Positions 1 to 64,000 are shown, counted from the stretch's first letter. The stretch is DNA of 64,000 nt from Methylococcales bacterium (GCA_018672285.1 JABHGC010000183.1:133-64132), one strand, 5' to 3'. Numbers and translations are program-made. The notes: generated by a model not told the origin, from the sequence alone.

Positions 1-686
<686 letters not shown>

Positions 687-1550
687 TTAAAGTGCCGCAG
701 CGCCGCCAACAATTTCTGATATTTCTTGGGTGATGGCAGCTTGTCTAGCTTTGTTGTAGATAAGCTGTAATTCATCAATAAATTCGCCGGCATTATCTGT
801 TGCAGATTTCATTGCAACCATTCGTGCCGCTTGTTCACTGGCATTGTTTTCAACAACACCTTGATAGACCAATGATTCAACGTAACGTGTCATTAGGCCA
901 TCTAGTACAGATTTTGATTCTGGCTCATAGAGGTAATCCCAGTAATGCTGAAGTTCTTTCTCTTCACCTTTTTTGATTGGAACAAGCTGCTCTATTGTAG
1001 GACTCTGTGTCATGGTGTTAACAAAGTCATTGTAAGCCAGCAAAATTTCATCAATTTCGCCATTTTCATAAGCATCAAGAATCACTTTGACTGAGCCAAT
1101 TAAATCAGTGATTGAAGGTGCGTCACCTAATTGGGTCGATTCAGCAATGATTCTTTTGCCCATAATGCGCTTGAAAAACGATGACGCTTTAGAACCAATA
1201 GTGCACATGCGTACTTCGATTTTCTGCTCTTCAAGCTCAGTCAATTTGGCTAAAACGGGTTTAAATAGATTAATATTTAGACCGCCACAGAGACCTCGAT
1301 CACTCGATATTACAATAATGCCAACACGCTTTACTTCACGTTCAACTAAATATGAGTGTTGATATTCTGTATGAGCTGCTGCTATGTGCGAGATGACACT
1401 TCGAATTTTTTCTGCATATGGTCTTGCAGATGTCATCCGTTCTTGTGCTTTACGCATTTTACTCGCAGCAACCATCTGCATAGCAGAGGTGATTTTTTGA
1501 GTATTTTTAATACTCGCAATCTGTGTGCGAATTTCTTTACCAACTGCCAT
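687..1550 (-). CDS. atpG: ATP synthase subunit gamma
   Basis: [40 protein letters not shown]; operon position. Confidence 0.98.
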
Positions 1551-1556
1551 AATCGC

Positions 1557-3104
1557 TTACCAAGTATGCTTGTCTTTAAAGTCTTTTAGCGCATCATGCA
1601 TTGTTTTTTCAACGTCGTCGTTGTAATCACATGCTTCGTTAATGCTGTCTATCAAAGCTTTTTGGTTATTGTTTAAGTAAGATTGCAAGGCATCTTCAAA
1701 ATCAACTACTTTAGTTGCAGGAACGTCATCTAAATAACCTTCGTTAGCTGCAAATAATGAGAAGGCCATGCCTGCTGTAGATAATGGCGCATACTGAGCT
1801 TGTTTCATTAATTCAGTAATTCGCTGACCACGCTCTAGTTGCTTACGTGTTGCATCATCTAAGTCAGATGCGAACTGAGCAAATGCGGCTAATTCACGAT
1901 ATTGTGCAAGTGCTAAACGAATACCACCGCCGAGCTTCTTAATGATTTTAGTTTGTGCACTACCACCAACACGCGATACCGACAGACCCGCGTTAATTGC
2001 TGGACGAATACCGGCATTAAACAAATCAGATTCTAAGAATATCTGGCCGTCTGTAATTGAAATCACGTTCGTTGGTACGAATGCAGATACGTCACCTGCT
2101 TGTGTCTCAATGATAGGCAATGCAGTCAATGAACCTGTTTTGCCTTTGACTTTACCGTCTGTGATTTTTTCAATGTGTTCTGCATTTACTCGAGCTGAAC
2201 GCTCTAATAACCGTGAATGCAAATAGAAAACGTCACCTGGATATGCTTCACGTCCTGGTGGGCGACGAAGTAACAGTGATATTTCACGGTAAGCCCATGC
2301 TTGTTTGGTCAAATCATCATAGATAATGAGTGCATCTTCACCGATGTCCCGGAAGTACTCACCCATCGCGCAACCTGCATAAGGTGCGATAAATTGCATT
2401 GCCGCAGAATCTGATGCAGAAGCATTGACGATAATGGTGTGATCCATTGCGCCGTGCTCTTCAAGCTTACGAACAACAGAGGCTACTGATGACGCTTTTT
2501 GGCCAATCGCAACGTAAATACATTTAATACCAGACCCTTTCTGGTTAATAATGGCATCAATTGCAACCGCCGTTTTACCTGTCTGACGATCTCCAATGAT
2601 TAACTCTCGCTGGCCACGACCAACGGGCACCATCGCATCAATCGCTTTCAACCCTGTTTGTACTGGCTGATCAACTGACTTTCGAGAAATAACACCAGGT
2701 GCCACTTTCTCAATAGGGGATGAAAATTCGGTATCAATAGGACCTTTACCATCTATCGGTGTTCCTAAAGCATCAACAACACGCCCCATGAGCGCTTCAC
2801 CAACAGGTACTTCTAAAATACGACCCGTACATTTTACTTTGTCGCCTTCAGAAATCTGTAGGTAGTCACCAAGTATAACGGCACCAACTGAATCCCTTTC
2901 GAGGTTAAGTGCAAGACCGTATAAATTGTTTGAAAAATCAAGCATCTCGCCCTGCATTACATCTGCAAGACCATGAATCCGCGCAATACCATCGGTTAAA
3001 CTGACGACAGTACCTTCTGTATGTGCTTCTGAATCCAGGTTGATGTTTTCAATCTTCTTTTTAATCAGATCGCTGATTTCAGACGGATTGAGTTGCGTTG
3101 TCAT
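1557..3104 (-). CDS. atpA: ATP synthase subunit alpha
   Basis: GDRQTGKT P-loop, [23 protein letters not shown]. Confidence 0.99.
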
Positions 3105-3115
3105 ATTTATTTGCC

Positions 3116-3652
3116 TTAAATACCTAAATCTATTGCCATTTGATTCAGTTTTGATTTCACTGAACCATCGATCACCAAGTCACCTGCTTGTATCACAAGA
3201 CCACCAATTAAGGATGAATCTTCTGTTGTCACAATGTTAACTTCTTTGCCGAGACGTTTTTTTAAACTTATCGAGAGAAGCTGTAACTGTTCATCAGTCA
3301 CTGCAAAGGCAGAGGTTATTTCAACATCGACTCTACCTTCATGTTCAACTTTCAAATCATTGAATGCCAGCTGAATCTCAGGTAATACATCAAGCCGTTC
3401 ATTCTCAGCTAAGATCACAACAAAATTTTTAACTTCTTTGTTGAAGTCTTCACTTGCAACTGAGGTTATTAAATCAATTTTGTCAGCTTGATTAATGTTT
3501 GGATTATCTAATGCTTCAGCCATTGTTTCGTTTTCAACAACAGCAGCAAGCAATGTTAATCCATTTGCCCAATCTTCAATGTTATTCTGTTCAACGGCTC
3601 GACTAAATGCAGCATCTGCATAGGGTCTCGCAATTGTTGAAAGTTCAGCCAT
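3116..3652 (-). CDS. atpH: ATP synthase subunit delta
   Basis: [12 protein letters not shown] start, [18 protein letters not shown] end. Confidence 0.97.
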
Positions 3653-3664
3653 GTTAACTCTCGT

Positions 3665-4135
3665 TTAGATTTCTTTTGCAACGTTTGCCAGAATTTCCTG
3701 GTGCGCGTTAGCATCTATTTCTTTCGCTAAAATCTTACTAGAAGCGGCCAAGGTGATGCTTGCAACTTGCTCTCGCAAAGCTTCACGAACTTGGTGTGCT
3801 TGTTGATCTATCTCAGCTTGTGCTGCTGTGATTAAACGAGCACCTTCTGATTTAGCATCGTCTTTCGCTTCTTCGATAATTTCAGCTGCACGCTTTTGAG
3901 CTTGACCAACGATTTCAGAAGCGTTTTCTTTGGCTTCCTTCAGCGTTTCAACGGCTTTTTGTTCAGCAAGTGCTTTCGCATGCCGACCTTTTTCAGCCTC
4001 AGCCAAACCTTCTGCGATTTTGTTTTTCCGTTCTTCCAACATTTGGGTCATAGGATCCCAAAGTAATTGGCGTACGAACCAAACCAAAACAGCAAAAGTT
4101 AAGATTTGCCCGATGATCGTTGCTGTAATATTCAC
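3665..4135 (-). CDS. atpF: ATP synthase F0 subunit b
   Basis: MNITATIIGQ, one N-terminal TM helix, then coiled coil; operon position. Confidence 0.97.
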   Translation of the reverse strand: MNITATIIGQILTFAVLVWFVRQLLWDPMTQMLEERKNKIAEGLAEAEKGRHAKALAEQKAVETLKEAKENASEIVGQAQKRAAEIIEEAKDDAKSEGARLITAAQAEIDQQAHQVREALREQVASITLAASSKILAKEIDANAHQEILANVAKEI

Positions 4136-4165
4136 TCGACTACTCCTAAGTTCACTAGGTTTAAA

Positions 4166-4462
4166 TTAGTGACCAGCAGCTGTTGCTAGAGCTTGTGTCG
4201 CAGCACCAACAAATGGGTTAGCAAATACAAACCACATTGCCATACCGAGTACGATCATTGGAAACGCTTCCATTAAACCACCAGTAAATAGCATCTGGCC
4301 CATTAACTGCGCTCTCATTTCAGGCTGTCTTGCGATGCCTTCAAGATACTTAGAACAGATCATACCCCAACCTAGTGCTGAGCCAAGTCCAGCTGCGGCT
4401 AGGATAATTCCAACACCGATAGCGGTCATACTGTAGATCATTGCGATGGCATTAGCATCCAT
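4166..4462 (-). CDS. atpE: ATP synthase F0 subunit c
   Basis: Two hydrophobic helices joined by ARQPE loop; ion-binding acidic residue in GLMEAFP; between atpB and atpF. Confidence 0.95.
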   Translation of the reverse strand: MDANAIAMIYSMTAIGVGIILAAAGLGSALGWGMICSKYLEGIARQPEMRAQLMGQMLFTGGLMEAFPMIVLGMAMWFVFANPFVGAATQALATAAGH

Positions 4463-4495
4463 TAAAGGATCTCCTTTTTATTAATTAAAATGTAG

Positions 4496-5338
<843 letters not shown>

Positions 5339-5695
5339 TTAACTCTTTGCCATTCCAATCCGTGCAGCAATGATAAAATATGCCATATAAGCTGCACCAA
5401 ATGTTAACAATAATGCAGTCGGTTCTAGTGACAATGCACTCAAACCGACCACCATTAAAACTAAGGTCAGCGCAAAACGCTCGACCGCCCCAAGCATGAT
5501 TTTCATAACATCTTGCTGGGGGTTTTTGGCTAGCTGTTGTTGCATTCTAGCCAATCTAAATCCGTGTAATACTGTATTAATAACTGCAATTAAACCGCCA
5601 TATATTGCAGCAGGCCCCATTGTTATGTCTTTAATTGTAAAAAGGATAGCAAAACACAATACGATGATGAGTTGAGCAATCACAATACTACGCAT
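5339..5695 (-). CDS. atpI: ATP synthase protein I
   Basis: 118-aa four-TM protein as first gene of the atp operon. Confidence 0.8.
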   Translation of the reverse strand: MRSIVIAQLIIVLCFAILFTIKDITMGPAAIYGGLIAVINTVLHGFRLARMQQQLAKNPQQDVMKIMLGAVERFALTLVLMVVGLSALSLEPTALLLTFGAAYMAYFIIAARIGMAKS

Positions 5696-5744
5696 ATTTA
5701 CTTACCTGACAAATTATAGTCACGTCTTTCTCAATGGGAAGCGA

Positions 5745-5774
5745 AGTATACAAGGTATTGTTAAAAGCGGTCAA
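5745..5774 (-). promoter_or_regulatory. Putative sigma70 promoter of atp operon
   Basis: Minus strand TTGACC-N18-TATACT about 50 bp upstream of atpI. Confidence 0.5.
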
Positions 5775-5832
5775 TTGCCTGCTACAAAAAATCTCGTTAT
5801 CACTAATATAAAATTAACTAATAACATTATCT

Positions 5833-6735
5833 TTAATGTATATGGGCTAAGATCCCTTCAAGCTCATCTAAGTTATTATATTGTATAACAAGCTTACCTT
5901 TTCCTTTATTTCCGCTGGATAATGATACTTTGGCGCCTATTTTTTCTGACAAATCATTTTGTAGTTTTCGAATGTTAGGGTCTAGTGCTTTGCTCTTACC
6001 CTTAGCCACTTTCGGGTGATTATACCCTTTGACTAAATTTTCAGTTTCGCGAACAGATAAGTCTTTAGCCACTACTAATTTTGCGGCTTCACTTTGCGTC
6101 CCACCTTTTAGTGTCAGCAGAACTTTTGCATGCCCTAGCTCTAGGTCGCCATTTTCTAATAAGCGTTTAACATCAGAATTTAATTCCAGAATCCTCATTA
6201 AATTTGATACACCACTGCGTGATTTACCGACAGCTTCTGCCATAATTTGATGTGTCATACCAAATTCTTTGATGAGGCGTTGCAACCCCATGGCTTCTTC
6301 AAGTGGGTTTAAATTTTCTCGTTGAATATTTTCAATGAGCGAAATCGCCATAGCGGCTTGATCCGGGATTTCACGGATAATCGCTGGAACTTCGTGCAAA
6401 CCAGCCAGTTGTGATGCGCGCCATCTGCGTTCACCTGCAATAATCTCATACCGATCTTTGCTGATAGGTCGAACAACAATGGGCTGAACCACGCCTTGTG
6501 TCCTGATTGAACTTGCCAATTCTTCAAGTTTTTCAGGGTTCATATCTGTGCGGGGCTGATACTGCCCACGTTGAACTAGGTCAACAGCCAGCTTAGTGAT
6601 TTGAGCATCTAAAGGAATTGCTTTAACCGCCGGCCCTTCATTGCTCTCGTTTGATGGCTCAGCTGCGGTAGCCGTTGCAAATGAGTTTCCTAGCAGGGCT
6701 TCCAGCCCTCGTCCTAATGTTTTCTTTTTAGCCAT
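5833..6735 (-). CDS. parB: Chromosome partitioning protein ParB
   Basis: LGRGLEALL, GVVQPIVVR, IIAGERRWRA, ENIQRENLNPLEEA. Confidence 0.97.
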   Translation of the reverse strand: MAKKKTLGRGLEALLGNSFATATAAEPSNESNEGPAVKAIPLDAQITKLAVDLVQRGQYQPRTDMNPEKLEELASSIRTQGVVQPIVVRPISKDRYEIIAGERRWRASQLAGLHEVPAIIREIPDQAAMAISLIENIQRENLNPLEEAMGLQRLIKEFGMTHQIMAEAVGKSRSGVSNLMRILELNSDVKRLLENGDLELGHAKVLLTLKGGTQSEAAKLVVAKDLSVRETENLVKGYNHPKVAKGKSKALDPNIRKLQNDLSEKIGAKVSLSSGNKGKGKLVIQYNNLDELEGILAHIH

Positions 6736-6740
6736 AATCC

Positions 6741-7547
6741 CTATGCACTTACCCGTTTTTGTTGTTCTTGTTGTTGAGTATTTTTCTGCTGCCTGCGGTG
6801 TATTTCACTTGCTAGCGCAAGGTAAGCAATTGCCCCTTTTGATGCTCTGTCGTATACCGTAGCAGGCAACCCATGTGAGGGTGCCTCTGCCAATCGAACA
6901 TTACGTGGTATCACTGTTCGATAGACCAAGTCGGAAAAATGCCGAATTAACTGTGCTGATACTTCGTTTGCCAAGTTATTTCTTGGGTCAAACATCGTTC
7001 TTAAAATGCCTTCAACAGCTAAATTAGGATTTACAGCAGATTTTATGTTTTCAATCGTCTCCATTAAAGCACTTAAACCTTCCAATGCGAAGTATTCACA
7101 TTGCATTGGAATTAATACACCGTCCGCGGCAATTAATGCGTTTAATGTCAGCATATTAAGTGATGGAGGACAGTCAATAATGATGTAATCAAATTGATCC
7201 ATAACACCATCTAATAACAGTTTGAGTCGTTGTTCTCGTTTTTCTGATGCATGAAGCTCTACATCGGCTGCTGTCATATCTGAATTACTAGGTAAGACGC
7301 TATACCCTGCTGCTTCTGAAAACTGTACAACTTCAGCAAATGTAGCTTCACCAAGCAAGGCATCTAAAGCGGTGTGTTCCAATTCGTTCTTATTGATGCC
7401 TGACCCCATGGTGGCATTGCCTTGAGGGTCGAGGTCAACCAGCAATGCTCGCTGACCTATTGATTGCAATGATGCGGTAATATTGATGCTCGTGGTGGTT
7501 TTTCCAACGCCGCCTTTTTGGTTGGCAATGGCAATTATTTTTCCCAT
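6741..7547 (-). CDS. parA: Chromosome partitioning ATPase ParA/Soj
   Basis: ANQKGGVGKTT deviant Walker A, DLDPQGNAT, IPRNVRLAEAPSHG. Confidence 0.97.
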   Translation of the reverse strand: MGKIIAIANQKGGVGKTTTSINITASLQSIGQRALLVDLDPQGNATMGSGINKNELEHTALDALLGEATFAEVVQFSEAAGYSVLPSNSDMTAADVELHASEKREQRLKLLLDGVMDQFDYIIIDCPPSLNMLTLNALIAADGVLIPMQCEYFALEGLSALMETIENIKSAVNPNLAVEGILRTMFDPRNNLANEVSAQLIRHFSDLVYRTVIPRNVRLAEAPSHGLPATVYDRASKGAIAYLALASEIHRRQQKNTQQQEQQKRVSA

Positions 7548-7576
7548 TGTGATCTCGCTTATTGTTTTAGTGTTTG

Positions 7577-8230
7577 TTATGCGTCGGCACGGGTGACAGG
7601 TTTGAGTATGACTAAATGCCTTGCCCCATCAATATGTGGCACGGTCAATTGCTCAACGTTTGCTATCTCATAGCCTTTTGGTGGTGTTTGTTTTTCTTTT
7701 AACCAATCCCCTTTCATTGCGAGTAATTGTCCATTTTTTTGAAAGAGGCCTGTATCAATAATGAGCATATCAGAAAGGGACGCAAACGCGCGAGTGGTTA
7801 TACTTGAATACTGCCCCTCCTTGGGTAGTTGTTCTATTCTACTGTGTATTGCGGTGACATTGGTTAACCCCAATTCAATCACTGCTTGACGCACAAAGCG
7901 TATTTTTTTGCTATTGCCATCCAGTAACGTGAAGTGCTTTGCTGGATTGGCAATGGCTAGTGGTATTCCTGGTAAGCCTGCGCCAGTACCTACGTCCAAA
8001 ATGTGATCACCATTAATAAATGGCGCAATGGATAAACTATCCAGAAGGTGTTTGATTACCATCTCTTTTGGGTCCCGTATTGCAGTCAGGTTATAAGTTT
8101 TGTTCCATTTTTGCAATAATCCTATAAATTCAATATATTGCGAAATTTGATCTTGACTGAATGACATCGACATTTGGTCTGTGCTAGTTTCAAATAACGA
8201 GGTTAATGCTTCCATGCTAACCGTGCTCAC
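7577..8230 (-). CDS. rsmG: 16S rRNA m7G527 methyltransferase (GidB)
   Basis: WNKTYNLTAIR, HLLDSL, LDVGTGAGLPGIPLA; upstream of parAB. Confidence 0.96.
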   Translation of the reverse strand: MSTVSMEALTSLFETSTDQMSMSFSQDQISQYIEFIGLLQKWNKTYNLTAIRDPKEMVIKHLLDSLSIAPFINGDHILDVGTGAGLPGIPLAIANPAKHFTLLDGNSKKIRFVRQAVIELGLTNVTAIHSRIEQLPKEGQYSSITTRAFASLSDMLIIDTGLFQKNGQLLAMKGDWLKEKQTPPKGYEIANVEQLTVPHIDGARHLVILKPVTRADA

Positions 8231-8232
8231 TG

Positions 8233-8613
8233 TTGAGAATTGAGGTGTTTTTTATGCTAAAACCATTCACACTATTGTTAGCTTTTTTGCTGACAGGTTG
8301 CGGTACTGACCCAAATACCTTAACAACGGGCAAACAGTTATTTGAGCATTACTGTGTTACTTGTCATGGCATCGCGGGCACCGGGGTTTTTTTAAAAGGT
8401 ATTCCGGCCAATATTGTGACGGATAAAAATTTGAGCAGCATTATTGTTCAGATTCAACAAGGGAGCAAACCTAATCGTACCGGAACAAAAATGCCAGCTT
8501 TTCCTAATATTTCAGACAGTGCGGCAAAAAAAATTGCATTACATTTGTTATTGCTAAAAAAAGAATATCTACAGGGTAAACATCGAGATAAGATTCTGCT
8601 TACACCAAAATAA
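8233..8613 (+). CDS. Mono-heme c-type cytochrome, probable lipoprotein (likely start 8254)
   Basis: Lipobox LLTGC, single CVTCH heme motif, distal KMP Met ligand candidate. Confidence 0.85.
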   Translation: MRIEVFFMLKPFTLLLAFLLTGCGTDPNTLTTGKQLFEHYCVTCHGIAGTGVFLKGIPANIVTDKNLSSIIVQIQQGSKPNRTGTKMPAFPNISDSAAKKIALHLLLLKKEYLQGKHRDKILLTPK

Positions 8614-8668
8614 TGTGACCAAGCTGTAAGAGGGTGAAAAAGGCAACTGCAAATAGGTAACCATTCAT
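8600..8668 (-). CDS. Possible 22-aa hydrophobic small protein
   Basis: AAGGA 8 nt before ATG; MNGYLFAVAFFTLLQLGHIILV; overlaps the cytochrome c 3' end by 14 nt. Confidence 0.25.
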   Translation of the reverse strand: MNGYLFAVAFFTLLQLGHIILV

Positions 8669-8781
8669 GAGGCGCGTCCTTGTTATTATTGTTATCAATC
8701 ACTCCTTGTGACTGTTCCCCCTATTGTAATTATTTCAAACTGAAATACCAGTACTAATTATTAGGACATTTCTGAGGTCAA

Positions 8782-9993
8782 TTAGGCCATTCCATGTTGG
8801 GCAATAAGTGCTTCAATTCCTGACAACCGGCGCTGGTGAATGTGCTGCTTAATGTCTAGACCAGACAATTTTAGATAGATGTCTGAATAATCATGTTGCT
8901 CTAGGTGAATTAACCAATTCAGCAGCGCACTTTGTTGTGGGTAGCGTTCATCTTCATATCCGTACCGCCCTCTTGAATCCGCTTTACAGACAAGTAAAAA
9001 AGCTTCAAACCGATCTCGACGACGAAATGCGTCACTTTGTTCAAGTAATGATAAAACGTCCTCTGCTGTTAGTTGAAATAGCCTGTGCACATGAGTGTGG
9101 AAACTGGCCGCAAGTTGTGCAAGCTCAATACATTGATTCGGTGGTTTAAGTCGGTTGCATGCAGCTTTAACCAACTGCACTCCTCGCGCTTCATGGCCAG
9201 GATGTTTCGGCCAGTGCTCTGGTGGCGTTGAGCCTTTGCCTAAATCATGTAAAAGTGCGGCAAAACGAACGTCAATATTGGCTGATAACTTTTCTGCTTG
9301 GCTCAGTACCAATAAGCTATGAATGCCAGTATCAATTTCAGGGTGGCTCGAAGCCGATTGTGGCACCCCGAATAATTTTGAGACTTCTGGCATGATTTTG
9401 GATAAAGCGCCGCAGTCTTGTAACACCTGAATAAAAATGGCGGTGTTTTGCCCTGCTAATGCTTTAGCAAATTCTGCCCATACTCGTTCTGCAACCCACT
9501 TATCAAGATCCCCCTCATCCACCATTGTGGTCATTAACTGCAGGGTACTGCTGGCAATGCTAAACCCTATTCCGTGGTAACGAGCAGCAAACCGAGCTGT
9601 ACGCAATAGGCGAATAGGGTCTTGCCTGAAGCTTGCTGCACTCACATGGCGGATAATTTTATCGTGCAAATCTTGTTGACCAGCAAATGGGTCTATCACA
9701 TGACCGTTTTCATCTTGAGCCATGGCATTGATTGTCAGGTCTCTGCGCGCAAGATCCTCTTCTATTGTGGTATCAGGGTGACTGATGCCTGAGACGTTCA
9801 CCGCTAGGGCATGTTCATCACTGGTTTTTGGGTGTAAAAAAACCGCAAATGATTGACCAACCTGCTGATACCCCTGGGTCAATAAATCGTCTGCTGTGGC
9901 GCCTGTCAGTACCCAGTCTTGATCCACGTTTTTACGCTGCAAAAGTGTGTCACGAACTGCGCCGCCAACTAAGTATTTTTTTATTGAGGCCAT
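8782..9993 (-). CDS. cca: Class II tRNA nucleotidyltransferase with HD domain (CCA family; flexible loop shortened)
   Basis: YLVGGAVRD, DQD, RRDLTINA, DPIRLLRTARF, HPEIDTGIH, LHDLGKG. Family is clear; CCA versus CC activity is uncertain. Confidence 0.9.
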   Translation of the reverse strand: MASIKKYLVGGAVRDTLLQRKNVDQDWVLTGATADDLLTQGYQQVGQSFAVFLHPKTSDEHALAVNVSGISHPDTTIEEDLARRDLTINAMAQDENGHVIDPFAGQQDLHDKIIRHVSAASFRQDPIRLLRTARFAARYHGIGFSIASSTLQLMTTMVDEGDLDKWVAERVWAEFAKALAGQNTAIFIQVLQDCGALSKIMPEVSKLFGVPQSASSHPEIDTGIHSLLVLSQAEKLSANIDVRFAALLHDLGKGSTPPEHWPKHPGHEARGVQLVKAACNRLKPPNQCIELAQLAASFHTHVHRLFQLTAEDVLSLLEQSDAFRRRDRFEAFLLVCKADSRGRYGYEDERYPQQSALLNWLIHLEQHDYSDIYLKLSGLDIKQHIHQRRLSGIEALIAQHGMA

Positions 9994-10009
9994 TGCTACA
10001 CTGAATTGA

Positions 10010-11071
10010 TTGAAGGTGAGAAATTTTATGAAACTAACACGAATAATGGCTGGGATACTATTGCTCTTCGGTGTATTCGCGACGCTCTGCTCTTGTACCG
10101 GATACTACTGGCAATCTGTACAAGGTCAATTAGGGGTGTTTTCAGCCCAGCAGCCAATTGAATCGTTGTTAGAAAATCCACCTACAGATTTGCCTGTTGA
10201 GACTCAAGCTAAACTAGAAACCGTGCTAAAAGCGCGTCAATTTGCGAGTGACTCACTGCAACTACCCAGAAATGACAGCTTTACGTTGTATGCCAATCTC
10301 AAGCGCCCATATGTCGTTTGGTCGGTTATGGCAAGCCCTGCGCTATCACTTGAGGCAACCCAGTGGTGCTACCCTGTAGTGGGTTGCGCGGCATATCGGG
10401 GTTACTTTAAACAGAGTGATGCTGAAGCTTTTGCCTCCGAGCTAAAAGGAAAAGGGTTTGATGTGGTCGTTAGTGGAATCCCTGCTTATTCAACCCTAGG
10501 CTGGTTTGATGACCCTGTGTTTCACCCAGTGCTTTCCTGGCCAGAGACCTCTGTTGTGGGCCTAATTTTTCATGAACTTGCCCATGCTCAACTCTATATT
10601 AAAGGGGATTCGACTTTTAACGAATCTTTTGCAACGGCAGTTGAAATTGCGGGAGTTCGTCAGTGGCTTAAGGTAACTCAGCAGCCTGACTTACTTGAAC
10701 AATTTGAGAAAAAACATGCCCTTAAAAAAGCATTTATCGATTTTGTTTTAAGTTACCGCCGCCAATTTAAAACACTTTATTCAAGTGATGGTGTTGATGA
10801 GGTAAAGCGGCAAGAAAAAGCCAAATTAATGACGCAAATGCAAGCTGACTACCAAAAAATAAAAATTCAGTGGGGCAGTAATGTATACGACCCTTGGATG
10901 GCATCTCTCAATAATGCCAAACTGAATACCCTTTCCACTTACTATAAATACGTCCCTAAGTTGCTGCAAGAAATTGAAAATAAAAAAGAATTTAAACATT
11001 TTTACCGTTATGCAGATACGCTCAGTGATTTTAGTATCGACAAAAGAGCACGAGTGCTTTCATCGGAATGA
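10010..11071 (+). CDS. Putative zinc aminopeptidase lipoprotein (DUF2265-like; ATG alternative 10028)
   Basis: Signal with Cys, IFHELAH zincin motif, downstream TFNESFA, AYSTLGWFDDP. Confidence 0.8.
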   Translation: MKVRNFMKLTRIMAGILLLFGVFATLCSCTGYYWQSVQGQLGVFSAQQPIESLLENPPTDLPVETQAKLETVLKARQFASDSLQLPRNDSFTLYANLKRPYVVWSVMASPALSLEATQWCYPVVGCAAYRGYFKQSDAEAFASELKGKGFDVVVSGIPAYSTLGWFDDPVFHPVLSWPETSVVGLIFHELAHAQLYIKGDSTFNESFATAVEIAGVRQWLKVTQQPDLLEQFEKKHALKKAFIDFVLSYRRQFKTLYSSDGVDEVKRQEKAKLMTQMQADYQKIKIQWGSNVYDPWMASLNNAKLNTLSTYYKYVPKLLQEIENKKEFKHFYRYADTLSDFSIDKRARVLSSE

Positions 11072-11661
11072 TCCAGTTGGCGAGAAAATTGCTTGTTTCC
11101 TACAAGAGAAACGAGGTTACTATGAAATATCCAATATTACTGAGTCTTTTACTGTTATGCCCATTGACGGCGACTGCTTTAGATACCGAGGCAATATCTC
11201 AATCAGCCGAACAAGGGTGGGAAAACATTAAATATGGCACTGGTGTCGCGGCTAAAGAAGTCAGTCATCAGTGGGGTGAACTGACTGAATTCAGTAAGGA
11301 AAGTTACACTAAGACGTCGATTTTACTTGATGATCACATGAACCCAAATCCACCAGAACCTGTGATGCCTCAAAAACGAGACATGCAGAAAAGTTGCTCA
11401 GAATTGTATTATGAATTATCGGGGCTGAGTGTGTACTCTACTGATCCAGGCCCTCAGCTACTCAGTAATCCGTATGATTTTATTACCGACCCTGTTAACC
11501 GTGCCGCTATTGCCGGTGCAATGTATTATTCTAGCGCATTATATTATGTCATACCGGTCAACGGTGTTATGGCAGATAAACGTAACCGTACCGTTAGGGC
11601 ACTAAAACATCGTCAAGAAATGCTTCGCAGCATTCTCGCTCGCAAGCAGTGCTACCAATAA
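11068..11661 (+). CDS. Hypothetical exported protein (likely start 11122)
   Basis: Signal-peptide-like MKYPILLSLLLLCPLTATA; two Cys in the C-terminal half; no family recognised. Confidence 0.65.
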   Translation: MIQLARKLLVSYKRNEVTMKYPILLSLLLLCPLTATALDTEAISQSAEQGWENIKYGTGVAAKEVSHQWGELTEFSKESYTKTSILLDDHMNPNPPEPVMPQKRDMQKSCSELYYELSGLSVYSTDPGPQLLSNPYDFITDPVNRAAIAGAMYYSSALYYVIPVNGVMADKRNRTVRALKHRQEMLRSILARKQCYQ

Positions 11662-11741
11662 AGTCTGAATATTGATTGCAGTGGGCAATATAAGGAAGAT
11701 ATAATGGCGGACTTTCCGTTCCATTATCAAGGCTTCCCAAA

Positions 11742-13556
11742 GTGATCAAAAATCTCAGAAATATTGCCATTATCGCTCATGTCGACCACGGCAAAACAAC
11801 GCTTGTTGATGAGCTTCTTCAACAATCTGGCACATTAGGCGATCGCTCTGGTGAAGTAGAACGTGTCATGGATTCCAATGATTTGGAAAAAGAACGTGGC
11901 ATTACCATTACCTCTAAAAACACAGCCATCAAATGGAACGATTACCATATTAATATTGTAGATACCCCGGGCCATGCCGATTTTGGTGGTGAGGTTGAGC
12001 GTATTTTATCTATGGTTGATTGCGTTTTATTATTGGTTGATGCCGTTGATGGCCCCATGCCTCAAACACGTTTTGTGACTCAAAAAGCATTCGAAAAAGG
12101 CCTTTCGCCAATCGTTGTTATCAATAAGGTTGACCGCCCTGGTGCAAGACTTGATTGGGTACTTGATCAAACATTTGATTTATTTGACTCTCTTGGTGCC
12201 ACAGACGATCAATTAGATTTCCCTGTCATTTACGCTTCAGCAATCAATGGCTATGCCAGTTCTGAGGATTCTGTCACTGAAGGCGACATGACCCCACTAT
12301 TTAAAACCATTGTGGAAAGAGTATCTCCACCAGATGTTGATGAAGACGCCCCATTCCAAATGCAAGTCAGTGCCATTGACTTCTCCTCTTATGTTGGTGC
12401 CATCGGTATTGGCCGTATTAAACAAGGCCGAGTCTTTAAAAATTCCCAGGTCATGATTATTGATATTGATGGTGAGATTCGTAAAGGCCGCGTTCAACAA
12501 ATCTTTGGCTTCTTAGGTTTAGATAAAGTAGAGGTTGAAGAAGCCCAAGCGGGTGACATTATTTCTTTCACAGGCATCGATGGCATTGGTATATCCGATA
12601 CCTTGTGTGACCCAGAGCACGTTGTTGCCATGGAGCCATTAACGGTAGATGAACCAACGGTTACCATGACCTTCCAAGTCAACAAGTCACCCTTTGCAGG
12701 CCAAGAAGGCAAATATTTAACCACTCGCCAAATTAGCGATCGGTTAGACCAAGAGCTGATTCACAATGTGGCATTAAGAGTAGAACCAACACCAGATCCT
12801 GATAAGTTTAAAGTGTCTGGCCGTGGTGAATTACATTTATCAATCCTTATTGAGACCATGCGCCGTGAAGGTTACGAGCTTGCTGTATCTCGCCCAGAAG
12901 TTATTTTCAAAGAAATTGACGGTGTTCGTAGTGAGCCTTATGAGTCTGTGACCATTGATGTTGAGGAGCAGTTTCAAGGTAAGATCATGGAGGCTATTGG
13001 TGAGCGTAAGGGCAACTTACAAGACATGGTTCCTGATGGAAAAGGCCGAGTCCGTTTAGACTACATGATCCCTTCTCGTGGCTTAATTGGTTTTCACACC
13101 GACTTTATGAGCATGACATCAGGCACGGGTTTAATGCATCACGTCTTTGATCATTATGGTGTTGCACATCAAGGCAGCTTAGCGGAACGTAAAAATGGCG
13201 TACTGATTTCAAATGGTGTTGGCAAATGCTTAAGCTTCTCTTTATTTAACCTTCAAAGCCGTGGCAAATTATTTTTAGGCCCTGGTACACAAGCGTATGA
13301 AGGAATGATTGTTGGTTTGCATTCACGGGACAATGACTTAGTTGTTAACCCATTAAAAGGGAAACAATTAACGAACGTTCGAGCATCTGGTACTGATGAA
13401 ATGATCCAACTGACACCCCCCATTATTTTTTCACTTGAGCAAGCGCTTGAGTTTATTAATGATGATGAGTTAGTTGAAGTAACGCCTGAAAGCATCCGGT
13501 TACGTAAAACGTTCTTAAAAGAGCACGAGAGAAAGAAAATTGCTCGTGGCGGCTAG
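11742..13556 (+). CDS. typA: Translational GTPase TypA/BipA
   Basis: [56 protein letters not shown]. Confidence 0.99.
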
Positions 13557-13572
13557 ACTGTATTAGCCTAAT

Positions 13573-13615
13573 AAAAAATACCTTGAGTGATGAAAATCCT
13601 TGAGGTATTTTTTTT
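13573..13615 (+). terminator. Intrinsic terminator of typA
   Basis: AAAAAATACCTTGAG...CTTGAGGTA stem followed by a T run. Confidence 0.8.
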
Positions 13616-13637
13616 GTCTAGAGATTAAATTTTAGAC

Positions 13638-13775
13638 AAAAAAAAGCCCCGATCCTGGGTAAAGGTCGGAGCTACCACCGCTACTGGGTAAAAGTGCCTA
13701 GATCATCCATGCTTGTCGAAATCCTACCGACATTAATCCATCCGTGAATTGATACATCCCTATAACCAAGGCACA
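13638..13775 (-). ncRNA. Csr/Rsm-type (RsmY/RsmZ/CsrB-like) small RNA
   Basis: No ORF; six GGA motifs, several in short hairpin loops; own intrinsic terminator; GATAAT -10 upstream; GacA/LetA-like box about 60 bp upstream. Confidence 0.7.
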
Positions 13776-13829
13776 GGGGATTATCCCATAGCTTCAGGGA
13801 AATTACTGTCAGCTACATACGTAATATCA

Positions 13830-13847
13830 CGTAAGAAAATGCTTATT
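13830..13847. promoter_or_regulatory. GacA/UvrY/LetA-type binding box
   Basis: cGTAAG-AAAATG-CTTAtt resembles TGTAAG-N6-CTTACA. Confidence 0.6.
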
Positions 13848-13928
13848 TAAATGCCACCCTATGAAAGCGTCTTTCCACAGCCTATAATTTTCATATCTCA
13901 GTGAATTTTTTGGCATTTAGGCAGAGTT

Positions 13929-16502
13929 TTGAAAAAAATACTCGTAATAGAAACATCAGCAACATTGCGACACGGGCTCATTAAATCCTTGTCCGATATT
14001 CCGTATGAATTTTTAATCAATAAAAGTTATGAAGACGGATTAAAATCGCTAGAACGGTACCTCGATGCCAATCCCGATGAGCTAGTCGCCGTTATTGTTG
14101 GCTGGCCTGGGCAAACCTCGGATGCCGCAGATGAAGTCATTGCGCTTTTAGGTGAAGACGAATCACTTCGTAAGTTAGCCACACTCGTTATGGCCGTAGA
14201 AGTAGATCGAATCAAGCTTGACTGGGTGGTGCAAAGACATAACTCCGCTTTACTGCTTTGGGAAGACTATATTGATGTCTCAGTATCACTGTCTAAAATG
14301 TTGGAATCAACTGAGCCTAAAGAATCCGCGCCAGCAGTCGTCGAAAAAAAGGTCGAACTGACCGCTAAAGAAGACACTATCCGAGTGTTACTGGTCGATG
14401 ACTCCCCCACTGTTCGAGTGTTTTACAAACGTTTATTCATTAGTAATGGTTACGTCACTGAGGCGGCTTCCGGCTATAAAGAAGCACTTAAAATGGCTAA
14501 AAACAACCATTATGACGTGGCCGTTATTGATTACTTCATGCCCGATATGAATGGTGATGAGCTGGTTAAGCTTTTCAAATCTGAACCGGCTACAAGCCAT
14601 ATCTGGGCTGCCATCTTTACTGGCACATACTTAGATCAAGTCATTAAGGACTCGCTCGATGCGGGTGCTGTGGAATGTATGTTTAAAAACGAAGCCGACG
14701 AATTAGTCGTCGCTCGTTTAGATGCGGTTAGCCGAACCATTCGGGCAAACCGAAATGTCGAAAAAGAACGTAGACGACTTCAAGGCATCTTAAGTTCAGT
14801 GGGTGACGGTGTTTACGGTGTCAATACAGAAGGTTTAATCACCTTTATAAACCCTGCTGCATGTCGAATTTTAGGGCGCAAAGAACAAGATGAATTTATC
14901 GGTAAAACACCACATTCTCTTTTTCATTATGCCCTCAGTGATGGCACACCAAGCAACGAGGAAAGTTGCTATCTACAGCAAGCCTATGGCAAAGGGAAAT
15001 TGTTGCATGCTTGGGAAACCATTTTTTGGAGCGATAACTCCAAGCCGTTGCCAGTAGAATGCACTGTTTATCCGCTACAAATCGACAATCAGCTACAAGG
15101 CTCTGTGGTTGCCTTCAGAGATATATCAGAGCGGAAACTGCTAGAAGAAGAGCTGAAGTGGCAAGTCAACCACGACCACTTAACCAAATTATTAAATCGT
15201 CACTACTTTGATGACGAGCTAAAAAAAGAAGTCCGCCGATTAAAACGCTCAGAAGAAAAAAGCGCCCTGCTCTACATTGATTTAGATCGGTTTAAGTACC
15301 TCAATGATACCGCAGGCCATAGCGCAGGTGATCAGCTACTGGTAGAAGTTGGCCAGCAACTGTCTGCTCGCCTTCGTGCATCAGATATGTTGGCACGCCT
15401 AGGTGGCGATGAATTTGCGGTTATTTTGCGTAATATAAACATTGATATGGTCACAACACTTGCCGATCAATATCGTGAAGTGTTGCACTATTGTACCTTC
15501 CACTTTGAAGGGCAACAGTACAAAATTGACGGCTCTGTTGGTGTTGCCATCATTGATAAAACATCAAAATCACCTGATGAAGTTTTGGCACATGCCGATA
15601 TTGCTTGCCACATGGCAAAACAACAAGGCCGTAACCAGACCCATGTCTATGACATTGTAGAAGATGAAAAAATGTCCATGGACTTGGATTTAGGATGGTC
15701 GGCAAGGCTTCGAGAAGCCCTGTTAAACAATTTATTTGAGCTGCATTACCAGCCCATTTCAAAAATTGCAGACTTAGACTTAAATGAGTTACCGAAAGAA
15801 GGACCCCTATTAGATCCAGAAGTTGAGAGTCCTAGCCTTGTCCCTAGTCATTACGAAGTCCTGATCAGATTACGAATGGATCCTGAGGGACCTTTGATTT
15901 TTCCCAATACTTTTTTGCCAACAGCAGAACGCTTCAATTTAATGCAAGAGATTGATCGCTGGGTAATTGAGCGTGCCATTCAACAACTGGCCTTATCCAA
16001 TAGCACCGGCCAAAAAGCAAACTTTGCCATCAATTTGTCAGGGCACAGCTTAGGGGATGATTCTGTATTACCTTTTGTCATGGAGCTGATCAAAGAATAT
16101 AACGCCAACCCCAAAAACATCATCTTTGAAATCACTGAAACGACCGCTATTTCTAATATGGAATCTGCCCAAAAACTCATTAACGAACTGAGTGCCATCG
16201 GTATTCGCTTCTCTCTAGACGATTTTGGTTGTGGTTTTAGTTCTTTTGCCCACCTAAAACAACTCCAAGCAGACTACATTAAAATTGACGGGATGTTTGT
16301 ACAAGGGATGTTATCTGACCCCATTGACCAAGCAATGGTAAGGTCAATGAATGACATCGCCCACTCTTTGGGCAAGAAAACGATTGCAGAATTTGTAGAA
16401 AATATTGATATTTTGAAAAAACTCGATGAATTTGGTGTGGACTATATCCAAGGGTATTATCTTGGTAAACCCACGACCCATATCTATAAGCACGACGAGT
16501 AA
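13929..16502 (+). CDS. REC(degenerate)-REC-PAS-GGDEF-EAL c-di-GMP enzyme
   Basis: LLVDDS/VIDYFMPD receiver, GVYGVNTEG PAS, RASDMLARLGGDEF, YEVLIR, LDDFGCGFSS, QGYY. Confidence 0.95.
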   Translation: MKKILVIETSATLRHGLIKSLSDIPYEFLINKSYEDGLKSLERYLDANPDELVAVIVGWPGQTSDAADEVIALLGEDESLRKLATLVMAVEVDRIKLDWVVQRHNSALLLWEDYIDVSVSLSKMLESTEPKESAPAVVEKKVELTAKEDTIRVLLVDDSPTVRVFYKRLFISNGYVTEAASGYKEALKMAKNNHYDVAVIDYFMPDMNGDELVKLFKSEPATSHIWAAIFTGTYLDQVIKDSLDAGAVECMFKNEADELVVARLDAVSRTIRANRNVEKERRRLQGILSSVGDGVYGVNTEGLITFINPAACRILGRKEQDEFIGKTPHSLFHYALSDGTPSNEESCYLQQAYGKGKLLHAWETIFWSDNSKPLPVECTVYPLQIDNQLQGSVVAFRDISERKLLEEELKWQVNHDHLTKLLNRHYFDDELKKEVRRLKRSEEKSALLYIDLDRFKYLNDTAGHSAGDQLLVEVGQQLSARLRASDMLARLGGDEFAVILRNINIDMVTTLADQYREVLHYCTFHFEGQQYKIDGSVGVAIIDKTSKSPDEVLAHADIACHMAKQQGRNQTHVYDIVEDEKMSMDLDLGWSARLREALLNNLFELHYQPISKIADLDLNELPKEGPLLDPEVESPSLVPSHYEVLIRLRMDPEGPLIFPNTFLPTAERFNLMQEIDRWVIERAIQQLALSNSTGQKANFAINLSGHSLGDDSVLPFVMELIKEYNANPKNIIFEITETTAISNMESAQKLINELSAIGIRFSLDDFGCGFSSFAHLKQLQADYIKIDGMFVQGMLSDPIDQAMVRSMNDIAHSLGKKTIAEFVENIDILKKLDEFGVDYIQGYYLGKPTTHIYKHDE

Positions 16503-16575
16503 GATCTGAGACAGTTGACCTTAGAAATTATTTAATGAATAGTGAAACGCTCAATGTCTTTCAAAGTGTTTTACT

Positions 16576-17517
16576 ATGCGCGGGCCTTTTCCAAACATAA
16601 AACCCTACCAAACCCATCAGCTTGCCGTCTCTGAAATACACACACTATACATCGAAGAATGTGGCAACCCCGACGGTATGCCTGTGCTTGTATTACAAGA
16701 TGAACCAGGCTTAGGTTGCCAACCCTACCATCGCCAATTTTTTAACCCAGAGCGCTACCGAATTATTTTGTTTGACCAGCGCGGCAGTGGCCGCTCAACC
16801 CCTCAGGGTGAGTTAAAAGACAACCATACCACCGCTTTATTAGACGACATTAGCCACATCCGACAGCACCTTGAAGTCACTCAATGGCTGGTCTTTGGCA
16901 ATTATTGGGGGGCGACTTTAGCGTTACTGTATGCACAAGCCCATCCATTTCATTTATTTGGGCTTGTTTTAAGCAATGTATTCTTAGGTCGAGAAGAAGA
17001 CATCGATTGGATCTTTAGCGAAGGGGCTCACCGCTTTTACCCCGAACAATGGGAAGCCTTTCAAAAAGGGGTCAGAGTCAGTGAACGACATGATTTATTA
17101 CCCGCTTACTATCAGCAACTCACCGGCAATAATGACATCGCCCAGAGACAAGCGGCTAAAAAATGGGCCAATTGGTTAGATACCCTCTCAGCAGAAGAGC
17201 TCAGTAATGACACCGATGTGAGTAGAAGCTCCTTAGGCCAAGCCCGAATTGAAGCCCATTTTTATCATCACCAATGTTTTCTCAAAGGTGACCAGATTAT
17301 GAATAATGTCCACCGATTAGAAGAAATTCCGGGTATTATTTTGCATGGACGCTATAACATTGTCAGCCCGCTCATTAATGCATGGCGACTTAAACGCCAA
17401 TGGGGTGATACCGCGATTTCTGTTTTACCGGATGTTGGCCATAACCTATTTGCACCCGCCATGACAGAAGCCATTTTAAATGCAACGTTCTTTTTTGCCG
17501 AACAATATGGAGCATAG
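16576..17517 (+). CDS. pip: Proline iminopeptidase homologue with substituted catalytic residues
   Basis: HTLYIEECGNPDG, ILFDQRGSGRSTP, QARIEAHF; upstream of dtd; GNYWG in place of GGSWG. Confidence 0.85.
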   Translation: MRGPFPNIKPYQTHQLAVSEIHTLYIEECGNPDGMPVLVLQDEPGLGCQPYHRQFFNPERYRIILFDQRGSGRSTPQGELKDNHTTALLDDISHIRQHLEVTQWLVFGNYWGATLALLYAQAHPFHLFGLVLSNVFLGREEDIDWIFSEGAHRFYPEQWEAFQKGVRVSERHDLLPAYYQQLTGNNDIAQRQAAKKWANWLDTLSAEELSNDTDVSRSSLGQARIEAHFYHHQCFLKGDQIMNNVHRLEEIPGIILHGRYNIVSPLINAWRLKRQWGDTAISVLPDVGHNLFAPAMTEAILNATFFFAEQYGA

Positions 17518-17520
17518 CGA

Positions 17521-17958
17521 GTGATCGCGTTGATTCAAAGAGTCTCATTTGCCAAGGTCGTGGTTAATAGCGAGACCATCGGTGCCATTGACCATGGCAT
17601 ACTCGCCCTGGTGTGTGTGGAAAAAGAAGACACCGATGAGCAACCGCAAAAATTACTCAACAAAGTGCTCAATTATCGAATTTTTGCCGATGATCAAGAT
17701 CGAATGAGTTTAAATGTAGGTAATGTCAACGGCGGTTTATTGCTTGTCCCACAGTTCACTTTGGCTGCCAATACCAGCAAAGGCACAAAACCCAGTTTTT
17801 CTAAGGCTGCGCCCCCTGAAATGGGCAAACGCTTATTTGATAACATGGTGACGTTAGCCCGTGGAACCGATGTTCCTATATCCACCGGGCAATTTGGCGC
17901 AGACATGCAAGTCCAACTACAAAATGAAGGGCCCGTTACCTTCTGGTTACAAGTGTAA
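17521..17958 (+). CDS. dtd: D-aminoacyl-tRNA deacylase
   Basis: ALIQRV, PQFTL, GQFGADMQV, NEGPVT with the GP motif. Confidence 0.96.
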   Translation: MIALIQRVSFAKVVVNSETIGAIDHGILALVCVEKEDTDEQPQKLLNKVLNYRIFADDQDRMSLNVGNVNGGLLLVPQFTLAANTSKGTKPSFSKAAPPEMGKRLFDNMVTLARGTDVPISTGQFGADMQVQLQNEGPVTFWLQV

Positions 17959-17963
17959 CCAGA

Positions 17964-18713
17964 CTATGCAATACACATCCCTGCTTGAGTTAAACAAGCG
18001 GCTTGGGCATCTCGCCACTCTTTAACATTGGCTAAAGCATGTTTGAGTTTATCAACGACTTGCGCGACTGCCGACTTTAAGGATGGCAAAGCGGCTTGGC
18101 TAGAAAGCTCATTGTTGACCAATGCCTGGCTAAGCAACGACTCGATCTTTTCTTCCGTTGTTTGAATATCACTGGCAATATCAAGTAACCCTGTTAAGCA
18201 GTTAAAGGTGCGCTCAGCCCGTTCAATACTATTCACAAAATCAAGTAATTCACGCTGCATATCCATATCAGCATCCATTAAATCATAGCGATTACCTAAA
18301 ATGGTTAATGCACTGGCGTGGCCCTCGTAAACATCATTTAAATCGTGAACTAAGGCTTTAATCAGGTCACCCTGTTGCTGCTCAGTTCCAATTAAATCTG
18401 TAATTTCATGGCGTAAACGCTCTGTTTCTTCTCCAATTTTATCGTATAACGCTTGTTTTTTAGTTTGATGCTCTAAATTGTCCTCATCAAGCTCCGTTTG
18501 TAAAATGAGGATAATCTCTTGTTTCTCTTCGGCTGTTGTAAAAAATTCCAAATTATTAAAAACTGAGTCTGCTAATTTTTCTTGAGCATGTTTAATCAAC
18601 AACAGCTCATTTTTCACCAATCTAAATTCGTTGAGCTTTTGGTACCGGCCATCTGTGTGGTCATTACCAAAATGGATATCAACGTCATTTACAGCGATTG
18701 CTAACCCCATCAC
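17964..18713 (-). CDS. Hypothetical helical/coiled-coil protein
   Basis: 249-aa ORF with GGAAGG RBS; heptad-rich; no family recognised. Confidence 0.7.
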   Translation of the reverse strand: MMGLAIAVNDVDIHFGNDHTDGRYQKLNEFRLVKNELLLIKHAQEKLADSVFNNLEFFTTAEEKQEIILILQTELDEDNLEHQTKKQALYDKIGEETERLRHEITDLIGTEQQQGDLIKALVHDLNDVYEGHASALTILGNRYDLMDADMDMQRELLDFVNSIERAERTFNCLTGLLDIASDIQTTEEKIESLLSQALVNNELSSQAALPSLKSAVAQVVDKLKHALANVKEWRDAQAACLTQAGMCIA

Positions 18714-19230
18714 ACCTTCCCCTTATTGAGTGTGTAATCACTTGCGTTAAATACAGTATTGTTTGCTTTAACCACTAATGAAATCCTCAATCGGTAAAAC
18801 TGAGACTTTGGCCACAAAAAAATCGAAAAAACACCAAAGACATTACAAAATTATTAACTATAAAAACAATGATGGAAAAATTAATTCAATTGAACATCAA
18901 ATGTTTATCAAACTTCAAATAACCAAATAAACTGTTTCAATGAAAACAATTATATCATTTTATCGGCAATTTTCGTCACCGCTAATCAGGCTAAAACCAA
19001 CAGCTTATCTAAAGGCAAATAGATTTAAGTAAGAAAACCAGTATGCCAGTAAGCCGGGTATACCAATGGCTTTAGCCTAGCCTGCAAAAAACAGGTCATC
19101 GCTGAGGGTTAACTCAAAAAATGCCAGAAAACCCACAATTAGAAAATTTTACAGGGTTATCTGAACAGTTACTTTCACATCATGGTTTTGTTATCCTATG
19201 CCGCACAGACACTATATAGATGAGATCAGC

Positions 19231-19821
19231 ATGGCCAGAACAGCCCAGGTAACCCGCAATACCCTCGAAACTCAAATTCAAGTTGAAGTAAACCTCGACG
19301 GTACAGGTAAAACTAATTTTGACACCGGCTTACCCTTTTTAGAGCACATGCTAGATCAAGTCGCACGCCATGGCATGATGGACTTAACCATTAAAGCCGT
19401 TGGCGATTTACATATAGATGCCCACCACACCGTAGAAGACATTGGCATTACCCTCGGCCAAGCATTCAGCAAAGCGGTTGGCGATAAAAAAGGCATTCAA
19501 CGCTATGGCCATGCCTATGTGCCTTTAGATGAAGCATTGTCCCGAGTAGTGATCGATTTCTCCGGCCGCCCAGGCTTAGAGATGCATGCTGATTTTAATC
19601 GCGGCATGATTGGCAATTTTGATGTGGATTTATTTTTTGAATTTTTCCAGGGATTCATCAACCACGCCAATACCACCTTACACATCGATTGTATTCGTGG
19701 TCGTAATGCTCACCACATTGCAGAAACCATCTTTAAAGCTTGGGGCCGAGCATTGCGTATGGCACTAACGGCTGATGAGCGTATGAAAGATGTAATCCCA
19801 TCGACAAAAGGTTCGCTTTAA
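19231..19821 (+). CDS. hisB: Imidazoleglycerol-phosphate dehydratase (monofunctional)
   Basis: [21 protein letters not shown]; start moved to ATG GCC AGA at 19231. Confidence 0.97.
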
Positions 19822-20456
19822 TGTCCTCAATTGCCATCATTGATTATGGGATGGGTAACTTACACTCCATTAAAAAAGCCATTCAGCACGTCACTGACGA
19901 TACCGTCCAAGTAACCGCAGACCACGATGTGATTATGTCTGCTGACCGAGTCGTACTGCCAGGTGTTGGTGCCATTAGAGATTGCATGGGTGAAATGCGT
20001 AAACAAGGTGTGGCTGATGTAGCAATGGAAGCGGCGAAAAGTAAACCGTTCTTAGGTATTTGCATTGGTATGCAAGCACTGCTGAGCCACTCTGATGAAA
20101 ATAATGGCGTGGCGTGTTTTGACCTATTCCCAGGTAATATTCACCATTTTCCGAAGAAAATAGATGATCAATCTGGTGAATTGATGAAAATCCCACACAT
20201 GGGTTGGAATCAAGTGACTCAAAATGGCAGCCATCCTTTATGGGCCAACATCCCCCAAGACAGCCGCTTTTATTTTGTACACAGCTATTACCTACCAACC
20301 GACAATTTTGCACACACTGTGGGCAGTTGTCACTATGCCGCCCCCTTTGTGGCCGCATTGGCTAAGGACAATGTTTTTGCCGTACAATTCCACCCGGAAA
20401 AAAGCCACACAGTCGGCTTACAACTATTAGAGAATTTCACTCAGTGGAATGGCTAA
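19821..20456 (+). CDS. hisH: Imidazole glycerol phosphate synthase glutaminase subunit
   Basis: IDYGMGNL, GICIGMQ, FYFVHSY, QFHPEKS. Confidence 0.98.
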   Translation: MSSIAIIDYGMGNLHSIKKAIQHVTDDTVQVTADHDVIMSADRVVLPGVGAIRDCMGEMRKQGVADVAMEAAKSKPFLGICIGMQALLSHSDENNGVACFDLFPGNIHHFPKKIDDQSGELMKIPHMGWNQVTQNGSHPLWANIPQDSRFYFVHSYYLPTDNFAHTVGSCHYAAPFVAALAKDNVFAVQFHPEKSHTVGLQLLENFTQWNG

Positions 20457-20482
20457 AACGCATTATTGATAAGGAATAATCC

Positions 20483-21229
20483 ATGATTTTAATCCCAGCC
20501 ATTGATCTTAAAGATGGCCTTTGTGTTCGTTTGCGCCAAGGCATAATGGAAGATAACACCGTATTTTCAGATACCCCAGTTGAGGTCGCCAAACAGTGGG
20601 TCGACCAAGGGGCGGAAAGGCTACACATGGTCGACTTAAATGGTGCGTTTGCCGGTGAGCCTGTCAATGCAGCCGTTGTTCATGAAGTGTGTAAACAGTT
20701 CCCTGACCTTATTGTACAAATTGGTGGTGGCATTCGTGATTTTGCCACCATTGAAACGTATCTGAATGCAGGCGTTCAATATTGTATTATTGGCACTAAA
20801 GCCGTGAAAGAACCTGAGTTTGTACAGCAAGCCTGTGAAAAATTTCCTGGCCATATCATCGTCGGTTTAGATGCTAAAAATGGTAAAGTAGCCACCGATG
20901 GCTGGGCTGAAGTATCTGAACTGGATGTGACGGATTTAGCCAAACAGTTTGAAAACCAAGGAGTTTCTTCCATCGTATACACCGATATTGCCCGCGACGG
21001 TATGATGCAAGGGGTTAACATTGAAGCCACAGTGGCACTCGCCAATGCCATCTCCATCCCAGTCGTTGCCTCAGGTGGTATTACCAATATGGATGATATT
21101 CAAGGCCTAGGAGATACCGGCTGTAAAGGCATTACCGCTGCCATTACAGGTCGTGCTATTTACGAAGGTACCTTAGATTTTAAAACCGGTGCTGCACTCG
21201 CCAAGTCTTTTGATGAGCCTAACTCATGA
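20483..21229 (+). CDS. hisA: ProFAR isomerase
   Basis: [33 protein letters not shown]. Confidence 0.98.
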
Positions 21230-21999
21230 GCCTTGCTAAACGCATTATCCCCTGCCTTGATGTACGTGATGGCCGAGTGGTTAAGGGCGTTCAATTTGTC
21301 GATATTCGAGATGCAGGCGATCCTGTTGAAGTGGCTCGCCGCTACGACCGAGAAGGCGCGGATGAAATCACCTTTCTCGACATTACAGCCAGTTCCGATA
21401 ATCGAGACACCATTGTTCATGTGGTTGAACAAGTTGCCGGTGAAGTCTTTATCCCTTTAACCGTGGGTGGTGGCATTCGCTGCACAGATGATATTAGACG
21501 AATGCTCAATGCAGGTGCTGACAAAGTCGGTATCAATACCGCTGCGGTGTTTAACCCTGAATTTGTCAAAGAAGCAGCAGACAAATTTGGCTCCCAATGT
21601 ATTGTCGTCGCCATTGATGCGAAGTGTGTGTCAGCTGAAAGCGAACCTAAAAAATGGGAAATTTTTACCCATGGTGGCCGCAAAGGTACCGGCCTTGATG
21701 CCATTGAGTGGGCACAAAAAATGACTGACTATGGCGCAGGTGAAATTTTGCTTACCAGCATGGACCAAGATGGCACCAAAGTGGGGTTTGATTTAGAGCT
21801 TACTGCCGCTGTTAGCCATGCGGTGAGTATTCCGGTTATCGCCTCTGGAGGGGTGGGTAATCTAGACCACCTTGTTGAAGGCATCACCAAAGGCCATGCA
21901 GATGCCGTACTTGCGGCCAGTATTTTTCACTTCGCAGAGTACAGCGTTGAAGAAGCCAAATTACACATGCAAAAACACGGAATAGAAGTAAGATTATGA
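21226..21999 (+). CDS. hisF: Imidazole glycerol phosphate synthase cyclase subunit
   Basis: [38 protein letters not shown]. Confidence 0.98.
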
Positions 22000-22316
22000 A
22001 CCAAGACGTATTAGCTGAACTTGATAAAATTTTACAATCCCGTAAGCAAGCAGAACCAGATAGCTCTTATGTTGCAAAGCTATACGACAAAGGTTTAGAC
22101 ACCATTTTGAAAAAGGTGGGAGAAGAAGCCACAGAAACAGTGATCGCGGGTAAAGGGGGCAACAAAGACGAAATTATTTATGAAACAGCGGACTTATGGT
22201 TTCATTCTATGATTTTACTCGCGCAGTATGACCTTTCTTCGGATGACATTTTAAAAGAACTAGGCCGTCGATTTGGCCTCTCTGGCTTAGAAGAAAAAGC
22301 CAATAGAACTAAATAA
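21996..22316 (+). CDS. hisE: Phosphoribosyl-ATP pyrophosphatase (monofunctional)
   Basis: [33 protein letters not shown]. Confidence 0.96.
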
Positions 22317-22408
22317 CTAACCTAGATCAACCCTTTGCTTAGATTATCGCGTATAATACTTACTAATATTATAAACATTATCACTTATACAAAAACAGGT
22401 AACACATT

Positions 22409-22600
22409 ATGGGCGGCATTAGCATCTGGCAACTTCTGATTATTTTGGTAATAGTCCTGGTACTTTTTGGCACCAAAAGAATTCGTAATTTAGGCGGAGA
22501 CTTAGGTAGTGCCATCAAAAATTTCAAATCTTCCGTGAAAGATGAGGAAGACAAACCAAAATCCAACATCGAAAATAAAGACAAAAGCGATAACGCATAA
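22409..22600 (+). CDS. tatA: Twin-arginine translocase TatA
   Basis: [24 protein letters not shown]. Confidence 0.96.
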
Positions 22601-22609
22601 AGGCAACCC

Positions 22610-22909
22610 ATGTTTGATGTTGGCTTCTTTGAGTTATTGCTAATTGCTATCGTGGCGCTACTTGTCATCGGCCCTGAGCGAATGCCTGCCTTTGCTCGTA
22701 CTGCAGGCAAGTGGGTTGGACGCGCCAAACGTGCCGTGAACGATGTCAAAACCGAAATCAGCAAAGAAATAAAAGCCGATGAGCTTAAAGAGATCATCAA
22801 AAAACAAGCTCAAGTGCCCAATATCGAAGACATCATTGAATTTGATTACATTATTAAACCTCAACCTAAACTAGATAAAACCGATGAGCCAGACCAACCC
22901 AAACAGTGA
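22610..22909 (+). CDS. tatB: Twin-arginine translocase TatB
   Basis: [20 protein letters not shown]. Confidence 0.95.
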
Positions 22910-23864
22910 TGCATTACCTGAACAACCGATAATGTCTCACTTGCTCGAGTTGCGTAATCGAGTATTAAAAAGTGTTTTAGCCATCAGTTTAATTTTTTTA
23001 CCATTACTGCCCTTCTCCCAAGAGATTTTTACCTTTTTCGCCAAACCCATCATTGACTTGTTGCCAGAAGGCACCTCCATGGTGGCGATTGATGTGACCT
23101 CACCCTTCTTCACCCCGTTTAAACTGGTCATGGTTTTGGCTTTTTTTGTCTCAATTCCTTTTATATTGCACCAGATGTGGGGGTTTGTTGTACCCGCGTT
23201 GTATGCCCATGAAAAACGCTTAATCATGCCGCTGTTGGTCAGCAGCACGTTGCTTTTTTACTTAGGGGCACTGTTCGCATATTGGGTTGTTTTGCCCATT
23301 ATATTAACCTTCATGCAAGCCTTTACGCCTGATGGCGTGGCTATGGCACCGGATATTGCCCGTTATCTGGATTTTGTCCTCACCCTGTTTTTTGCTTTTG
23401 GCATTGCCTTTGAAGTCCCCATCGCCACAATCGTTGCGGTATGGAGTGGCATGACAACACCTACCGCGCTTAGAGAAAAACGCCCATTTGTGATTGTCGG
23501 TGCCTTCATCATTGGCATGTTGTTAACCCCACCAGATGTTGTTTCACAAACGTTACTCGCTGTACCGATGTGGCTGTTGTATGAACTGGGCATTATCTTT
23601 TCTCGTTTTTACATGAAAAAACCAGGTGAAGATGATGAACAAAATGACTACACCCCACCCACAGAAGATGAAGTGGATGCTGAGTTAAACGAAGGCAAAA
23701 CCTTTGAGACGACCGCTCAAACATCGGCTGAGAAAATTGAATTAGCCAAACAGTTCATTCAGCAAGAAGATTATGACAGTGCCAGAGTAATGCTTAATGA
23801 GGTACTAGAAGAAGGTACTGAGAGTGAGAAAGTATTGGCTAAGGCTTTGTTAGAGGTTATGTAA
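22884..23864 (+). CDS. tatC: TatC with C-terminal FimV_C-like domain
   Basis: [26 protein letters not shown]; extra acidic linker plus a 43-aa helical tail. Confidence 0.96.
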
Positions 23865-23891
23865 TACGCAAACCCTGTCTATACTCTTTAT

Positions 23892-24458
23892 ATGAATAAA
23901 ATAATACTATTGGGCTTGCTGAGCCTCTTCATACTGGGCTGTGGAGATAAACCTTTCAACGAAACTGAATCTATCAGTCGAGGTATTACGCTTGAAATGG
24001 TCAAATTAGCCCTCAATGATCGCAGTCACCGATACAGTAAAAAGGTCACTGAAAGTGACGATGGCCTAGTACTCTCTGTTGAGTTTCATATTCCCGCCAA
24101 AAAACCCTATTCCTCTAAAAAAAATACAGAAAAAATTCTAGGCATTAGCTTTAATAAGAAATCTGATGCGATTGATCTCTTGGTCGATGGTTATGCCACG
24201 CAAAAATTGCGTTATATGAAACACGTTAAATTTACAGACATGATTTCTGTTCCTGAATTAGGCGATAATGCGTATGCAAGTATCGTGTTTTTTCACCCTA
24301 ACAAACCCCTCGCCAGCGTTATTTTTACACAAGGAGATATGCTGGTCATCATTGACCTTAGTAGCTTTAAAGACCATACCCGAACCATTAAAGACCGAGA
24401 CCGCGTGATAGAACTTGCTAAGCAAATTAATAACACATTTAATCTTGAGAGCTACTAG
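23892..24458 (+). CDS. Hypothetical lipoprotein
   Basis: Lipobox ILGC at residue 17; stop overlaps the convergent mnmG stop. Confidence 0.75.
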
Positions 24459-26338
24459 GCTGACACCACTTTCAGCTTTTTAAGGTGCACCAATAACAAA
24501 GAGATTGCCGCAGGTGTCACCCCGGCAATTCTCCCCGCTTGGCCAATCGTTTGAGGCTTAATACGGATTAATTTTTCTTCTACCTCTATCGACAAACCTT
24601 TCACTGCCGCATAATCAATCGCCTCAGGGATCTCAGTCGATTCATTTCTCAAAGACTTATCAATTTCCGCTTGTTGCCGTTCTATGTATCCTGCATATTT
24701 GGCTTGAATCGCAATTTGTTCTGCAACTTGTTCATCTGTCACTCCTGGCCCTGCCTGTGGTAGTGACATCAAGGCGAAGTAATCCACATTTGGTCGGCGC
24801 AGTAAATCCAAACAATTGAACTCATGTGTTAATGGCCCCTCTAGCACCCGAGTCGATTGCTCTTCTGATAGTGTATCTGCTTGCAACCATGTGGTTTTTA
24901 AACGTGCTTGCTCTTGCTCAATGGCATTCAATTTTTGCTCAAATTGCTGCCAGCGCACATCATCCACCAAACCCATTTCACGACCTTTTGGCGTTAACCG
25001 CAAATCGGCATTGTCTTCGCGTAATAATAAGCGGTACTCAGCACGGCTTGTGAACATTCGGTAAGGCTCTTTCGTCCCTTGCGTGACTAAGTCATCAATT
25101 AACACACCAATATAAGCTTCATCCCTTCTTGGCACCCAGGCGTCTTCACCTTGGACTTGTCTTGCCGCATTTAAACCCGCCATCAGACCTTGTGCACCCG
25201 CTTCTTCATATCCTGTGGTGCCATTGATTTGGCCGGCAAAAAATAGCCCTTGAATGGCTTTGGTCTCTAACGATTTTTTAAGCCCTCTCGGGTCAAAAAA
25301 ATCATACTCAATGGCATAACCCGGCCGTAAAATATGGGCGTTTTCAAAACCTTTAATACTACGAATAAAAGCCAATTGCACATCAAATGGTAAGCTTGTT
25401 GAAATGCCATTGGGGTACACTTCGTGCGTGGTTAAACCTTCAGGCTCAATGGAAATTTGATGAGAATTGCGATCACTAAAGCGATGAATTTTATCTTCTA
25501 TTGAAGGGCAATAGCGTGGACCTACACCATCAATCACGCCGGTATACATCGGTGAGCGATCTAAACCTTCTCTGATAATGTCATGGGTTTGTTCATTGGT
25601 ATGGGTAATGTAACAACTGATTTGCTTGGGGTGATCAGTACGCTTGCCTAGAAAAGAAAAAACAGGGGTTGGTGTATCCCCTGGCTGTTCTTGTAGCCCG
25701 GTGAAATCAATGGTTCGGCCATCTATTCTCGCAGGTGTGCCCGTTTTTAACCGGCCTACGGGTAAACTTAACTCCCGCAACCTAGCAGAAAGTGAATTCG
25801 CAGGAGGATCACCTGCACGACCACCAGAGTAGTTATTCAACCCAATGTGTATCAAACCACCTAAAAAGGTCCCTGCCGTTAACACAACAGTTTTGGCCAT
25901 AAAGGACAGACCCATTTGGGTGGTCACGCCAGTGACCCGCTCCCCCTCCAGCAAAATGTCATCAACACCTTGTTGGAATAAGTCTAAATTGTCTTGATTC
26001 TCTAAACGCAGACGAACAGCCGCTTTGTATAAAACCCGATCGGCTTGGGCGCGGGTTGCTCTAACCGCAGGCCCTTTTCGACTATTTAAGGTTCTAAATT
26101 GAATGCCCGCTTCATCGGCTGCTTGAGCCATAACACCACCAAGGGCATCAATCTCTTTAACAAGGTGGCCTTTACCAATACCACCAATGGCAGGGTTACA
26201 ACTCATTTGCCCTAATGTTTCGATATTATGCGATAGCAATAATGTTTTTTGTCCCAACCGAGCAGCTGCTAGCGCCGCTTCTGTGCCTGCATGGCCGCCG
26301 CCGACAACAATCACATCATACATTGTGGGAAACTTCAT
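24455..26338 (-). CDS. mnmG: tRNA uridine 5-carboxymethylaminomethyl modification enzyme (GidA)
   Basis: [44 protein letters not shown]. Confidence 0.99.
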
Positions 26339-26568
26339 ATTATTATGCTCTTTAATTTTCTTAAACTAAGTCAAGATCTTACTGTCTTATCTCGGGATTA
26401 AGGTGGCAAAAAGCCGCGATAAGAACTAAATTTGTAAGTACGGGGCAACCTATTAACGGCATATTATAAAGTTTTCTAGTGCTGATTAAACCTAAAACCG
26501 GTAATTGAACCTTAATTCCTGTTTAACCCAGCCCATTCAATCAACCATTTATAGGTCTTGCCACTTCT

Positions 26569-27486
26569 ATGAACGAACCCATTGAGAACATCCTCAAGCA
26601 AGTCAGCCAAATCATTCTTGGTAAAGATGAAATCATCAAACTGGCACTGACAGCCCTTTTAGCCAAAGGCCATATTTTATTAGAAGACGTGCCTGGCGTT
26701 GGTAAAACGACATTTGCGTTAACCCTTGCCAAGGTCTTAGGGCTTGACTATCAACGGGTTCAATTCACCAGTGATATGTTACCTGCAGATATTTTAGGTG
26801 TGTCCATTTTTAACCAAAATGCCCACAAATTTGAGTTCCACCCTGGGCCGATTTTCTCCAATATTGTGTTAGCCGACGAAGTTAACCGAGCAACGCCTAA
26901 AGCACAGAGTGCGCTATTAGAAGCAATGGAAGAAGGACAAGTCACACTCGATGGTGAAACCCGTGCACTACCTGATCCATTTTTTGTGATTGCCACCCAA
27001 AACCCGACAGATCAAATCGGCACCTTCCCGTTACCAGAGTCGCAGTTAGAGCGATTCTTAATGTGCTTGTACATGGGCTACCCAGACAGTAATGCCGAGC
27101 GAGCATTACTCAAAGGCGAAGATCGCAGGCATTTGTTAAAAAGCGTAGAGCCTGCAGTCACACATGATGAGTTATTACAGCTACAAGCACAGGTAGGGCA
27201 AATTCATGCCTCTGATGCATTACTAGATTATGTACAAAACCTCATACACTTTACCCGTAACCAACCCGAATTTTTATTTGGCCTGTCCCCCAGAAGTGGC
27301 TTAGCACTCTTAAGAGCCGCAAAATCGTGGGCATTCATTCATGGCCGAAAAGAAGTGCTACCAGAAGATGTGCAATCGGTATTACCCGCCGTGACTCGGC
27401 ACCGCTTATTTGCCTCTTCAGCAGGACACGCGTCTAATATTGAAAATTTACCCCAATTTTTATTGTCTGAAGTCGCTGTTCCTTAA
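26569..27486 (+). CDS. MoxR-family AAA+ ATPase
   Basis: EDVPGVGKT, QFTSDMLPAD, LADEVNRATPKAQSALLEAM, ATQNP. Confidence 0.95.
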   Translation: MNEPIENILKQVSQIILGKDEIIKLALTALLAKGHILLEDVPGVGKTTFALTLAKVLGLDYQRVQFTSDMLPADILGVSIFNQNAHKFEFHPGPIFSNIVLADEVNRATPKAQSALLEAMEEGQVTLDGETRALPDPFFVIATQNPTDQIGTFPLPESQLERFLMCLYMGYPDSNAERALLKGEDRRHLLKSVEPAVTHDELLQLQAQVGQIHASDALLDYVQNLIHFTRNQPEFLFGLSPRSGLALLRAAKSWAFIHGRKEVLPEDVQSVLPAVTRHRLFASSAGHASNIENLPQFLLSEVAVP

Positions 27487-28407
27487 ATGGCTGAACACGG
27501 CACCACCCTCTCTCACCGAAAAATCTACATCTTGCCAACCAAGCAAGGGTACGCATTTGTCTTGTTACTCTTGTTTATGCTCTTTGGCAGTATTAACTAC
27601 AACAACAATTTAGCTTACTTGCTCACCTTCATGCTCGTTAGCCTCAGCTTACTCAGCATTATTTATGTGTATCGAAATTTATATGCGTTAGAGATTACCG
27701 GTGGTAAATGCGCGCCTGTTTTTGCCGGTGAACAAGCCCGGTTTGTACTCACACTTTACAACCCCAAACCGTTAGATCGCTTTGAAGTTATGTTCACCCC
27801 GAAACAGCGACCTGTATCAAATATTATCCATATTCAAGGATTTCAAACACTGACAATGACATTGCCAGTGCAGACCCATCAGCGAGGCCATTTAACCTTA
27901 CCTGCACTCAAAATCACGAGTAGCTACCCATTAGGGTTATTTGGCGCATGGACTTGGATTAGCTTGGACATTGACTGCCTCGTGTACCCAAGACCCAGTA
28001 CTGAGGCGCCACCCCTTCCAACCCACCAAGCCGAAGGCAAAGGCATGGCAACGCAACCCGGATGTGATGATTTTTTAGGCTTTCGCAAAGCCACACCAAG
28101 TGACCCGCCTCGCCATTTAGACTGGAAATCGTTCGCTAAAGGACAGCCGTTAATGGCTAAGCAATTTGGCCAGCAACTCAACCCACATTTGTGGTTTGAC
28201 TGGTCCCAAATGGACGATGTTAACCCTGAAGACAAACTGGCTAAAATAACCTACTGGGTGTTAGAGGCCGAGCGGCAGCAAGTCAGTTATGGTTTGCAAT
28301 TACCACAAATGAAAATTCAGACAGGGCACGGCTCATATCATAAACATCAGTGCTTAAAAGCACTCGCTCTATTCAACGTTCACCGCACAGGTGATTCTCG
28401 TGAATGA
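27487..28407 (+). CDS. DUF58 domain-containing protein
   Basis: IYILPT, NYNNNL, YPLGLF, LDWKSFAK; follows MoxR. Confidence 0.88.
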   Translation: MAEHGTTLSHRKIYILPTKQGYAFVLLLLFMLFGSINYNNNLAYLLTFMLVSLSLLSIIYVYRNLYALEITGGKCAPVFAGEQARFVLTLYNPKPLDRFEVMFTPKQRPVSNIIHIQGFQTLTMTLPVQTHQRGHLTLPALKITSSYPLGLFGAWTWISLDIDCLVYPRPSTEAPPLPTHQAEGKGMATQPGCDDFLGFRKATPSDPPRHLDWKSFAKGQPLMAKQFGQQLNPHLWFDWSQMDDVNPEDKLAKITYWVLEAERQQVSYGLQLPQMKIQTGHGSYHKHQCLKALALFNVHRTGDSRE

Positions 28408-30385
28408 CCCATTAATCAAACGAAAAACACTGATATTTATCTGCTTATCGATGAGTATGGTGATTCTACCCCACCTGACCCATGTTCCTATATGGTCTAC
28501 AGGCGTTTTTGTTGGCTTATCATTATGGCGCATTTATGGCCACCAAAAGCCTGATTTATTACCGGGCCGATTGTTATTAATTTTGGTCACGCTGGGCTTA
28601 GTTGGCCTACATATTGTTTTTTTTGGCACCTTATTTGGCCAAGATGTGGGCGTGTCACTACTGATTGTGATGTCTGGCCTGAAGATCATGGAAAGTCGCA
28701 GTAAACGCGACAGTTACATGGTCATATTTCTAGGCTTATTTATCGTCATCACCAATTTTCTGTATAACCAAGAAATCATCCTCGCCATTTATTTGTTTGC
28801 CGCCTTATTGGCCTTGCTCGCCTGTATGATAGAACTTTCAGCGCAAGCGCAATCTCCAACCGTTAAACAACAACTGAAGCTCTCCTCCATTTTGCTGTTG
28901 CAAGCATTGCCGCTAACCATCGTTTTGTTTGTGTTTTTCCCCCGGGTGAGTGCTTTGTGGGCAATCCCGGGTGGCAGTTCAGGCAAAACGGGTTTAAGTG
29001 AAGAAATGTCACCTGGGCAAATCAGTAATTTAATGCAAAATACGGACCCTGCCTTTCGGGTCACGTTCCGAGGAGAGATTCCAGAATCTGAGCAACGCTA
29101 TTGGCGGGCCATAATTCTATCCCATTACGATGGTAAAACTTGGCGACCAAACCAACAACGGATTCAATCTTTACGCAGCAATCCTCGTCGAAGATTGGCT
29201 GACCCTAGTTACTACAAAGTGCAATTAGAACCGCACAAAGGCCGTTGGCTGGTCGGTTTAGATTTACCTGCAATTAACCCTGCTGTTGGAGATGCTCACG
29301 CAGATTATACGCTGCGTAGTCGGAACCCGGTGAATGAGCTATTACAATATGAGGCCACCTCATATTTAACCTACCACACGGGTAATATCTCTCGAATTGA
29401 ATACCAACAATCCCTGCAATTGCCGCATAACTTTAGCCCTAAAGTGCGGCTATTGGCCAAAAAATGGTGGCGAACATCTAAAAATAGCCGTGATTATGTT
29501 GATAAAGTGCTTAAACATTTCAACCAAGAGAATTTCATCTACACCTTAACACCTCCCCGGCTAACAGGAGACGCCACTGAACAATTCTTGTTCGACAGTA
29601 AAAAAGGCTTTTGTGAGCACTATAGTTCGGCGTTTACTTTATTAATGCGTGCAGCAGGTATCCCTGCTCGGGTGGTTACTGGTTATCAAGGCGGTGATTT
29701 TAACGAGTTAGGCGGTTACCTCATCGTTCGTCAATCAGATGCCCATGCATGGAGTGAAGTGTGGCTGCCAGAATCCGGCTGGACAAGAGTTGACCCAACA
29801 GCCGCTGTAGCGCCTGAACGTATTGAACAAGCCATCAATTTTGAAGACATTTCAGACACAGGCGAAATTTTATTTACCGCAGGAGAGCTTGGTGCGCTCG
29901 CCGACATGCTCAAACAAATGGGCTACGGCCTAGATGCGATCAATCATGCATGGAATGATTGGTTTATTAGCTATGACTCGGAATTACAGAAAGATTTTTT
30001 AAGCCGGTTTGGAATCAATATTAACCACTGGAAAGATTTACTCTGGTATTTATTTGCGGGCGTCGGACTCGTTTTCGCCTTTATGTTTTATCGCTTATTG
30101 AATCGCTGTGACCGTAAAGTCGCCGAAATTGCACCAAGTTTACGTATTTACCAACAATTTTGTGCAAAAATGGCTGTAATCAACCTCTCCAAACAGGCTA
30201 ATGAAGGCCCTAGTGATTATCAACAACGCATCATTCAGAGATACCCTGAGCTTGATATCTCTGTGTCTGAAATCATGAAACTTTATATCGCATTAAGGTA
30301 CAAGTCACTTCATTCCAAGCCTGTACTACAGCAATTCAAACAACGTGTTGCAGAGTTTCAGCCTAAAAAAATGATAAAACCATAA
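28391..30385 (+). CDS. Membrane transglutaminase-like protein (TgpA type)
   Basis: Multi-TM N-terminus, GFCEHYSS (Cys), DAHAWSEV (His), RVDPT (Asp). Confidence 0.92.
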   Translation: MILVNDPLIKRKTLIFICLSMSMVILPHLTHVPIWSTGVFVGLSLWRIYGHQKPDLLPGRLLLILVTLGLVGLHIVFFGTLFGQDVGVSLLIVMSGLKIMESRSKRDSYMVIFLGLFIVITNFLYNQEIILAIYLFAALLALLACMIELSAQAQSPTVKQQLKLSSILLLQALPLTIVLFVFFPRVSALWAIPGGSSGKTGLSEEMSPGQISNLMQNTDPAFRVTFRGEIPESEQRYWRAIILSHYDGKTWRPNQQRIQSLRSNPRRRLADPSYYKVQLEPHKGRWLVGLDLPAINPAVGDAHADYTLRSRNPVNELLQYEATSYLTYHTGNISRIEYQQSLQLPHNFSPKVRLLAKKWWRTSKNSRDYVDKVLKHFNQENFIYTLTPPRLTGDATEQFLFDSKKGFCEHYSSAFTLLMRAAGIPARVVTGYQGGDFNELGGYLIVRQSDAHAWSEVWLPESGWTRVDPTAAVAPERIEQAINFEDISDTGEILFTAGELGALADMLKQMGYGLDAINHAWNDWFISYDSELQKDFLSRFGININHWKDLLWYLFAGVGLVFAFMFYRLLNRCDRKVAEIAPSLRIYQQFCAKMAVINLSKQANEGPSDYQQRIIQRYPELDISVSEIMKLYIALRYKSLHSKPVLQQFKQRVAEFQPKKMIKP

Positions 30386-30401
30386 GGCAAAGTTCAGCAA
30401 C

Positions 30402-30441
30402 AAAAAAAGGGGCTAAGACTTCCGTCTTAACCCCTTTTTTT
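30402..30441. terminator. Bidirectional intrinsic terminator between the transglutaminase gene and fusA
   Basis: A7-GGGGCTAAGAC-ttcc-GTCTTAACCCC-T7. Confidence 0.88.
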
Positions 30442-30453
30442 ATTCGCTAAAAA

Positions 30454-32544
30454 CTACTTAGCGGCAGCAGCTTCACGCTCCCGAACTTCTTTAATCACGT
30501 CTTCAGCAACATTCGCAGGACATGGTGCGTAATGTGAGAATTCCATTGAGAACTGACCACGACCAGAAGTCATGGTACGCAAGTCACCAATGTAACCAAA
30601 CATTTCACTTAAAGGCACATCCGCTTTAATCCGAACGCCAGTAACACCTGCTTCTTGAGACTTAATCATGCCACGACGACGGTTTAAATCACCAATCACA
30701 TCACCCACGTGATCTTCAGGTGTATAGACATCAACCTTCATCACAGGCTCCATTAACTGAGGACCCGCTTTAGGCATAGACTGACGATAAGCCGCTTTTG
30801 CTGCAATCTCAAAGGCAACCGCTGAGGAGTCAACCGCGTGGAAGCCACCGTCCATTAATGTCACTTTAACATCAACACATGGGAAACCGGCTAATACACC
30901 TTTATCCATGCTCCATTTAAAGCCCTTATCCACTGCTGGCCAAAATTCACGAGGTACGTTACCACCCGTTACTTTTGAATCAAAGGCATAACCTTCACCG
31001 ACTTCATTTGGCTCAATGATGTAATCAATTTTACCAAATTGACCAGAACCACCTGATTGTTTCTTATGAGTGTAGCTATCTTCAATTGGCTTAGTAATGG
31101 TTTCACGATAAGCCACTTGAGGTTTACCAACAATCACGTCTACGCCGTGTGTTCTTTTAAGAATGTCGACTTTAATGTCTAAGTGTAATTCGCCCATGCC
31201 TTTAAGGATGGTCTCGCCACTGTCTTCATCTGTTTCAACACGGAATGATGGATCTTCTTGGATCATCTTGTTGATCGCAATACCCATTTTCTCAGAAGCC
31301 GCTTTATCCTTAGGAGATACAGCGATTGAGATAACTGGATCTGGGAAAACCATCGGCTCTAATGTCGCAGGGTTCTTAACATCACACAATGTATGGCCTG
31401 TTTGTACGTTCTTCATACCAACAACCGCGACAATGTCACCCGCTTGAGCAGATTCTAATTCAATACGCTCTTCAGCATGCATTTCAACGATTCGACCAAT
31501 TCGCTCAGTTTTACCGGTGAAGGTATTTAGAACAGTCGTGCCCTTCTCTAATTTACCTGAGTAAATACGAATAAAGGTCAATGCGCCAAAGCGGTCATCC
31601 ATAATTTTGAATGCTAACGCACGTAATGGCTTCTCAGGATCTACAATCGCAAATTCACCTGTCTCTTCACCCTCAAGATCAACTTCAGGCTGAGGCTTAA
31701 CTTCGGTTGGGCAAGGTAAATAATCAACAACCGCATTCAATACTAATTGGATACCTTTGTTTTTAAACGCTGAACCACAGTAAGTTGGGAAGAAATCTAG
31801 ATTGGTTGTGCCTTTACGGATACAAGCTTTGATGGTTTCAATGCTAGGCTCTTCACCTTCGAGATATTTCTCCATCGCATCATCGTCTTGCTCTAATGCC
31901 ATTTCGATCATTTCGGTACGGTACATTTCAACGTCGTCAAGCATATCGGCTGGTGGCTCAGTGATTTCGTACTTAGTTGGATCACCCGTATCATCCCAGG
32001 TCCAAGCTTTACGGCTTAATAAATCAACCACACCAACAAAATCATCTTCAATACCAATTGGTAATGTCATCGGCATTGCATTTGCACCCAAGACATTTTT
32101 CACTTGGTCTACAACACGGTAGAAGTCAGCACCCATACGATCCATTTTATTCACAAGGATAATACGAGCTACTTCAGATTCATTCGCATAACGCCAGTTG
32201 GTTTCAGACTGAGGCTCAACACCACCAGATCCACAAAATACACCAACGCCGCCATCTAATACTTTCAGAGAACGATAGACTTCAATAGTAAAATCAACGT
32301 GACCCGGGGTATCGATGATGTTCATTCGATGACCATCCCACTCACAGCTGGTTGCAGCAGACTGAATGGTAATACCACGCTCTTGCTCTTGGTCCATGAA
32401 ATCGGTGGTGGCTGCGCCATCATGTACTTCACCAATTTTATGAATTTTACCGGTTAATTTTAGAATACGCTCTGTCGTCGTCGTTTTACCTGCATCGACG
32501 TGTGCAAAGATACCAATGTTACGATATAGGGATAAATCTTTCAT
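30454..32544 (-). CDS. fusA: Elongation factor G (stand-alone copy)
   Basis: [51 protein letters not shown]. Confidence 0.97.
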
Positions 32545-32683
32545 AGTATTAACTCTTTAAAAACGAATGAATATTGAATCTGTCAATGCAATAGGAACCA
32601 TTAGACTTTAGCAAAAAGCCATCATCAAAGGTGGATAATAGTCGTTCTCCAGCACATTGCATAGCACCAGAGACTAGAATTTT

Positions 32684-33163
32684 TTAATGCTCGCATTCAC
32701 CATTATGAGGATGGCCATGTGCGAGCTCATCTTCGGTTGCATCTCGAACGTCAGCAACTTTCACATCAAAATTTAATTGCACACCAGCCAGTGGTGGGTT
32801 GCCGTCTACCGTGATCGTGTCACCTTCAATTTTTGCAACAGTCAACAGTATGGTTTCTTTATTAGGGCCTTCTGCATAAAACTGCATGCCAACTTCAATT
32901 TCAGCATCTTCTGGGAACATATTACGAGGCACATCTTGCACTTTCTCTTCATCGATATGACCGTAACCTTCTTCTGGTTCGATGCTGATAGAAAATTCGT
33001 CGCCCGATGTTTTGCCTGTTAATGCATTTTCAAGCCCAGGAACGATATTGTCTGCACCATGTAAATAGAGAAAGCTTGCATCATCTACTTGGTCAATGAT
33101 TGTCCCTTCGTCATCTTTTAATACATAATTTAGTGCCACAATTTTTTTGGCTTCAATCAACAT
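32684..33163 (-). CDS. slyD: FKBP-type peptidyl-prolyl isomerase SlyD
   Basis: YLHGADNIVPGLENAL, PEEGYG, NPPLAG, short His-rich tail. Confidence 0.92.
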   Translation of the reverse strand: MLIEAKKIVALNYVLKDDEGTIIDQVDDASFLYLHGADNIVPGLENALTGKTSGDEFSISIEPEEGYGHIDEEKVQDVPRNMFPEDAEIEVGMQFYAEGPNKETILLTVAKIEGDTITVDGNPPLAGVQLNFDVKVADVRDATEDELAHGHPHNGECEH

Positions 33164-33310
33164 AACCGCTTTGCCTTTAGTAGATAATTTGATAAGCGCG
33201 GGAGTATAACATGAAATGTTGACAATGTGCTCACATTGATTATTGGCACCCCAATAGAGACACCTTAGGCCTGTTATTATAAGTAGTGATACTGAAACTG
33301 AGTGACCTAC

Positions 33311-36256
33311 CTAGCAGGATTGACTTTTAGCCCATTTAACCAGGATATCCACCAGCACATTTCTCGCTAATGGCTTGCTGACAAAATCCACCATGCCCAC
33401 GTCGAGACATGCTTGCCGCTCATGGGCTAAGGTGGCTGCAGACAAGGCAATAATCGGCACAGAAGACATTTCAGTAATCGCACACGCCGCATCTAGACCA
33501 TTCATGACGGGCATGTGTACATCCATCAGAATAACCTGGTAAGTGTTTTTATCCGCTTTGATTTTATCAACAGCTTGCTGTCCATCACTGACAACATCAA
33601 ATGTCATATTTAATTTTTGCAGTATGGCTTTTATTAATGTTTGGTTCGTCGTGTTATCTTCAGCGACTAAGACATGAACACCCGATAGTTTCGCTTCTTG
33701 CGCCATTCTAAATTGTTTGGAAACGTCGTCTTCTACCTCAAGCTCAGTCACTATCGGTAATAAGACACTGTAGTGAAACTGGCTACCTTCTCCAAGGGTG
33801 CTTTCTATCCCTATTTCACCGCCCATCAAATTCACCAACTGCTGACAAATAGTCAACCCTAAGCCCGTACCACCATATCGACGAGTGGTTGAGTTATCTG
33901 CTTGAGAAAAGGGATCAAACAAGTGTTTTTGCTGCTCTGCGGAGATGCCGATGCCAGTATCTGTCACTACAAATCGCACTATTGCTTCGTCGATAGCCCG
34001 ATAATCAAGCTGTATTTGCACTGAAACTTCACCTTCTTGAGTGAATTTTAAGGCATTACCAACCAAATTATTTAATACTTGGCCCAAACGAGTCGGATCA
34101 CCGACTAAAAATGGCGGTACATTATCATCAATGGATGCAACAAACGCCACACCTTTGCTTTGTCCGGTTGCAAAATACAGCTCTTGAGTTGCTTCTATGA
34201 TGGATTTTATTTCAAATGGGGTTGCTTCAATGGTCATCCGACCAGCTTCGATTTTAGAAAAATCAAGTATCTCATTGAGGATCACCATCAATGATTTAGC
34301 CGATGTTTGAACACTCTCTAAATACGCTCTTTGGTCATCTTTTAACTCGGTTGTTAACACCACATCGGTTAAACCAATGACCCCATTCATTGGTGTGCGA
34401 ATTTCATGGCTCATGTTCGCTAAAAAGCCACTCTTTGCCTTGTTTGCAGATTCAGCCACTTCTTTTGCTTCAATTAGCTCAGCAATCATATTCTTTTTGT
34501 CAGTCACATCGGAAAACATACCAATGTAACCCGTAATATGATCATCGGCACTTTTGATGGCTGAAACTGACAAATTGACTGGCACACGAGCACCCGATTT
34601 AGTGATAAAATCAACATTATACTCTTCAATAACACCCTGATTGGGATAATAGGTAAATGTCTCTGTACCGGGCTCTATCTTGCGTCCTATTTTTTCCGAA
34701 AGCGCTTTTGCTTGTGCTTCTACGTCTTTAGGGTCATGCCATAACGCAGGCGACTGCTTGTCTATTATTTCACTGGCATCATAGCCTAAGATTTTTTCAG
34801 CTTGTGGATTAAACGTCGTTACAACCCCGGATGTATTCATTGAAACAATCCCAACTGATGCCCCATTGAGTAACGCCTGATTAAATTGATGTTTTATGGC
34901 TAAAGAGTGTTCTGATAGTCGCTTAGAAAGTTCAAGGCTGGCACGCTTTGCCGCAAGCTTAAATAAAGTGAGGGTTTCTATCATTTCCTGCCCGGATTTC
35001 TCCTCATCATGCAGTCCCCACAAAATGCCACTTATATTACCACCTTCATCATATAAAGGTTCTCCACAATAACTTTCAGCCCCCATCTCAACAATGAGCT
35101 CATCTTTTAAGAATATCTGTGAAACCGCGCTATGAATGATTGTCGTACTACATTTATCCCTTACAATTTCACACGGCGAATTGATCAATGAATACTGAAA
35201 ATTCGCCTCCAACTTTCCGTCCTGACAAAAACTCTCAACTTGAACTAAATTATCACCAATTAAACGACCTACTCCCGCCCACCGAACATCTAAGCCAATG
35301 CATACTGCTGTCGCAATACTATCAAGTGCATTATCACCCGAGGCCACTGATAACATTTCTAATGCTTTGTTGTGTCTATTACGTGCCGATATGTCTCTAG
35401 CGGTTGCAATAAAGCGGGTAGAGTCATCCTTTAGAACATAGTGTTGAAGTAAAATTTCGACCGGAATGTCGTGCCCATTTTTATGTCGGTGCACTGTTTC
35501 AAAAGCGAGATGTGTCACGCCATCCTCACCCAGAGGCTCAATCATTTCCTCAAAATACGCACGATCCATGGCCGGTTTAATATCCACAGGTGTCATTGAG
35601 TATAACTCATCACGAGAGTAACCTAGCTGTTCAATCGCCGCTTCATTCACATAACAAAACTGTAATGAATCAGTCTCAAACATAAAAACACCATCAGCCA
35701 TTTGGTCCAGTGTTACTTTAAATTCTTCTGCCTCTTTTAACGTTTGCCTATACCGTGTTGATACTTCAAAACCAAAGTACGTGGCCAATGCAACCGCACT
35801 TGTGCCAGAGATCATCGCAAGCCATTGCTGAGCAGACTCATCCATAAACTCGTTTGGAAAAACCACCTGCCATTGAAATAGACCTAACAATCCAATCAGG
35901 GAAACGGAGCAAGCAGCTAACAAAATGGCCATCCACTTATCCAGCAAAAAAATCGTGATTAATGGACCAAGAATGAGCCAGATCAATAACGGTGACTGCA
36001 ACCCTCCACTAAAAAACACACACCAAACAGGTGCTAGCCATATTGAAAGAATCAAAAGCAATAAGGCCGCTCGAGGGTTGTTATAACGGTAAGTCCAAAA
36101 ACCGATCGCACTCAAAATGCTGTGCATCACAGGCCCGACTAAGCACCACCATGCTTCAAAAAAGATAAAAAATGCGGCAAATGATAAGGCTAGAAGAGCA
36201 CTGACTTTAAGATAACGAAGGGCTAAGGCGCTATTAACTTGACTCGTACTCAGCAT
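33311..36256 (-). CDS. Membrane hybrid sensor histidine kinase (TM-PAS-GAF-PAS-HisKA-HATPase-REC)
   Basis: FLANMSHEIRTPMNG, NLVGNALKFT, DTGIG, GGTGLGL, ILMDVHMP. Confidence 0.95.
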   Translation of the reverse strand: MLSTSQVNSALALRYLKVSALLALSFAAFFIFFEAWWCLVGPVMHSILSAIGFWTYRYNNPRAALLLLILSIWLAPVWCVFFSGGLQSPLLIWLILGPLITIFLLDKWMAILLAACSVSLIGLLGLFQWQVVFPNEFMDESAQQWLAMISGTSAVALATYFGFEVSTRYRQTLKEAEEFKVTLDQMADGVFMFETDSLQFCYVNEAAIEQLGYSRDELYSMTPVDIKPAMDRAYFEEMIEPLGEDGVTHLAFETVHRHKNGHDIPVEILLQHYVLKDDSTRFIATARDISARNRHNKALEMLSVASGDNALDSIATAVCIGLDVRWAGVGRLIGDNLVQVESFCQDGKLEANFQYSLINSPCEIVRDKCSTTIIHSAVSQIFLKDELIVEMGAESYCGEPLYDEGGNISGILWGLHDEEKSGQEMIETLTLFKLAAKRASLELSKRLSEHSLAIKHQFNQALLNGASVGIVSMNTSGVVTTFNPQAEKILGYDASEIIDKQSPALWHDPKDVEAQAKALSEKIGRKIEPGTETFTYYPNQGVIEEYNVDFITKSGARVPVNLSVSAIKSADDHITGYIGMFSDVTDKKNMIAELIEAKEVAESANKAKSGFLANMSHEIRTPMNGVIGLTDVVLTTELKDDQRAYLESVQTSAKSLMVILNEILDFSKIEAGRMTIEATPFEIKSIIEATQELYFATGQSKGVAFVASIDDNVPPFLVGDPTRLGQVLNNLVGNALKFTQEGEVSVQIQLDYRAIDEAIVRFVVTDTGIGISAEQQKHLFDPFSQADNSTTRRYGGTGLGLTICQQLVNLMGGEIGIESTLGEGSQFHYSVLLPIVTELEVEDDVSKQFRMAQEAKLSGVHVLVAEDNTTNQTLIKAILQKLNMTFDVVSDGQQAVDKIKADKNTYQVILMDVHMPVMNGLDAACAITEMSSVPIIALSAATLAHERQACLDVGMVDFVSKPLARNVLVDILVKWAKSQSC

Positions 36257-36291
36257 AAAATCGGATACTCATTTATTATTTAAGTCTTAAA

Positions 36292-36873
36292 CTAACGCGT
36301 TTCAACCAGTGCATCAACAAAGCCTATCAATTGAGGGAAAAAGCATAAAAAATCTTGCTCTAACGCTGCATATTGTGTGTGAAAATCATGCATCACATAA
36401 TCAACATCTATACGCCCTTTTGCTCTTTCAGCAATACGGCTAATGGCCGCTTCAATACCCTCTGCTTTTTCATATGCCATTAACCAATTATATTCAATCA
36501 TCGCATCTAGCCTGGTGTTAATGTCTTCTGGCAACAGTGCTGCATGTTGACGAAATAGTGCGTACACATTATCGACAAACTGTTGCAAAGGCATGCCAGT
36601 GAATGTTGACCAATTAACGGCTAAAAAATGATCGTAGAAAATATCAATGTGGACAGGCGCATAACGCCGATTTGCTGGTGACATTCTTCTTTTACTTGCC
36701 ATTACGGTGATATGTTTATCAGTAAACCCATCTATTTTCTGATGACAAAATAGGCCATATTGAAGCGCTTCAGGGTACTCAATGGCATGTTGTTGTTTGA
36801 TGAAATCCCCTAAAAAATTACCCAACTGCTGTAACCCTGGCGGGGATAAATACAAATGTGCCAAATAATTCAT
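36292..36873 (-). CDS. acpH: ACP phosphodiesterase (AcpH/YajB family)
   Basis: MNYLAHLYLS, GNFLGDF, HQKIDGFTD, DIFYDHFLA. Confidence 0.88.
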   Translation of the reverse strand: MNYLAHLYLSPPGLQQLGNFLGDFIKQQHAIEYPEALQYGLFCHQKIDGFTDKHITVMASKRRMSPANRRYAPVHIDIFYDHFLAVNWSTFTGMPLQQFVDNVYALFRQHAALLPEDINTRLDAMIEYNWLMAYEKAEGIEAAISRIAERAKGRIDVDYVMHDFHTQYAALEQDFLCFFPQLIGFVDALVETR

Positions 36874-36908
36874 AATATTGTCATTTTAGTAATGTATGGT
36901 GCAGATAC

Positions 36909-36922
36909 TTGATTTGAATCAA
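36909..36922. promoter_or_regulatory. FNR/ANR box
   Basis: TTGAT-TTGA-ATCAA is an exact match to TTGAT-N4-ATCAA. Confidence 0.75.
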
Positions 36923-37018
36923 ACATTTGTCATTTTTATTCATGTAATGTGTAAGGCTCGAAATCTAACAAACTTTCATTAGCAAGAAGAGCTAACACGA
37001 CTGTCCAGGAGTACTGCC

Positions 37019-37195
37019 ATGTCTCTTTCTCTGCAACACAATCATGCAACAACAAAAACCTGCGCGAATGAACACACAACGTCAGAGCACACTCAAAAAC
37101 CGATCTGCTTTCAAACTGACACTCGCTACACATGCACTAAAGCAAAATGCCAGCATCGAACAAACTGTCGCCAGTTACGCGCCTGTTGGTTATAA
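37019..37195 (+). CDS. 58-aa Cys-rich small protein (missed by ORF track)
   Basis: AGGAG 7 nt before ATG; C-x8-C-x4-C-x5-C cluster; downstream of the FNR box. Confidence 0.65.
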   Translation: MSLSLQHNHATTKTCANEHTTSEHTQKPICFQTDTRYTCTKAKCQHRTNCRQLRACWL

Positions 37196-37202
37196 CGGTA
37201 AA

Positions 37203-38216
37203 TCACCAAAAATCTGGGATGGGGTAATGCTCCATAATATAGCATAAACAGTCTTGACGAATCACTGTACTATCCAAGGTTAGCATTGCCAAAATCATCG
37301 GTTTATTGAGCTTTAATTGATGATTCTCACAGGTAAAATATTTACGGGTGACAACCGCGTCACTTTCGACCTCTGTCACGATAACAGGTACTGGCTCATC
37401 TCCTCGAATAGACGCTAGGAGAGTACCTTTTTTTAAATCTCGAAAATTCAGATGATCAAGATCGGCAATGAAGTCAATTTCAGCCTGTGGGTGTTGAAAA
37501 CCAAAACTGACTTCCTCTGGCACTTTAACGACCGCCACAGTATGAAAAACATCAATTTTGCCAATATTCGAATGATCAGACCAATCCTCTAACAACATAC
37601 AGTCATGTAAAAATGACAATGCACGATCAACCCCTTCAGCATCTCCTGCTTTACCACACTCTAGAGTGACTGCCGGACATAGCTGTGAAAATGCAACAGA
37701 CTGAACACATGTAGGCTCCGTAAAGTAGACGCAAATTTCACTAAACTTAGAGGCAAGGTAAAAGAATTTAGGGTCAATTTTATTCACACATGCATAATGC
37801 GGGTTGTATCCAGTGTTGTTATGAATGTCCACGCTTAAAAACACGTTTCGAACTTTCATCTCATCATAAATATCTTGCATCATCCGTGTTAAATCATTTT
37901 GCTCAGTACAATCAGGCCATACCCGATTATAATCAGGCTGATCTTCTAACCTTCTTAAATTGGCTTCAGCCGCTTCGACATTACCAACAAAAATCACCAA
38001 GTCTCTGGGTAAAATTTTGCCTTGAAAGTTTTTCAATAATTGTTGTATTGCAAGTAGACCTGAGTCTTCATTACCATGCTGCAGCACAGATACAAACATA
38101 GGCTCTCGCTTTAACCCTGAAAGGTTAATTAACGTTGGCCCACCCAATAACCCAAACAACTCACTTGCCCTGGCATCTAAAAAACCTTCCGGTATGGCGT
38201 TAACCGTTCTTAGCAT
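37203..38216 (-). CDS. M14-family (succinylglutamate desuccinylase/aspartoacylase-like) metallopeptidase
   Basis: LQHGNE, DYNRVW, VDIHN, TLECG; start at 38216 overlaps the upstream stop (ATGCTAA). Confidence 0.85.
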   Translation of the reverse strand: MLRTVNAIPEGFLDARASELFGLLGGPTLINLSGLKREPMFVSVLQHGNEDSGLLAIQQLLKNFQGKILPRDLVIFVGNVEAAEANLRRLEDQPDYNRVWPDCTEQNDLTRMMQDIYDEMKVRNVFLSVDIHNNTGYNPHYACVNKIDPKFFYLASKFSEICVYFTEPTCVQSVAFSQLCPAVTLECGKAGDAEGVDRALSFLHDCMLLEDWSDHSNIGKIDVFHTVAVVKVPEEVSFGFQHPQAEIDFIADLDHLNFRDLKKGTLLASIRGDEPVPVIVTEVESDAVVTRKYFTCENHQLKLNKPMILAMLTLDSTVIRQDCLCYIMEHYPIPDFW

Positions 38217-39622
38217 GTAGTTCCCCAAGTATGTACAGGCTGCCCTGTTTGCTGATGGTGGATATAACACTCTGTTAATTGCTGCATGGTTGCCCCGTGT
38301 TGCTGCATAAACTGCCGCTGCCAAGTCGCACCATTTTGTTGCTGCTCTATTCGCTGCTTTATAACATTTAAGTATAGTGTGCTATCCGCCTCTCTCACGC
38401 CTAATTGATTTAACCCTTGTTGGGCATAAGGCAATAAAACATCCGTAACCAGCTCAGACAAGGAAATAGATCGCTCTTGCCAAACAAGTGTTGTGCTCAA
38501 GCCATTTTTGGCACAGTCATAAAAATTGCGCTTTGCTGTCTCAAACGGAATCTGTTCAACAAGTTCTGCAGGCAAGCCTACGATCAAACCATAATAAAAT
38601 GCCGCATTTGCAACTGAGTCTGTGACTGTTGGGCCTGCTGGCACCACTCTGTTCTCTATTCTAAAATGTGGCTGACCACTTCCTGAAAAGCCAATTAACG
38701 GCCTATTCCAACGCCAAACAGTGCCATTATGTAACCGTAAATGCGCCAAGGTGGATTTTTTTTCAGGCATGATATGCGGCAACATAATGGGGTAAAAGGC
38801 CTCATTGGCTTCAAAACATTCAACTAAGGAATCGTGTACATAACGGTTACCAAACGTCACTCGCCGACCATAAGGCGTTGAGCCAACATCAATGCTTTGT
38901 TCAAACACAGGAATGCGGGATTCTGCCCATAAGGATTTACCCATTAAGTAGGGTGAATTCGCTGCCACACCGACTAATGGGCCAGAGATAATTTTAGACA
39001 AATTATAATATTGCGCGGCTTTTTCCAGCCCAACCTGTAAATGAATTTGAAACGATGTTGCCGTCGCCTCCAACATGACATTGTGTTTGTTTAACACAAG
39101 GTGTTCATCCCCTTTAATATCAAATTGAAATGGTTGATTACCTCGCATTGCCAGCACTTGATTGTTCAACGCGATATACCGTTGTTGCCCCGATATTTGC
39201 TTTAAGGTTAAATCTGCATTGGTTACTGTTGGTAAAATACCAACCATCGCCATTTCTAAACCCATGCTTTCAGCTTGTGCTGTGCAGCGATTCCAACGTT
39301 GCTGCAACTCATCCGCCAATGCTGAAAAACAGTCTTCAGTTAACCAGCGGGGATCGCCATTAATTTCAACATTAAACTGGGCAAGCTCTGGCACCACTTG
39401 GTCATCATTTAGACCTTGTAAAAATTCACTGTTTTTTGCAGCCGGACGGCCAGTGTCATCCACTAACCAAGCTTCTAACTCAAAACCAATTCGTAAAGGG
39501 TCATTGGCAAACTCGCCTTGCTCTGTCCAAGTTTTAAGCAGCTGCGTTTCCTGCTTGAGATAGGCTTTAAATCTTGCCTCATCTTCTGCTGTGAATTGGC
39601 TTTGAGCAATCTCTTCGCCCAT
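38210..39622 (-). CDS. Glutamate-cysteine ligase family 2 (GCS2-like) protein
   Basis: IGFELE, ELAQFNVE, TSFQIH, ANSP, WRWNRP, RIENRV; start moved to MGEEI. Confidence 0.85.
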   Translation of the reverse strand: MGEEIAQSQFTAEDEARFKAYLKQETQLLKTWTEQGEFANDPLRIGFELEAWLVDDTGRPAAKNSEFLQGLNDDQVVPELAQFNVEINGDPRWLTEDCFSALADELQQRWNRCTAQAESMGLEMAMVGILPTVTNADLTLKQISGQQRYIALNNQVLAMRGNQPFQFDIKGDEHLVLNKHNVMLEATATSFQIHLQVGLEKAAQYYNLSKIISGPLVGVAANSPYLMGKSLWAESRIPVFEQSIDVGSTPYGRRVTFGNRYVHDSLVECFEANEAFYPIMLPHIMPEKKSTLAHLRLHNGTVWRWNRPLIGFSGSGQPHFRIENRVVPAGPTVTDSVANAAFYYGLIVGLPAELVEQIPFETAKRNFYDCAKNGLSTTLVWQERSISLSELVTDVLLPYAQQGLNQLGVREADSTLYLNVIKQRIEQQQNGATWQRQFMQQHGATMQQLTECYIHHQQTGQPVHTWGTTC

Positions 39623-39717
39623 AGTTGTTATCCTTTTTATGATGCTTGCCTTGTAAAATACCCTCCTTTTCGTACTCATTTCAAGGGTTGAAACAAAGAA
39701 CACCGTCTACGTGTGTT

Positions 39718-39733
39718 TGTGATCTTACTCACG
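39718..39733. promoter_or_regulatory. CRP-like site
   Basis: TGTGA-TCTTAC-TCACG, 9 of 10 consensus positions. Confidence 0.45.
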
Positions 39734-39815
39734 TGGTAAAGCGACTGATTAAAAAGGAGAATATTGAGCAACTAAAGACTGACGTAACCCGTCATAAGGA
39801 GAAAGGAAATACCCG

Positions 39816-40025
39816 ATGAATTATTTGATTTTTGTACTGATATCAACATTCGTTTATTATTTTTTAAGAAGCTTATGGATAAAGTATCCATGCCTTAGAA
39901 CAGACAAAACCCTGATTGGTATTTTCAACACGTTTATAGGTGTAGATCGAGTACTCGGGTTTTTATTTGTCATCAGCGCCATGGGTATTACTAGCATCAT
40001 GCTATATAACAACTTTATTCGCTAA
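39816..40025 (+). CDS. Small two-TM hypothetical protein
   Basis: 69 aa, two hydrophobic stretches, AAGGA RBS. Confidence 0.55.
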   Translation: MNYLIFVLISTFVYYFLRSLWIKYPCLRTDKTLIGIFNTFIGVDRVLGFLFVISAMGITSIMLYNNFIR

Positions 40026-40034
40026 CAGACACCA

Positions 40035-40697
40035 TTAAGCACGGTTAAGCAGCTCATCTAGTTGCTGTAACCGCTCTGGTGTACCGATATCCATCCATTG
40101 ACCTGAGTAACACTCCCCTGTCACCTGTTTTATTGCCATAAATTCTCTGAGCAAAGGCGCTAACGGGAATCGCCCTGCCACACTGTCAGCAAACACGGCA
40201 GGATCATACACGCCAATACCACTAAAGGTCAGTTTGTTATCCCCTTCAGCGCTCACTTGATCATCTTTTAAGTCAAAATCCCCACCGGGGTTATGTGCAG
40301 GGTTCGGAATCAAAACCAAATGGATCAAACCTGTGAGGTTTTTAGGGATACGATTAAAATCATACTCCGTCCAAATATCCCCATTCACCACTAAAAAAGG
40401 CCCCTCTCCTAATTGAGGTAACGCCTTATAGATGCCACCACCGGTTTCAAGCGGTTCCGTTTCGGCAGAATATTCAATCTGCACACCGTATTTTTCCCCA
40501 TGACCCAAGTACGCTTCAATCTGCTCACCTAAATAAGCGTGGTTAATCACTATCTGATTAAATCCTGCCGCTTTTAAATTAAGAATATGATGCTCTATTA
40601 ACGCCTTGCCACCTGCTTTTAATAATGGCTTGGGGGTGTGATCCGTTAATGGCCGCATTCGCTTGCCAAAACCTGCTGCCAAAATCATTGCCCGCAT
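40035..40697 (-). CDS. murU: N-acetylmuramate alpha-1-phosphate uridylyltransferase
   Basis: AMILAAGFGKRMRPLTDHTPKPL, LETGGGI, VVNGDIW, WMDIGTPERL; paired with amgK. Confidence 0.9.
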   Translation of the reverse strand: MRAMILAAGFGKRMRPLTDHTPKPLLKAGGKALIEHHILNLKAAGFNQIVINHAYLGEQIEAYLGHGEKYGVQIEYSAETEPLETGGGIYKALPQLGEGPFLVVNGDIWTEYDFNRIPKNLTGLIHLVLIPNPAHNPGGDFDLKDDQVSAEGDNKLTFSGIGVYDPAVFADSVAGRFPLAPLLREFMAIKQVTGECYSGQWMDIGTPERLQQLDELLNRA

Positions 40698-41696
40698 CTA
40701 TTCGCAACCCAGCTCAATTAATAATGCATGAAATGGCTGTAACGCGTCATAACGTGAACATACATCTAACACATATACCATGGTACGAGGGATGTCGTTC
40801 ATGTAACCCGGCTTCTCATCTCGGTGTTTAAGCCTGGAGAAAATACCAATGGCTTTTAGGTGTCGCTGAACCCCCATCCATTCAAACCATTCAATAAAGG
40901 TTTCAAGCTCAGTTTCCTTAACAATAATGCCAGACTGAATGGCAAGTTCGTGATAGCCCTTTACCCAGTCTAAAATATTTTTCTGTGGCCAGCTGATGTA
41001 ACAGTCTTTTAATAAAGAGACTAGGTCATACGTCACAGGCCCTTGAACGGCATCTTGAAAATCTAGAATGCCAGGGGTTTGCAGGTCACAAATCATTAAG
41101 TTCCGAGAATGATAATCACGGTGAACACAGACACTCGGCTGAGCCAATGCCATCTGCGCCAATTGTTCAAAGCCATCTGCAAGCGTGACAGCTTGCTGTT
41201 CTGCCAGCTCAAGCCCTTTCTCTTTCTTTAAGTACCAATCCCGAAATAAATGCATTTCATCGGCCAGCAAAGCATGGTCATAAGCCGGAATATCTGCCTC
41301 ATGAATACACACTTGAAAACTGGCCAAAGCCCCCATGGCATCACCATACAGTCGCTCTACGGTTAACTCCGTTAATTCAGGCAAATACTGACGATTGCCT
41401 AAATCTGATAACAACAAGAAACCCCTGTCCATATCCCGATCCAGAATTTTGGGCACATGTAAGCCTGCCTGTTGAAACAGTTCTGCGATCTTCACAAATT
41501 CAGGGTTTTTCTCTTTTTCTGGTGGCGAGTCCATCGCAATTTGCGTGTTGTTATCAGGGTAGGTTACCCGAAAATAACGCCGAAAACTGGCATCACCAGA
41601 AGCAGGTCTAATATCAAACTCAGGTTGCCCCGAAACTGTCTTCACCCATTGGGTCAATTGCTCTAGTCGCTCGTCCACGAAAAAACCTTTATTCAT
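40698..41696 (-). CDS. amgK: Anomeric MurNAc/GlcNAc kinase (APH family; GTG at 41678 likely start)
   Basis: SGDASFRRYFR, HRDYHSRNLM, LDFQDA, QRHLKAIGIFSRL. Confidence 0.9.
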   Translation of the reverse strand: MNKGFFVDERLEQLTQWVKTVSGQPEFDIRPASGDASFRRYFRVTYPDNNTQIAMDSPPEKEKNPEFVKIAELFQQAGLHVPKILDRDMDRGFLLLSDLGNRQYLPELTELTVERLYGDAMGALASFQVCIHEADIPAYDHALLADEMHLFRDWYLKKEKGLELAEQQAVTLADGFEQLAQMALAQPSVCVHRDYHSRNLMICDLQTPGILDFQDAVQGPVTYDLVSLLKDCYISWPQKNILDWVKGYHELAIQSGIIVKETELETFIEWFEWMGVQRHLKAIGIFSRLKHRDEKPGYMNDIPRTMVYVLDVCSRYDALQPFHALLIELGCE

Positions 41697-41842
41697 TAAT
41701 TAGCCAAAAAAGGGAATATAGCATGAGTTGCAAACAATCAGCACACATAGAAACTATGCAGTAACTGACTCAACCTTACCGCTGGGTGTTGTCATACTTT
41801 GGTGTTGTTCATCAACCAGAGTGATTTTAGCTAGCAACCGTA

Positions 41843-44800
41843 TCACTGCCAAAAAGTCTCTCGGATATCATCAACAATCAAATACAAACAAGGCAAAACC
41901 AATAAAATCAATAACGTCGCAAATAATAACCCAAACCCTAAGCTCACTGCCATCGGTGCTAAAAATGCCGTTTGCCCAGTCGAGAAAAAGATTAATGGCG
42001 AGACCCCTAAAAAGGTCGTAATACTGGTCAACATGATTGGCCTAATCCGCATTTTACCGGCTAAGATCATCGCCTCCAACCGATCCACACCATTGGCGCG
42101 TTCCCGCTTAGCAAACTCAACCAAAATCAAAGAGTCATTCACCACGACACCCGTTAATGCCAAAAAACCAATCAAGGACAAAAACTGTAAATTCAGCCCT
42201 AAAATCGCATGACCAATAACCACGCCAATAAAACCAAACGGAATCGCAAACATCACCACAAAAGGGTCTAACAGTGATTTAAACAAGGCGCTTAGAATAA
42301 AAAAGATCACCACAATCGCAATCAGCAGCGCATTCAACATGCCACTAATAGACTCAGCAGACTCTTTCTTCTCACCAAGATACAACAGCTCGTAACCAGG
42401 GTGGCTTGCTTTATAATCTCCCATCAACTGCTGAAATTGCTTAATGACCTCATTGGACGTGGTGGACTGATCATCCACGCTCGCTGTGATGGTGGCCAAA
42501 CGAATCCCATCCCGGTGATTAATGGCACTGTAACCACGCGTTAGCTCAATATCGGCCACATCACCCAAATAAACAACGCGTCCATCGTTTAAAGTGATGG
42601 GGATTTGCTTAAAACGGCCAGATTGATGACGGATTTTTTCGTCAAAAATCAAACGTACCGGAATTCGCTGATCCGCATAATTCACCTGCAACACTTCGTT
42701 ACCTAAGAAACCACTGCGAATCACTTGGGCGATATCTGTTTGCGTAATGCCCAGCGATTCACCTAAAGCATTAATCTGATATTGGTACTCCAATTTACCC
42801 GGGTCCATATCCTGTTGAATATCTTGTGTCCCTGGTATTTGCCGAATGACCTCAGCCAGCTCAATCGCATATTCTCGTAACACGGTTGCATCTGTACCCA
42901 AAATACCAATTTCAATATCGGAACCCGCAGGCCCACCTTGTGGCCGTAAGATGGTCAAACGTTGAATGTTGGGGATTTGGGCAAAGCGATCACGGATCGC
43001 ATTCATGACTTCAAGCGTGGTTCGATCTCGCTTCCCTGGCTCATCAAAATTCAGTGACACAACCGGCGACACATAATTTTCAATAAAACCTTCTGGCTTC
43101 CGTTTCTTTAAATCGACAATCAGTTGTACATAATTGCTACCGACTTTAAACCGATGAAAATCGACAAAAGTCACCCCCACGTTGGTTAACAATGACTTCA
43201 GCTCAGTATCCCCGTCCAAGACCTCACTCACCGCATTTTCCAGCTCGATTCCCAACTTCTGTGTATCATTCAAGCTAAAGGTATTAGGGGCTTCAACGTT
43301 AAGAAAAAACTGGCCAATTTCCACTTTGCCAAACAACAAAAACGGTAATCGTGTTTGGGCATACACTAAGGTCACGATCAATACACCAATACTCAAAATG
43401 GTGACAAAATATCGATTAACCAAAGACCAACGCAAACTTTGCAAATAACCTTCTAACAACGTCTTCCAACGTCGGTGTTTAGGCTTTTTACTTAAACGCA
43501 TCATCTCTGCTGCATGTGACGGTAGCACGGCAAAAGCCTCAAAATATGAGCCGATTAATGCGGCACTCACAACCACAGGAATGACGACAATAAATGCGCC
43601 CATGGTCCCGGTAATGGCAAACATGGGGGCAAAAGCAGCGATACTCGTCGCGGTAGAGGCCACCACTGGCCAAAACACCTCTTTTGCGCCTCGCTCAGCT
43701 GCCTCTGTGGGAGACAGCCCATTTTCGATATGTCGATAGATGTTCTCCGTCACAATAATGGAGTCATCAACAATCAAACCAAGGCACAACAAGAAGGCAA
43801 AGAGCGACACCATATTAATGGAGTAACCCAAATGATGCAGAACAATAATGGCAAATAAAATAGAAACAGGGATGCCTAACGCGGTAATCGCCGCCACCCT
43901 AAAGTTTAAAAATACATACAATGATAACAAGACAAAAATAAGGCCAATAATGCCCGATGACTTCACTGTATTTAAACGAACTTTGACGTACTCAGATAAA
44001 TCACTGTGCATCCCAACATTGACATCACCAGGCAAGGTTGGCTGTAACTCGGCAATAAATGCCTGTACTTTTTCGGCCACCACAATTGAAGATGCATCCG
44101 CTGTTTTTGAGACCGTTAGGTTAACTGCGCGCCCCCCGTTATAGCGGCCAATCGTTGTCGCCTCTTCTAACTTTAAAGACACAGTAGCAAGGCTACCTAT
44201 ACGTAACCGACCACCTTTCGCGTTGGTTTTTATGACGAGTGCTTTAACCTGCTCAGGCTCTGGTGCAATACCACGCCCTCGCAACAGAATATCACCTTCT
44301 AACCCTTTTAAAGAACCGCCCGGTAAATCAGCCAAACCCGTTCTCAGTGCCGTACTAATTTGATCTAAAGAAACCCCTGAGGCAGCCAACAAAAAAGGAT
44401 CAACCTCAACCCATAATTCCCAATCTTGAATACCTGCTGTGCCCACATTGCCAACACCAGGTAATTTTAATAGCTCCCGCTTAGTCTCTTCAGCAAGATC
44501 AAACAACATGCCGGGTGCAACATCACCGTAAACACTGACACTGATCACAGGGAACCGGGTCTTTAATCGGCTGACCTTAGAATCTTCAGCCTCTTCAGGA
44601 AAATCTTTAATTTGATCAATGGCCGATTCAACTTCACGAAAAATATCATCCACGTCAGCTTCAGATTTTAACTTAAGGGTCACTTGCGACACCCCTTCAT
44701 TACTCACTGACGTTATTGCATCAATGTCTTGAAGCGTTTCCAACGCTTCTTCTAATGGCAGGGTAACCTGCAACTCAACTTCTTCAGGGGAGGCACCTTC

Positions 44801-44953
44801 AAAAATAGTTGTCACTTGAATTTTATCCAACGCGACCACAGGAAACATTTCTTGAGGCATCGCTTTCCAGGTGCCATATCCGACAATCACCACCAAGATC
44901 ATCAATAAATTGGTTAGCAGCGGATTCTTGATTGAGAAATGAATTAAAAACAT
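41843..44953 (-). CDS. RND-family efflux transporter permease
   Basis: 1036 aa, two TM halves, LIVDDSIIVTENI, RIRPIMLTSITT. Confidence 0.95.
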   Translation of the reverse strand: MFLIHFSIKNPLLTNLLMILVVIVGYGTWKAMPQEMFPVVALDKIQVTTIFEGASPEEVELQVTLPLEEALETLQDIDAITSVSNEGVSQVTLKLKSEADVDDIFREVESAIDQIKDFPEEAEDSKVSRLKTRFPVISVSVYGDVAPGMLFDLAEETKRELLKLPGVGNVGTAGIQDWELWVEVDPFLLAASGVSLDQISTALRTGLADLPGGSLKGLEGDILLRGRGIAPEPEQVKALVIKTNAKGGRLRIGSLATVSLKLEEATTIGRYNGGRAVNLTVSKTADASSIVVAEKVQAFIAELQPTLPGDVNVGMHSDLSEYVKVRLNTVKSSGIIGLIFVLLSLYVFLNFRVAAITALGIPVSILFAIIVLHHLGYSINMVSLFAFLLCLGLIVDDSIIVTENIYRHIENGLSPTEAAERGAKEVFWPVVASTATSIAAFAPMFAITGTMGAFIVVIPVVVSAALIGSYFEAFAVLPSHAAEMMRLSKKPKHRRWKTLLEGYLQSLRWSLVNRYFVTILSIGVLIVTLVYAQTRLPFLLFGKVEIGQFFLNVEAPNTFSLNDTQKLGIELENAVSEVLDGDTELKSLLTNVGVTFVDFHRFKVGSNYVQLIVDLKKRKPEGFIENYVSPVVSLNFDEPGKRDRTTLEVMNAIRDRFAQIPNIQRLTILRPQGGPAGSDIEIGILGTDATVLREYAIELAEVIRQIPGTQDIQQDMDPGKLEYQYQINALGESLGITQTDIAQVIRSGFLGNEVLQVNYADQRIPVRLIFDEKIRHQSGRFKQIPITLNDGRVVYLGDVADIELTRGYSAINHRDGIRLATITASVDDQSTTSNEVIKQFQQLMGDYKASHPGYELLYLGEKKESAESISGMLNALLIAIVVIFFILSALFKSLLDPFVVMFAIPFGFIGVVIGHAILGLNLQFLSLIGFLALTGVVVNDSLILVEFAKRERANGVDRLEAMILAGKMRIRPIMLTSITTFLGVSPLIFFSTGQTAFLAPMAVSLGFGLLFATLLILLVLPCLYLIVDDIRETFWQ

Positions 44954-46134
44954 CAGTGCGCCTCAATCGCTGAGGTTTGCAAAACGGCTCTTTGGTTATC
45001 AGACAAACGTTCTAAATTACCCGAAATCACTTGCTCGCCCGCTTTAAGGCCTAACACAATTTCCTGCCAAGCACCTTGGCGAATACCCAGTTGCACTTCC
45101 TGGCGGTGTACTTTGCCATCACCATAAGTAAAGACAAAGTGATCACCAAAACGACTTTGGACAGCACCAGGCGGCACCACTAACATTTCTCTTTCTTGTA
45201 GAAGCAATTCCACTTTAGCGACAGAACCTGGCAAAAATTTTGCTCCTGGAATACGTATTTTCACAGGATAAGTATGAGTGTCTTCTTTAGCCGCCATCTG
45301 TAGAGAATAAAGGTAACCCTGCAACGTCTCGCCTAAAACGTGTACCTCAACTGGTTGGCCAACCTTGAGCTGACTCGCGACCATTTGGCTCACTTCTATG
45401 CGTAAATCCAATGCAGAAATATCAATTAACTCTACTGCGACGGTATTCGCGGTGACGTAATCTCCAACGTCAGCATGAATAATATTCACAACACCATCAT
45501 AAGGTGCGATCAATTGTGTTCGTTCTGCATTTCGTTGCGCCCGAGACACAGCTGACTGCTTTAATGAGATCCTTTGAGCTGCCGTATCACTTTTTTGTTG
45601 TAATAACGCCTGATCTTTTTCTAAAGAGATGAGCTTTTGCTTGGCTTCGTCCACTGACGTTCTAGAGGCCATTGCGCTTTTCTTTAGGCGAACTAACCGC
45701 TCAACTTCAGCCGCCTGTAAGGCAGAATGCTGCTTAGCCAGTTTCAGCAGAACCCTATCCTTCGCTATTTCGGTATATTCTAATTTGATTTGAGATTTCG
45801 CATCGACTAAGTTATCATCAACATCGTAGCTATCAAGCATAAGCAGAGTATCGCCTTGCTTGACAGACTGACCAGGTTTAATCTTTTTAGTGTTTATTTT
45901 ACCGGCCAATTCAAAGCTAAGCTTGGCCACTCTCGCAGGCTGCAAACGCCCTGTAATTGGCGCTGTCACTCGAATGACTTGCTCCATCGCTAAAAAAACT
46001 TGGACCTGAATCGGTGGCTTTGGTTGCAGGACTAGCTCAGATTTCTCTTGAGTTTTTACCAAAAATGCTACAATTAGCGTAAGAACAACAATGACAATAA
46101 TCGTATACCGTTTTGGAATGGATGGGGTAGGCAT
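44953..46134 (-). CDS. RND periplasmic adaptor (membrane fusion protein)
   Basis: N-terminal anchor, lipoyl halves (GQSVKQGDTL; APYDGVV), helical hairpin. Confidence 0.93.
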   Translation of the reverse strand: MPTPSIPKRYTIIVIVVLTLIVAFLVKTQEKSELVLQPKPPIQVQVFLAMEQVIRVTAPITGRLQPARVAKLSFELAGKINTKKIKPGQSVKQGDTLLMLDSYDVDDNLVDAKSQIKLEYTEIAKDRVLLKLAKQHSALQAAEVERLVRLKKSAMASRTSVDEAKQKLISLEKDQALLQQKSDTAAQRISLKQSAVSRAQRNAERTQLIAPYDGVVNIIHADVGDYVTANTVAVELIDISALDLRIEVSQMVASQLKVGQPVEVHVLGETLQGYLYSLQMAAKEDTHTYPVKIRIPGAKFLPGSVAKVELLLQEREMLVVPPGAVQSRFGDHFVFTYGDGKVHRQEVQLGIRQGAWQEIVLGLKAGEQVISGNLERLSDNQRAVLQTSAIEAH

Positions 46135-46276
46135 AAAAACTTATCTCGAAAAGTAGGGGCGAAAGGTCTTTTTCTGGCATGACCTAACTCGTGTATCAGC
46201 ATATCAATAACATGCTTTTTGACACAAGCGCCACCCATATTAATAGCCAAACCATAATGGAACAGGGGTGTAGTAC

Positions 46277-48766
46277 GTGGCGAACAATAAAAAAAGATTA
46301 CCAAGAATCATTACAGGGATTCTTCTGACAACAGCAGCAGCTGATGTTTATGCAGCAACTAGCCCATGGGACTGTCGCCCAAGCGCTGATGGTTCCGGAT
46401 GGAGTTGTGCTCAAGATGGTGGGGAGTATGAAGCCCCAATTAAGCCTGCCACCCCTAAAGCGATCCCCCAGTCATTAACCTCAGAGCAGCCAAGCAGCAC
46501 GGATGCGGTAGCAGACGACGGTTTGGCTTACGAGAATGTGCCGAAATCCATGCGCTGGATCAACCCTGAGTTTTTAGCCAACGATAAAATCTGGAACCAT
46601 TGCTCCACCCAAGAATACAACAAGCCCTACGTTCTCCCAATAAACAAACCGAACAGAGCAAATGCGAAAGTTGGCATCGTCTCAGACCATGTTGAAATGG
46701 ACAAAAACGATGGCATTACCCATTTTGTAGGTAACGTTGCCATCACTCGGGCTGACCAAAGAATCCAAGGTAGCCGCATCTCCTACGACAACCAAGAGAA
46801 TTCAGTCTCTGTTGTTGGTGATGTGACCTATAAAGAAAGTGGCTTACTGTTCACCAATGGTAAAGAAGCCTTTTTCAACTTAGACAACAATACCGGCAGC
46901 ATGGACGAAGTCAGTTACACCCTCGACTCTGTTCCTGCTCGAGGCGCAGCAAGCCATGTTGAAGTTGAAAACCAAGACATTACCCACTTCACCAACCTAA
47001 ATTACACATCTTGCAGACCTGGCAACCAAGATTGGCAACTAGATGCAGAAGCACTCACCCTTAACAAAGACACCGGCGTTGGTGAAGCAAGACATGCCAC
47101 CTTACGCTTTTTAGGGCTGCCAATTTTCTACTCTCCTTACTACAGTTTCCCACTGGATGAACGCCGTAAATCGGGTTTCTTAGCGCCGATTGTGGGTAAC
47201 TCTGATGACAATGGTTTTGACTTAAGCGCCCCCTTCTACTGGGACATCGCTGCAAACTTAGATGCAACCATTACCCCAAGAATTTTATCGAAACGTGGTG
47301 TACAACTTGCCGGTGAATTCCGTTATTTGCTGCCAGAGCACAATGGTCGAGTCTATGCTGACTTCCTTCCTGGTGATGACTTAACCGATTCCAATCGGGG
47401 CCAATTTAGCTTGCAACACAGCACCTCATTCTCAGAAAATTTAAGCGGCAGACTTGATTTAAATTACGTGTCTGATGAAGAGTTCTTTGAAGATTTTGGT
47501 GGTTCAGTCGCGTTTGATAGTATTTCAAGCGTACAGCGACTTGCAGAATTATCTTACCAAGATGAATACTCTACAGCCCTTGCCCGTGTGCAATATTTCC
47601 AAACTGTCGATGACACCATCAACAAAGCCGACCGCCCTTTTCAGCGTCTACCACAAGTACAATACAACTATGAGCGTGGTGACCGTCAGCTTGGTTTAAC
47701 CCATCACTTAAACAGTGAAGTGGTCTACTTTGATCACAGCAGCAACCAACGTGAATCAGGCGCCCGTGTTGACCTACAACCTGGTCTGAGTTTACCAATA
47801 TCAACCTTAGGTTGGTTTGTCACACCAAGATTAGATGTCCGCCATACCTATTACGACTTAGATTCAAAAGGCGCACTAAACGACGACAACTTTACTCGAA
47901 CATTGCCCATTTTCAGTGTTGATAGTGGCCTATTCTTCGAAAAAGAAACCAGCTTCTTTGGCACCGACTACATGCAAACACTAGAACCTCGGTTGTTCTA
48001 CTTATATGTACCAAATGAAAACCAAGACGACTTCCCAAATTTTGATACCACTGAATTTGATTTTTCATTCTCACAAATGTTCAGAACCAATCGGTTTAAC
48101 AGTGCAGATCGTCAAGGGGATGCCAATCAAGTCACTTATGCATTAACCTCGCGCTTACTAGACGACGACAATGGCCGTGAAGTAGTTACTGCCAGTATTG
48201 GCCAGATCATCTTCTTTGAAGATCGTGAAGTCACCTTAGGTGGTGTACAACTTGATGACGACAAAGATCCAACATCCCCCATCATCGCAGAATTAGGATG
48301 GAACATTACTCGAGCCTTTAGCACTGGCTATACTGTTCAGTTTGATCCACATGAAGAATTTACCTCTCGAAATGAATTCCGCGTACGCTATCATCCAGAC
48401 CAAAGTCATTTGATCAACTTTGACTACCGCCAGCGACGTGGTATTCTCGAAGAGACAGATATTTCGTTTCGATGGAAACTCCTACCACAATGGCATGTCC
48501 TAGGTAGAAATCAGTATTCATTAAGAGACAACCATGTAATTGAATCATTTGCAGGTCTTGAATACGAAAGCTGCTGTTGGGTTGGTCGAGTACTAGTCCA
48601 GCACTCTGTAAACGATGTTGAAGACATAGATAACAATGGTGACCACGACGCAGATACCGCCATTTTCTTCCAGTTAGAACTGAAAGGATTTGCCAGCATA
48701 GGCGACAAAATTACTGATCGTATTCAACAAGGGATCATTAACTACAATTCATTCCAAGACAAATGA
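46277..48766 (+). CDS. lptD: LPS assembly protein LptD
   Basis: YTSCRPG, KSGFLAP, FRTNRFNSADRQGDANQ, YESCCW. Confidence 0.96.
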   Translation: MANNKKRLPRIITGILLTTAAADVYAATSPWDCRPSADGSGWSCAQDGGEYEAPIKPATPKAIPQSLTSEQPSSTDAVADDGLAYENVPKSMRWINPEFLANDKIWNHCSTQEYNKPYVLPINKPNRANAKVGIVSDHVEMDKNDGITHFVGNVAITRADQRIQGSRISYDNQENSVSVVGDVTYKESGLLFTNGKEAFFNLDNNTGSMDEVSYTLDSVPARGAASHVEVENQDITHFTNLNYTSCRPGNQDWQLDAEALTLNKDTGVGEARHATLRFLGLPIFYSPYYSFPLDERRKSGFLAPIVGNSDDNGFDLSAPFYWDIAANLDATITPRILSKRGVQLAGEFRYLLPEHNGRVYADFLPGDDLTDSNRGQFSLQHSTSFSENLSGRLDLNYVSDEEFFEDFGGSVAFDSISSVQRLAELSYQDEYSTALARVQYFQTVDDTINKADRPFQRLPQVQYNYERGDRQLGLTHHLNSEVVYFDHSSNQRESGARVDLQPGLSLPISTLGWFVTPRLDVRHTYYDLDSKGALNDDNFTRTLPIFSVDSGLFFEKETSFFGTDYMQTLEPRLFYLYVPNENQDDFPNFDTTEFDFSFSQMFRTNRFNSADRQGDANQVTYALTSRLLDDDNGREVVTASIGQIIFFEDREVTLGGVQLDDDKDPTSPIIAELGWNITRAFSTGYTVQFDPHEEFTSRNEFRVRYHPDQSHLINFDYRQRRGILEETDISFRWKLLPQWHVLGRNQYSLRDNHVIESFAGLEYESCCWVGRVLVQHSVNDVEDIDNNGDHDADTAIFFQLELKGFASIGDKITDRIQQGIINYNSFQDK

Positions 48767-50067
48767 CACGATTATTAATTAAAGCAGTCTCTTTCGCCGC
48801 CCTAATAAGCTGCTCACTGATTTCTCCAGTGAGCTTTGCAGACATCGAAGAAATCGATGAGATCATCGCCATTGTCAATGACGATGTGATCATGCGTAGT
48901 GAGATGGACGCAAAAACCCGAGAAGTCATCCGTAATCTACAAAAGAAAGGGGCCTCTGTTCCACCCCAAGGCCTTTTGCAAAAACAAGTTTTAGACCGCC
49001 TTATTCTCAACCGTTTACAACTTGAGGTTGCTGAACGTGCAGGAATTCATGTCGATAACAGCACCATCAACCGATATATCCAACGGCTTGCTAAAAACTC
49101 TGGTATTTCAGTCGAAAAATTCCAAACTATTTTAGAGCGGGACGGCTATAACTTTGCAGCCTTCAGAGAAAATTTACGCAAAGAAATCACCATTCGCCAA
49201 GTACAAAATCGCCAATTAGCCAGCCGCTTGAAGGTTTCAGACCGTGAAGTGAAACGATACTTAGCCAAACAAGCAGTCTCTGGTGGGCGTTCAGCATTTC
49301 ATCTAGCCCATATCTACATCGCTTCCCCAGAAGCAGCATCCCCTGATGAACTGAATACACTCGAACTGAAAGCCAATGGCATATTAGCAGAGCTTCGCAA
49401 AGGCACAGATTTTTCTGAGCTGGCCATTGCCTACTCTAACTCACCTCAAGCACTTGAAGGTGGTGACTTAGGATGGAGAGCGGCTGAACAAGTGCCGAGT
49501 TTATTCGTAGACGCTGCCAGCAAGTTAGAACGTGATGAAGTCAGCGAAGTACTCAAAGCACCTAGTGGTTTTCATATCATCAAAATGCTTGACTACAAAG
49601 GCGAAACCAAACACGTCGTTTCTCAAATCAAAGCACAGCATATTTTAATTAAAACCAATGACTTAGTCTCTGATGATGATGCCATTACCCGGTTAGAACA
49701 ACTTCGTGAGCGGATCATCACTGGCAAGGAAGATTTTGCGTCACTAGCCCAAGTCCACTCGGATGATAAGGCCACCTCAACAAAAGGCGGTGACTTAGGG
49801 TGGGTAGGCCCTGGAGAACTTGTGCCTGCTTTTGAAAAAGAATTAAAAGCATTAAAAGATGGCGAAGTCAGTGATATTTTCCGAACCCCTTTCGGCTGGC
49901 ACGTACTACAAGTCTTAGGCCGTAGAGATCATGACAGTACTGATGAAGTTCGTCTATCTCAAGCCAAAGTCGCACTGAAGAAAGCCAAACTTGAACGGGA
50001 GAAGCTCTTATTTCTAAGGCGGTTGCGAGACGAGGCCTACGTTGAATATCAAGTCGACAAATACTAA
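48763..50067 (+). CDS. surA: Periplasmic chaperone SurA
   Basis: IAIVNDDVI, two parvulin domains (GGDLGW twice), LRDEAYVE. Confidence 0.97.
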   Translation: MTRLLIKAVSFAALISCSLISPVSFADIEEIDEIIAIVNDDVIMRSEMDAKTREVIRNLQKKGASVPPQGLLQKQVLDRLILNRLQLEVAERAGIHVDNSTINRYIQRLAKNSGISVEKFQTILERDGYNFAAFRENLRKEITIRQVQNRQLASRLKVSDREVKRYLAKQAVSGGRSAFHLAHIYIASPEAASPDELNTLELKANGILAELRKGTDFSELAIAYSNSPQALEGGDLGWRAAEQVPSLFVDAASKLERDEVSEVLKAPSGFHIIKMLDYKGETKHVVSQIKAQHILIKTNDLVSDDDAITRLEQLRERIITGKEDFASLAQVHSDDKATSTKGGDLGWVGPGELVPAFEKELKALKDGEVSDIFRTPFGWHVLQVLGRRDHDSTDEVRLSQAKVALKKAKLEREKLLFLRRLRDEAYVEYQVDKY

Positions 50068-50119
50068 GCCTCACTCTATACTCACCTCACAAACTTCCTT
50101 TTTGTTGTAAAGGCTAAAC

Positions 50120-50455
50120 ATGACTACACTAGACCTCGCTGTATTTGAGGAGCTCAAAGACCTCATGGATGGGGATATGAGCGACATCCTTGAAATGTAT
50201 GAAGTTGACTCTGCCGAGCAAATCGATGGACTCAAAACCTCCATCAGTGGTGATGATCTCACCAGCACGATAGCCATTGCCCACACACTTAAATCTAGCT
50301 CAGCTAACTTAGGTGCCATGGATTTAGCCAAACTGTGTAAAAAAATGGAGCACGATGGCCGTGAAAACACACTAAGCAACCCTGCTGAATTACTAGAAAA
50401 AATTATTGCTGAACTCGCCCGTGTTCAGACCGAACTCACCACTAACAACAGTTAA
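50120..50455 (+). CDS. Stand-alone Hpt phosphotransfer protein
   Basis: AHTLKSSSANLGA with the phospho-His in a four-helix context. Confidence 0.9.
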   Translation: MTTLDLAVFEELKDLMDGDMSDILEMYEVDSAEQIDGLKTSISGDDLTSTIAIAHTLKSSSANLGAMDLAKLCKKMEHDGRENTLSNPAELLEKIIAELARVQTELTTNNS

Positions 50456-50460
50456 TATTC

Positions 50461-51465
50461 ATGATTCCACGTATAGCCATCACACCAGGTGATTTAGCTG
50501 GTGTCGGCCCAGACTTGTGCCTTAAAATGGCGCAACAATCTAGCCCAGCCCAATGGGTTGCCTATGCCGACATCAACGCGTTAAAAGCCAGAGCAGAATA
50601 TTTAAATATCGATCTTTCTTGGCACATTTTTGAACCCGAATCACCCCCTGTTGCCCACCAAGCGGGGTGCATACTCGTTCACCCGGTCAAAAATACTGAA
50701 GCCACCACACTGGGAAAACCCAATACCAAACACGCACCCTATTTAATCGACAGCTTAATCCAAGCCGTTAACGCCTGCCAAAATGGGATATGTGATGCTC
50801 TATTAACTGGCCCTGTGAGCAAAGGCGTTATCAATGATGGTGGCATTCCCTTCACCGGTCACACAGAATTTATAGCCGAGTTAACTCAAGCACACCCGGT
50901 CATGATGCTTGCATCAAAAGCCTTAAGAGTGGCCTTAGTCACCACCCATTTACCTTTATCTAAAGTCAGTGAAGCCATTACCGAAGCCCGCATTAGCAAA
51001 GTCATACGTATTCTTCACCAAGATTTAAAAACACGCTTTGGCTGCACAAAACCCAACATCTTAGTCACTGGGTTAAACCCCCATGCCGGAGAAGACGGGC
51101 ACTTAGGTATGGAAGAAATTGAGACCATTATTCCCACCCTGAAAAAATTACAACAAGAAGGTATCCAGTGCGAAGGCCCCTACCCTGCTGACACTATTTT
51201 CTTACCAAAATATTTAGACAAAGCCGATGCTGTGCTCGCGATGTACCATGACCAAGGTTTACCTGTACTCAAATATTCAGGCTTTCACGAAGCCATTAAT
51301 ATTACCTTAGGCTTACCAATTATTCGCACCTCAGTAGACCATGGCACTGCATTTGATATTGCCGGTACTGACCAAGTCGATATGGGTAGCATGTTAATGG
51401 CTTATGAAACTGCAGTGATGTTAGCGCTCAATAATCTGCAACAAGAGAATCAGAATGGCGCATAA
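50461..51465 (+). CDS. pdxA: 4-hydroxythreonine-4-phosphate dehydrogenase
   Basis: FTGHTEF, GLNPHAGE, AMYHDQGL, IRTSVDHGTA. Confidence 0.97.
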   Translation: MIPRIAITPGDLAGVGPDLCLKMAQQSSPAQWVAYADINALKARAEYLNIDLSWHIFEPESPPVAHQAGCILVHPVKNTEATTLGKPNTKHAPYLIDSLIQAVNACQNGICDALLTGPVSKGVINDGGIPFTGHTEFIAELTQAHPVMMLASKALRVALVTTHLPLSKVSEAITEARISKVIRILHQDLKTRFGCTKPNILVTGLNPHAGEDGHLGMEEIETIIPTLKKLQQEGIQCEGPYPADTIFLPKYLDKADAVLAMYHDQGLPVLKYSGFHEAINITLGLPIIRTSVDHGTAFDIAGTDQVDMGSMLMAYETAVMLALNNLQQENQNGA

Positions 51466-52234
51466 AGCACGTAAACGATTTGGCCAAAATTTCCTACAAG
51501 ATCAATATTACCAATTCCAAATTGCAGACTCATTACAATTACAACAACCAGACCACTGGGTTGAAATTGGCCCAGGGCAAGGCGCGATTACTGACCACAT
51601 TGCAGGCCAGTGTGACCTGCTTGAACTCATCGAGTTAGACCGAGATTTAGTCGCCATGCTAGAAAAACGTTACTATGGTAACGACAGCATTAAGATTTAT
51701 AGCCAAGATGCACTGAGTGTTGATTTTTGCGCCTTAGTCAAAACTAATCCTGTACGCTTAGTTGGCAACCTGCCATACAACATCTCAACACCACTGATTT
51801 TTCACTTTCTAAAACAGCGGGAATGCATTCAAGACGCCCACTTTCTGCTGCAAAAAGAAGTGGTCGACCGAATGGTTGCTGTACCTGGTGAAAAAGCTTA
51901 CGGCAAGTTATCGGTCATGATTCAACAAGCTTTCCAAGTACTCTCACTCTTTGACATACCGCCTGAAGCATTTCACCCTGCGCCCAAAGTACAATCTAGT
52001 TTTGTCAGGCTCACCCCTCATTTAAGCCCAATTGTTGATGTTGATGACCAAGCGGTTTTTGCCGATTTGGTTAAAATGGCGTTTGTACAAAAACGTAAAA
52101 CACTACACAACAACTTAAAAACCATCATCTCTGATGACGCCTTGAAATCCATTGATATCAACCCGAGTTGCCGAGCAGAAACCCTCACACTAGAACAATT
52201 TGCAGCCATTTCAAACTTACTTGGCAAACAATGA
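51455..52234 (+). CDS. rsmA: 16S rRNA dimethyltransferase KsgA
   Basis: ARKRFGQNFL, EIGPGQG, GNLPYNIST, PAPKVQS. Confidence 0.97.
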   Translation: MAHKARKRFGQNFLQDQYYQFQIADSLQLQQPDHWVEIGPGQGAITDHIAGQCDLLELIELDRDLVAMLEKRYYGNDSIKIYSQDALSVDFCALVKTNPVRLVGNLPYNISTPLIFHFLKQRECIQDAHFLLQKEVVDRMVAVPGEKAYGKLSVMIQQAFQVLSLFDIPPEAFHPAPKVQSSFVRLTPHLSPIVDVDDQAVFADLVKMAFVQKRKTLHNNLKTIISDDALKSIDINPSCRAETLTLEQFAAISNLLGKQ

Positions 52235-53670
52235 ATGCCTATCAACAAGGCCAAGGGTTTCAGCAGCTTGGCCTAATAGACGAGGCATTTCAGCAGTATT
52301 ACCAAAGTATCCAAGATGGCAAACACGTTGCAGAAAGCTATTTAGGATTAGCCCAATGCTGTACCCAATTAAAGCAAACGGATACAGCAATACAATGTTA
52401 CCTAACCTACCTTGATAGCCAACCAGGTGATTGGCAAGCCCGGCACGAACTCGCACTGTGTTATGAGGCGCTTAATCAAGCTGAGCTTGCATTAGCCCAA
52501 CTTGAACTTGTGTGCAAACAACACCAAGATTCAGCCACAATATGGAATAATTTAGGCAACCAATACGTTCATGCAGGCCAAATCCAACAAGCCAAAGCAT
52601 GCTTTCACAAAGCAATCGCACTACAACCTGGGCTCGCTGCGAGTTACCAAAATTTATGCAATTGCAGCACTATTTTGCCAGACGACCCACTCATTCAAGA
52701 CATTCAACATCAACTAGAGCAACCCAATTGTAGTGATGAAAATAAGCTCTACTTTGAATTTACACTCGGCAGTATCTACCTTAAACAAAAGCAACATAAG
52801 CTTGCCTTTCAGCACTTTTTAGCAGGCAACAATCTACAACAAGACAACCTGCAAAAATCATTTAACTGGCAACAACATCAGTTTAATTTAGATCACCTAT
52901 TAGGGTGCATGCCTAACGCTGAAAAAATACCCTGTGAAGCACCCTCCTCCTCGCCACAGCCTATTTTTATCGTTGGCATGCCACGCTCGGGCACCACTTT
53001 AGCAGAGCAAATACTTGCTAGGCACCCTAAAATCACAGGCGCAGGAGAGCTGAGTTGGATCAGGGATATTGCTTTAGACATTATGCGGGTACATCAAACA
53101 CCGCAACAAGCATTACAAAACCTGACTAAAGCTGAAATCAACCATTTTGCTGAGCAATATCGACAAGGGCTCACACAAATAGATGATCAAGCCATCTATA
53201 TTGTTGATAAAATGCCTCATAATTTTGAACAGCTGTGGCTCATCAACTTACTGTTTAACAAGCCTAAAATTATTCATTGCACGCGTAATGCAATCGATAA
53301 CTGCTTATCTTGTTTCTTCACTTTATTCACAGAAAGCCATTTTTACAGCAATGACTTACCCACACTAGGGCGTTACCACAAAAGCTATCAACAACTCATG
53401 ACCCATTGGCAGCAAACGCTACCCTGTGACATTCACACCTTGCCATATGAAGACATCGTCGCCCAACCCGAGCAAACAATCAGAGCATTGCTACAGTACT
53501 GCGAACTAGATTGGGACGAAAAATGCCTGTCTTTCCACAAAAACCGACAACCCGTACAAACGGCCAGTAAAATACAAGTAAGACAACCTCTATATTCTTC
53601 ATCTGTTAATCGATGGCAACCATTTGAACAGCAACTGCAACCATTAATATCGGCTTTGAAGGATGGATAG
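52231..53670 (+). CDS. TPR-repeat sulfotransferase family protein
   Basis: N-terminal TPRs; IVGMPRSGTTL PAPS-binding loop, VDKMPHN, VQTASKIQVRQP; ATG overlaps rsmA stop. Confidence 0.88.
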   Translation: MNAYQQGQGFQQLGLIDEAFQQYYQSIQDGKHVAESYLGLAQCCTQLKQTDTAIQCYLTYLDSQPGDWQARHELALCYEALNQAELALAQLELVCKQHQDSATIWNNLGNQYVHAGQIQQAKACFHKAIALQPGLAASYQNLCNCSTILPDDPLIQDIQHQLEQPNCSDENKLYFEFTLGSIYLKQKQHKLAFQHFLAGNNLQQDNLQKSFNWQQHQFNLDHLLGCMPNAEKIPCEAPSSSPQPIFIVGMPRSGTTLAEQILARHPKITGAGELSWIRDIALDIMRVHQTPQQALQNLTKAEINHFAEQYRQGLTQIDDQAIYIVDKMPHNFEQLWLINLLFNKPKIIHCTRNAIDNCLSCFFTLFTESHFYSNDLPTLGRYHKSYQQLMTHWQQTLPCDIHTLPYEDIVAQPEQTIRALLQYCELDWDEKCLSFHKNRQPVQTASKIQVRQPLYSSSVNRWQPFEQQLQPLISALKDG

Positions 53671-53675
53671 ACGCT

Positions 53676-54281
53676 CTATTTACCAAATTTATTTTGATAA
53701 TCCCGCTGCGATGCTAAAATGACTTTTTTTGCCATTTCATGGTCATATACACCTGTAATTTTGGCTGTAGACTCATGCCCTGGAATCATTTTATAGGTCT
53801 CAAAATAATGTGTTAACCGCTCAACAAAAATGCCAGGCAGCTCTGCAATATCGTTTATTTCAGACCACAAGTTATCATTCTCAAGCACAGCAATGATCTT
53901 ATCATCCGCTTCACCGCCATCAATCATGTGCAGACCACCCACCACTTTTGCATTTAAAATCACCTCACTATGGTTAATCGGGCGCTCACTAATCACACAA
54001 ATATCCAACGGATCTAAATCACCTTGGTCCGCATGCTCAGACATCAACGCGACCTCTTCACCACAGTAAGTTTGAGGAATAAAGCCGTATAATGTTGGCG
54101 GTTGAGATGTTGCACGATGTGGCCTGTCGACCCGAAGGTAACCCGTTTCTTTATCAATTTCATACTTCACAACATCAAACGGGGTGATTTCAATATACGC
54201 ATTCACCACATTAGGTGAATTCTCACCAGCATCTAACCCATGCCATGGGTGAGGTCGCCAAGTTGAAAACGACTCAGACAT
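53676..54281 (-). CDS. ppa: Family I inorganic pyrophosphatase
   Basis: [33 protein letters not shown]. Confidence 0.93.
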
Positions 54282-54452
54282 ACCAATCTCCTTATTAAAT
54301 TAATCATAATATATTGCAGCAAGTATATGACAATACGAAATATTTAAGCAACTGCCAATACGGTACAATAAACTGATTCAGCAAATATTAATTCAAAATT
54401 AACATTCACTTAAGACATAGTATTTTGACTAAAATTTCGTCACAATGCATCA

Positions 54453-55988
54453 ATGAACTCACCCGCCGAACATCGTCTCCGCTCAAACGCACTCATTATG
54501 CACTCAGTATTGGCTGAGCAATATGAAGTCATTGACGTATTAGGGGAAGGTAGCTTTGGTATCACTTATTTAGCTTATGATGTTCGCATAGAAAATCTTG
54601 TTGCCATTAAAGAATACCTCCCACTTGAGCTTGCAACAAGACATCAAGACCGCATACAGCCTTTATCGCAAGAACATTCAGAATTATTTCATAAATTTAA
54701 ATCCCGCTTTTGCGATGAAGCCAAAGCATTGGCTAAGTTTAAACACCATGCTTTAGTCAGGGTACTCAATTACTTTGAAGCCAACGATACCGGCTACCTC
54801 GTCATGGAATATGAACAAGGGCAAAGTTTAAAGCAGTATCTACAACAGCATGGAAAACTCGGTGAAGCCAAAACTTGTCAGCTCATCTTACCATTGCTCG
54901 ATGGCCTCGAAACAATGCACCAAGCAGAGCTCATTCATCGAGACATCAAACCCAGTAATATCTACATCCGCGACAATGGCAACCCCGTATTGTTGGATTT
55001 CGGTTCAGCCAGACCATTTCTAAAAGAACACTCAGGCAGCCTAACAGCACTGTATACGCCCGGTTATGCCCCATTAGAACAATACAATACGGACTCAACC
55101 GGGCAAGGGCCTTGGTCTGACATCTATGCCATGGCTGCTGTCATGTATAAAATGATTACTGGTGACCGCCCAGCAGAAGCGCACCAACGCGCACAAGCCA
55201 TACTGTCTGGCAAAAATGACATCATGCCTAGCGCACAAAGCTTTTCTTGTGATAAGTATTCCCGCCACTTTCTGCAAGCGATAGATCACGGACTGGGTGT
55301 CGTGCCTGCACTACGACCTCAATTGGTTCAACCCTGGAAACAAGCCATTATTCAATCTGAACTTGCTGAAGTGACCAACCTGCGGAAAAATATTGCGTTA
55401 CTCCAACAAGAAAACAAACAACTGCAAAGAGAGAACACCACAACCTTTACCCAAGCCACTAAACCTCGCCCTATCGCTAGTGACTATGATTTAGCTGTTT
55501 CACATGCGCTAACAGCCATTGCCCCGCCAACATATTCCAACAAAAAAGCCTACTCAGCCATTATTGGAATTACACTCACAGCCATTGGGATATGGGCAGC
55601 AGCCCTTGAATACCACCACCAGACAATAGTCTTTAAACCGTCACTCATTGAAGCCAAACAACAGTGGCAAGACCCAAGTACCGGCATGACCTTTATGTGG
55701 GTACAAAAAGGCTGCTACCAATCGACCCACAACCCAGATAAAAGCACTGCACCTACTTGCATTGACGGCTACTGGATTAGCAAACAACCTATTAATAAAA
55801 GCCAATGGCAACGACTGATGGATAAAACATTGGTTTCTGAATTAAATATTAGCCAAGCCGAAGCCTTCATTGAAAAACTCAATCGCCTATCTGGTAAGCG
55901 CTTTCGCCTACCTTCAAAACAAGAACAAGAATGGGCCGTTACCCAACAGCTACTCACCACACCAAACCAATTTAACATTGTACTATGA
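54453..55988 (+). CDS. Hanks-type Ser/Thr protein kinase with TM helix and truncated FGE/SUMF1-like C-terminus
   Basis: LGEGSFG, VAIKEY, HRDIKPSN, DFG, GYAPLEQ; C-terminal FRLPSKQEQEWA. Confidence 0.9.
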   Translation: MNSPAEHRLRSNALIMHSVLAEQYEVIDVLGEGSFGITYLAYDVRIENLVAIKEYLPLELATRHQDRIQPLSQEHSELFHKFKSRFCDEAKALAKFKHHALVRVLNYFEANDTGYLVMEYEQGQSLKQYLQQHGKLGEAKTCQLILPLLDGLETMHQAELIHRDIKPSNIYIRDNGNPVLLDFGSARPFLKEHSGSLTALYTPGYAPLEQYNTDSTGQGPWSDIYAMAAVMYKMITGDRPAEAHQRAQAILSGKNDIMPSAQSFSCDKYSRHFLQAIDHGLGVVPALRPQLVQPWKQAIIQSELAEVTNLRKNIALLQQENKQLQRENTTTFTQATKPRPIASDYDLAVSHALTAIAPPTYSNKKAYSAIIGITLTAIGIWAAALEYHHQTIVFKPSLIEAKQQWQDPSTGMTFMWVQKGCYQSTHNPDKSTAPTCIDGYWISKQPINKSQWQRLMDKTLVSELNISQAEAFIEKLNRLSGKRFRLPSKQEQEWAVTQQLLTTPNQFNIVL

Positions 55989-56088
55989 GGCTTACGACCG
56001 TAACCGAGCTTGGTACTTTGTCCATCGATGTTCTATAGTATAAAGCGCTTGAGCACGATTCGCGCCCAATCAAACTAAGGGAGATATA

Positions 56089-57111
56089 ATGCTAAAACGT
56101 TATTTAAGGGGGCTGGCAGGATTTTGGATCGGACTGATTGTTCTATCCATATTAGTGTCATCCTGCTCCTCTTCAAAAGAAGATCGAATGAAGGAAGCTG
56201 TAGAGCAAGAGCTCAAAGCAGCTGATATTTCAGTAGGGTACTTAGGCAAAGCAATTGCCGACGGCAATTTACATAATGCCAATAAGCTCAAAACGTATGC
56301 CAAACAACTGAAAATCCAAAAACCAGATTTGGCACCTCTTATTGATGAAATTGCCAAAGATGCAACTAAAGAGGGGCCTTTATATAAAAGCCTGGTCTCA
56401 CGTTTAGACTACGTGAAATCAAAACCGGAGGCCTTCCCTGCCGTTGCCGAACGATTGGACGAAGTTAAAACCGTACGCCAAGCCGCATCAACCAGCTTAT
56501 TTAATGATGCTTTATCCGATTCGGTCAACGTATTAGCCGATATGTCGGATGGCAAATTGCCTCGGGTAAAAGCCATGAGCAAACAGGCTGAACAAAAAAG
56601 CAATCGTTCTAAAGATTATGGAGCGGGCAGTCAATATATTGGCAACCCCAGTTATGGTCATTGGCAGCAAAACTCCAGCGGTACTAGCTTTTGGGCATGG
56701 TATGGCATGTACTCCATGTTTAATAATTTATCTCGCCCCGTCTATTACGGAAATTGGTCATCAAACCGGGGTTACAGTTACTACAACGATTATGGCCGGA
56801 GCCGCTACACCAGCCCTACGCAAAGAACCTCTCAGCAAGCAACGTATAACCGAACTAAAAAATCGTTTGCGAGTAAAGGCAAAAGCTTCTCTAGCCCGTA
56901 CTCAAAAACAAAAACGGGTTCCAGCTCACTTAGCCTAGCGAGTAAAACGCCAAGCAAATCTTCGTCGTATAGCTCTGGTCGATCTTCCTACAGTTCAGGA
57001 AAATCTTCTTCAAGTTATGCCAGCTCTAGCAGCCGTTCAAACTCCAGCTATAGCTCATCCTCTCGAAGTGGCTATTCTCGTTCATCGCGTAGTTACAGCG
57101 GCGGCAAATAA
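56089..57111 (+). CDS. Lipoprotein with aromatic-rich core and Ser/Arg/Tyr-rich tail
   Basis: Lipobox VSSC; SFWAWYGMY segment; low-complexity tail ending SYSGGK; GGGAG RBS. Confidence 0.8.
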   Translation: MLKRYLRGLAGFWIGLIVLSILVSSCSSSKEDRMKEAVEQELKAADISVGYLGKAIADGNLHNANKLKTYAKQLKIQKPDLAPLIDEIAKDATKEGPLYKSLVSRLDYVKSKPEAFPAVAERLDEVKTVRQAASTSLFNDALSDSVNVLADMSDGKLPRVKAMSKQAEQKSNRSKDYGAGSQYIGNPSYGHWQQNSSGTSFWAWYGMYSMFNNLSRPVYYGNWSSNRGYSYYNDYGRSRYTSPTQRTSQQATYNRTKKSFASKGKSFSSPYSKTKTGSSSLSLASKTPSKSSSYSSGRSSYSSGKSSSSYASSSSRSNSSYSSSSRSGYSRSSRSYSGGK

Positions 57112-57151
57112 CTTTATTTTTACGATAAAAAGACATTAAGGAACGTTAACC

Positions 57152-58060
57152 ATGTTCGAATTTGATTTTAACAGTTTAGATATTTGGAAATTCCAAGCGT
57201 CGGCCATTAGTTTCCTCATCATACTTCTACTTTTCATTAGCTTGCGCCTATTAAAAGGGTTTATTGCGAATGTCAGTACCAGTGACGAAATTGCAGAAAA
57301 AGACAACGCCGCATTTGGTGTATCATTTGCAGGTGGCATCACGGCTCTTGCCATTATGTTAACCGGTGCCAGCTCTGGTGAATATGCAGATTCAATGCTG
57401 CAAGATGCCATTAGCATGTTGGTATTTGGCGCCATCGGTTTGGTCATGATTACCATTGGCCGCTTCATCCAAGATAAAGTCGTGATGCGTAATGTGGCTA
57501 TATTAGAAGAAATTAAAAAAGGTAACCTAGCCGCAGCCTTTGTTGATATTGGCAATGTGATTGCTGTTGGTATCGTCATTCGCGCCTCAATGATCTGGGT
57601 TGAAACTGAAGGTTGGATTGCAATTCCCATTATCTTTGCCGCTTTTATCGTATCCCAAGTCGTTTTAGTGGGTGGTGCGATCTACCGCATTAACTTATTT
57701 AAGTCCCGCAACAACGGATCAGACTGTAACTGCATGCAACAAGCGCTTGAAGATGGCAACCACGCACTGGGCATTCGTTATGCCGGTTACATGATTGGCC
57801 TCTCTCTAGCCATCACAGCAGCTTCTGGCATGGTGGCTTATTCTGCTGAAAACATCATTGGCTGTGTCATTAGCTGGGCGATTGCCGCTTTAGTCTTTAG
57901 CATTGCTTTTATGGTTTTTGTCGCTGTTGCAAGAATGGCCATTTTACCCGGTATCAAGGTATCGGATGAAGTCGACAAGCAAAAAAATGCCAGTGTTGGC
58001 GTCATAGAAGCGGCTATCGCAGTTGCTATTGGCCTCACCTTTGTTTCTTTGTTTGGCTAA
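57152..58060 (+). CDS. DUF350 (YjfL-like) membrane protein, tandem domain
   Basis: Repeated motifs EIAEKDNAAFG, EIKKGNLAAA, EDGNHALG, DKQKNASVG each preceding TM helices. Confidence 0.8.
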   Translation: MFEFDFNSLDIWKFQASAISFLIILLLFISLRLLKGFIANVSTSDEIAEKDNAAFGVSFAGGITALAIMLTGASSGEYADSMLQDAISMLVFGAIGLVMITIGRFIQDKVVMRNVAILEEIKKGNLAAAFVDIGNVIAVGIVIRASMIWVETEGWIAIPIIFAAFIVSQVVLVGGAIYRINLFKSRNNGSDCNCMQQALEDGNHALGIRYAGYMIGLSLAITAASGMVAYSAENIIGCVISWAIAALVFSIAFMVFVAVARMAILPGIKVSDEVDKQKNASVGVIEAAIAVAIGLTFVSLFG

Positions 58061-58072
58061 AGCAATACAAGC

Positions 58073-58100
58073 TAACCCCCTGAGGCAACAAAGGGGGTTA
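58073..58100 (+). other. Intergenic stem-loop without U-tract
   Basis: TAACCCCC-N12-GGGGGTTA. Confidence 0.6.
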
Positions 58101-58149
58101 TCTCTATTCCAACAAGCACGCTGTTATACCTCTGAAGAACCAAAAATTC

Positions 58150-59871
58150 ATGCCCACACCTAGCACTCCAAGCTCGGCACAGAAAAAACAACTCCGCCTG
58201 CACGACATTACCCTCATTGGTATTATGGGCGTGTTAGCTATGTGTGGCCTCATATATGAGTACCTACTCTCACATTATGCAGCCAGAGTATTAGGTGCCG
58301 TTGAATCCACCATATTTGCCATGATCGGCATCATGATTGTTGCTATGGGCATTGGCGCCTATAGTGCTCGCTGGTTTAAAGCCCCCTTCACCGCATTTGC
58401 ATGGCTTGAAGCCATTATCGCGTTTATTGGCATGACCATGATTCTGGTGATCGCAGGGCTCATTGCACTCAGTGAAGGTTTGCCCTATATCCTCAGCCAA
58501 GTATTTAACTTACCCCCTGACTTCATTCTCGATGGCGACATCCTGCAAACCTTACAAACACTCGCTGCCACCACACCCTACATTGCAGGCTTTCTACTCG
58601 GTGCCTTTATCGGCATGGAAATTCCGCTCATCGCCAGAGCCAGACAATCGTTATATGAGACCCATTTAGAAAATAACATTGGAACCATTTACGGCGCAGA
58701 TTATATTGGCGCCGGTATAGGCGCGGCAATCTGGGTACTGTTTTTACTCTCCATGGAAATCACCACTGCGGCACTCATCACAGCTTCAGTGAACATCATC
58801 GCTGGCTGGATCTTCATTCTGCGCTACCATGAGCGCATCAGATACCGTACAGCACTCATTATCGTACATATTGTATTGATGATTATTGCTTTGATTTTAG
58901 CAAAATCCAGTAGTGGCTGGATGACTAAGCTGACTAACATTCTCTATCAAGACCAAGTTGTTTACAGTACCCAAACCCATTACCAACACATTTCAGTCAC
59001 AGAACGGCAGCGCGCCAATGGCCAACCCAGTGTGGTTGACCTTTATTTAAATGGACGTTTACAATTTTCAAGCTTGGATGAGCACATTTACCACAACATG
59101 CTGGTCTACCCTGCCATGGCAGCCTCTCGCAGACATGACAACATTCTCATCATAGGTGGTGGTGATGGCATGGCACTACGCGATGTACTACGCTGGAAAC
59201 CACAGCATGTCACTCTAATAGACCTAGACCCAGAAATGATCAAACTGTTCTCAGGCCAGGGTGATGACCCATTGTCCAAACGCTTTGCCCAGCTCAACGA
59301 ACATGCTTACCAAGATCCTAGAGTCAAAACCATCACTGGTGATGCTTTTATAGAAATTGAAACACTATTGGCCGAAAATCAACGGTTTGATAGTATCATT
59401 GTTGACTTGCCAGACCCCAACCACCCAGATTTGAACAAATTATACAGCGTGCACTTCTATGAACGTCTAAAGTTACTGCTACAAGGTGATGGCGCCATGA
59501 GCATTCAATCCACCTCCCCTTACCATGCAAAACATGCCTTTCAGTCCGTAGGGAAAACGACATCCGCTGCAGGGTTCGCTCATGTAGAGCAATACCGACA
59601 AAATATCCCCTCTTTCGGTGAATGGGGATGGACATTGGCCACCAAAAAAGGGAAAAGCGGCAAAGTAAGACTTTCTGAATTAACTGAATTACCCGTAGAA
59701 AACCCTTGGGTTAGTAAAGCATTATTATTAGCAGCTTTTGAATTCCCTGCTAATTTTTACAGTAATATCAAAAAGATAAAGATAAACCAATTAGGTTCAG
59801 GCCAATTATATCAATACCATCATAGGGCTTGGGCAACTGATCAAGGTGTATTTAACACCAAAGAAGATTGA
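58150..59871 (+). CDS. speE: Membrane-fused polyamine aminopropyltransferase (spermidine synthase-like)
   Basis: Multi-TM N-terminal half; QTHYQ, LIIGGGDG, IDLDPEM, GDAF, IVDLPDP. Confidence 0.85.
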   Translation: MPTPSTPSSAQKKQLRLHDITLIGIMGVLAMCGLIYEYLLSHYAARVLGAVESTIFAMIGIMIVAMGIGAYSARWFKAPFTAFAWLEAIIAFIGMTMILVIAGLIALSEGLPYILSQVFNLPPDFILDGDILQTLQTLAATTPYIAGFLLGAFIGMEIPLIARARQSLYETHLENNIGTIYGADYIGAGIGAAIWVLFLLSMEITTAALITASVNIIAGWIFILRYHERIRYRTALIIVHIVLMIIALILAKSSSGWMTKLTNILYQDQVVYSTQTHYQHISVTERQRANGQPSVVDLYLNGRLQFSSLDEHIYHNMLVYPAMAASRRHDNILIIGGGDGMALRDVLRWKPQHVTLIDLDPEMIKLFSGQGDDPLSKRFAQLNEHAYQDPRVKTITGDAFIEIETLLAENQRFDSIIVDLPDPNHPDLNKLYSVHFYERLKLLLQGDGAMSIQSTSPYHAKHAFQSVGKTTSAAGFAHVEQYRQNIPSFGEWGWTLATKKGKSGKVRLSELTELPVENPWVSKALLLAAFEFPANFYSNIKKIKINQLGSGQLYQYHHRAWATDQGVFNTKED

Positions 59872-59896
59872 CATATTATGTCAGTCGCACTATTCT
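59868..59896 (+). promoter_or_regulatory. sigma70 promoter upstream of yjfI-pspA
   Basis: TTGACA(59868)-N17-TATTCT(59891). Confidence 0.75.
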
Positions 59897-59918
59897 AAAC
59901 CCATGACACGTTATGTCA
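59869..59918. repeat. Two palindromic operator-like sites TGACA-N5-TGTCA
   Basis: TGACAtattaTGTCA (59869-59883) and TGACAcgttaTGTCA (59904-59918), 13 of 15 identical. Confidence 0.8.
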
Positions 59919-59945
59919 TACATCTAACATAAAAGGTGACACTTA

Positions 59946-60344
59946 ATGGACTTACAAGCACTTTCAATCAAACTTGCTAATCACGACCAAGAAGGCATGA
60001 CCTTTGAATCCATCTTCATTACAGATGATGTATTACAAGTGGTTGTTGATCAAAACGAAGAACTACCGATTTACGTGACGGCAACAGAAGAGCAAATGCT
60101 CTGCATTACCTACCTTTTTGATGAAAAAGAGCTAAAAGACAACGTTACAGCAGAACTAAATGCATCATTACTGAAACTTAACGTACCGGTGCCTTTAAGC
60201 GCATTTGCCATCATTGAAGGCAAATATGCAATCTACGGATCATTGTCAGTAAGTTCAGCTTTCGATGACATTGCACACGAATTAGTCACCCTTGGCGACA
60301 ACGCAATCGAAGCATTAGAGACACTAGAAGACTATTTGGCGTAA
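59946..60344 (+). CDS. YjfI family (DUF2170) protein
   Basis: ELPIYVTATEEQMLCITYL, VPLSAF, YAIYGSLS; immediately upstream of pspA. Confidence 0.78.
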   Translation: MDLQALSIKLANHDQEGMTFESIFITDDVLQVVVDQNEELPIYVTATEEQMLCITYLFDEKELKDNVTAELNASLLKLNVPVPLSAFAIIEGKYAIYGSLSVSSAFDDIAHELVTLGDNAIEALETLEDYLA

Positions 60345-60372
60345 GCACTTAAACTACATAGAGGTTACAAAC

Positions 60373-61068
60373 ATGGGTATTTTATCAAAAATTTTTACCG
60401 CAATCCGTGGTGGTGCAAGAGAAGTTGGCGAAACAATCGTTGACGCAAACGCCCTACGTATTTTCGAGCAAGAAATTGCGGATGCAAAAAATGCATTAAA
60501 CAAAGCCAAAGGCAGCCTAACCGAAGTGATGGCTAAAGAAATGCAAACTAAACGCAAAATTACAGCGGTTGAAAACAACATCGCTGAACACGAAGGTTTT
60601 GCAGGTGAAGCTTTAAACAAAGGCGACGAAGCATTAGCACTTGAAATTGCTGAAAAAATTGGCGAATTTGAAGTAGAACTTGCAGAGCAGCAAGCGATTT
60701 TAAGCACCTTTGTTGGTAGCGTTAAAGCGCTTAAGCAACAAGTGAAGCAAGCTGAGAAATCAATCAAAGAAAACCAGAGACAATTAGTGATGGTTAAAAC
60801 GACTGATAGCGTACAGAAAGCAACAATGGCTGTTAACGACAACTTAGTGAATAACAACTCAACCATGAGTTCTGCTAAAGAGTCTTTAGATCGCATTAAA
60901 AAGCGCCAACAAGATCGCCAAGATCAAATGGCAGCTTCGCAAGAGCTGTATGATCAAGATACCGGTGCTGATTTAAAAGCGAAAATGGCAGACGCTGGCA
61001 TTGGCGGCTCTCCAAAAGCGAAAAGCGACGACATCTTAGCTCGAATTAGAGCCAAGCAGTCTAGCTAA
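60373..61068 (+). CDS. PspA/IM30/Vipp1 family protein (YjfJ-like)
   Basis: MGILSKIFTAIRG amphipathic helix, long coiled coil, DDILARIRAK end. Confidence 0.92.
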   Translation: MGILSKIFTAIRGGAREVGETIVDANALRIFEQEIADAKNALNKAKGSLTEVMAKEMQTKRKITAVENNIAEHEGFAGEALNKGDEALALEIAEKIGEFEVELAEQQAILSTFVGSVKALKQQVKQAEKSIKENQRQLVMVKTTDSVQKATMAVNDNLVNNNSTMSSAKESLDRIKKRQQDRQDQMAASQELYDQDTGADLKAKMADAGIGGSPKAKSDDILARIRAKQSS

Positions 61069-61085
61069 ACACCCCCTTCCCTTTT

Positions 61086-61112
61086 AGGCGCACAGTGATG
61101 TGCGCCTTTTTT
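61086..61112 (+). terminator. Intrinsic terminator after the PspA-family gene
   Basis: AGGCGCAC-agtgat-GTGCGCCT followed by a T run. Confidence 0.85.
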
Positions 61113-61146
61113 GGTTTGTCAGAAACCGTTTTAAGGACACATAATT

Positions 61147-61791
61147 ATGGGCTGGTTTTCGAAAGAGAAAGAAACGACCCGCAGCATCGAACACCCTCGC
61201 AGCTTACAAAAGGGCGACATGATTCAAATGCTAGACTCATTCTCCCTACCACCTGAACTCAAAGGAGAAGCCTTAACCGTAGTTGCCGTCAATAGTTACC
61301 AATATGACGATGGTGACAGTTATGAGCTCACCTTAAAAGGCAGTATGAGCGACCCCGTATTTCTCACCGTTGAAGAAGAAGATGGTACAACCTGGCTTAA
61401 CTTTAGCCTGAAAATTCAACGCTCAGATGTCGACAAACTGTTTACGCTTGATCAATTTGCCATGATTTTTGATAGCGACGACTTAGTCACGATAGAACGT
61501 ACAGGTGACATTGATGGCTTAGAAAGATGGGTTTCTACGCGTTATACCCAAACAGAACAACCATATGTCGGCTATTATTATGAGAACCAAGATTTTCGTG
61601 GGCAAAAAATCTCACGTTATGACGAAGACGATAATGGTGAACAATTTGAAACGTTAGCACTAGCAGACCCAGATGAAGATTATTACATCAATATTGAAAT
61701 TTGGGATGGTGGCGAAACCGATGTGAGCTTAACCACATGTAGGCCATTAAGTGACATCACTGAAATGTACCCAGGAAAAGATGATTCGTGA
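61147..61791 (+). CDS. YjfK/DUF2491/DUF4178-like acidic beta-rich protein
   Basis: MGWFSK start, acidic and beta-strand rich, follows pspA as yjfK follows yjfJ. Confidence 0.6.
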   Translation: MGWFSKEKETTRSIEHPRSLQKGDMIQMLDSFSLPPELKGEALTVVAVNSYQYDDGDSYELTLKGSMSDPVFLTVEEEDGTTWLNFSLKIQRSDVDKLFTLDQFAMIFDSDDLVTIERTGDIDGLERWVSTRYTQTEQPYVGYYYENQDFRGQKISRYDEDDNGEQFETLALADPDEDYYINIEIWDGGETDVSLTTCRPLSDITEMYPGKDDS

Positions 61792-62114
61792 GTATAGAAC
61801 CACCTAAAAAGTGGGAAAAACAGCAAAAGGCCATACGCGCAACCCAGTTGGCGTTTGACCTCAGCACAACAGTACAAAAAATCATCAAAAAAAGTGCCAT
61901 TGATGAAGATGTAACCCCACCCGATATGATCCGAAAGATACTAGGGCTTGCGGTAAAGTCAAAGAAGACCCGGCAAAGATTAACCTTTAATTTAAATGAC
62001 GATGAACTGGTAGCGCTAGCCGATCAATTTCAGCTAGAAAAGGATGATAAAGCCGCCATTAAGCAACGAGTTGCAGAGGAGTTGATTGCATATGCACAAA
62101 AGCACGAGGCATAA
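61788..62114 (+). CDS. Putative tandem ribbon-helix-helix DNA-binding protein
   Basis: Two strand-helix-helix patterns: TQLAFDL-STTVQKIIKKSA-PPDMIRKIL and RLTFNL-NDDELVALA-KAAIKQRV. Confidence 0.55.
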   Translation: MSIEPPKKWEKQQKAIRATQLAFDLSTTVQKIIKKSAIDEDVTPPDMIRKILGLAVKSKKTRQRLTFNLNDDELVALADQFQLEKDDKAAIKQRVAEELIAYAQKHEA

Positions 62115-63215
62115 ATGCATATATTACATAAGCTACTACACCATAAAAGACGCAGTAAGTTTGCAAACCCCCGCCTAGCAAAGGGTCGCAAACGACTATT
62201 TCAGCTATCCGCCTTATTATTTGGCATCATATTGCTACACACACTCGGCATGGTGATCTTCGAAAAAGACATTGGCTGGTGGGATGGCTTCTGGCTCAGC
62301 TGGACAACCGCGACCACAGTTGGTTACGGTGATTTATCCGCCTCAACCCCATTAGGCAGGCTCACAACCCTCATTTTAATGTACTGTGTGGCCATATCCT
62401 TACTAGCACAACTGGCTAGCGAATACATAGAATACCGAATAGATTCACGCGAACGTAAAATCAAAGGCCTCTGGGAGTGGAAAAAAATGCAAGACCATAT
62501 TCTCATCATCAACACCCCACAAAAAGGGGCGGAACGTTATTTAAACCGACTGATAAAACAAATACGCTTAACACCCAGCTTAACTGGTTGTCCCATACAA
62601 ATATTAACAAGGCGATATGAACATGGACTGCCACAAACATTAAATGACCAAAATGTGGTGCATTATCATGGCCACTCAGAAAACTCAGATGCACTACGAG
62701 CCGTGCATGTTGATACCGCAAAATATGTCTATTTAGTTGCTCGTGATGAGGACGACAGCATGTCCGACAGCTTAACCTTTGATGTATTGACCCGAATCAA
62801 AGAAATTGGCTGTACAGCCACCATAGTGGCCGAAGCGGTTGAAGATGCAAACCGAGCACGGTTTGAAACCTATGGTGCAGACTCTGTGATTAGACCGATC
62901 AGAGCCTACCCTGCCCTTGTTGCCAGAGCGATGGATTCACCAGGTACAGAGAAAGTGCTAGAAAATTTATTTTCCCACAAAGGTGATCACCCTCACCGCT
63001 TCGACTTAAATTTTGATTGCCCCGACTGGAAATCACTGGCTTGTAAAATCATGATGGCCAACATAGGCACACCGATGGGTTACATCAATACTGAAGGCGA
63101 GGTCATCACTAACCCAAAACCAAACAAACCAGCAAAAGGTGCCTCTTTACTCATCTTAATTCATCAGGACAATTTACCTGAAAATGATGTATTAGAGTCC
63201 TGTATCAATTCATAA
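62115..63215 (+). CDS. Two-TM potassium channel with RCK/TrkA-N domain
   Basis: TTVGYGD selectivity filter; cytoplasmic DHILII...DALRAVHVDTAK RCK domain. Confidence 0.92.
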   Translation: MHILHKLLHHKRRSKFANPRLAKGRKRLFQLSALLFGIILLHTLGMVIFEKDIGWWDGFWLSWTTATTVGYGDLSASTPLGRLTTLILMYCVAISLLAQLASEYIEYRIDSRERKIKGLWEWKKMQDHILIINTPQKGAERYLNRLIKQIRLTPSLTGCPIQILTRRYEHGLPQTLNDQNVVHYHGHSENSDALRAVHVDTAKYVYLVARDEDDSMSDSLTFDVLTRIKEIGCTATIVAEAVEDANRARFETYGADSVIRPIRAYPALVARAMDSPGTEKVLENLFSHKGDHPHRFDLNFDCPDWKSLACKIMMANIGTPMGYINTEGEVITNPKPNKPAKGASLLILIHQDNLPENDVLESCINS

Positions 63216-63231
63216 CGACAAGGAAATCATT

Positions 63232-63345
63232 ATGTTAACCAATATTTTTAGATCTCTATCGATGATGTACAACGACATGCCCAAAGGCGTTCAAATCATT
63301 TTTTGGGTATTTATTGCAGCCATCTTATTGTGGATCATTTTCTAA
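63232..63345 (+). CDS. 37-aa single-TM membrane peptide (missed by ORF track)
   Basis: AAGGA RBS; MLTNIFRSLSMMYNDMPKGVQIIFWVFIAAILLWIIF; stop overlaps the next RBS. Confidence 0.65.
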   Translation: MLTNIFRSLSMMYNDMPKGVQIIFWVFIAAILLWIIF

Positions 63346-63355
63346 GGAGAACACT

Positions 63356-63805
63356 ATGCCACACAGCGGCGCAGGTGGATCAGACGGCGGAACAGGTCGT
63401 TTTTTAATGGGCTTACTGATGATGTGTATCGGAGGCTACCTATTTTTAAACCACATCCAGGTCACCAGTGGAATGCGTATGGGCTTTGGCCACAGCATGT
63501 ATTCTGGCAGCATGGGCGGTTTTAACTACAGCGTCACGGGCGGTATGATCTTTGTCCCCTTCATATTTGGTGTTGGCATGATTTTCTGGAACAGCAAAAA
63601 CACCTTAGGTTGGTTACTCACACTCGGCTCCTTAGCGGCATTTTCCATTGGCATCATCGTCAGTATTCGCATGCACATCAAACCCATGAGTGCTTTTGAC
63701 CTGATTACGGTATTGGTATTACTGGCCGGTGGCATAGGTATGTTTGGCAGCTCACTCAGAAATTTCAACAAACAAGAACAAAGCCAAGAAAATAACCGGC
63801 AATAA
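63356..63805 (+). CDS. Gly-rich four-TM membrane protein
   Basis: AAGGAG RBS before ATG 63356; GAGGSDGG start; four hydrophobic segments. Confidence 0.78.
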   Translation: MPHSGAGGSDGGTGRFLMGLLMMCIGGYLFLNHIQVTSGMRMGFGHSMYSGSMGGFNYSVTGGMIFVPFIFGVGMIFWNSKNTLGWLLTLGSLAAFSIGIIVSIRMHIKPMSAFDLITVLVLLAGGIGMFGSSLRNFNKQEQSQENNRQ

Positions 63806-63883
63806 AAAAACATTTCAGTCAGCGTTCAGAAAAAACGGTGTATGGTTAATCCATTGCAATTCAAACCAATAGGATTAACCATG

Positions 63884-63906
63884 AAAAAAGCCCTACTGAT
63901 TCGGGC
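63884..63906 (-). terminator. Possible minus-strand intrinsic terminator
   Basis: Minus strand GCCC-gaatcagta-GGGC-T6, probably ending a gene that enters from beyond the window. Confidence 0.45.
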
Positions 63907-64000
63907 GCATTCCCAAAAAGTAGGCAGATTTATAATACAACAGGAAGCGTCGCCCAAGTATTCAGCATACCCCAGCGACCTGCTTTATAGTAACAACGCA

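Follow-up and report, generated by a model that had tools for sequence, protein, structure and literature searches.

What is encoded by the run of co-oriented genes at positions 56,089–63,805 of the 64,000-nucleotide stretch of Methylococcales bacterium DNA analysed here (the window), and does it represent a new system? The initial annotation had proposed an undescribed envelope-stress system linking a PspA-like protein, polyamine synthesis and a K+ channel. An ORF check of the window located every gene of that proposal on the plus strand at the coordinates it gave, although the nine genes it counted are ten ORFs in its own list. The system is not undescribed, because Ravi et al. 2024 (mSystems 9:e00847-23; PMC11237479) already describe the operon gene by gene, with Shewanella oneidensis as the example; the archetype proteins of this second-group operon in strain MR-1 are AAN56744-AAN56747. 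We consider it probable that the segment is a typical member of this published "second group" of CesT/Tir-PspA operons, combining autorepression by a ribbon-helix-helix (RHH) protein, an envelope enzyme and coupling to a K+ channel. The published text on the second group contains neither palindromes, nor a terminator, nor a Gly-Lys terminus, all of which are added here, and the comparison of relatives yields testable leads on operon control and on a possible enzyme substrate.

The first seven genes encode, in order, a lipoprotein, a duplicated DUF350 protein, a 7TM-SpeE fusion, DUF2170/YjfI, PspA, a DUF4178 protein and the RHH protein, the same seven in the same order as in MR-1. Of 80 related loci, 78 show this core in collinear order, the remaining two being truncated at contig ends; since Pseudoalteromonas predominates in this 80-locus census, its counts are non-independent events, and collinearity was also seen in a class-wide even genome sample. 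The arrangement is far beyond chance, and judged from gene order and spacing the seven genes are a fixed block within a tightly packed operon. Moreover, the initial annotation had made its proposal depend on the left and right halves occurring together, and neighbourhood comparison found both in every complete related locus, which supports treating them as one unit. The contig stops 154 bases beyond the window, and the downstream side of the operon is visible only that far.

How such an operon might be controlled was suggested by the spacer between the SpeE and yjfI genes. The internal promoter, the two palindromes and the terminator-like hairpin announced in the initial annotation were all present in place. 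A sigma-70-type promoter, TTGACA-17-TATTCT (59,868–59,896), would serve yjfI-pspA and the downstream genes, and TTGACA followed 17 nt later by TAnTCT is conserved in this spacer of related loci. Candidate operator 1, the palindrome TGACATATTATGTCA (59,869–59,883), overlaps the -35 element, and candidate operator 2, TGACACGTTATGTCA (59,904–59,918), lies just past the -10 element, 35 bp downstream of operator 1, and differs from the family core by one mismatch. These TGACA-N5-TGTCA palindromes are the only two copies in the 64 kb, against 0.10 expected. In all 80 of the related loci, a 13-bp palindrome, GACAT-N3-ATGTC, occurs twice, 34-40 bp apart, flanking the promoter before yjfI; MR-1 carries its palindrome pair in the same spacer, at places corresponding to those of the window.

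The palindromes also track the gene for the RHH-like protein. At least two core motifs were found upstream of yjfI in 87 of 88 loci with the RHH gene, compared to one of eight loci scored without it and a background of 1%. The single exception among the RHH-carrying loci is the window itself, whose second copy is one mismatch off, and the exception among the loci scored without RHH is L094, where an RHH gene was detected by blastp only. Furthermore, a minimal YjfI-PspA-RHH unit (L093) retains two palindromes. The RHH-like protein (61,788–62,114, 108 aa), whose GTG start overlaps the DUF4178 stop codon, contains two repeats of a strand-like segment and two helices, and its structural model (pLDDT 78) places helices at residues 27-39/44-51 and 71-81/88-107; the best local structural matches of the model were RHH antitoxins and NikA, none of them statistically significant. 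The occurrence of the palindromes only where the RHH gene is present suggests autorepression, in which this tandem RHH protein, the candidate repressor of both operators, would bind the palindromes and repress yjfI-pspA-DUF4178-RHH-channel. A third palindrome lies upstream of the lipoprotein gene in 14 of the 80 relatives and in MR-1, and none was found when the corresponding position was searched in the window, where a weak sigma-70-like site, TTGGTA-18-TATAGT (56,010–56,039), is a possible outer promoter that scores 9 of 12 matches, which is background level.

Directly behind the promoter lie DUF2170/YjfI (59,946–60,344, 132 aa; PF09938, E 3.5e-33), a family with a CesT/Tir-like chaperone fold (Ravi et al. 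2024, PMC11237479), and a PspA/IM30 family protein of the YjfJ type (60,373–61,068, 231 aa; PF04012, E 2.5e-37, 129 bits against a cut-off of 33.9). The genome also has another, different pspA gene at a separate site. PspA, handled by the chaperone-like YjfI, would work on the cytoplasmic face of the inner membrane. After pspA, a hairpin with a 9-bp stem (6 G-C pairs) and a T-run (61,086–61,116) resembles an intrinsic terminator. A hairpin and T-run recur in this spacer in most related loci with stem sequences that differ between genera, and among the related loci compared they are missing in Shewanella, Pleionea and L073/L074. The hairpin is a probable partial terminator, which would leave YjfI and PspA in excess over the downstream gene products. 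The next gene (61,147–61,791), described as YjfK-like in the initial annotation, instead encodes a DUF4178 protein of 214 aa that is beta-rich and predicted to be cytoplasmic. Of 32 orthologues, 26 match PF13785, the window copy itself falling below threshold, and hhalign gave a probability of 0.3% against E. coli YjfK. Its AlphaFold model (pLDDT 90.7) showed no fold match in the PDB, with a TM-score of at most 0.17.

The left half of the operon raises the question of what its enzyme modifies. The lipoprotein (56,089–57,111, 340 aa, lipobox VSSC) belongs to the published operon's "Ctha_1186" lipoprotein family and shares 53% identity with the MR-1 lipoprotein (P0061). Its lipobox is followed by a helical domain, an aromatic/Gly segment and a Ser/Arg/Tyr-rich tail ending in SRSYSGGK. 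A C-terminal Gly-Lys was observed in all 87 locus homologues and in all 20 further homologues; in a global set clustered at 50% identity, 111 of the 126 tailed representatives have it and about 7% end in Arg-Arg instead of Lys. The last eleven residues, SRTSRGxSRGK, are strongly conserved in an otherwise low-complexity tail. The same ending accompanies related enzymes: next to the genome's second 7TM-SpeE gene lies that of another Gly-Lys lipoprotein, not homologous to the first, and a paralogous 7TM-SpeE enzyme has as its neighbour a signal-anchored protein of 67 aa that also ends in Gly-Lys. In the related loci examined, the lipoprotein gene is always followed by the DUF350 gene, which here encodes a duplicated, YjfL-like membrane protein (57,152–58,060, 302 aa, about 8 TM helices; PF03994, E 3.9e-42, 3 stretches).

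The enzyme itself (58,150–59,871, 573 aa) joins a seven-TM domain to an aminopropyltransferase of the spermidine-synthase fold (NF002956, 594.6 bits against a cut-off of 472 bits; PF01564, E 8e-33). Its GGGDG and DLPDP motifs are intact; in the solved aminopropyltransferase 7xif, the aligned motifs are GGGEG and DLTDP. The seven hydrophobic segments are accompanied by an enrichment of K/R at the N-terminus and in loops 2, 4 and 6, and because this positive-inside pattern holds over 90 homologues, a periplasmic orientation is predicted for the catalytic domain. The genome carries a class-1b AdoMetDC, unlinked to the operon (contig C1), whereas neither a soluble, canonical SpeE nor an nspC match above cut-off was found in this 97%-complete, 304-contig assembly, in which genes called absent may be unassembled. 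Clusters of AdoMetDC, a membrane-SpdSyn-like fusion and DUF350 were reportedly described by Li, Kurihara, Kim, Liang and Michael in 2019; the window genome shares all three and likewise has no canonical spermidine synthase found, but here AdoMetDC is unlinked and the fusion lies inside the PspA operon. In that work, such fusions reportedly make no spermidine and the bacteria carrying them reportedly contain none, and neither the fusion nor the catalytic domain alone reportedly complements a speE deletion. We propose that the 7TM-SpeE enzyme uses decarboxylated SAM supplied by the lone class-1b AdoMetDC and that, rather than producing free spermidine, it would act at the envelope with the Gly-Lys-ended lipoprotein and DUF350.

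Two other readings of the enzyme have to be weighed against this proposal. Were it a true polyamine synthase, free spermidine or a related polyamine would be made and perhaps exported, and with K+ flux would reset membrane charge while PspA repairs the bilayer. The score, which exceeds the curated threshold of the NCBIfam equivalog "polyamine aminopropyltransferase", the intact dcSAM-type GGGDG and catalytic DLPDP motifs and the AdoMetDC gene all agree with such a role; the result reportedly obtained by Li et al. opposes it, however, and the outward placement predicted for the catalytic domain keeps it away from the diamine pool, while the fixed pairing with Gly-Lys-ended exported proteins is left unaccounted for. 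Although Ravi et al. discuss the monitoring of polyamine concentration as one option, they also cite Li et al. for "aminopropylation of other substrates" by such fusions (PMC11237479), which makes the polyamine synthesis of the initial annotation doubtful; we regard this reading as unlikely. Alternatively, the enzyme could aminopropylate something other than protein in the envelope, for instance a glycan or the head-group amine of a phospholipid, with the lipoprotein and DUF350 as structural or regulatory partners only. Its membrane-embedded nature and predicted outward catalytic domain are compatible with this, as is the literature, which names no acceptor (Ravi et al., PMC11237479), and the Arg-Arg-ended minority of tailed lipoproteins argues against an obligatory terminal-Lys acceptor. 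Yet the conservation of the final eleven residues would then have no reason, and the shared ending of non-homologous proteins beside paralogous enzymes would go unexplained, so that we consider this reading quite improbable.

The enzyme has a parallel in fungi. In NHMT/AN4663, an N-terminal histidine methyltransferase (Batth et al. 2023, PMC10349129), a spermidine-synthase-fold domain likewise comes after seven TM helices, and the enzyme modifies the terminus of secreted proteins in a compartment topologically equivalent to the periplasm (PMC10349129). In contrast to NHMT, which has Ile in GxG(D/E)G and transfers methyl from SAM, the window enzyme keeps the Asp of the dcSAM type. Batth et al. 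report no detectable relationship of the 7TM domains outside fungi (PMC10349129); the likeness is one of analogy in mechanism, not of family membership.

We then considered whether the genes after the RHH gene belong to the same system. The start codon of the channel gene (62,115–63,215) directly abuts the RHH stop codon; its 366-aa product is a 2TM K+ channel (Ion_trans_2 and TrkA_N) whose filter reads TTVGYGD and whose C-terminal part is an RCK/TrkA_N domain. Three non-orthologous channel types occupy the position just after the RHH gene, depending on lineage: 2TM-RCK as in the window, a Kv-like 6TM channel in Shewanella, including the eighth gene of MR-1, and a minimal 2TM channel in Cognaticolwellia. 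Orthologues of the window-type channel (39-44% identity) lie beside operon genes in nine lineages, and in three lineages (L092, L095, L099) the channel gene lies inside the operon, with RHH/DUF4178 on one side and the lipoprotein gene on the other; channel-lipoprotein-DUF350 triads also occur as separate units (G269 and G072). The window-type 2TM-RCK channel was present in 10 of 13 operon-carrying genomes of the even class-wide sample, and 10 of the 15 genomes with a channel orthologue fall among the 18 of 400 that have DUF2170. The K+ channel link made in the initial annotation thus gains support from channel replacement, embedding and co-occurrence, and on these genomic patterns we take the channel gene to be a recurrent part of the system, where RCK gating may tie envelope work to ion flux or membrane potential.

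Downstream of the channel, a 37-aa single-TM ORF of uncertain status (63,232–63,345), with an AAGGA site 8 nt upstream, has a stop codon overlapping the AAGGAG of the next gene. That gene (63,356–63,805) encodes a Gly-rich membrane protein of about 149 aa from an unnamed family, which had no match in Pfam, NCBIfam or PADLOC; it most likely starts at ATG 63,356, preceded by AAGGAG, and not at TTG 63,314. In Pleionea (L049, L071) a homologue comes after the channel gene, and the two genes abut, leaving no room for the 37-aa ORF; in three Pseudoalteromonas loci (L051, L052, L069) a homologue stands straight after the RHH gene. The channel, the 37-aa ORF and the Gly-rich protein might all be accidental neighbours outside the system, given that, in the 80-locus census, neither the Alteromonadaceae MAGs L002-L008, which are the nearest relatives, nor any Pseudoalteromonas locus has the channel, making it dispensable in many lineages, and that the 37-aa ORF has no homologue in 98 related loci. 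The abutting codons, the exchange of unrelated channels, their embedding and genome-level co-occurrence, and the recurrence of the Gly-rich protein in six loci of two genera render this highly improbable for the three together, whereas the 37-aa ORF taken alone is likely such a neighbour.

An anti-phage role appears exceedingly improbable. The PD-T4-6 and mad6 kinase models do match a co-oriented Ser/Thr kinase encoded just upstream, but no relative keeps this kinase beside its operon, and the genome holds over 20 paralogues of it; the operon proteins had no PADLOC match except a weak methyltransferase-fold hit, and the operon is vertically stable across genera while its flanks vary.

Compared with known systems, the parallel drawn in the initial annotation with E. 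coli yjfIJKLMC, the ATP-grasp type "third group", is borne out: both share the YjfI-PspA pair, DUF350, a lipoprotein with a basic Ser/Gly/Arg tail and often a 2TM-RCK channel, which stands right after PspA in yjfIJKLMC-type loci of other gammaproteobacteria. The published text mentions a K+ channel for the ATP-grasp group only (Ravi et al. 2024, PMC11237479), and the window ends with its 2TM-RCK channel, the possible 37-aa ORF and the Gly-rich protein beyond the published second-group gene set. Where E. coli has the ATP-grasp peptide-spermidine ligase YjfC, a DUF1190 lipoprotein ending in Gly-Gly and DUF2491 after PspA, the window has 7TM-SpeE, a Gly-Lys end and the unrelated DUF4178, as well as the RHH gene and palindromes that E. 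coli lacks. The classical E. coli PspFABCDE system also has a PspA/IM30 effector, but the window locus contains no PspB, PspC or PspF gene, pairs PspA with YjfI, and has a sigma-70-like promoter with a candidate RHH-type repressor in place of sigma-54 with PspF. In the Pseudomonas aeruginosa bac cluster (BacA/PA3732-BacB/PA3731; PMC10948618), a DUF2170 protein precedes a PspA homologue as in the window, whose YjfI matches the BacA NCBIfam model below cut-off. A spermidine-synthase fusion, DUF4178 and a K+ channel are all missing from the bac operon (PMC10948618), and the bac-type loci L083 and L084 carry a flotillin-like gene instead.

The interval 56089–63805 (+) was packed with ten co-oriented ORFs, and the ORF reading gave short or overlapping junctions throughout. 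The stop of gene 6 is overlapped by the start codon of the RHH gene (gene 7), whose own stop is abutted by the start codon of the channel gene, and the DUF2170 and PspA genes are adjacent, 28 bases apart. Pfam and NCBIfam matches identified two DUF350 units, a membrane SpeE fusion, DUF2170/YjfI (PF09938, E 3.5e-33), PspA_IM30 (PF04012, E 2.5e-37) and a channel with Ion_trans_2 and TrkA_N domains; Pfam matched three stretches of the DUF350 protein. Residues 2–230 of PspA aligned to positions 1–219 of the 220-position PF04012 model at 129 bits, a full-length family match. The first ORF encodes a signal peptide with a lipobox, followed by a long Ser/Arg/Tyr tail, and no direct family match was obtained in Pfam or NCBIfam for gene 6, gene 7, a 37-aa ORF and the last gene. 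The 37-aa ORF recurred nowhere, having no homologue in the related loci examined. The last gene, encoding a Gly-rich membrane protein that recurs in six loci from two genera, probably starts at the ATG at 63356, 3′ of an AAGGAG site, and no terminator was seen 3′ of it in 63806–64000. The gene cluster and control elements reported in the initial annotation are real, with minor corrections that include the number of ORFs (ten), the identity of gene 6 and the start of the last gene.

PspA/IM30 proteins are bacterial relatives of ESCRT-III, and to our knowledge their partners beyond the classical Psp and Lia systems are known from gene neighbourhoods alone. The initial annotation interpreted the cluster as a candidate undescribed envelope-stress system linking PspA, polyamine synthesis and a K+ channel. 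The system proved real and its K+ link sound, but it had already been catalogued, and the assignment to polyamine synthesis is doubtful. Among CesT/Tir-PspA operons, Ravi et al. 2024 (PMC11237479) distinguished a "second major group", exemplified by Shewanella oneidensis, which comprises a spermine/spermidine-synthase-7TM fusion, an 8TM YjfL/DUF350 protein, a novel lipoprotein and DUF4178, with an RHH factor in some cases. With its DUF2170-PspA pair, SpeE-7TM fusion, DUF350 and lipoprotein genes, and DUF4178 after PspA, the window operon is a typical, ordinary example of this published class (group 2). The chromosome of S. oneidensis MR-1, the archetype, carries the identical seven genes in the identical order, followed there by an Ion_trans-type K+ channel, and the lipoproteins of the two operons are homologous. 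No papers on the MR-1 locus were found under the tags SO3761–SO3768, which were guessed.

Gene 6 had been labelled YjfK-like. It was assigned to DUF4178, given that 26 of 32 aligned orthologues match PF13785 and close homologues carry precomputed PF13785 matches, while the window's own copy scores below the Pfam threshold for DUF4178. YjfK/DUF2491 was ruled out: hhalign of a 17-sequence profile against E. coli YjfK gave a probability of 0.3% (E 0.18), and Pfam searches gave no DUF2491 match, so the earlier label reflects position rather than homology. The AlphaFold model of the DUF4178 protein was confident, with no fold match in the PDB, nor did its sequence match any PDB entry. The parallel drawn with E. 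coli yjfIJKLMC was confirmed, that operon being the ATP-grasp counterpart (group 3) of the one in the window. In contrast, the features of group 3, namely an ATP-grasp GspS-like ligase, a DUF1190 lipoprotein and DUF2491, are absent from the region, and DUF1190 has no match anywhere in the window's whole genome. Elsewhere in the same genome, a second PspA/IM30 gene (C275:1391-2059, 222 aa) precedes the gene for a large polytopic membrane protein (≥490 aa); neither pspB nor pspC was visible in this 3.5-kb locus (L150).

To place the operon among its relatives, we used a DUF4178 profile search, which yielded 80 loci, one genome per species, from Alteromonadaceae MAGs, Pseudoalteromonas, Pleionea, Shewanella, Colwellia relatives and other gammaproteobacteria; the comparison overall covered ~110 related loci. 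The seven-gene block was collinear in 78 of the 80 loci, and the remaining two were broken by contig ends. The left and right halves, which had been joined into one system in the initial annotation, do co-occur, and the flanking genes vary between clades. In an even class-wide sample of 400 genomes, DUF2170 was present in 18, whose neighbourhoods were annotated: the group-2 gene set was seen in thirteen, an ATP-grasp-type operon that includes a K+ channel in two, and the bac type, known from BacA-BacB of Pseudomonas aeruginosa, in two more. Gene order in this sample differed by cyclic permutation, the lipoprotein-DUF350 pair lying either 5′ of the enzyme gene, as in the window, or 3′ of the RHH or channel gene (L089, L092, L095, L099). 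Two genomes had a split set, with enzyme-YjfI-PspA-DUF4178 at one place and channel-lipoprotein-DUF350 at another. Stand-alone triads of a channel, a lipoprotein and two DUF350 units, far from the enzyme-YjfI-PspA-DUF4178 part, in L108 (G269:C1) and L109 (G072:C13) indicate that the system is modular. One genome, G329, carries a minimal YjfI-PspA-RHH unit (L093; C67, ~7900–9630, −) without enzyme, lipoprotein, DUF350 or DUF4178, in addition to a full group-2 set elsewhere. The comparison yields three testable statements, concerning a putative control switch formed by a palindrome and the RHH protein, a K+ channel component, and an enzyme apparently tied to exported proteins ending in Gly-Lys.

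The channel encoded in the window has a TTVGYGD filter in its sequence and matches Ion_trans_2 (E 3.2e-11); its TrkA_N match is marginal, 24.3 bits where the cut-off is 23.8, and reaches 38.9 bits in the Pleionea orthologue. Two TM helices, the filter and RCK/TrkA_N fit an RCK-domain K+ channel of the MthK/Kch-like kind. Such a 2TM-RCK channel directly follows the RHH gene in six loci of the 80-locus census, the window included, and the same slot holds a Kv-like 6TM channel in Shewanella and a minimal 2TM channel in one Cognaticolwellia. This non-orthologous replacement by three channel types at one position argues for function. Furthermore, orthologues of the window channel (34–44% identity) were found in 15 of 401 genomes of the even sample, 10 of them among the 18 DUF2170 genomes. 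The window-type channel was present in 10 of the 13 group-2 genomes, beside operon genes in nine of these, and in three group-2 genomes it lay inside the operon, with RHH/DUF4178 on one side and the lipoprotein gene on the other. The text of Ravi et al. (PMC11237479) names a channel for the ATP-grasp group only. On the evidence of sequence comparison, a K+ channel is a regular part of the system, as the initial annotation had proposed.

Other small genes occupy or adjoin this position. In Pseudoalteromonas (L025–L067), a conserved 61-aa peptide with two TM segments lies in the channel's slot, ~25–130 bp after the RHH gene, in 32 loci, and a different small membrane protein of 68–76 aa takes the post-RHH slot in L011, L018 and L020. 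A rhomboid-like membrane protein with conserved His and Ser motifs adjoins the operon in two different positions: after the channel gene in L072 and L074 (197–235 aa), and upstream of the operon in L034, L036, L037 and L060 (~180 aa).

The spacer between the SpeE and yjfI genes contains TTGACA-17-TATTCT together with two TGACA-N5-TGTCA palindromes, which are the sole copies in the 64-kb window, where 0.10 would be expected. Written as 13 bp, the palindrome is GACATAATATGTC. Across the census, 80/80 loci have exactly two copies of GACAT-N3-ATGTC between the enzyme gene and yjfI, at a distance of 34–40 bp; the first of them shares bases with a perfect TTGACA, which TAnTCT follows after 17 nt. 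A third copy lies 5′ of the lipoprotein gene in fourteen loci and in MR-1, a tractable laboratory strain that shares both the operon and the palindromes with the window. In the class-wide sample, the motif was found wherever the RHH gene occurs, at times degenerate in one half-site, and it was absent from group-2 loci without RHH (L096–L099), from ATP-grasp loci and from bac-type loci. Tallying the two gave 87 loci with both, one with RHH only, one with the motif only and seven with neither, at a background of 1%. The RHH-only case is explained by a single mismatch in the second copy in the window, and the motif-only case by the RHH gene of L094, which is detectable by blastp only. Even the minimal unit L093 retains two copies, adjacent to each other, at its promoter.

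The putative RHH protein shows, in one chain, two sequence repeats that fit the strand-helix-helix pattern, and its model places helix pairs behind extended segments (pLDDT 78). The best local Foldseek matches of the model were RHH proteins (8u12, 2ba3, FitA and AtaR), with non-significant E-values (>0.7), and the protein had no Pfam match and no sequence or profile match in the PDB. Collectively, we infer with good support that the operon is autorepressed by its own RHH protein acting through the palindromes, the 13-bp palindrome and the tandem RHH protein together constituting a putative control switch. A wider palindrome regulon was rejected, as the genome holds three strict copies against ~4.8 expected and the other two appear chance-like. 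In addition, a hairpin with a 9-bp stem and a T-run lies 3′ of pspA in the window. Its position is kept across loci with lineage-specific stems, except in Shewanella and Pleionea, where it is missing, and its probable effect is to reduce expression of whatever lies 3′ of pspA.

The 7TM-SpeE enzyme matches PF01564 at residues 311–502 and NF002956 at 594.6 bits (cut-off 472). Its GGGDG and DLPDP motifs align with GGGEG and DLTDP of 7xif, so the acidic residue for dcSAM and the catalytic Asp are kept, and by sequence the protein fits the polyamine aminopropyltransferases (SpeE family, PRK03612 type). Seven hydrophobic segments precede residue 250, and in 90 homologues K/R residues favour the N-terminus and loops 2, 4 and 6, averaging 8.9 per sequence there and 2.5 in loops 1, 3 and 5; by rule of thumb, this bias and the seven segments predict that the catalytic domain lies outside the cytoplasm. 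The same genome encodes a class-1b AdoMetDC (C1:6826-7227, −; 133 aa) with an intact Glu-Ser processing site, AESHISVHTWPE; it is unlinked to the operon and has no aminopropyltransferase gene nearby. A soluble SpeE was not found in the assembly, nor was nspC above its cut-off. Li and colleagues reportedly described in 2019 relatives of the fusion without activity making spermidine or any other free polyamine from a diamine, and the AdoMetDC without soluble SpeE or nspC here matches the genome pattern reported in that work. Such membrane-fused spermidine-synthase-like enzymes are widespread.

The partner lipoprotein ends in Gly-Lys in 87/87 locus homologues and in 20/20 homologues identified by the N-terminal domain only, an ending carried by 0.6% of long ORFs in the window's genome. 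A global set, clustered at 50% identity, contained 126 tailed representatives, of which 111 had a Gly-Lys terminus; a different Lys ending was seen in five, Arg-Arg in nine and Gly-Gly in one. The Arg-Arg(-Arg) representatives are P0243, P0255, P0290, P0331, P0332, P0338, P0359, P0364 and P0381, and P0378 ends in GFGG, like DUF1190 proteins. A second 7TM-SpeE in the same genome (C156:28816-31988; 507 aa, 31% identity to the window enzyme) is preceded by a 205-aa lipoprotein, whose tail ends SGSYSSGK, and by a GNAT-like gene. This lipoprotein has no detectable similarity to that of the window (E 3.2), yet its tail is of like kind. The lipoprotein-enzyme pair recurs in four other genomes, within the three-gene unit in L119, L120 and L121 and as the pair in L125, where the contig is cut. 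A further 7TM-SpeE paralogue is preceded by a 67-aa signal-anchored protein that also ends in Gly-Lys.

DUF1190 lipoproteins beside ATP-grasp genes end in Gly-Gly in 8/8 lineages examined. YjfM and YgiB of E. coli have this ending, as do the proteins of six further genomes and nine homologues from enterobacteria. Those beside YjfC/YgiC-type genes in L100 (9388–10026), L101 (2245–2916) and L102–L107 all end in Gly-Gly after a conserved SRGGFG, which suits substrates of a ligase amidating a C-terminal glycine. The passage of PMC11762307 that cites Pederick et al. 2023 gives YjfC and YgiC as peptide-spermidine ligases, and the fungal enzyme NHMT, which joins 7TM to a SpdS fold, modifies the termini of secreted proteins (PMC10349129). 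Taken together, the Gly-Lys tails, the partners of the paralogues, the DUF1190 Gly-Gly ends, the YjfC/YgiC ligases and the fungal enzyme make a protein tail a plausible acceptor for the enzyme.

A bolder proposal, which we consider possible but on balance unlikely, is that the operon is a protein-modification system at the outer face of the inner membrane, that its enzyme aminopropylates the C-terminal Lys of the lipoprotein, and that both PspA-linked systems display a tethered envelope polyamine. The 7TM domain would pass cytoplasmic decarboxylated SAM (dcSAM) to the enzyme's own periplasmic catalytic domain, which would aminopropylate the ε-amine of the conserved Lys; the product, a 4-carbon chain, NH, a 3-carbon chain and NH2, would have the spermidine skeleton. 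The sister operons of the ATP-grasp type would arrive at a chemically similar result along a different path, with YjfC/YgiC amidating the C-terminal Gly of DUF1190 lipoproteins with spermidine. The tethered polyamine might have the K+ channel encoded alongside, or anionic lipids, as its target.

Conservation of the Gly-Lys terminus, together with non-homologous Gly-Lys proteins beside paralogous enzymes, favours such a modification, although the ~7% of family representatives ending in Arg-Arg pose a real objection. The positive-inside topology would place the catalytic domain on the required side, and NHMT offers a precedent, but the scheme also needs dcSAM outside the cytoplasm, a second real objection; we know of no periplasmic use of dcSAM. 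Likewise, the Gly-Gly ends of the DUF1190 lipoproteins fit the sister half of the proposal, whereas the ATP-grasp enzymes are cytoplasmic and their proposed lipoprotein substrate is exported. If true, the tethered polyamine would represent a new kind of envelope protein modification and would bring together two classes of operon, with E. coli yjfIJKLMC and tolC-ygiBC among them.

A role in anti-phage defence was rejected, the sole PADLOC match of the operon proteins being a weak methyltransferase-fold match between the SpeE domain and mad2. Upstream lies a Ser/Thr kinase of 511 aa (54453–55988, +) that has one TM segment and an extracytoplasmic domain at its C-terminus; in PADLOC it matches the kinase models of PD-T4-6 and mad6, with E-values as low as 4e-49. 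It was rejected as part of the system, as it is not kept beside the operon in relatives and has >20 paralogues in the genome. Past the last operon gene, a further + strand ORF opens at 63842 or 63882, and the contig continues for 154 bases after the window.
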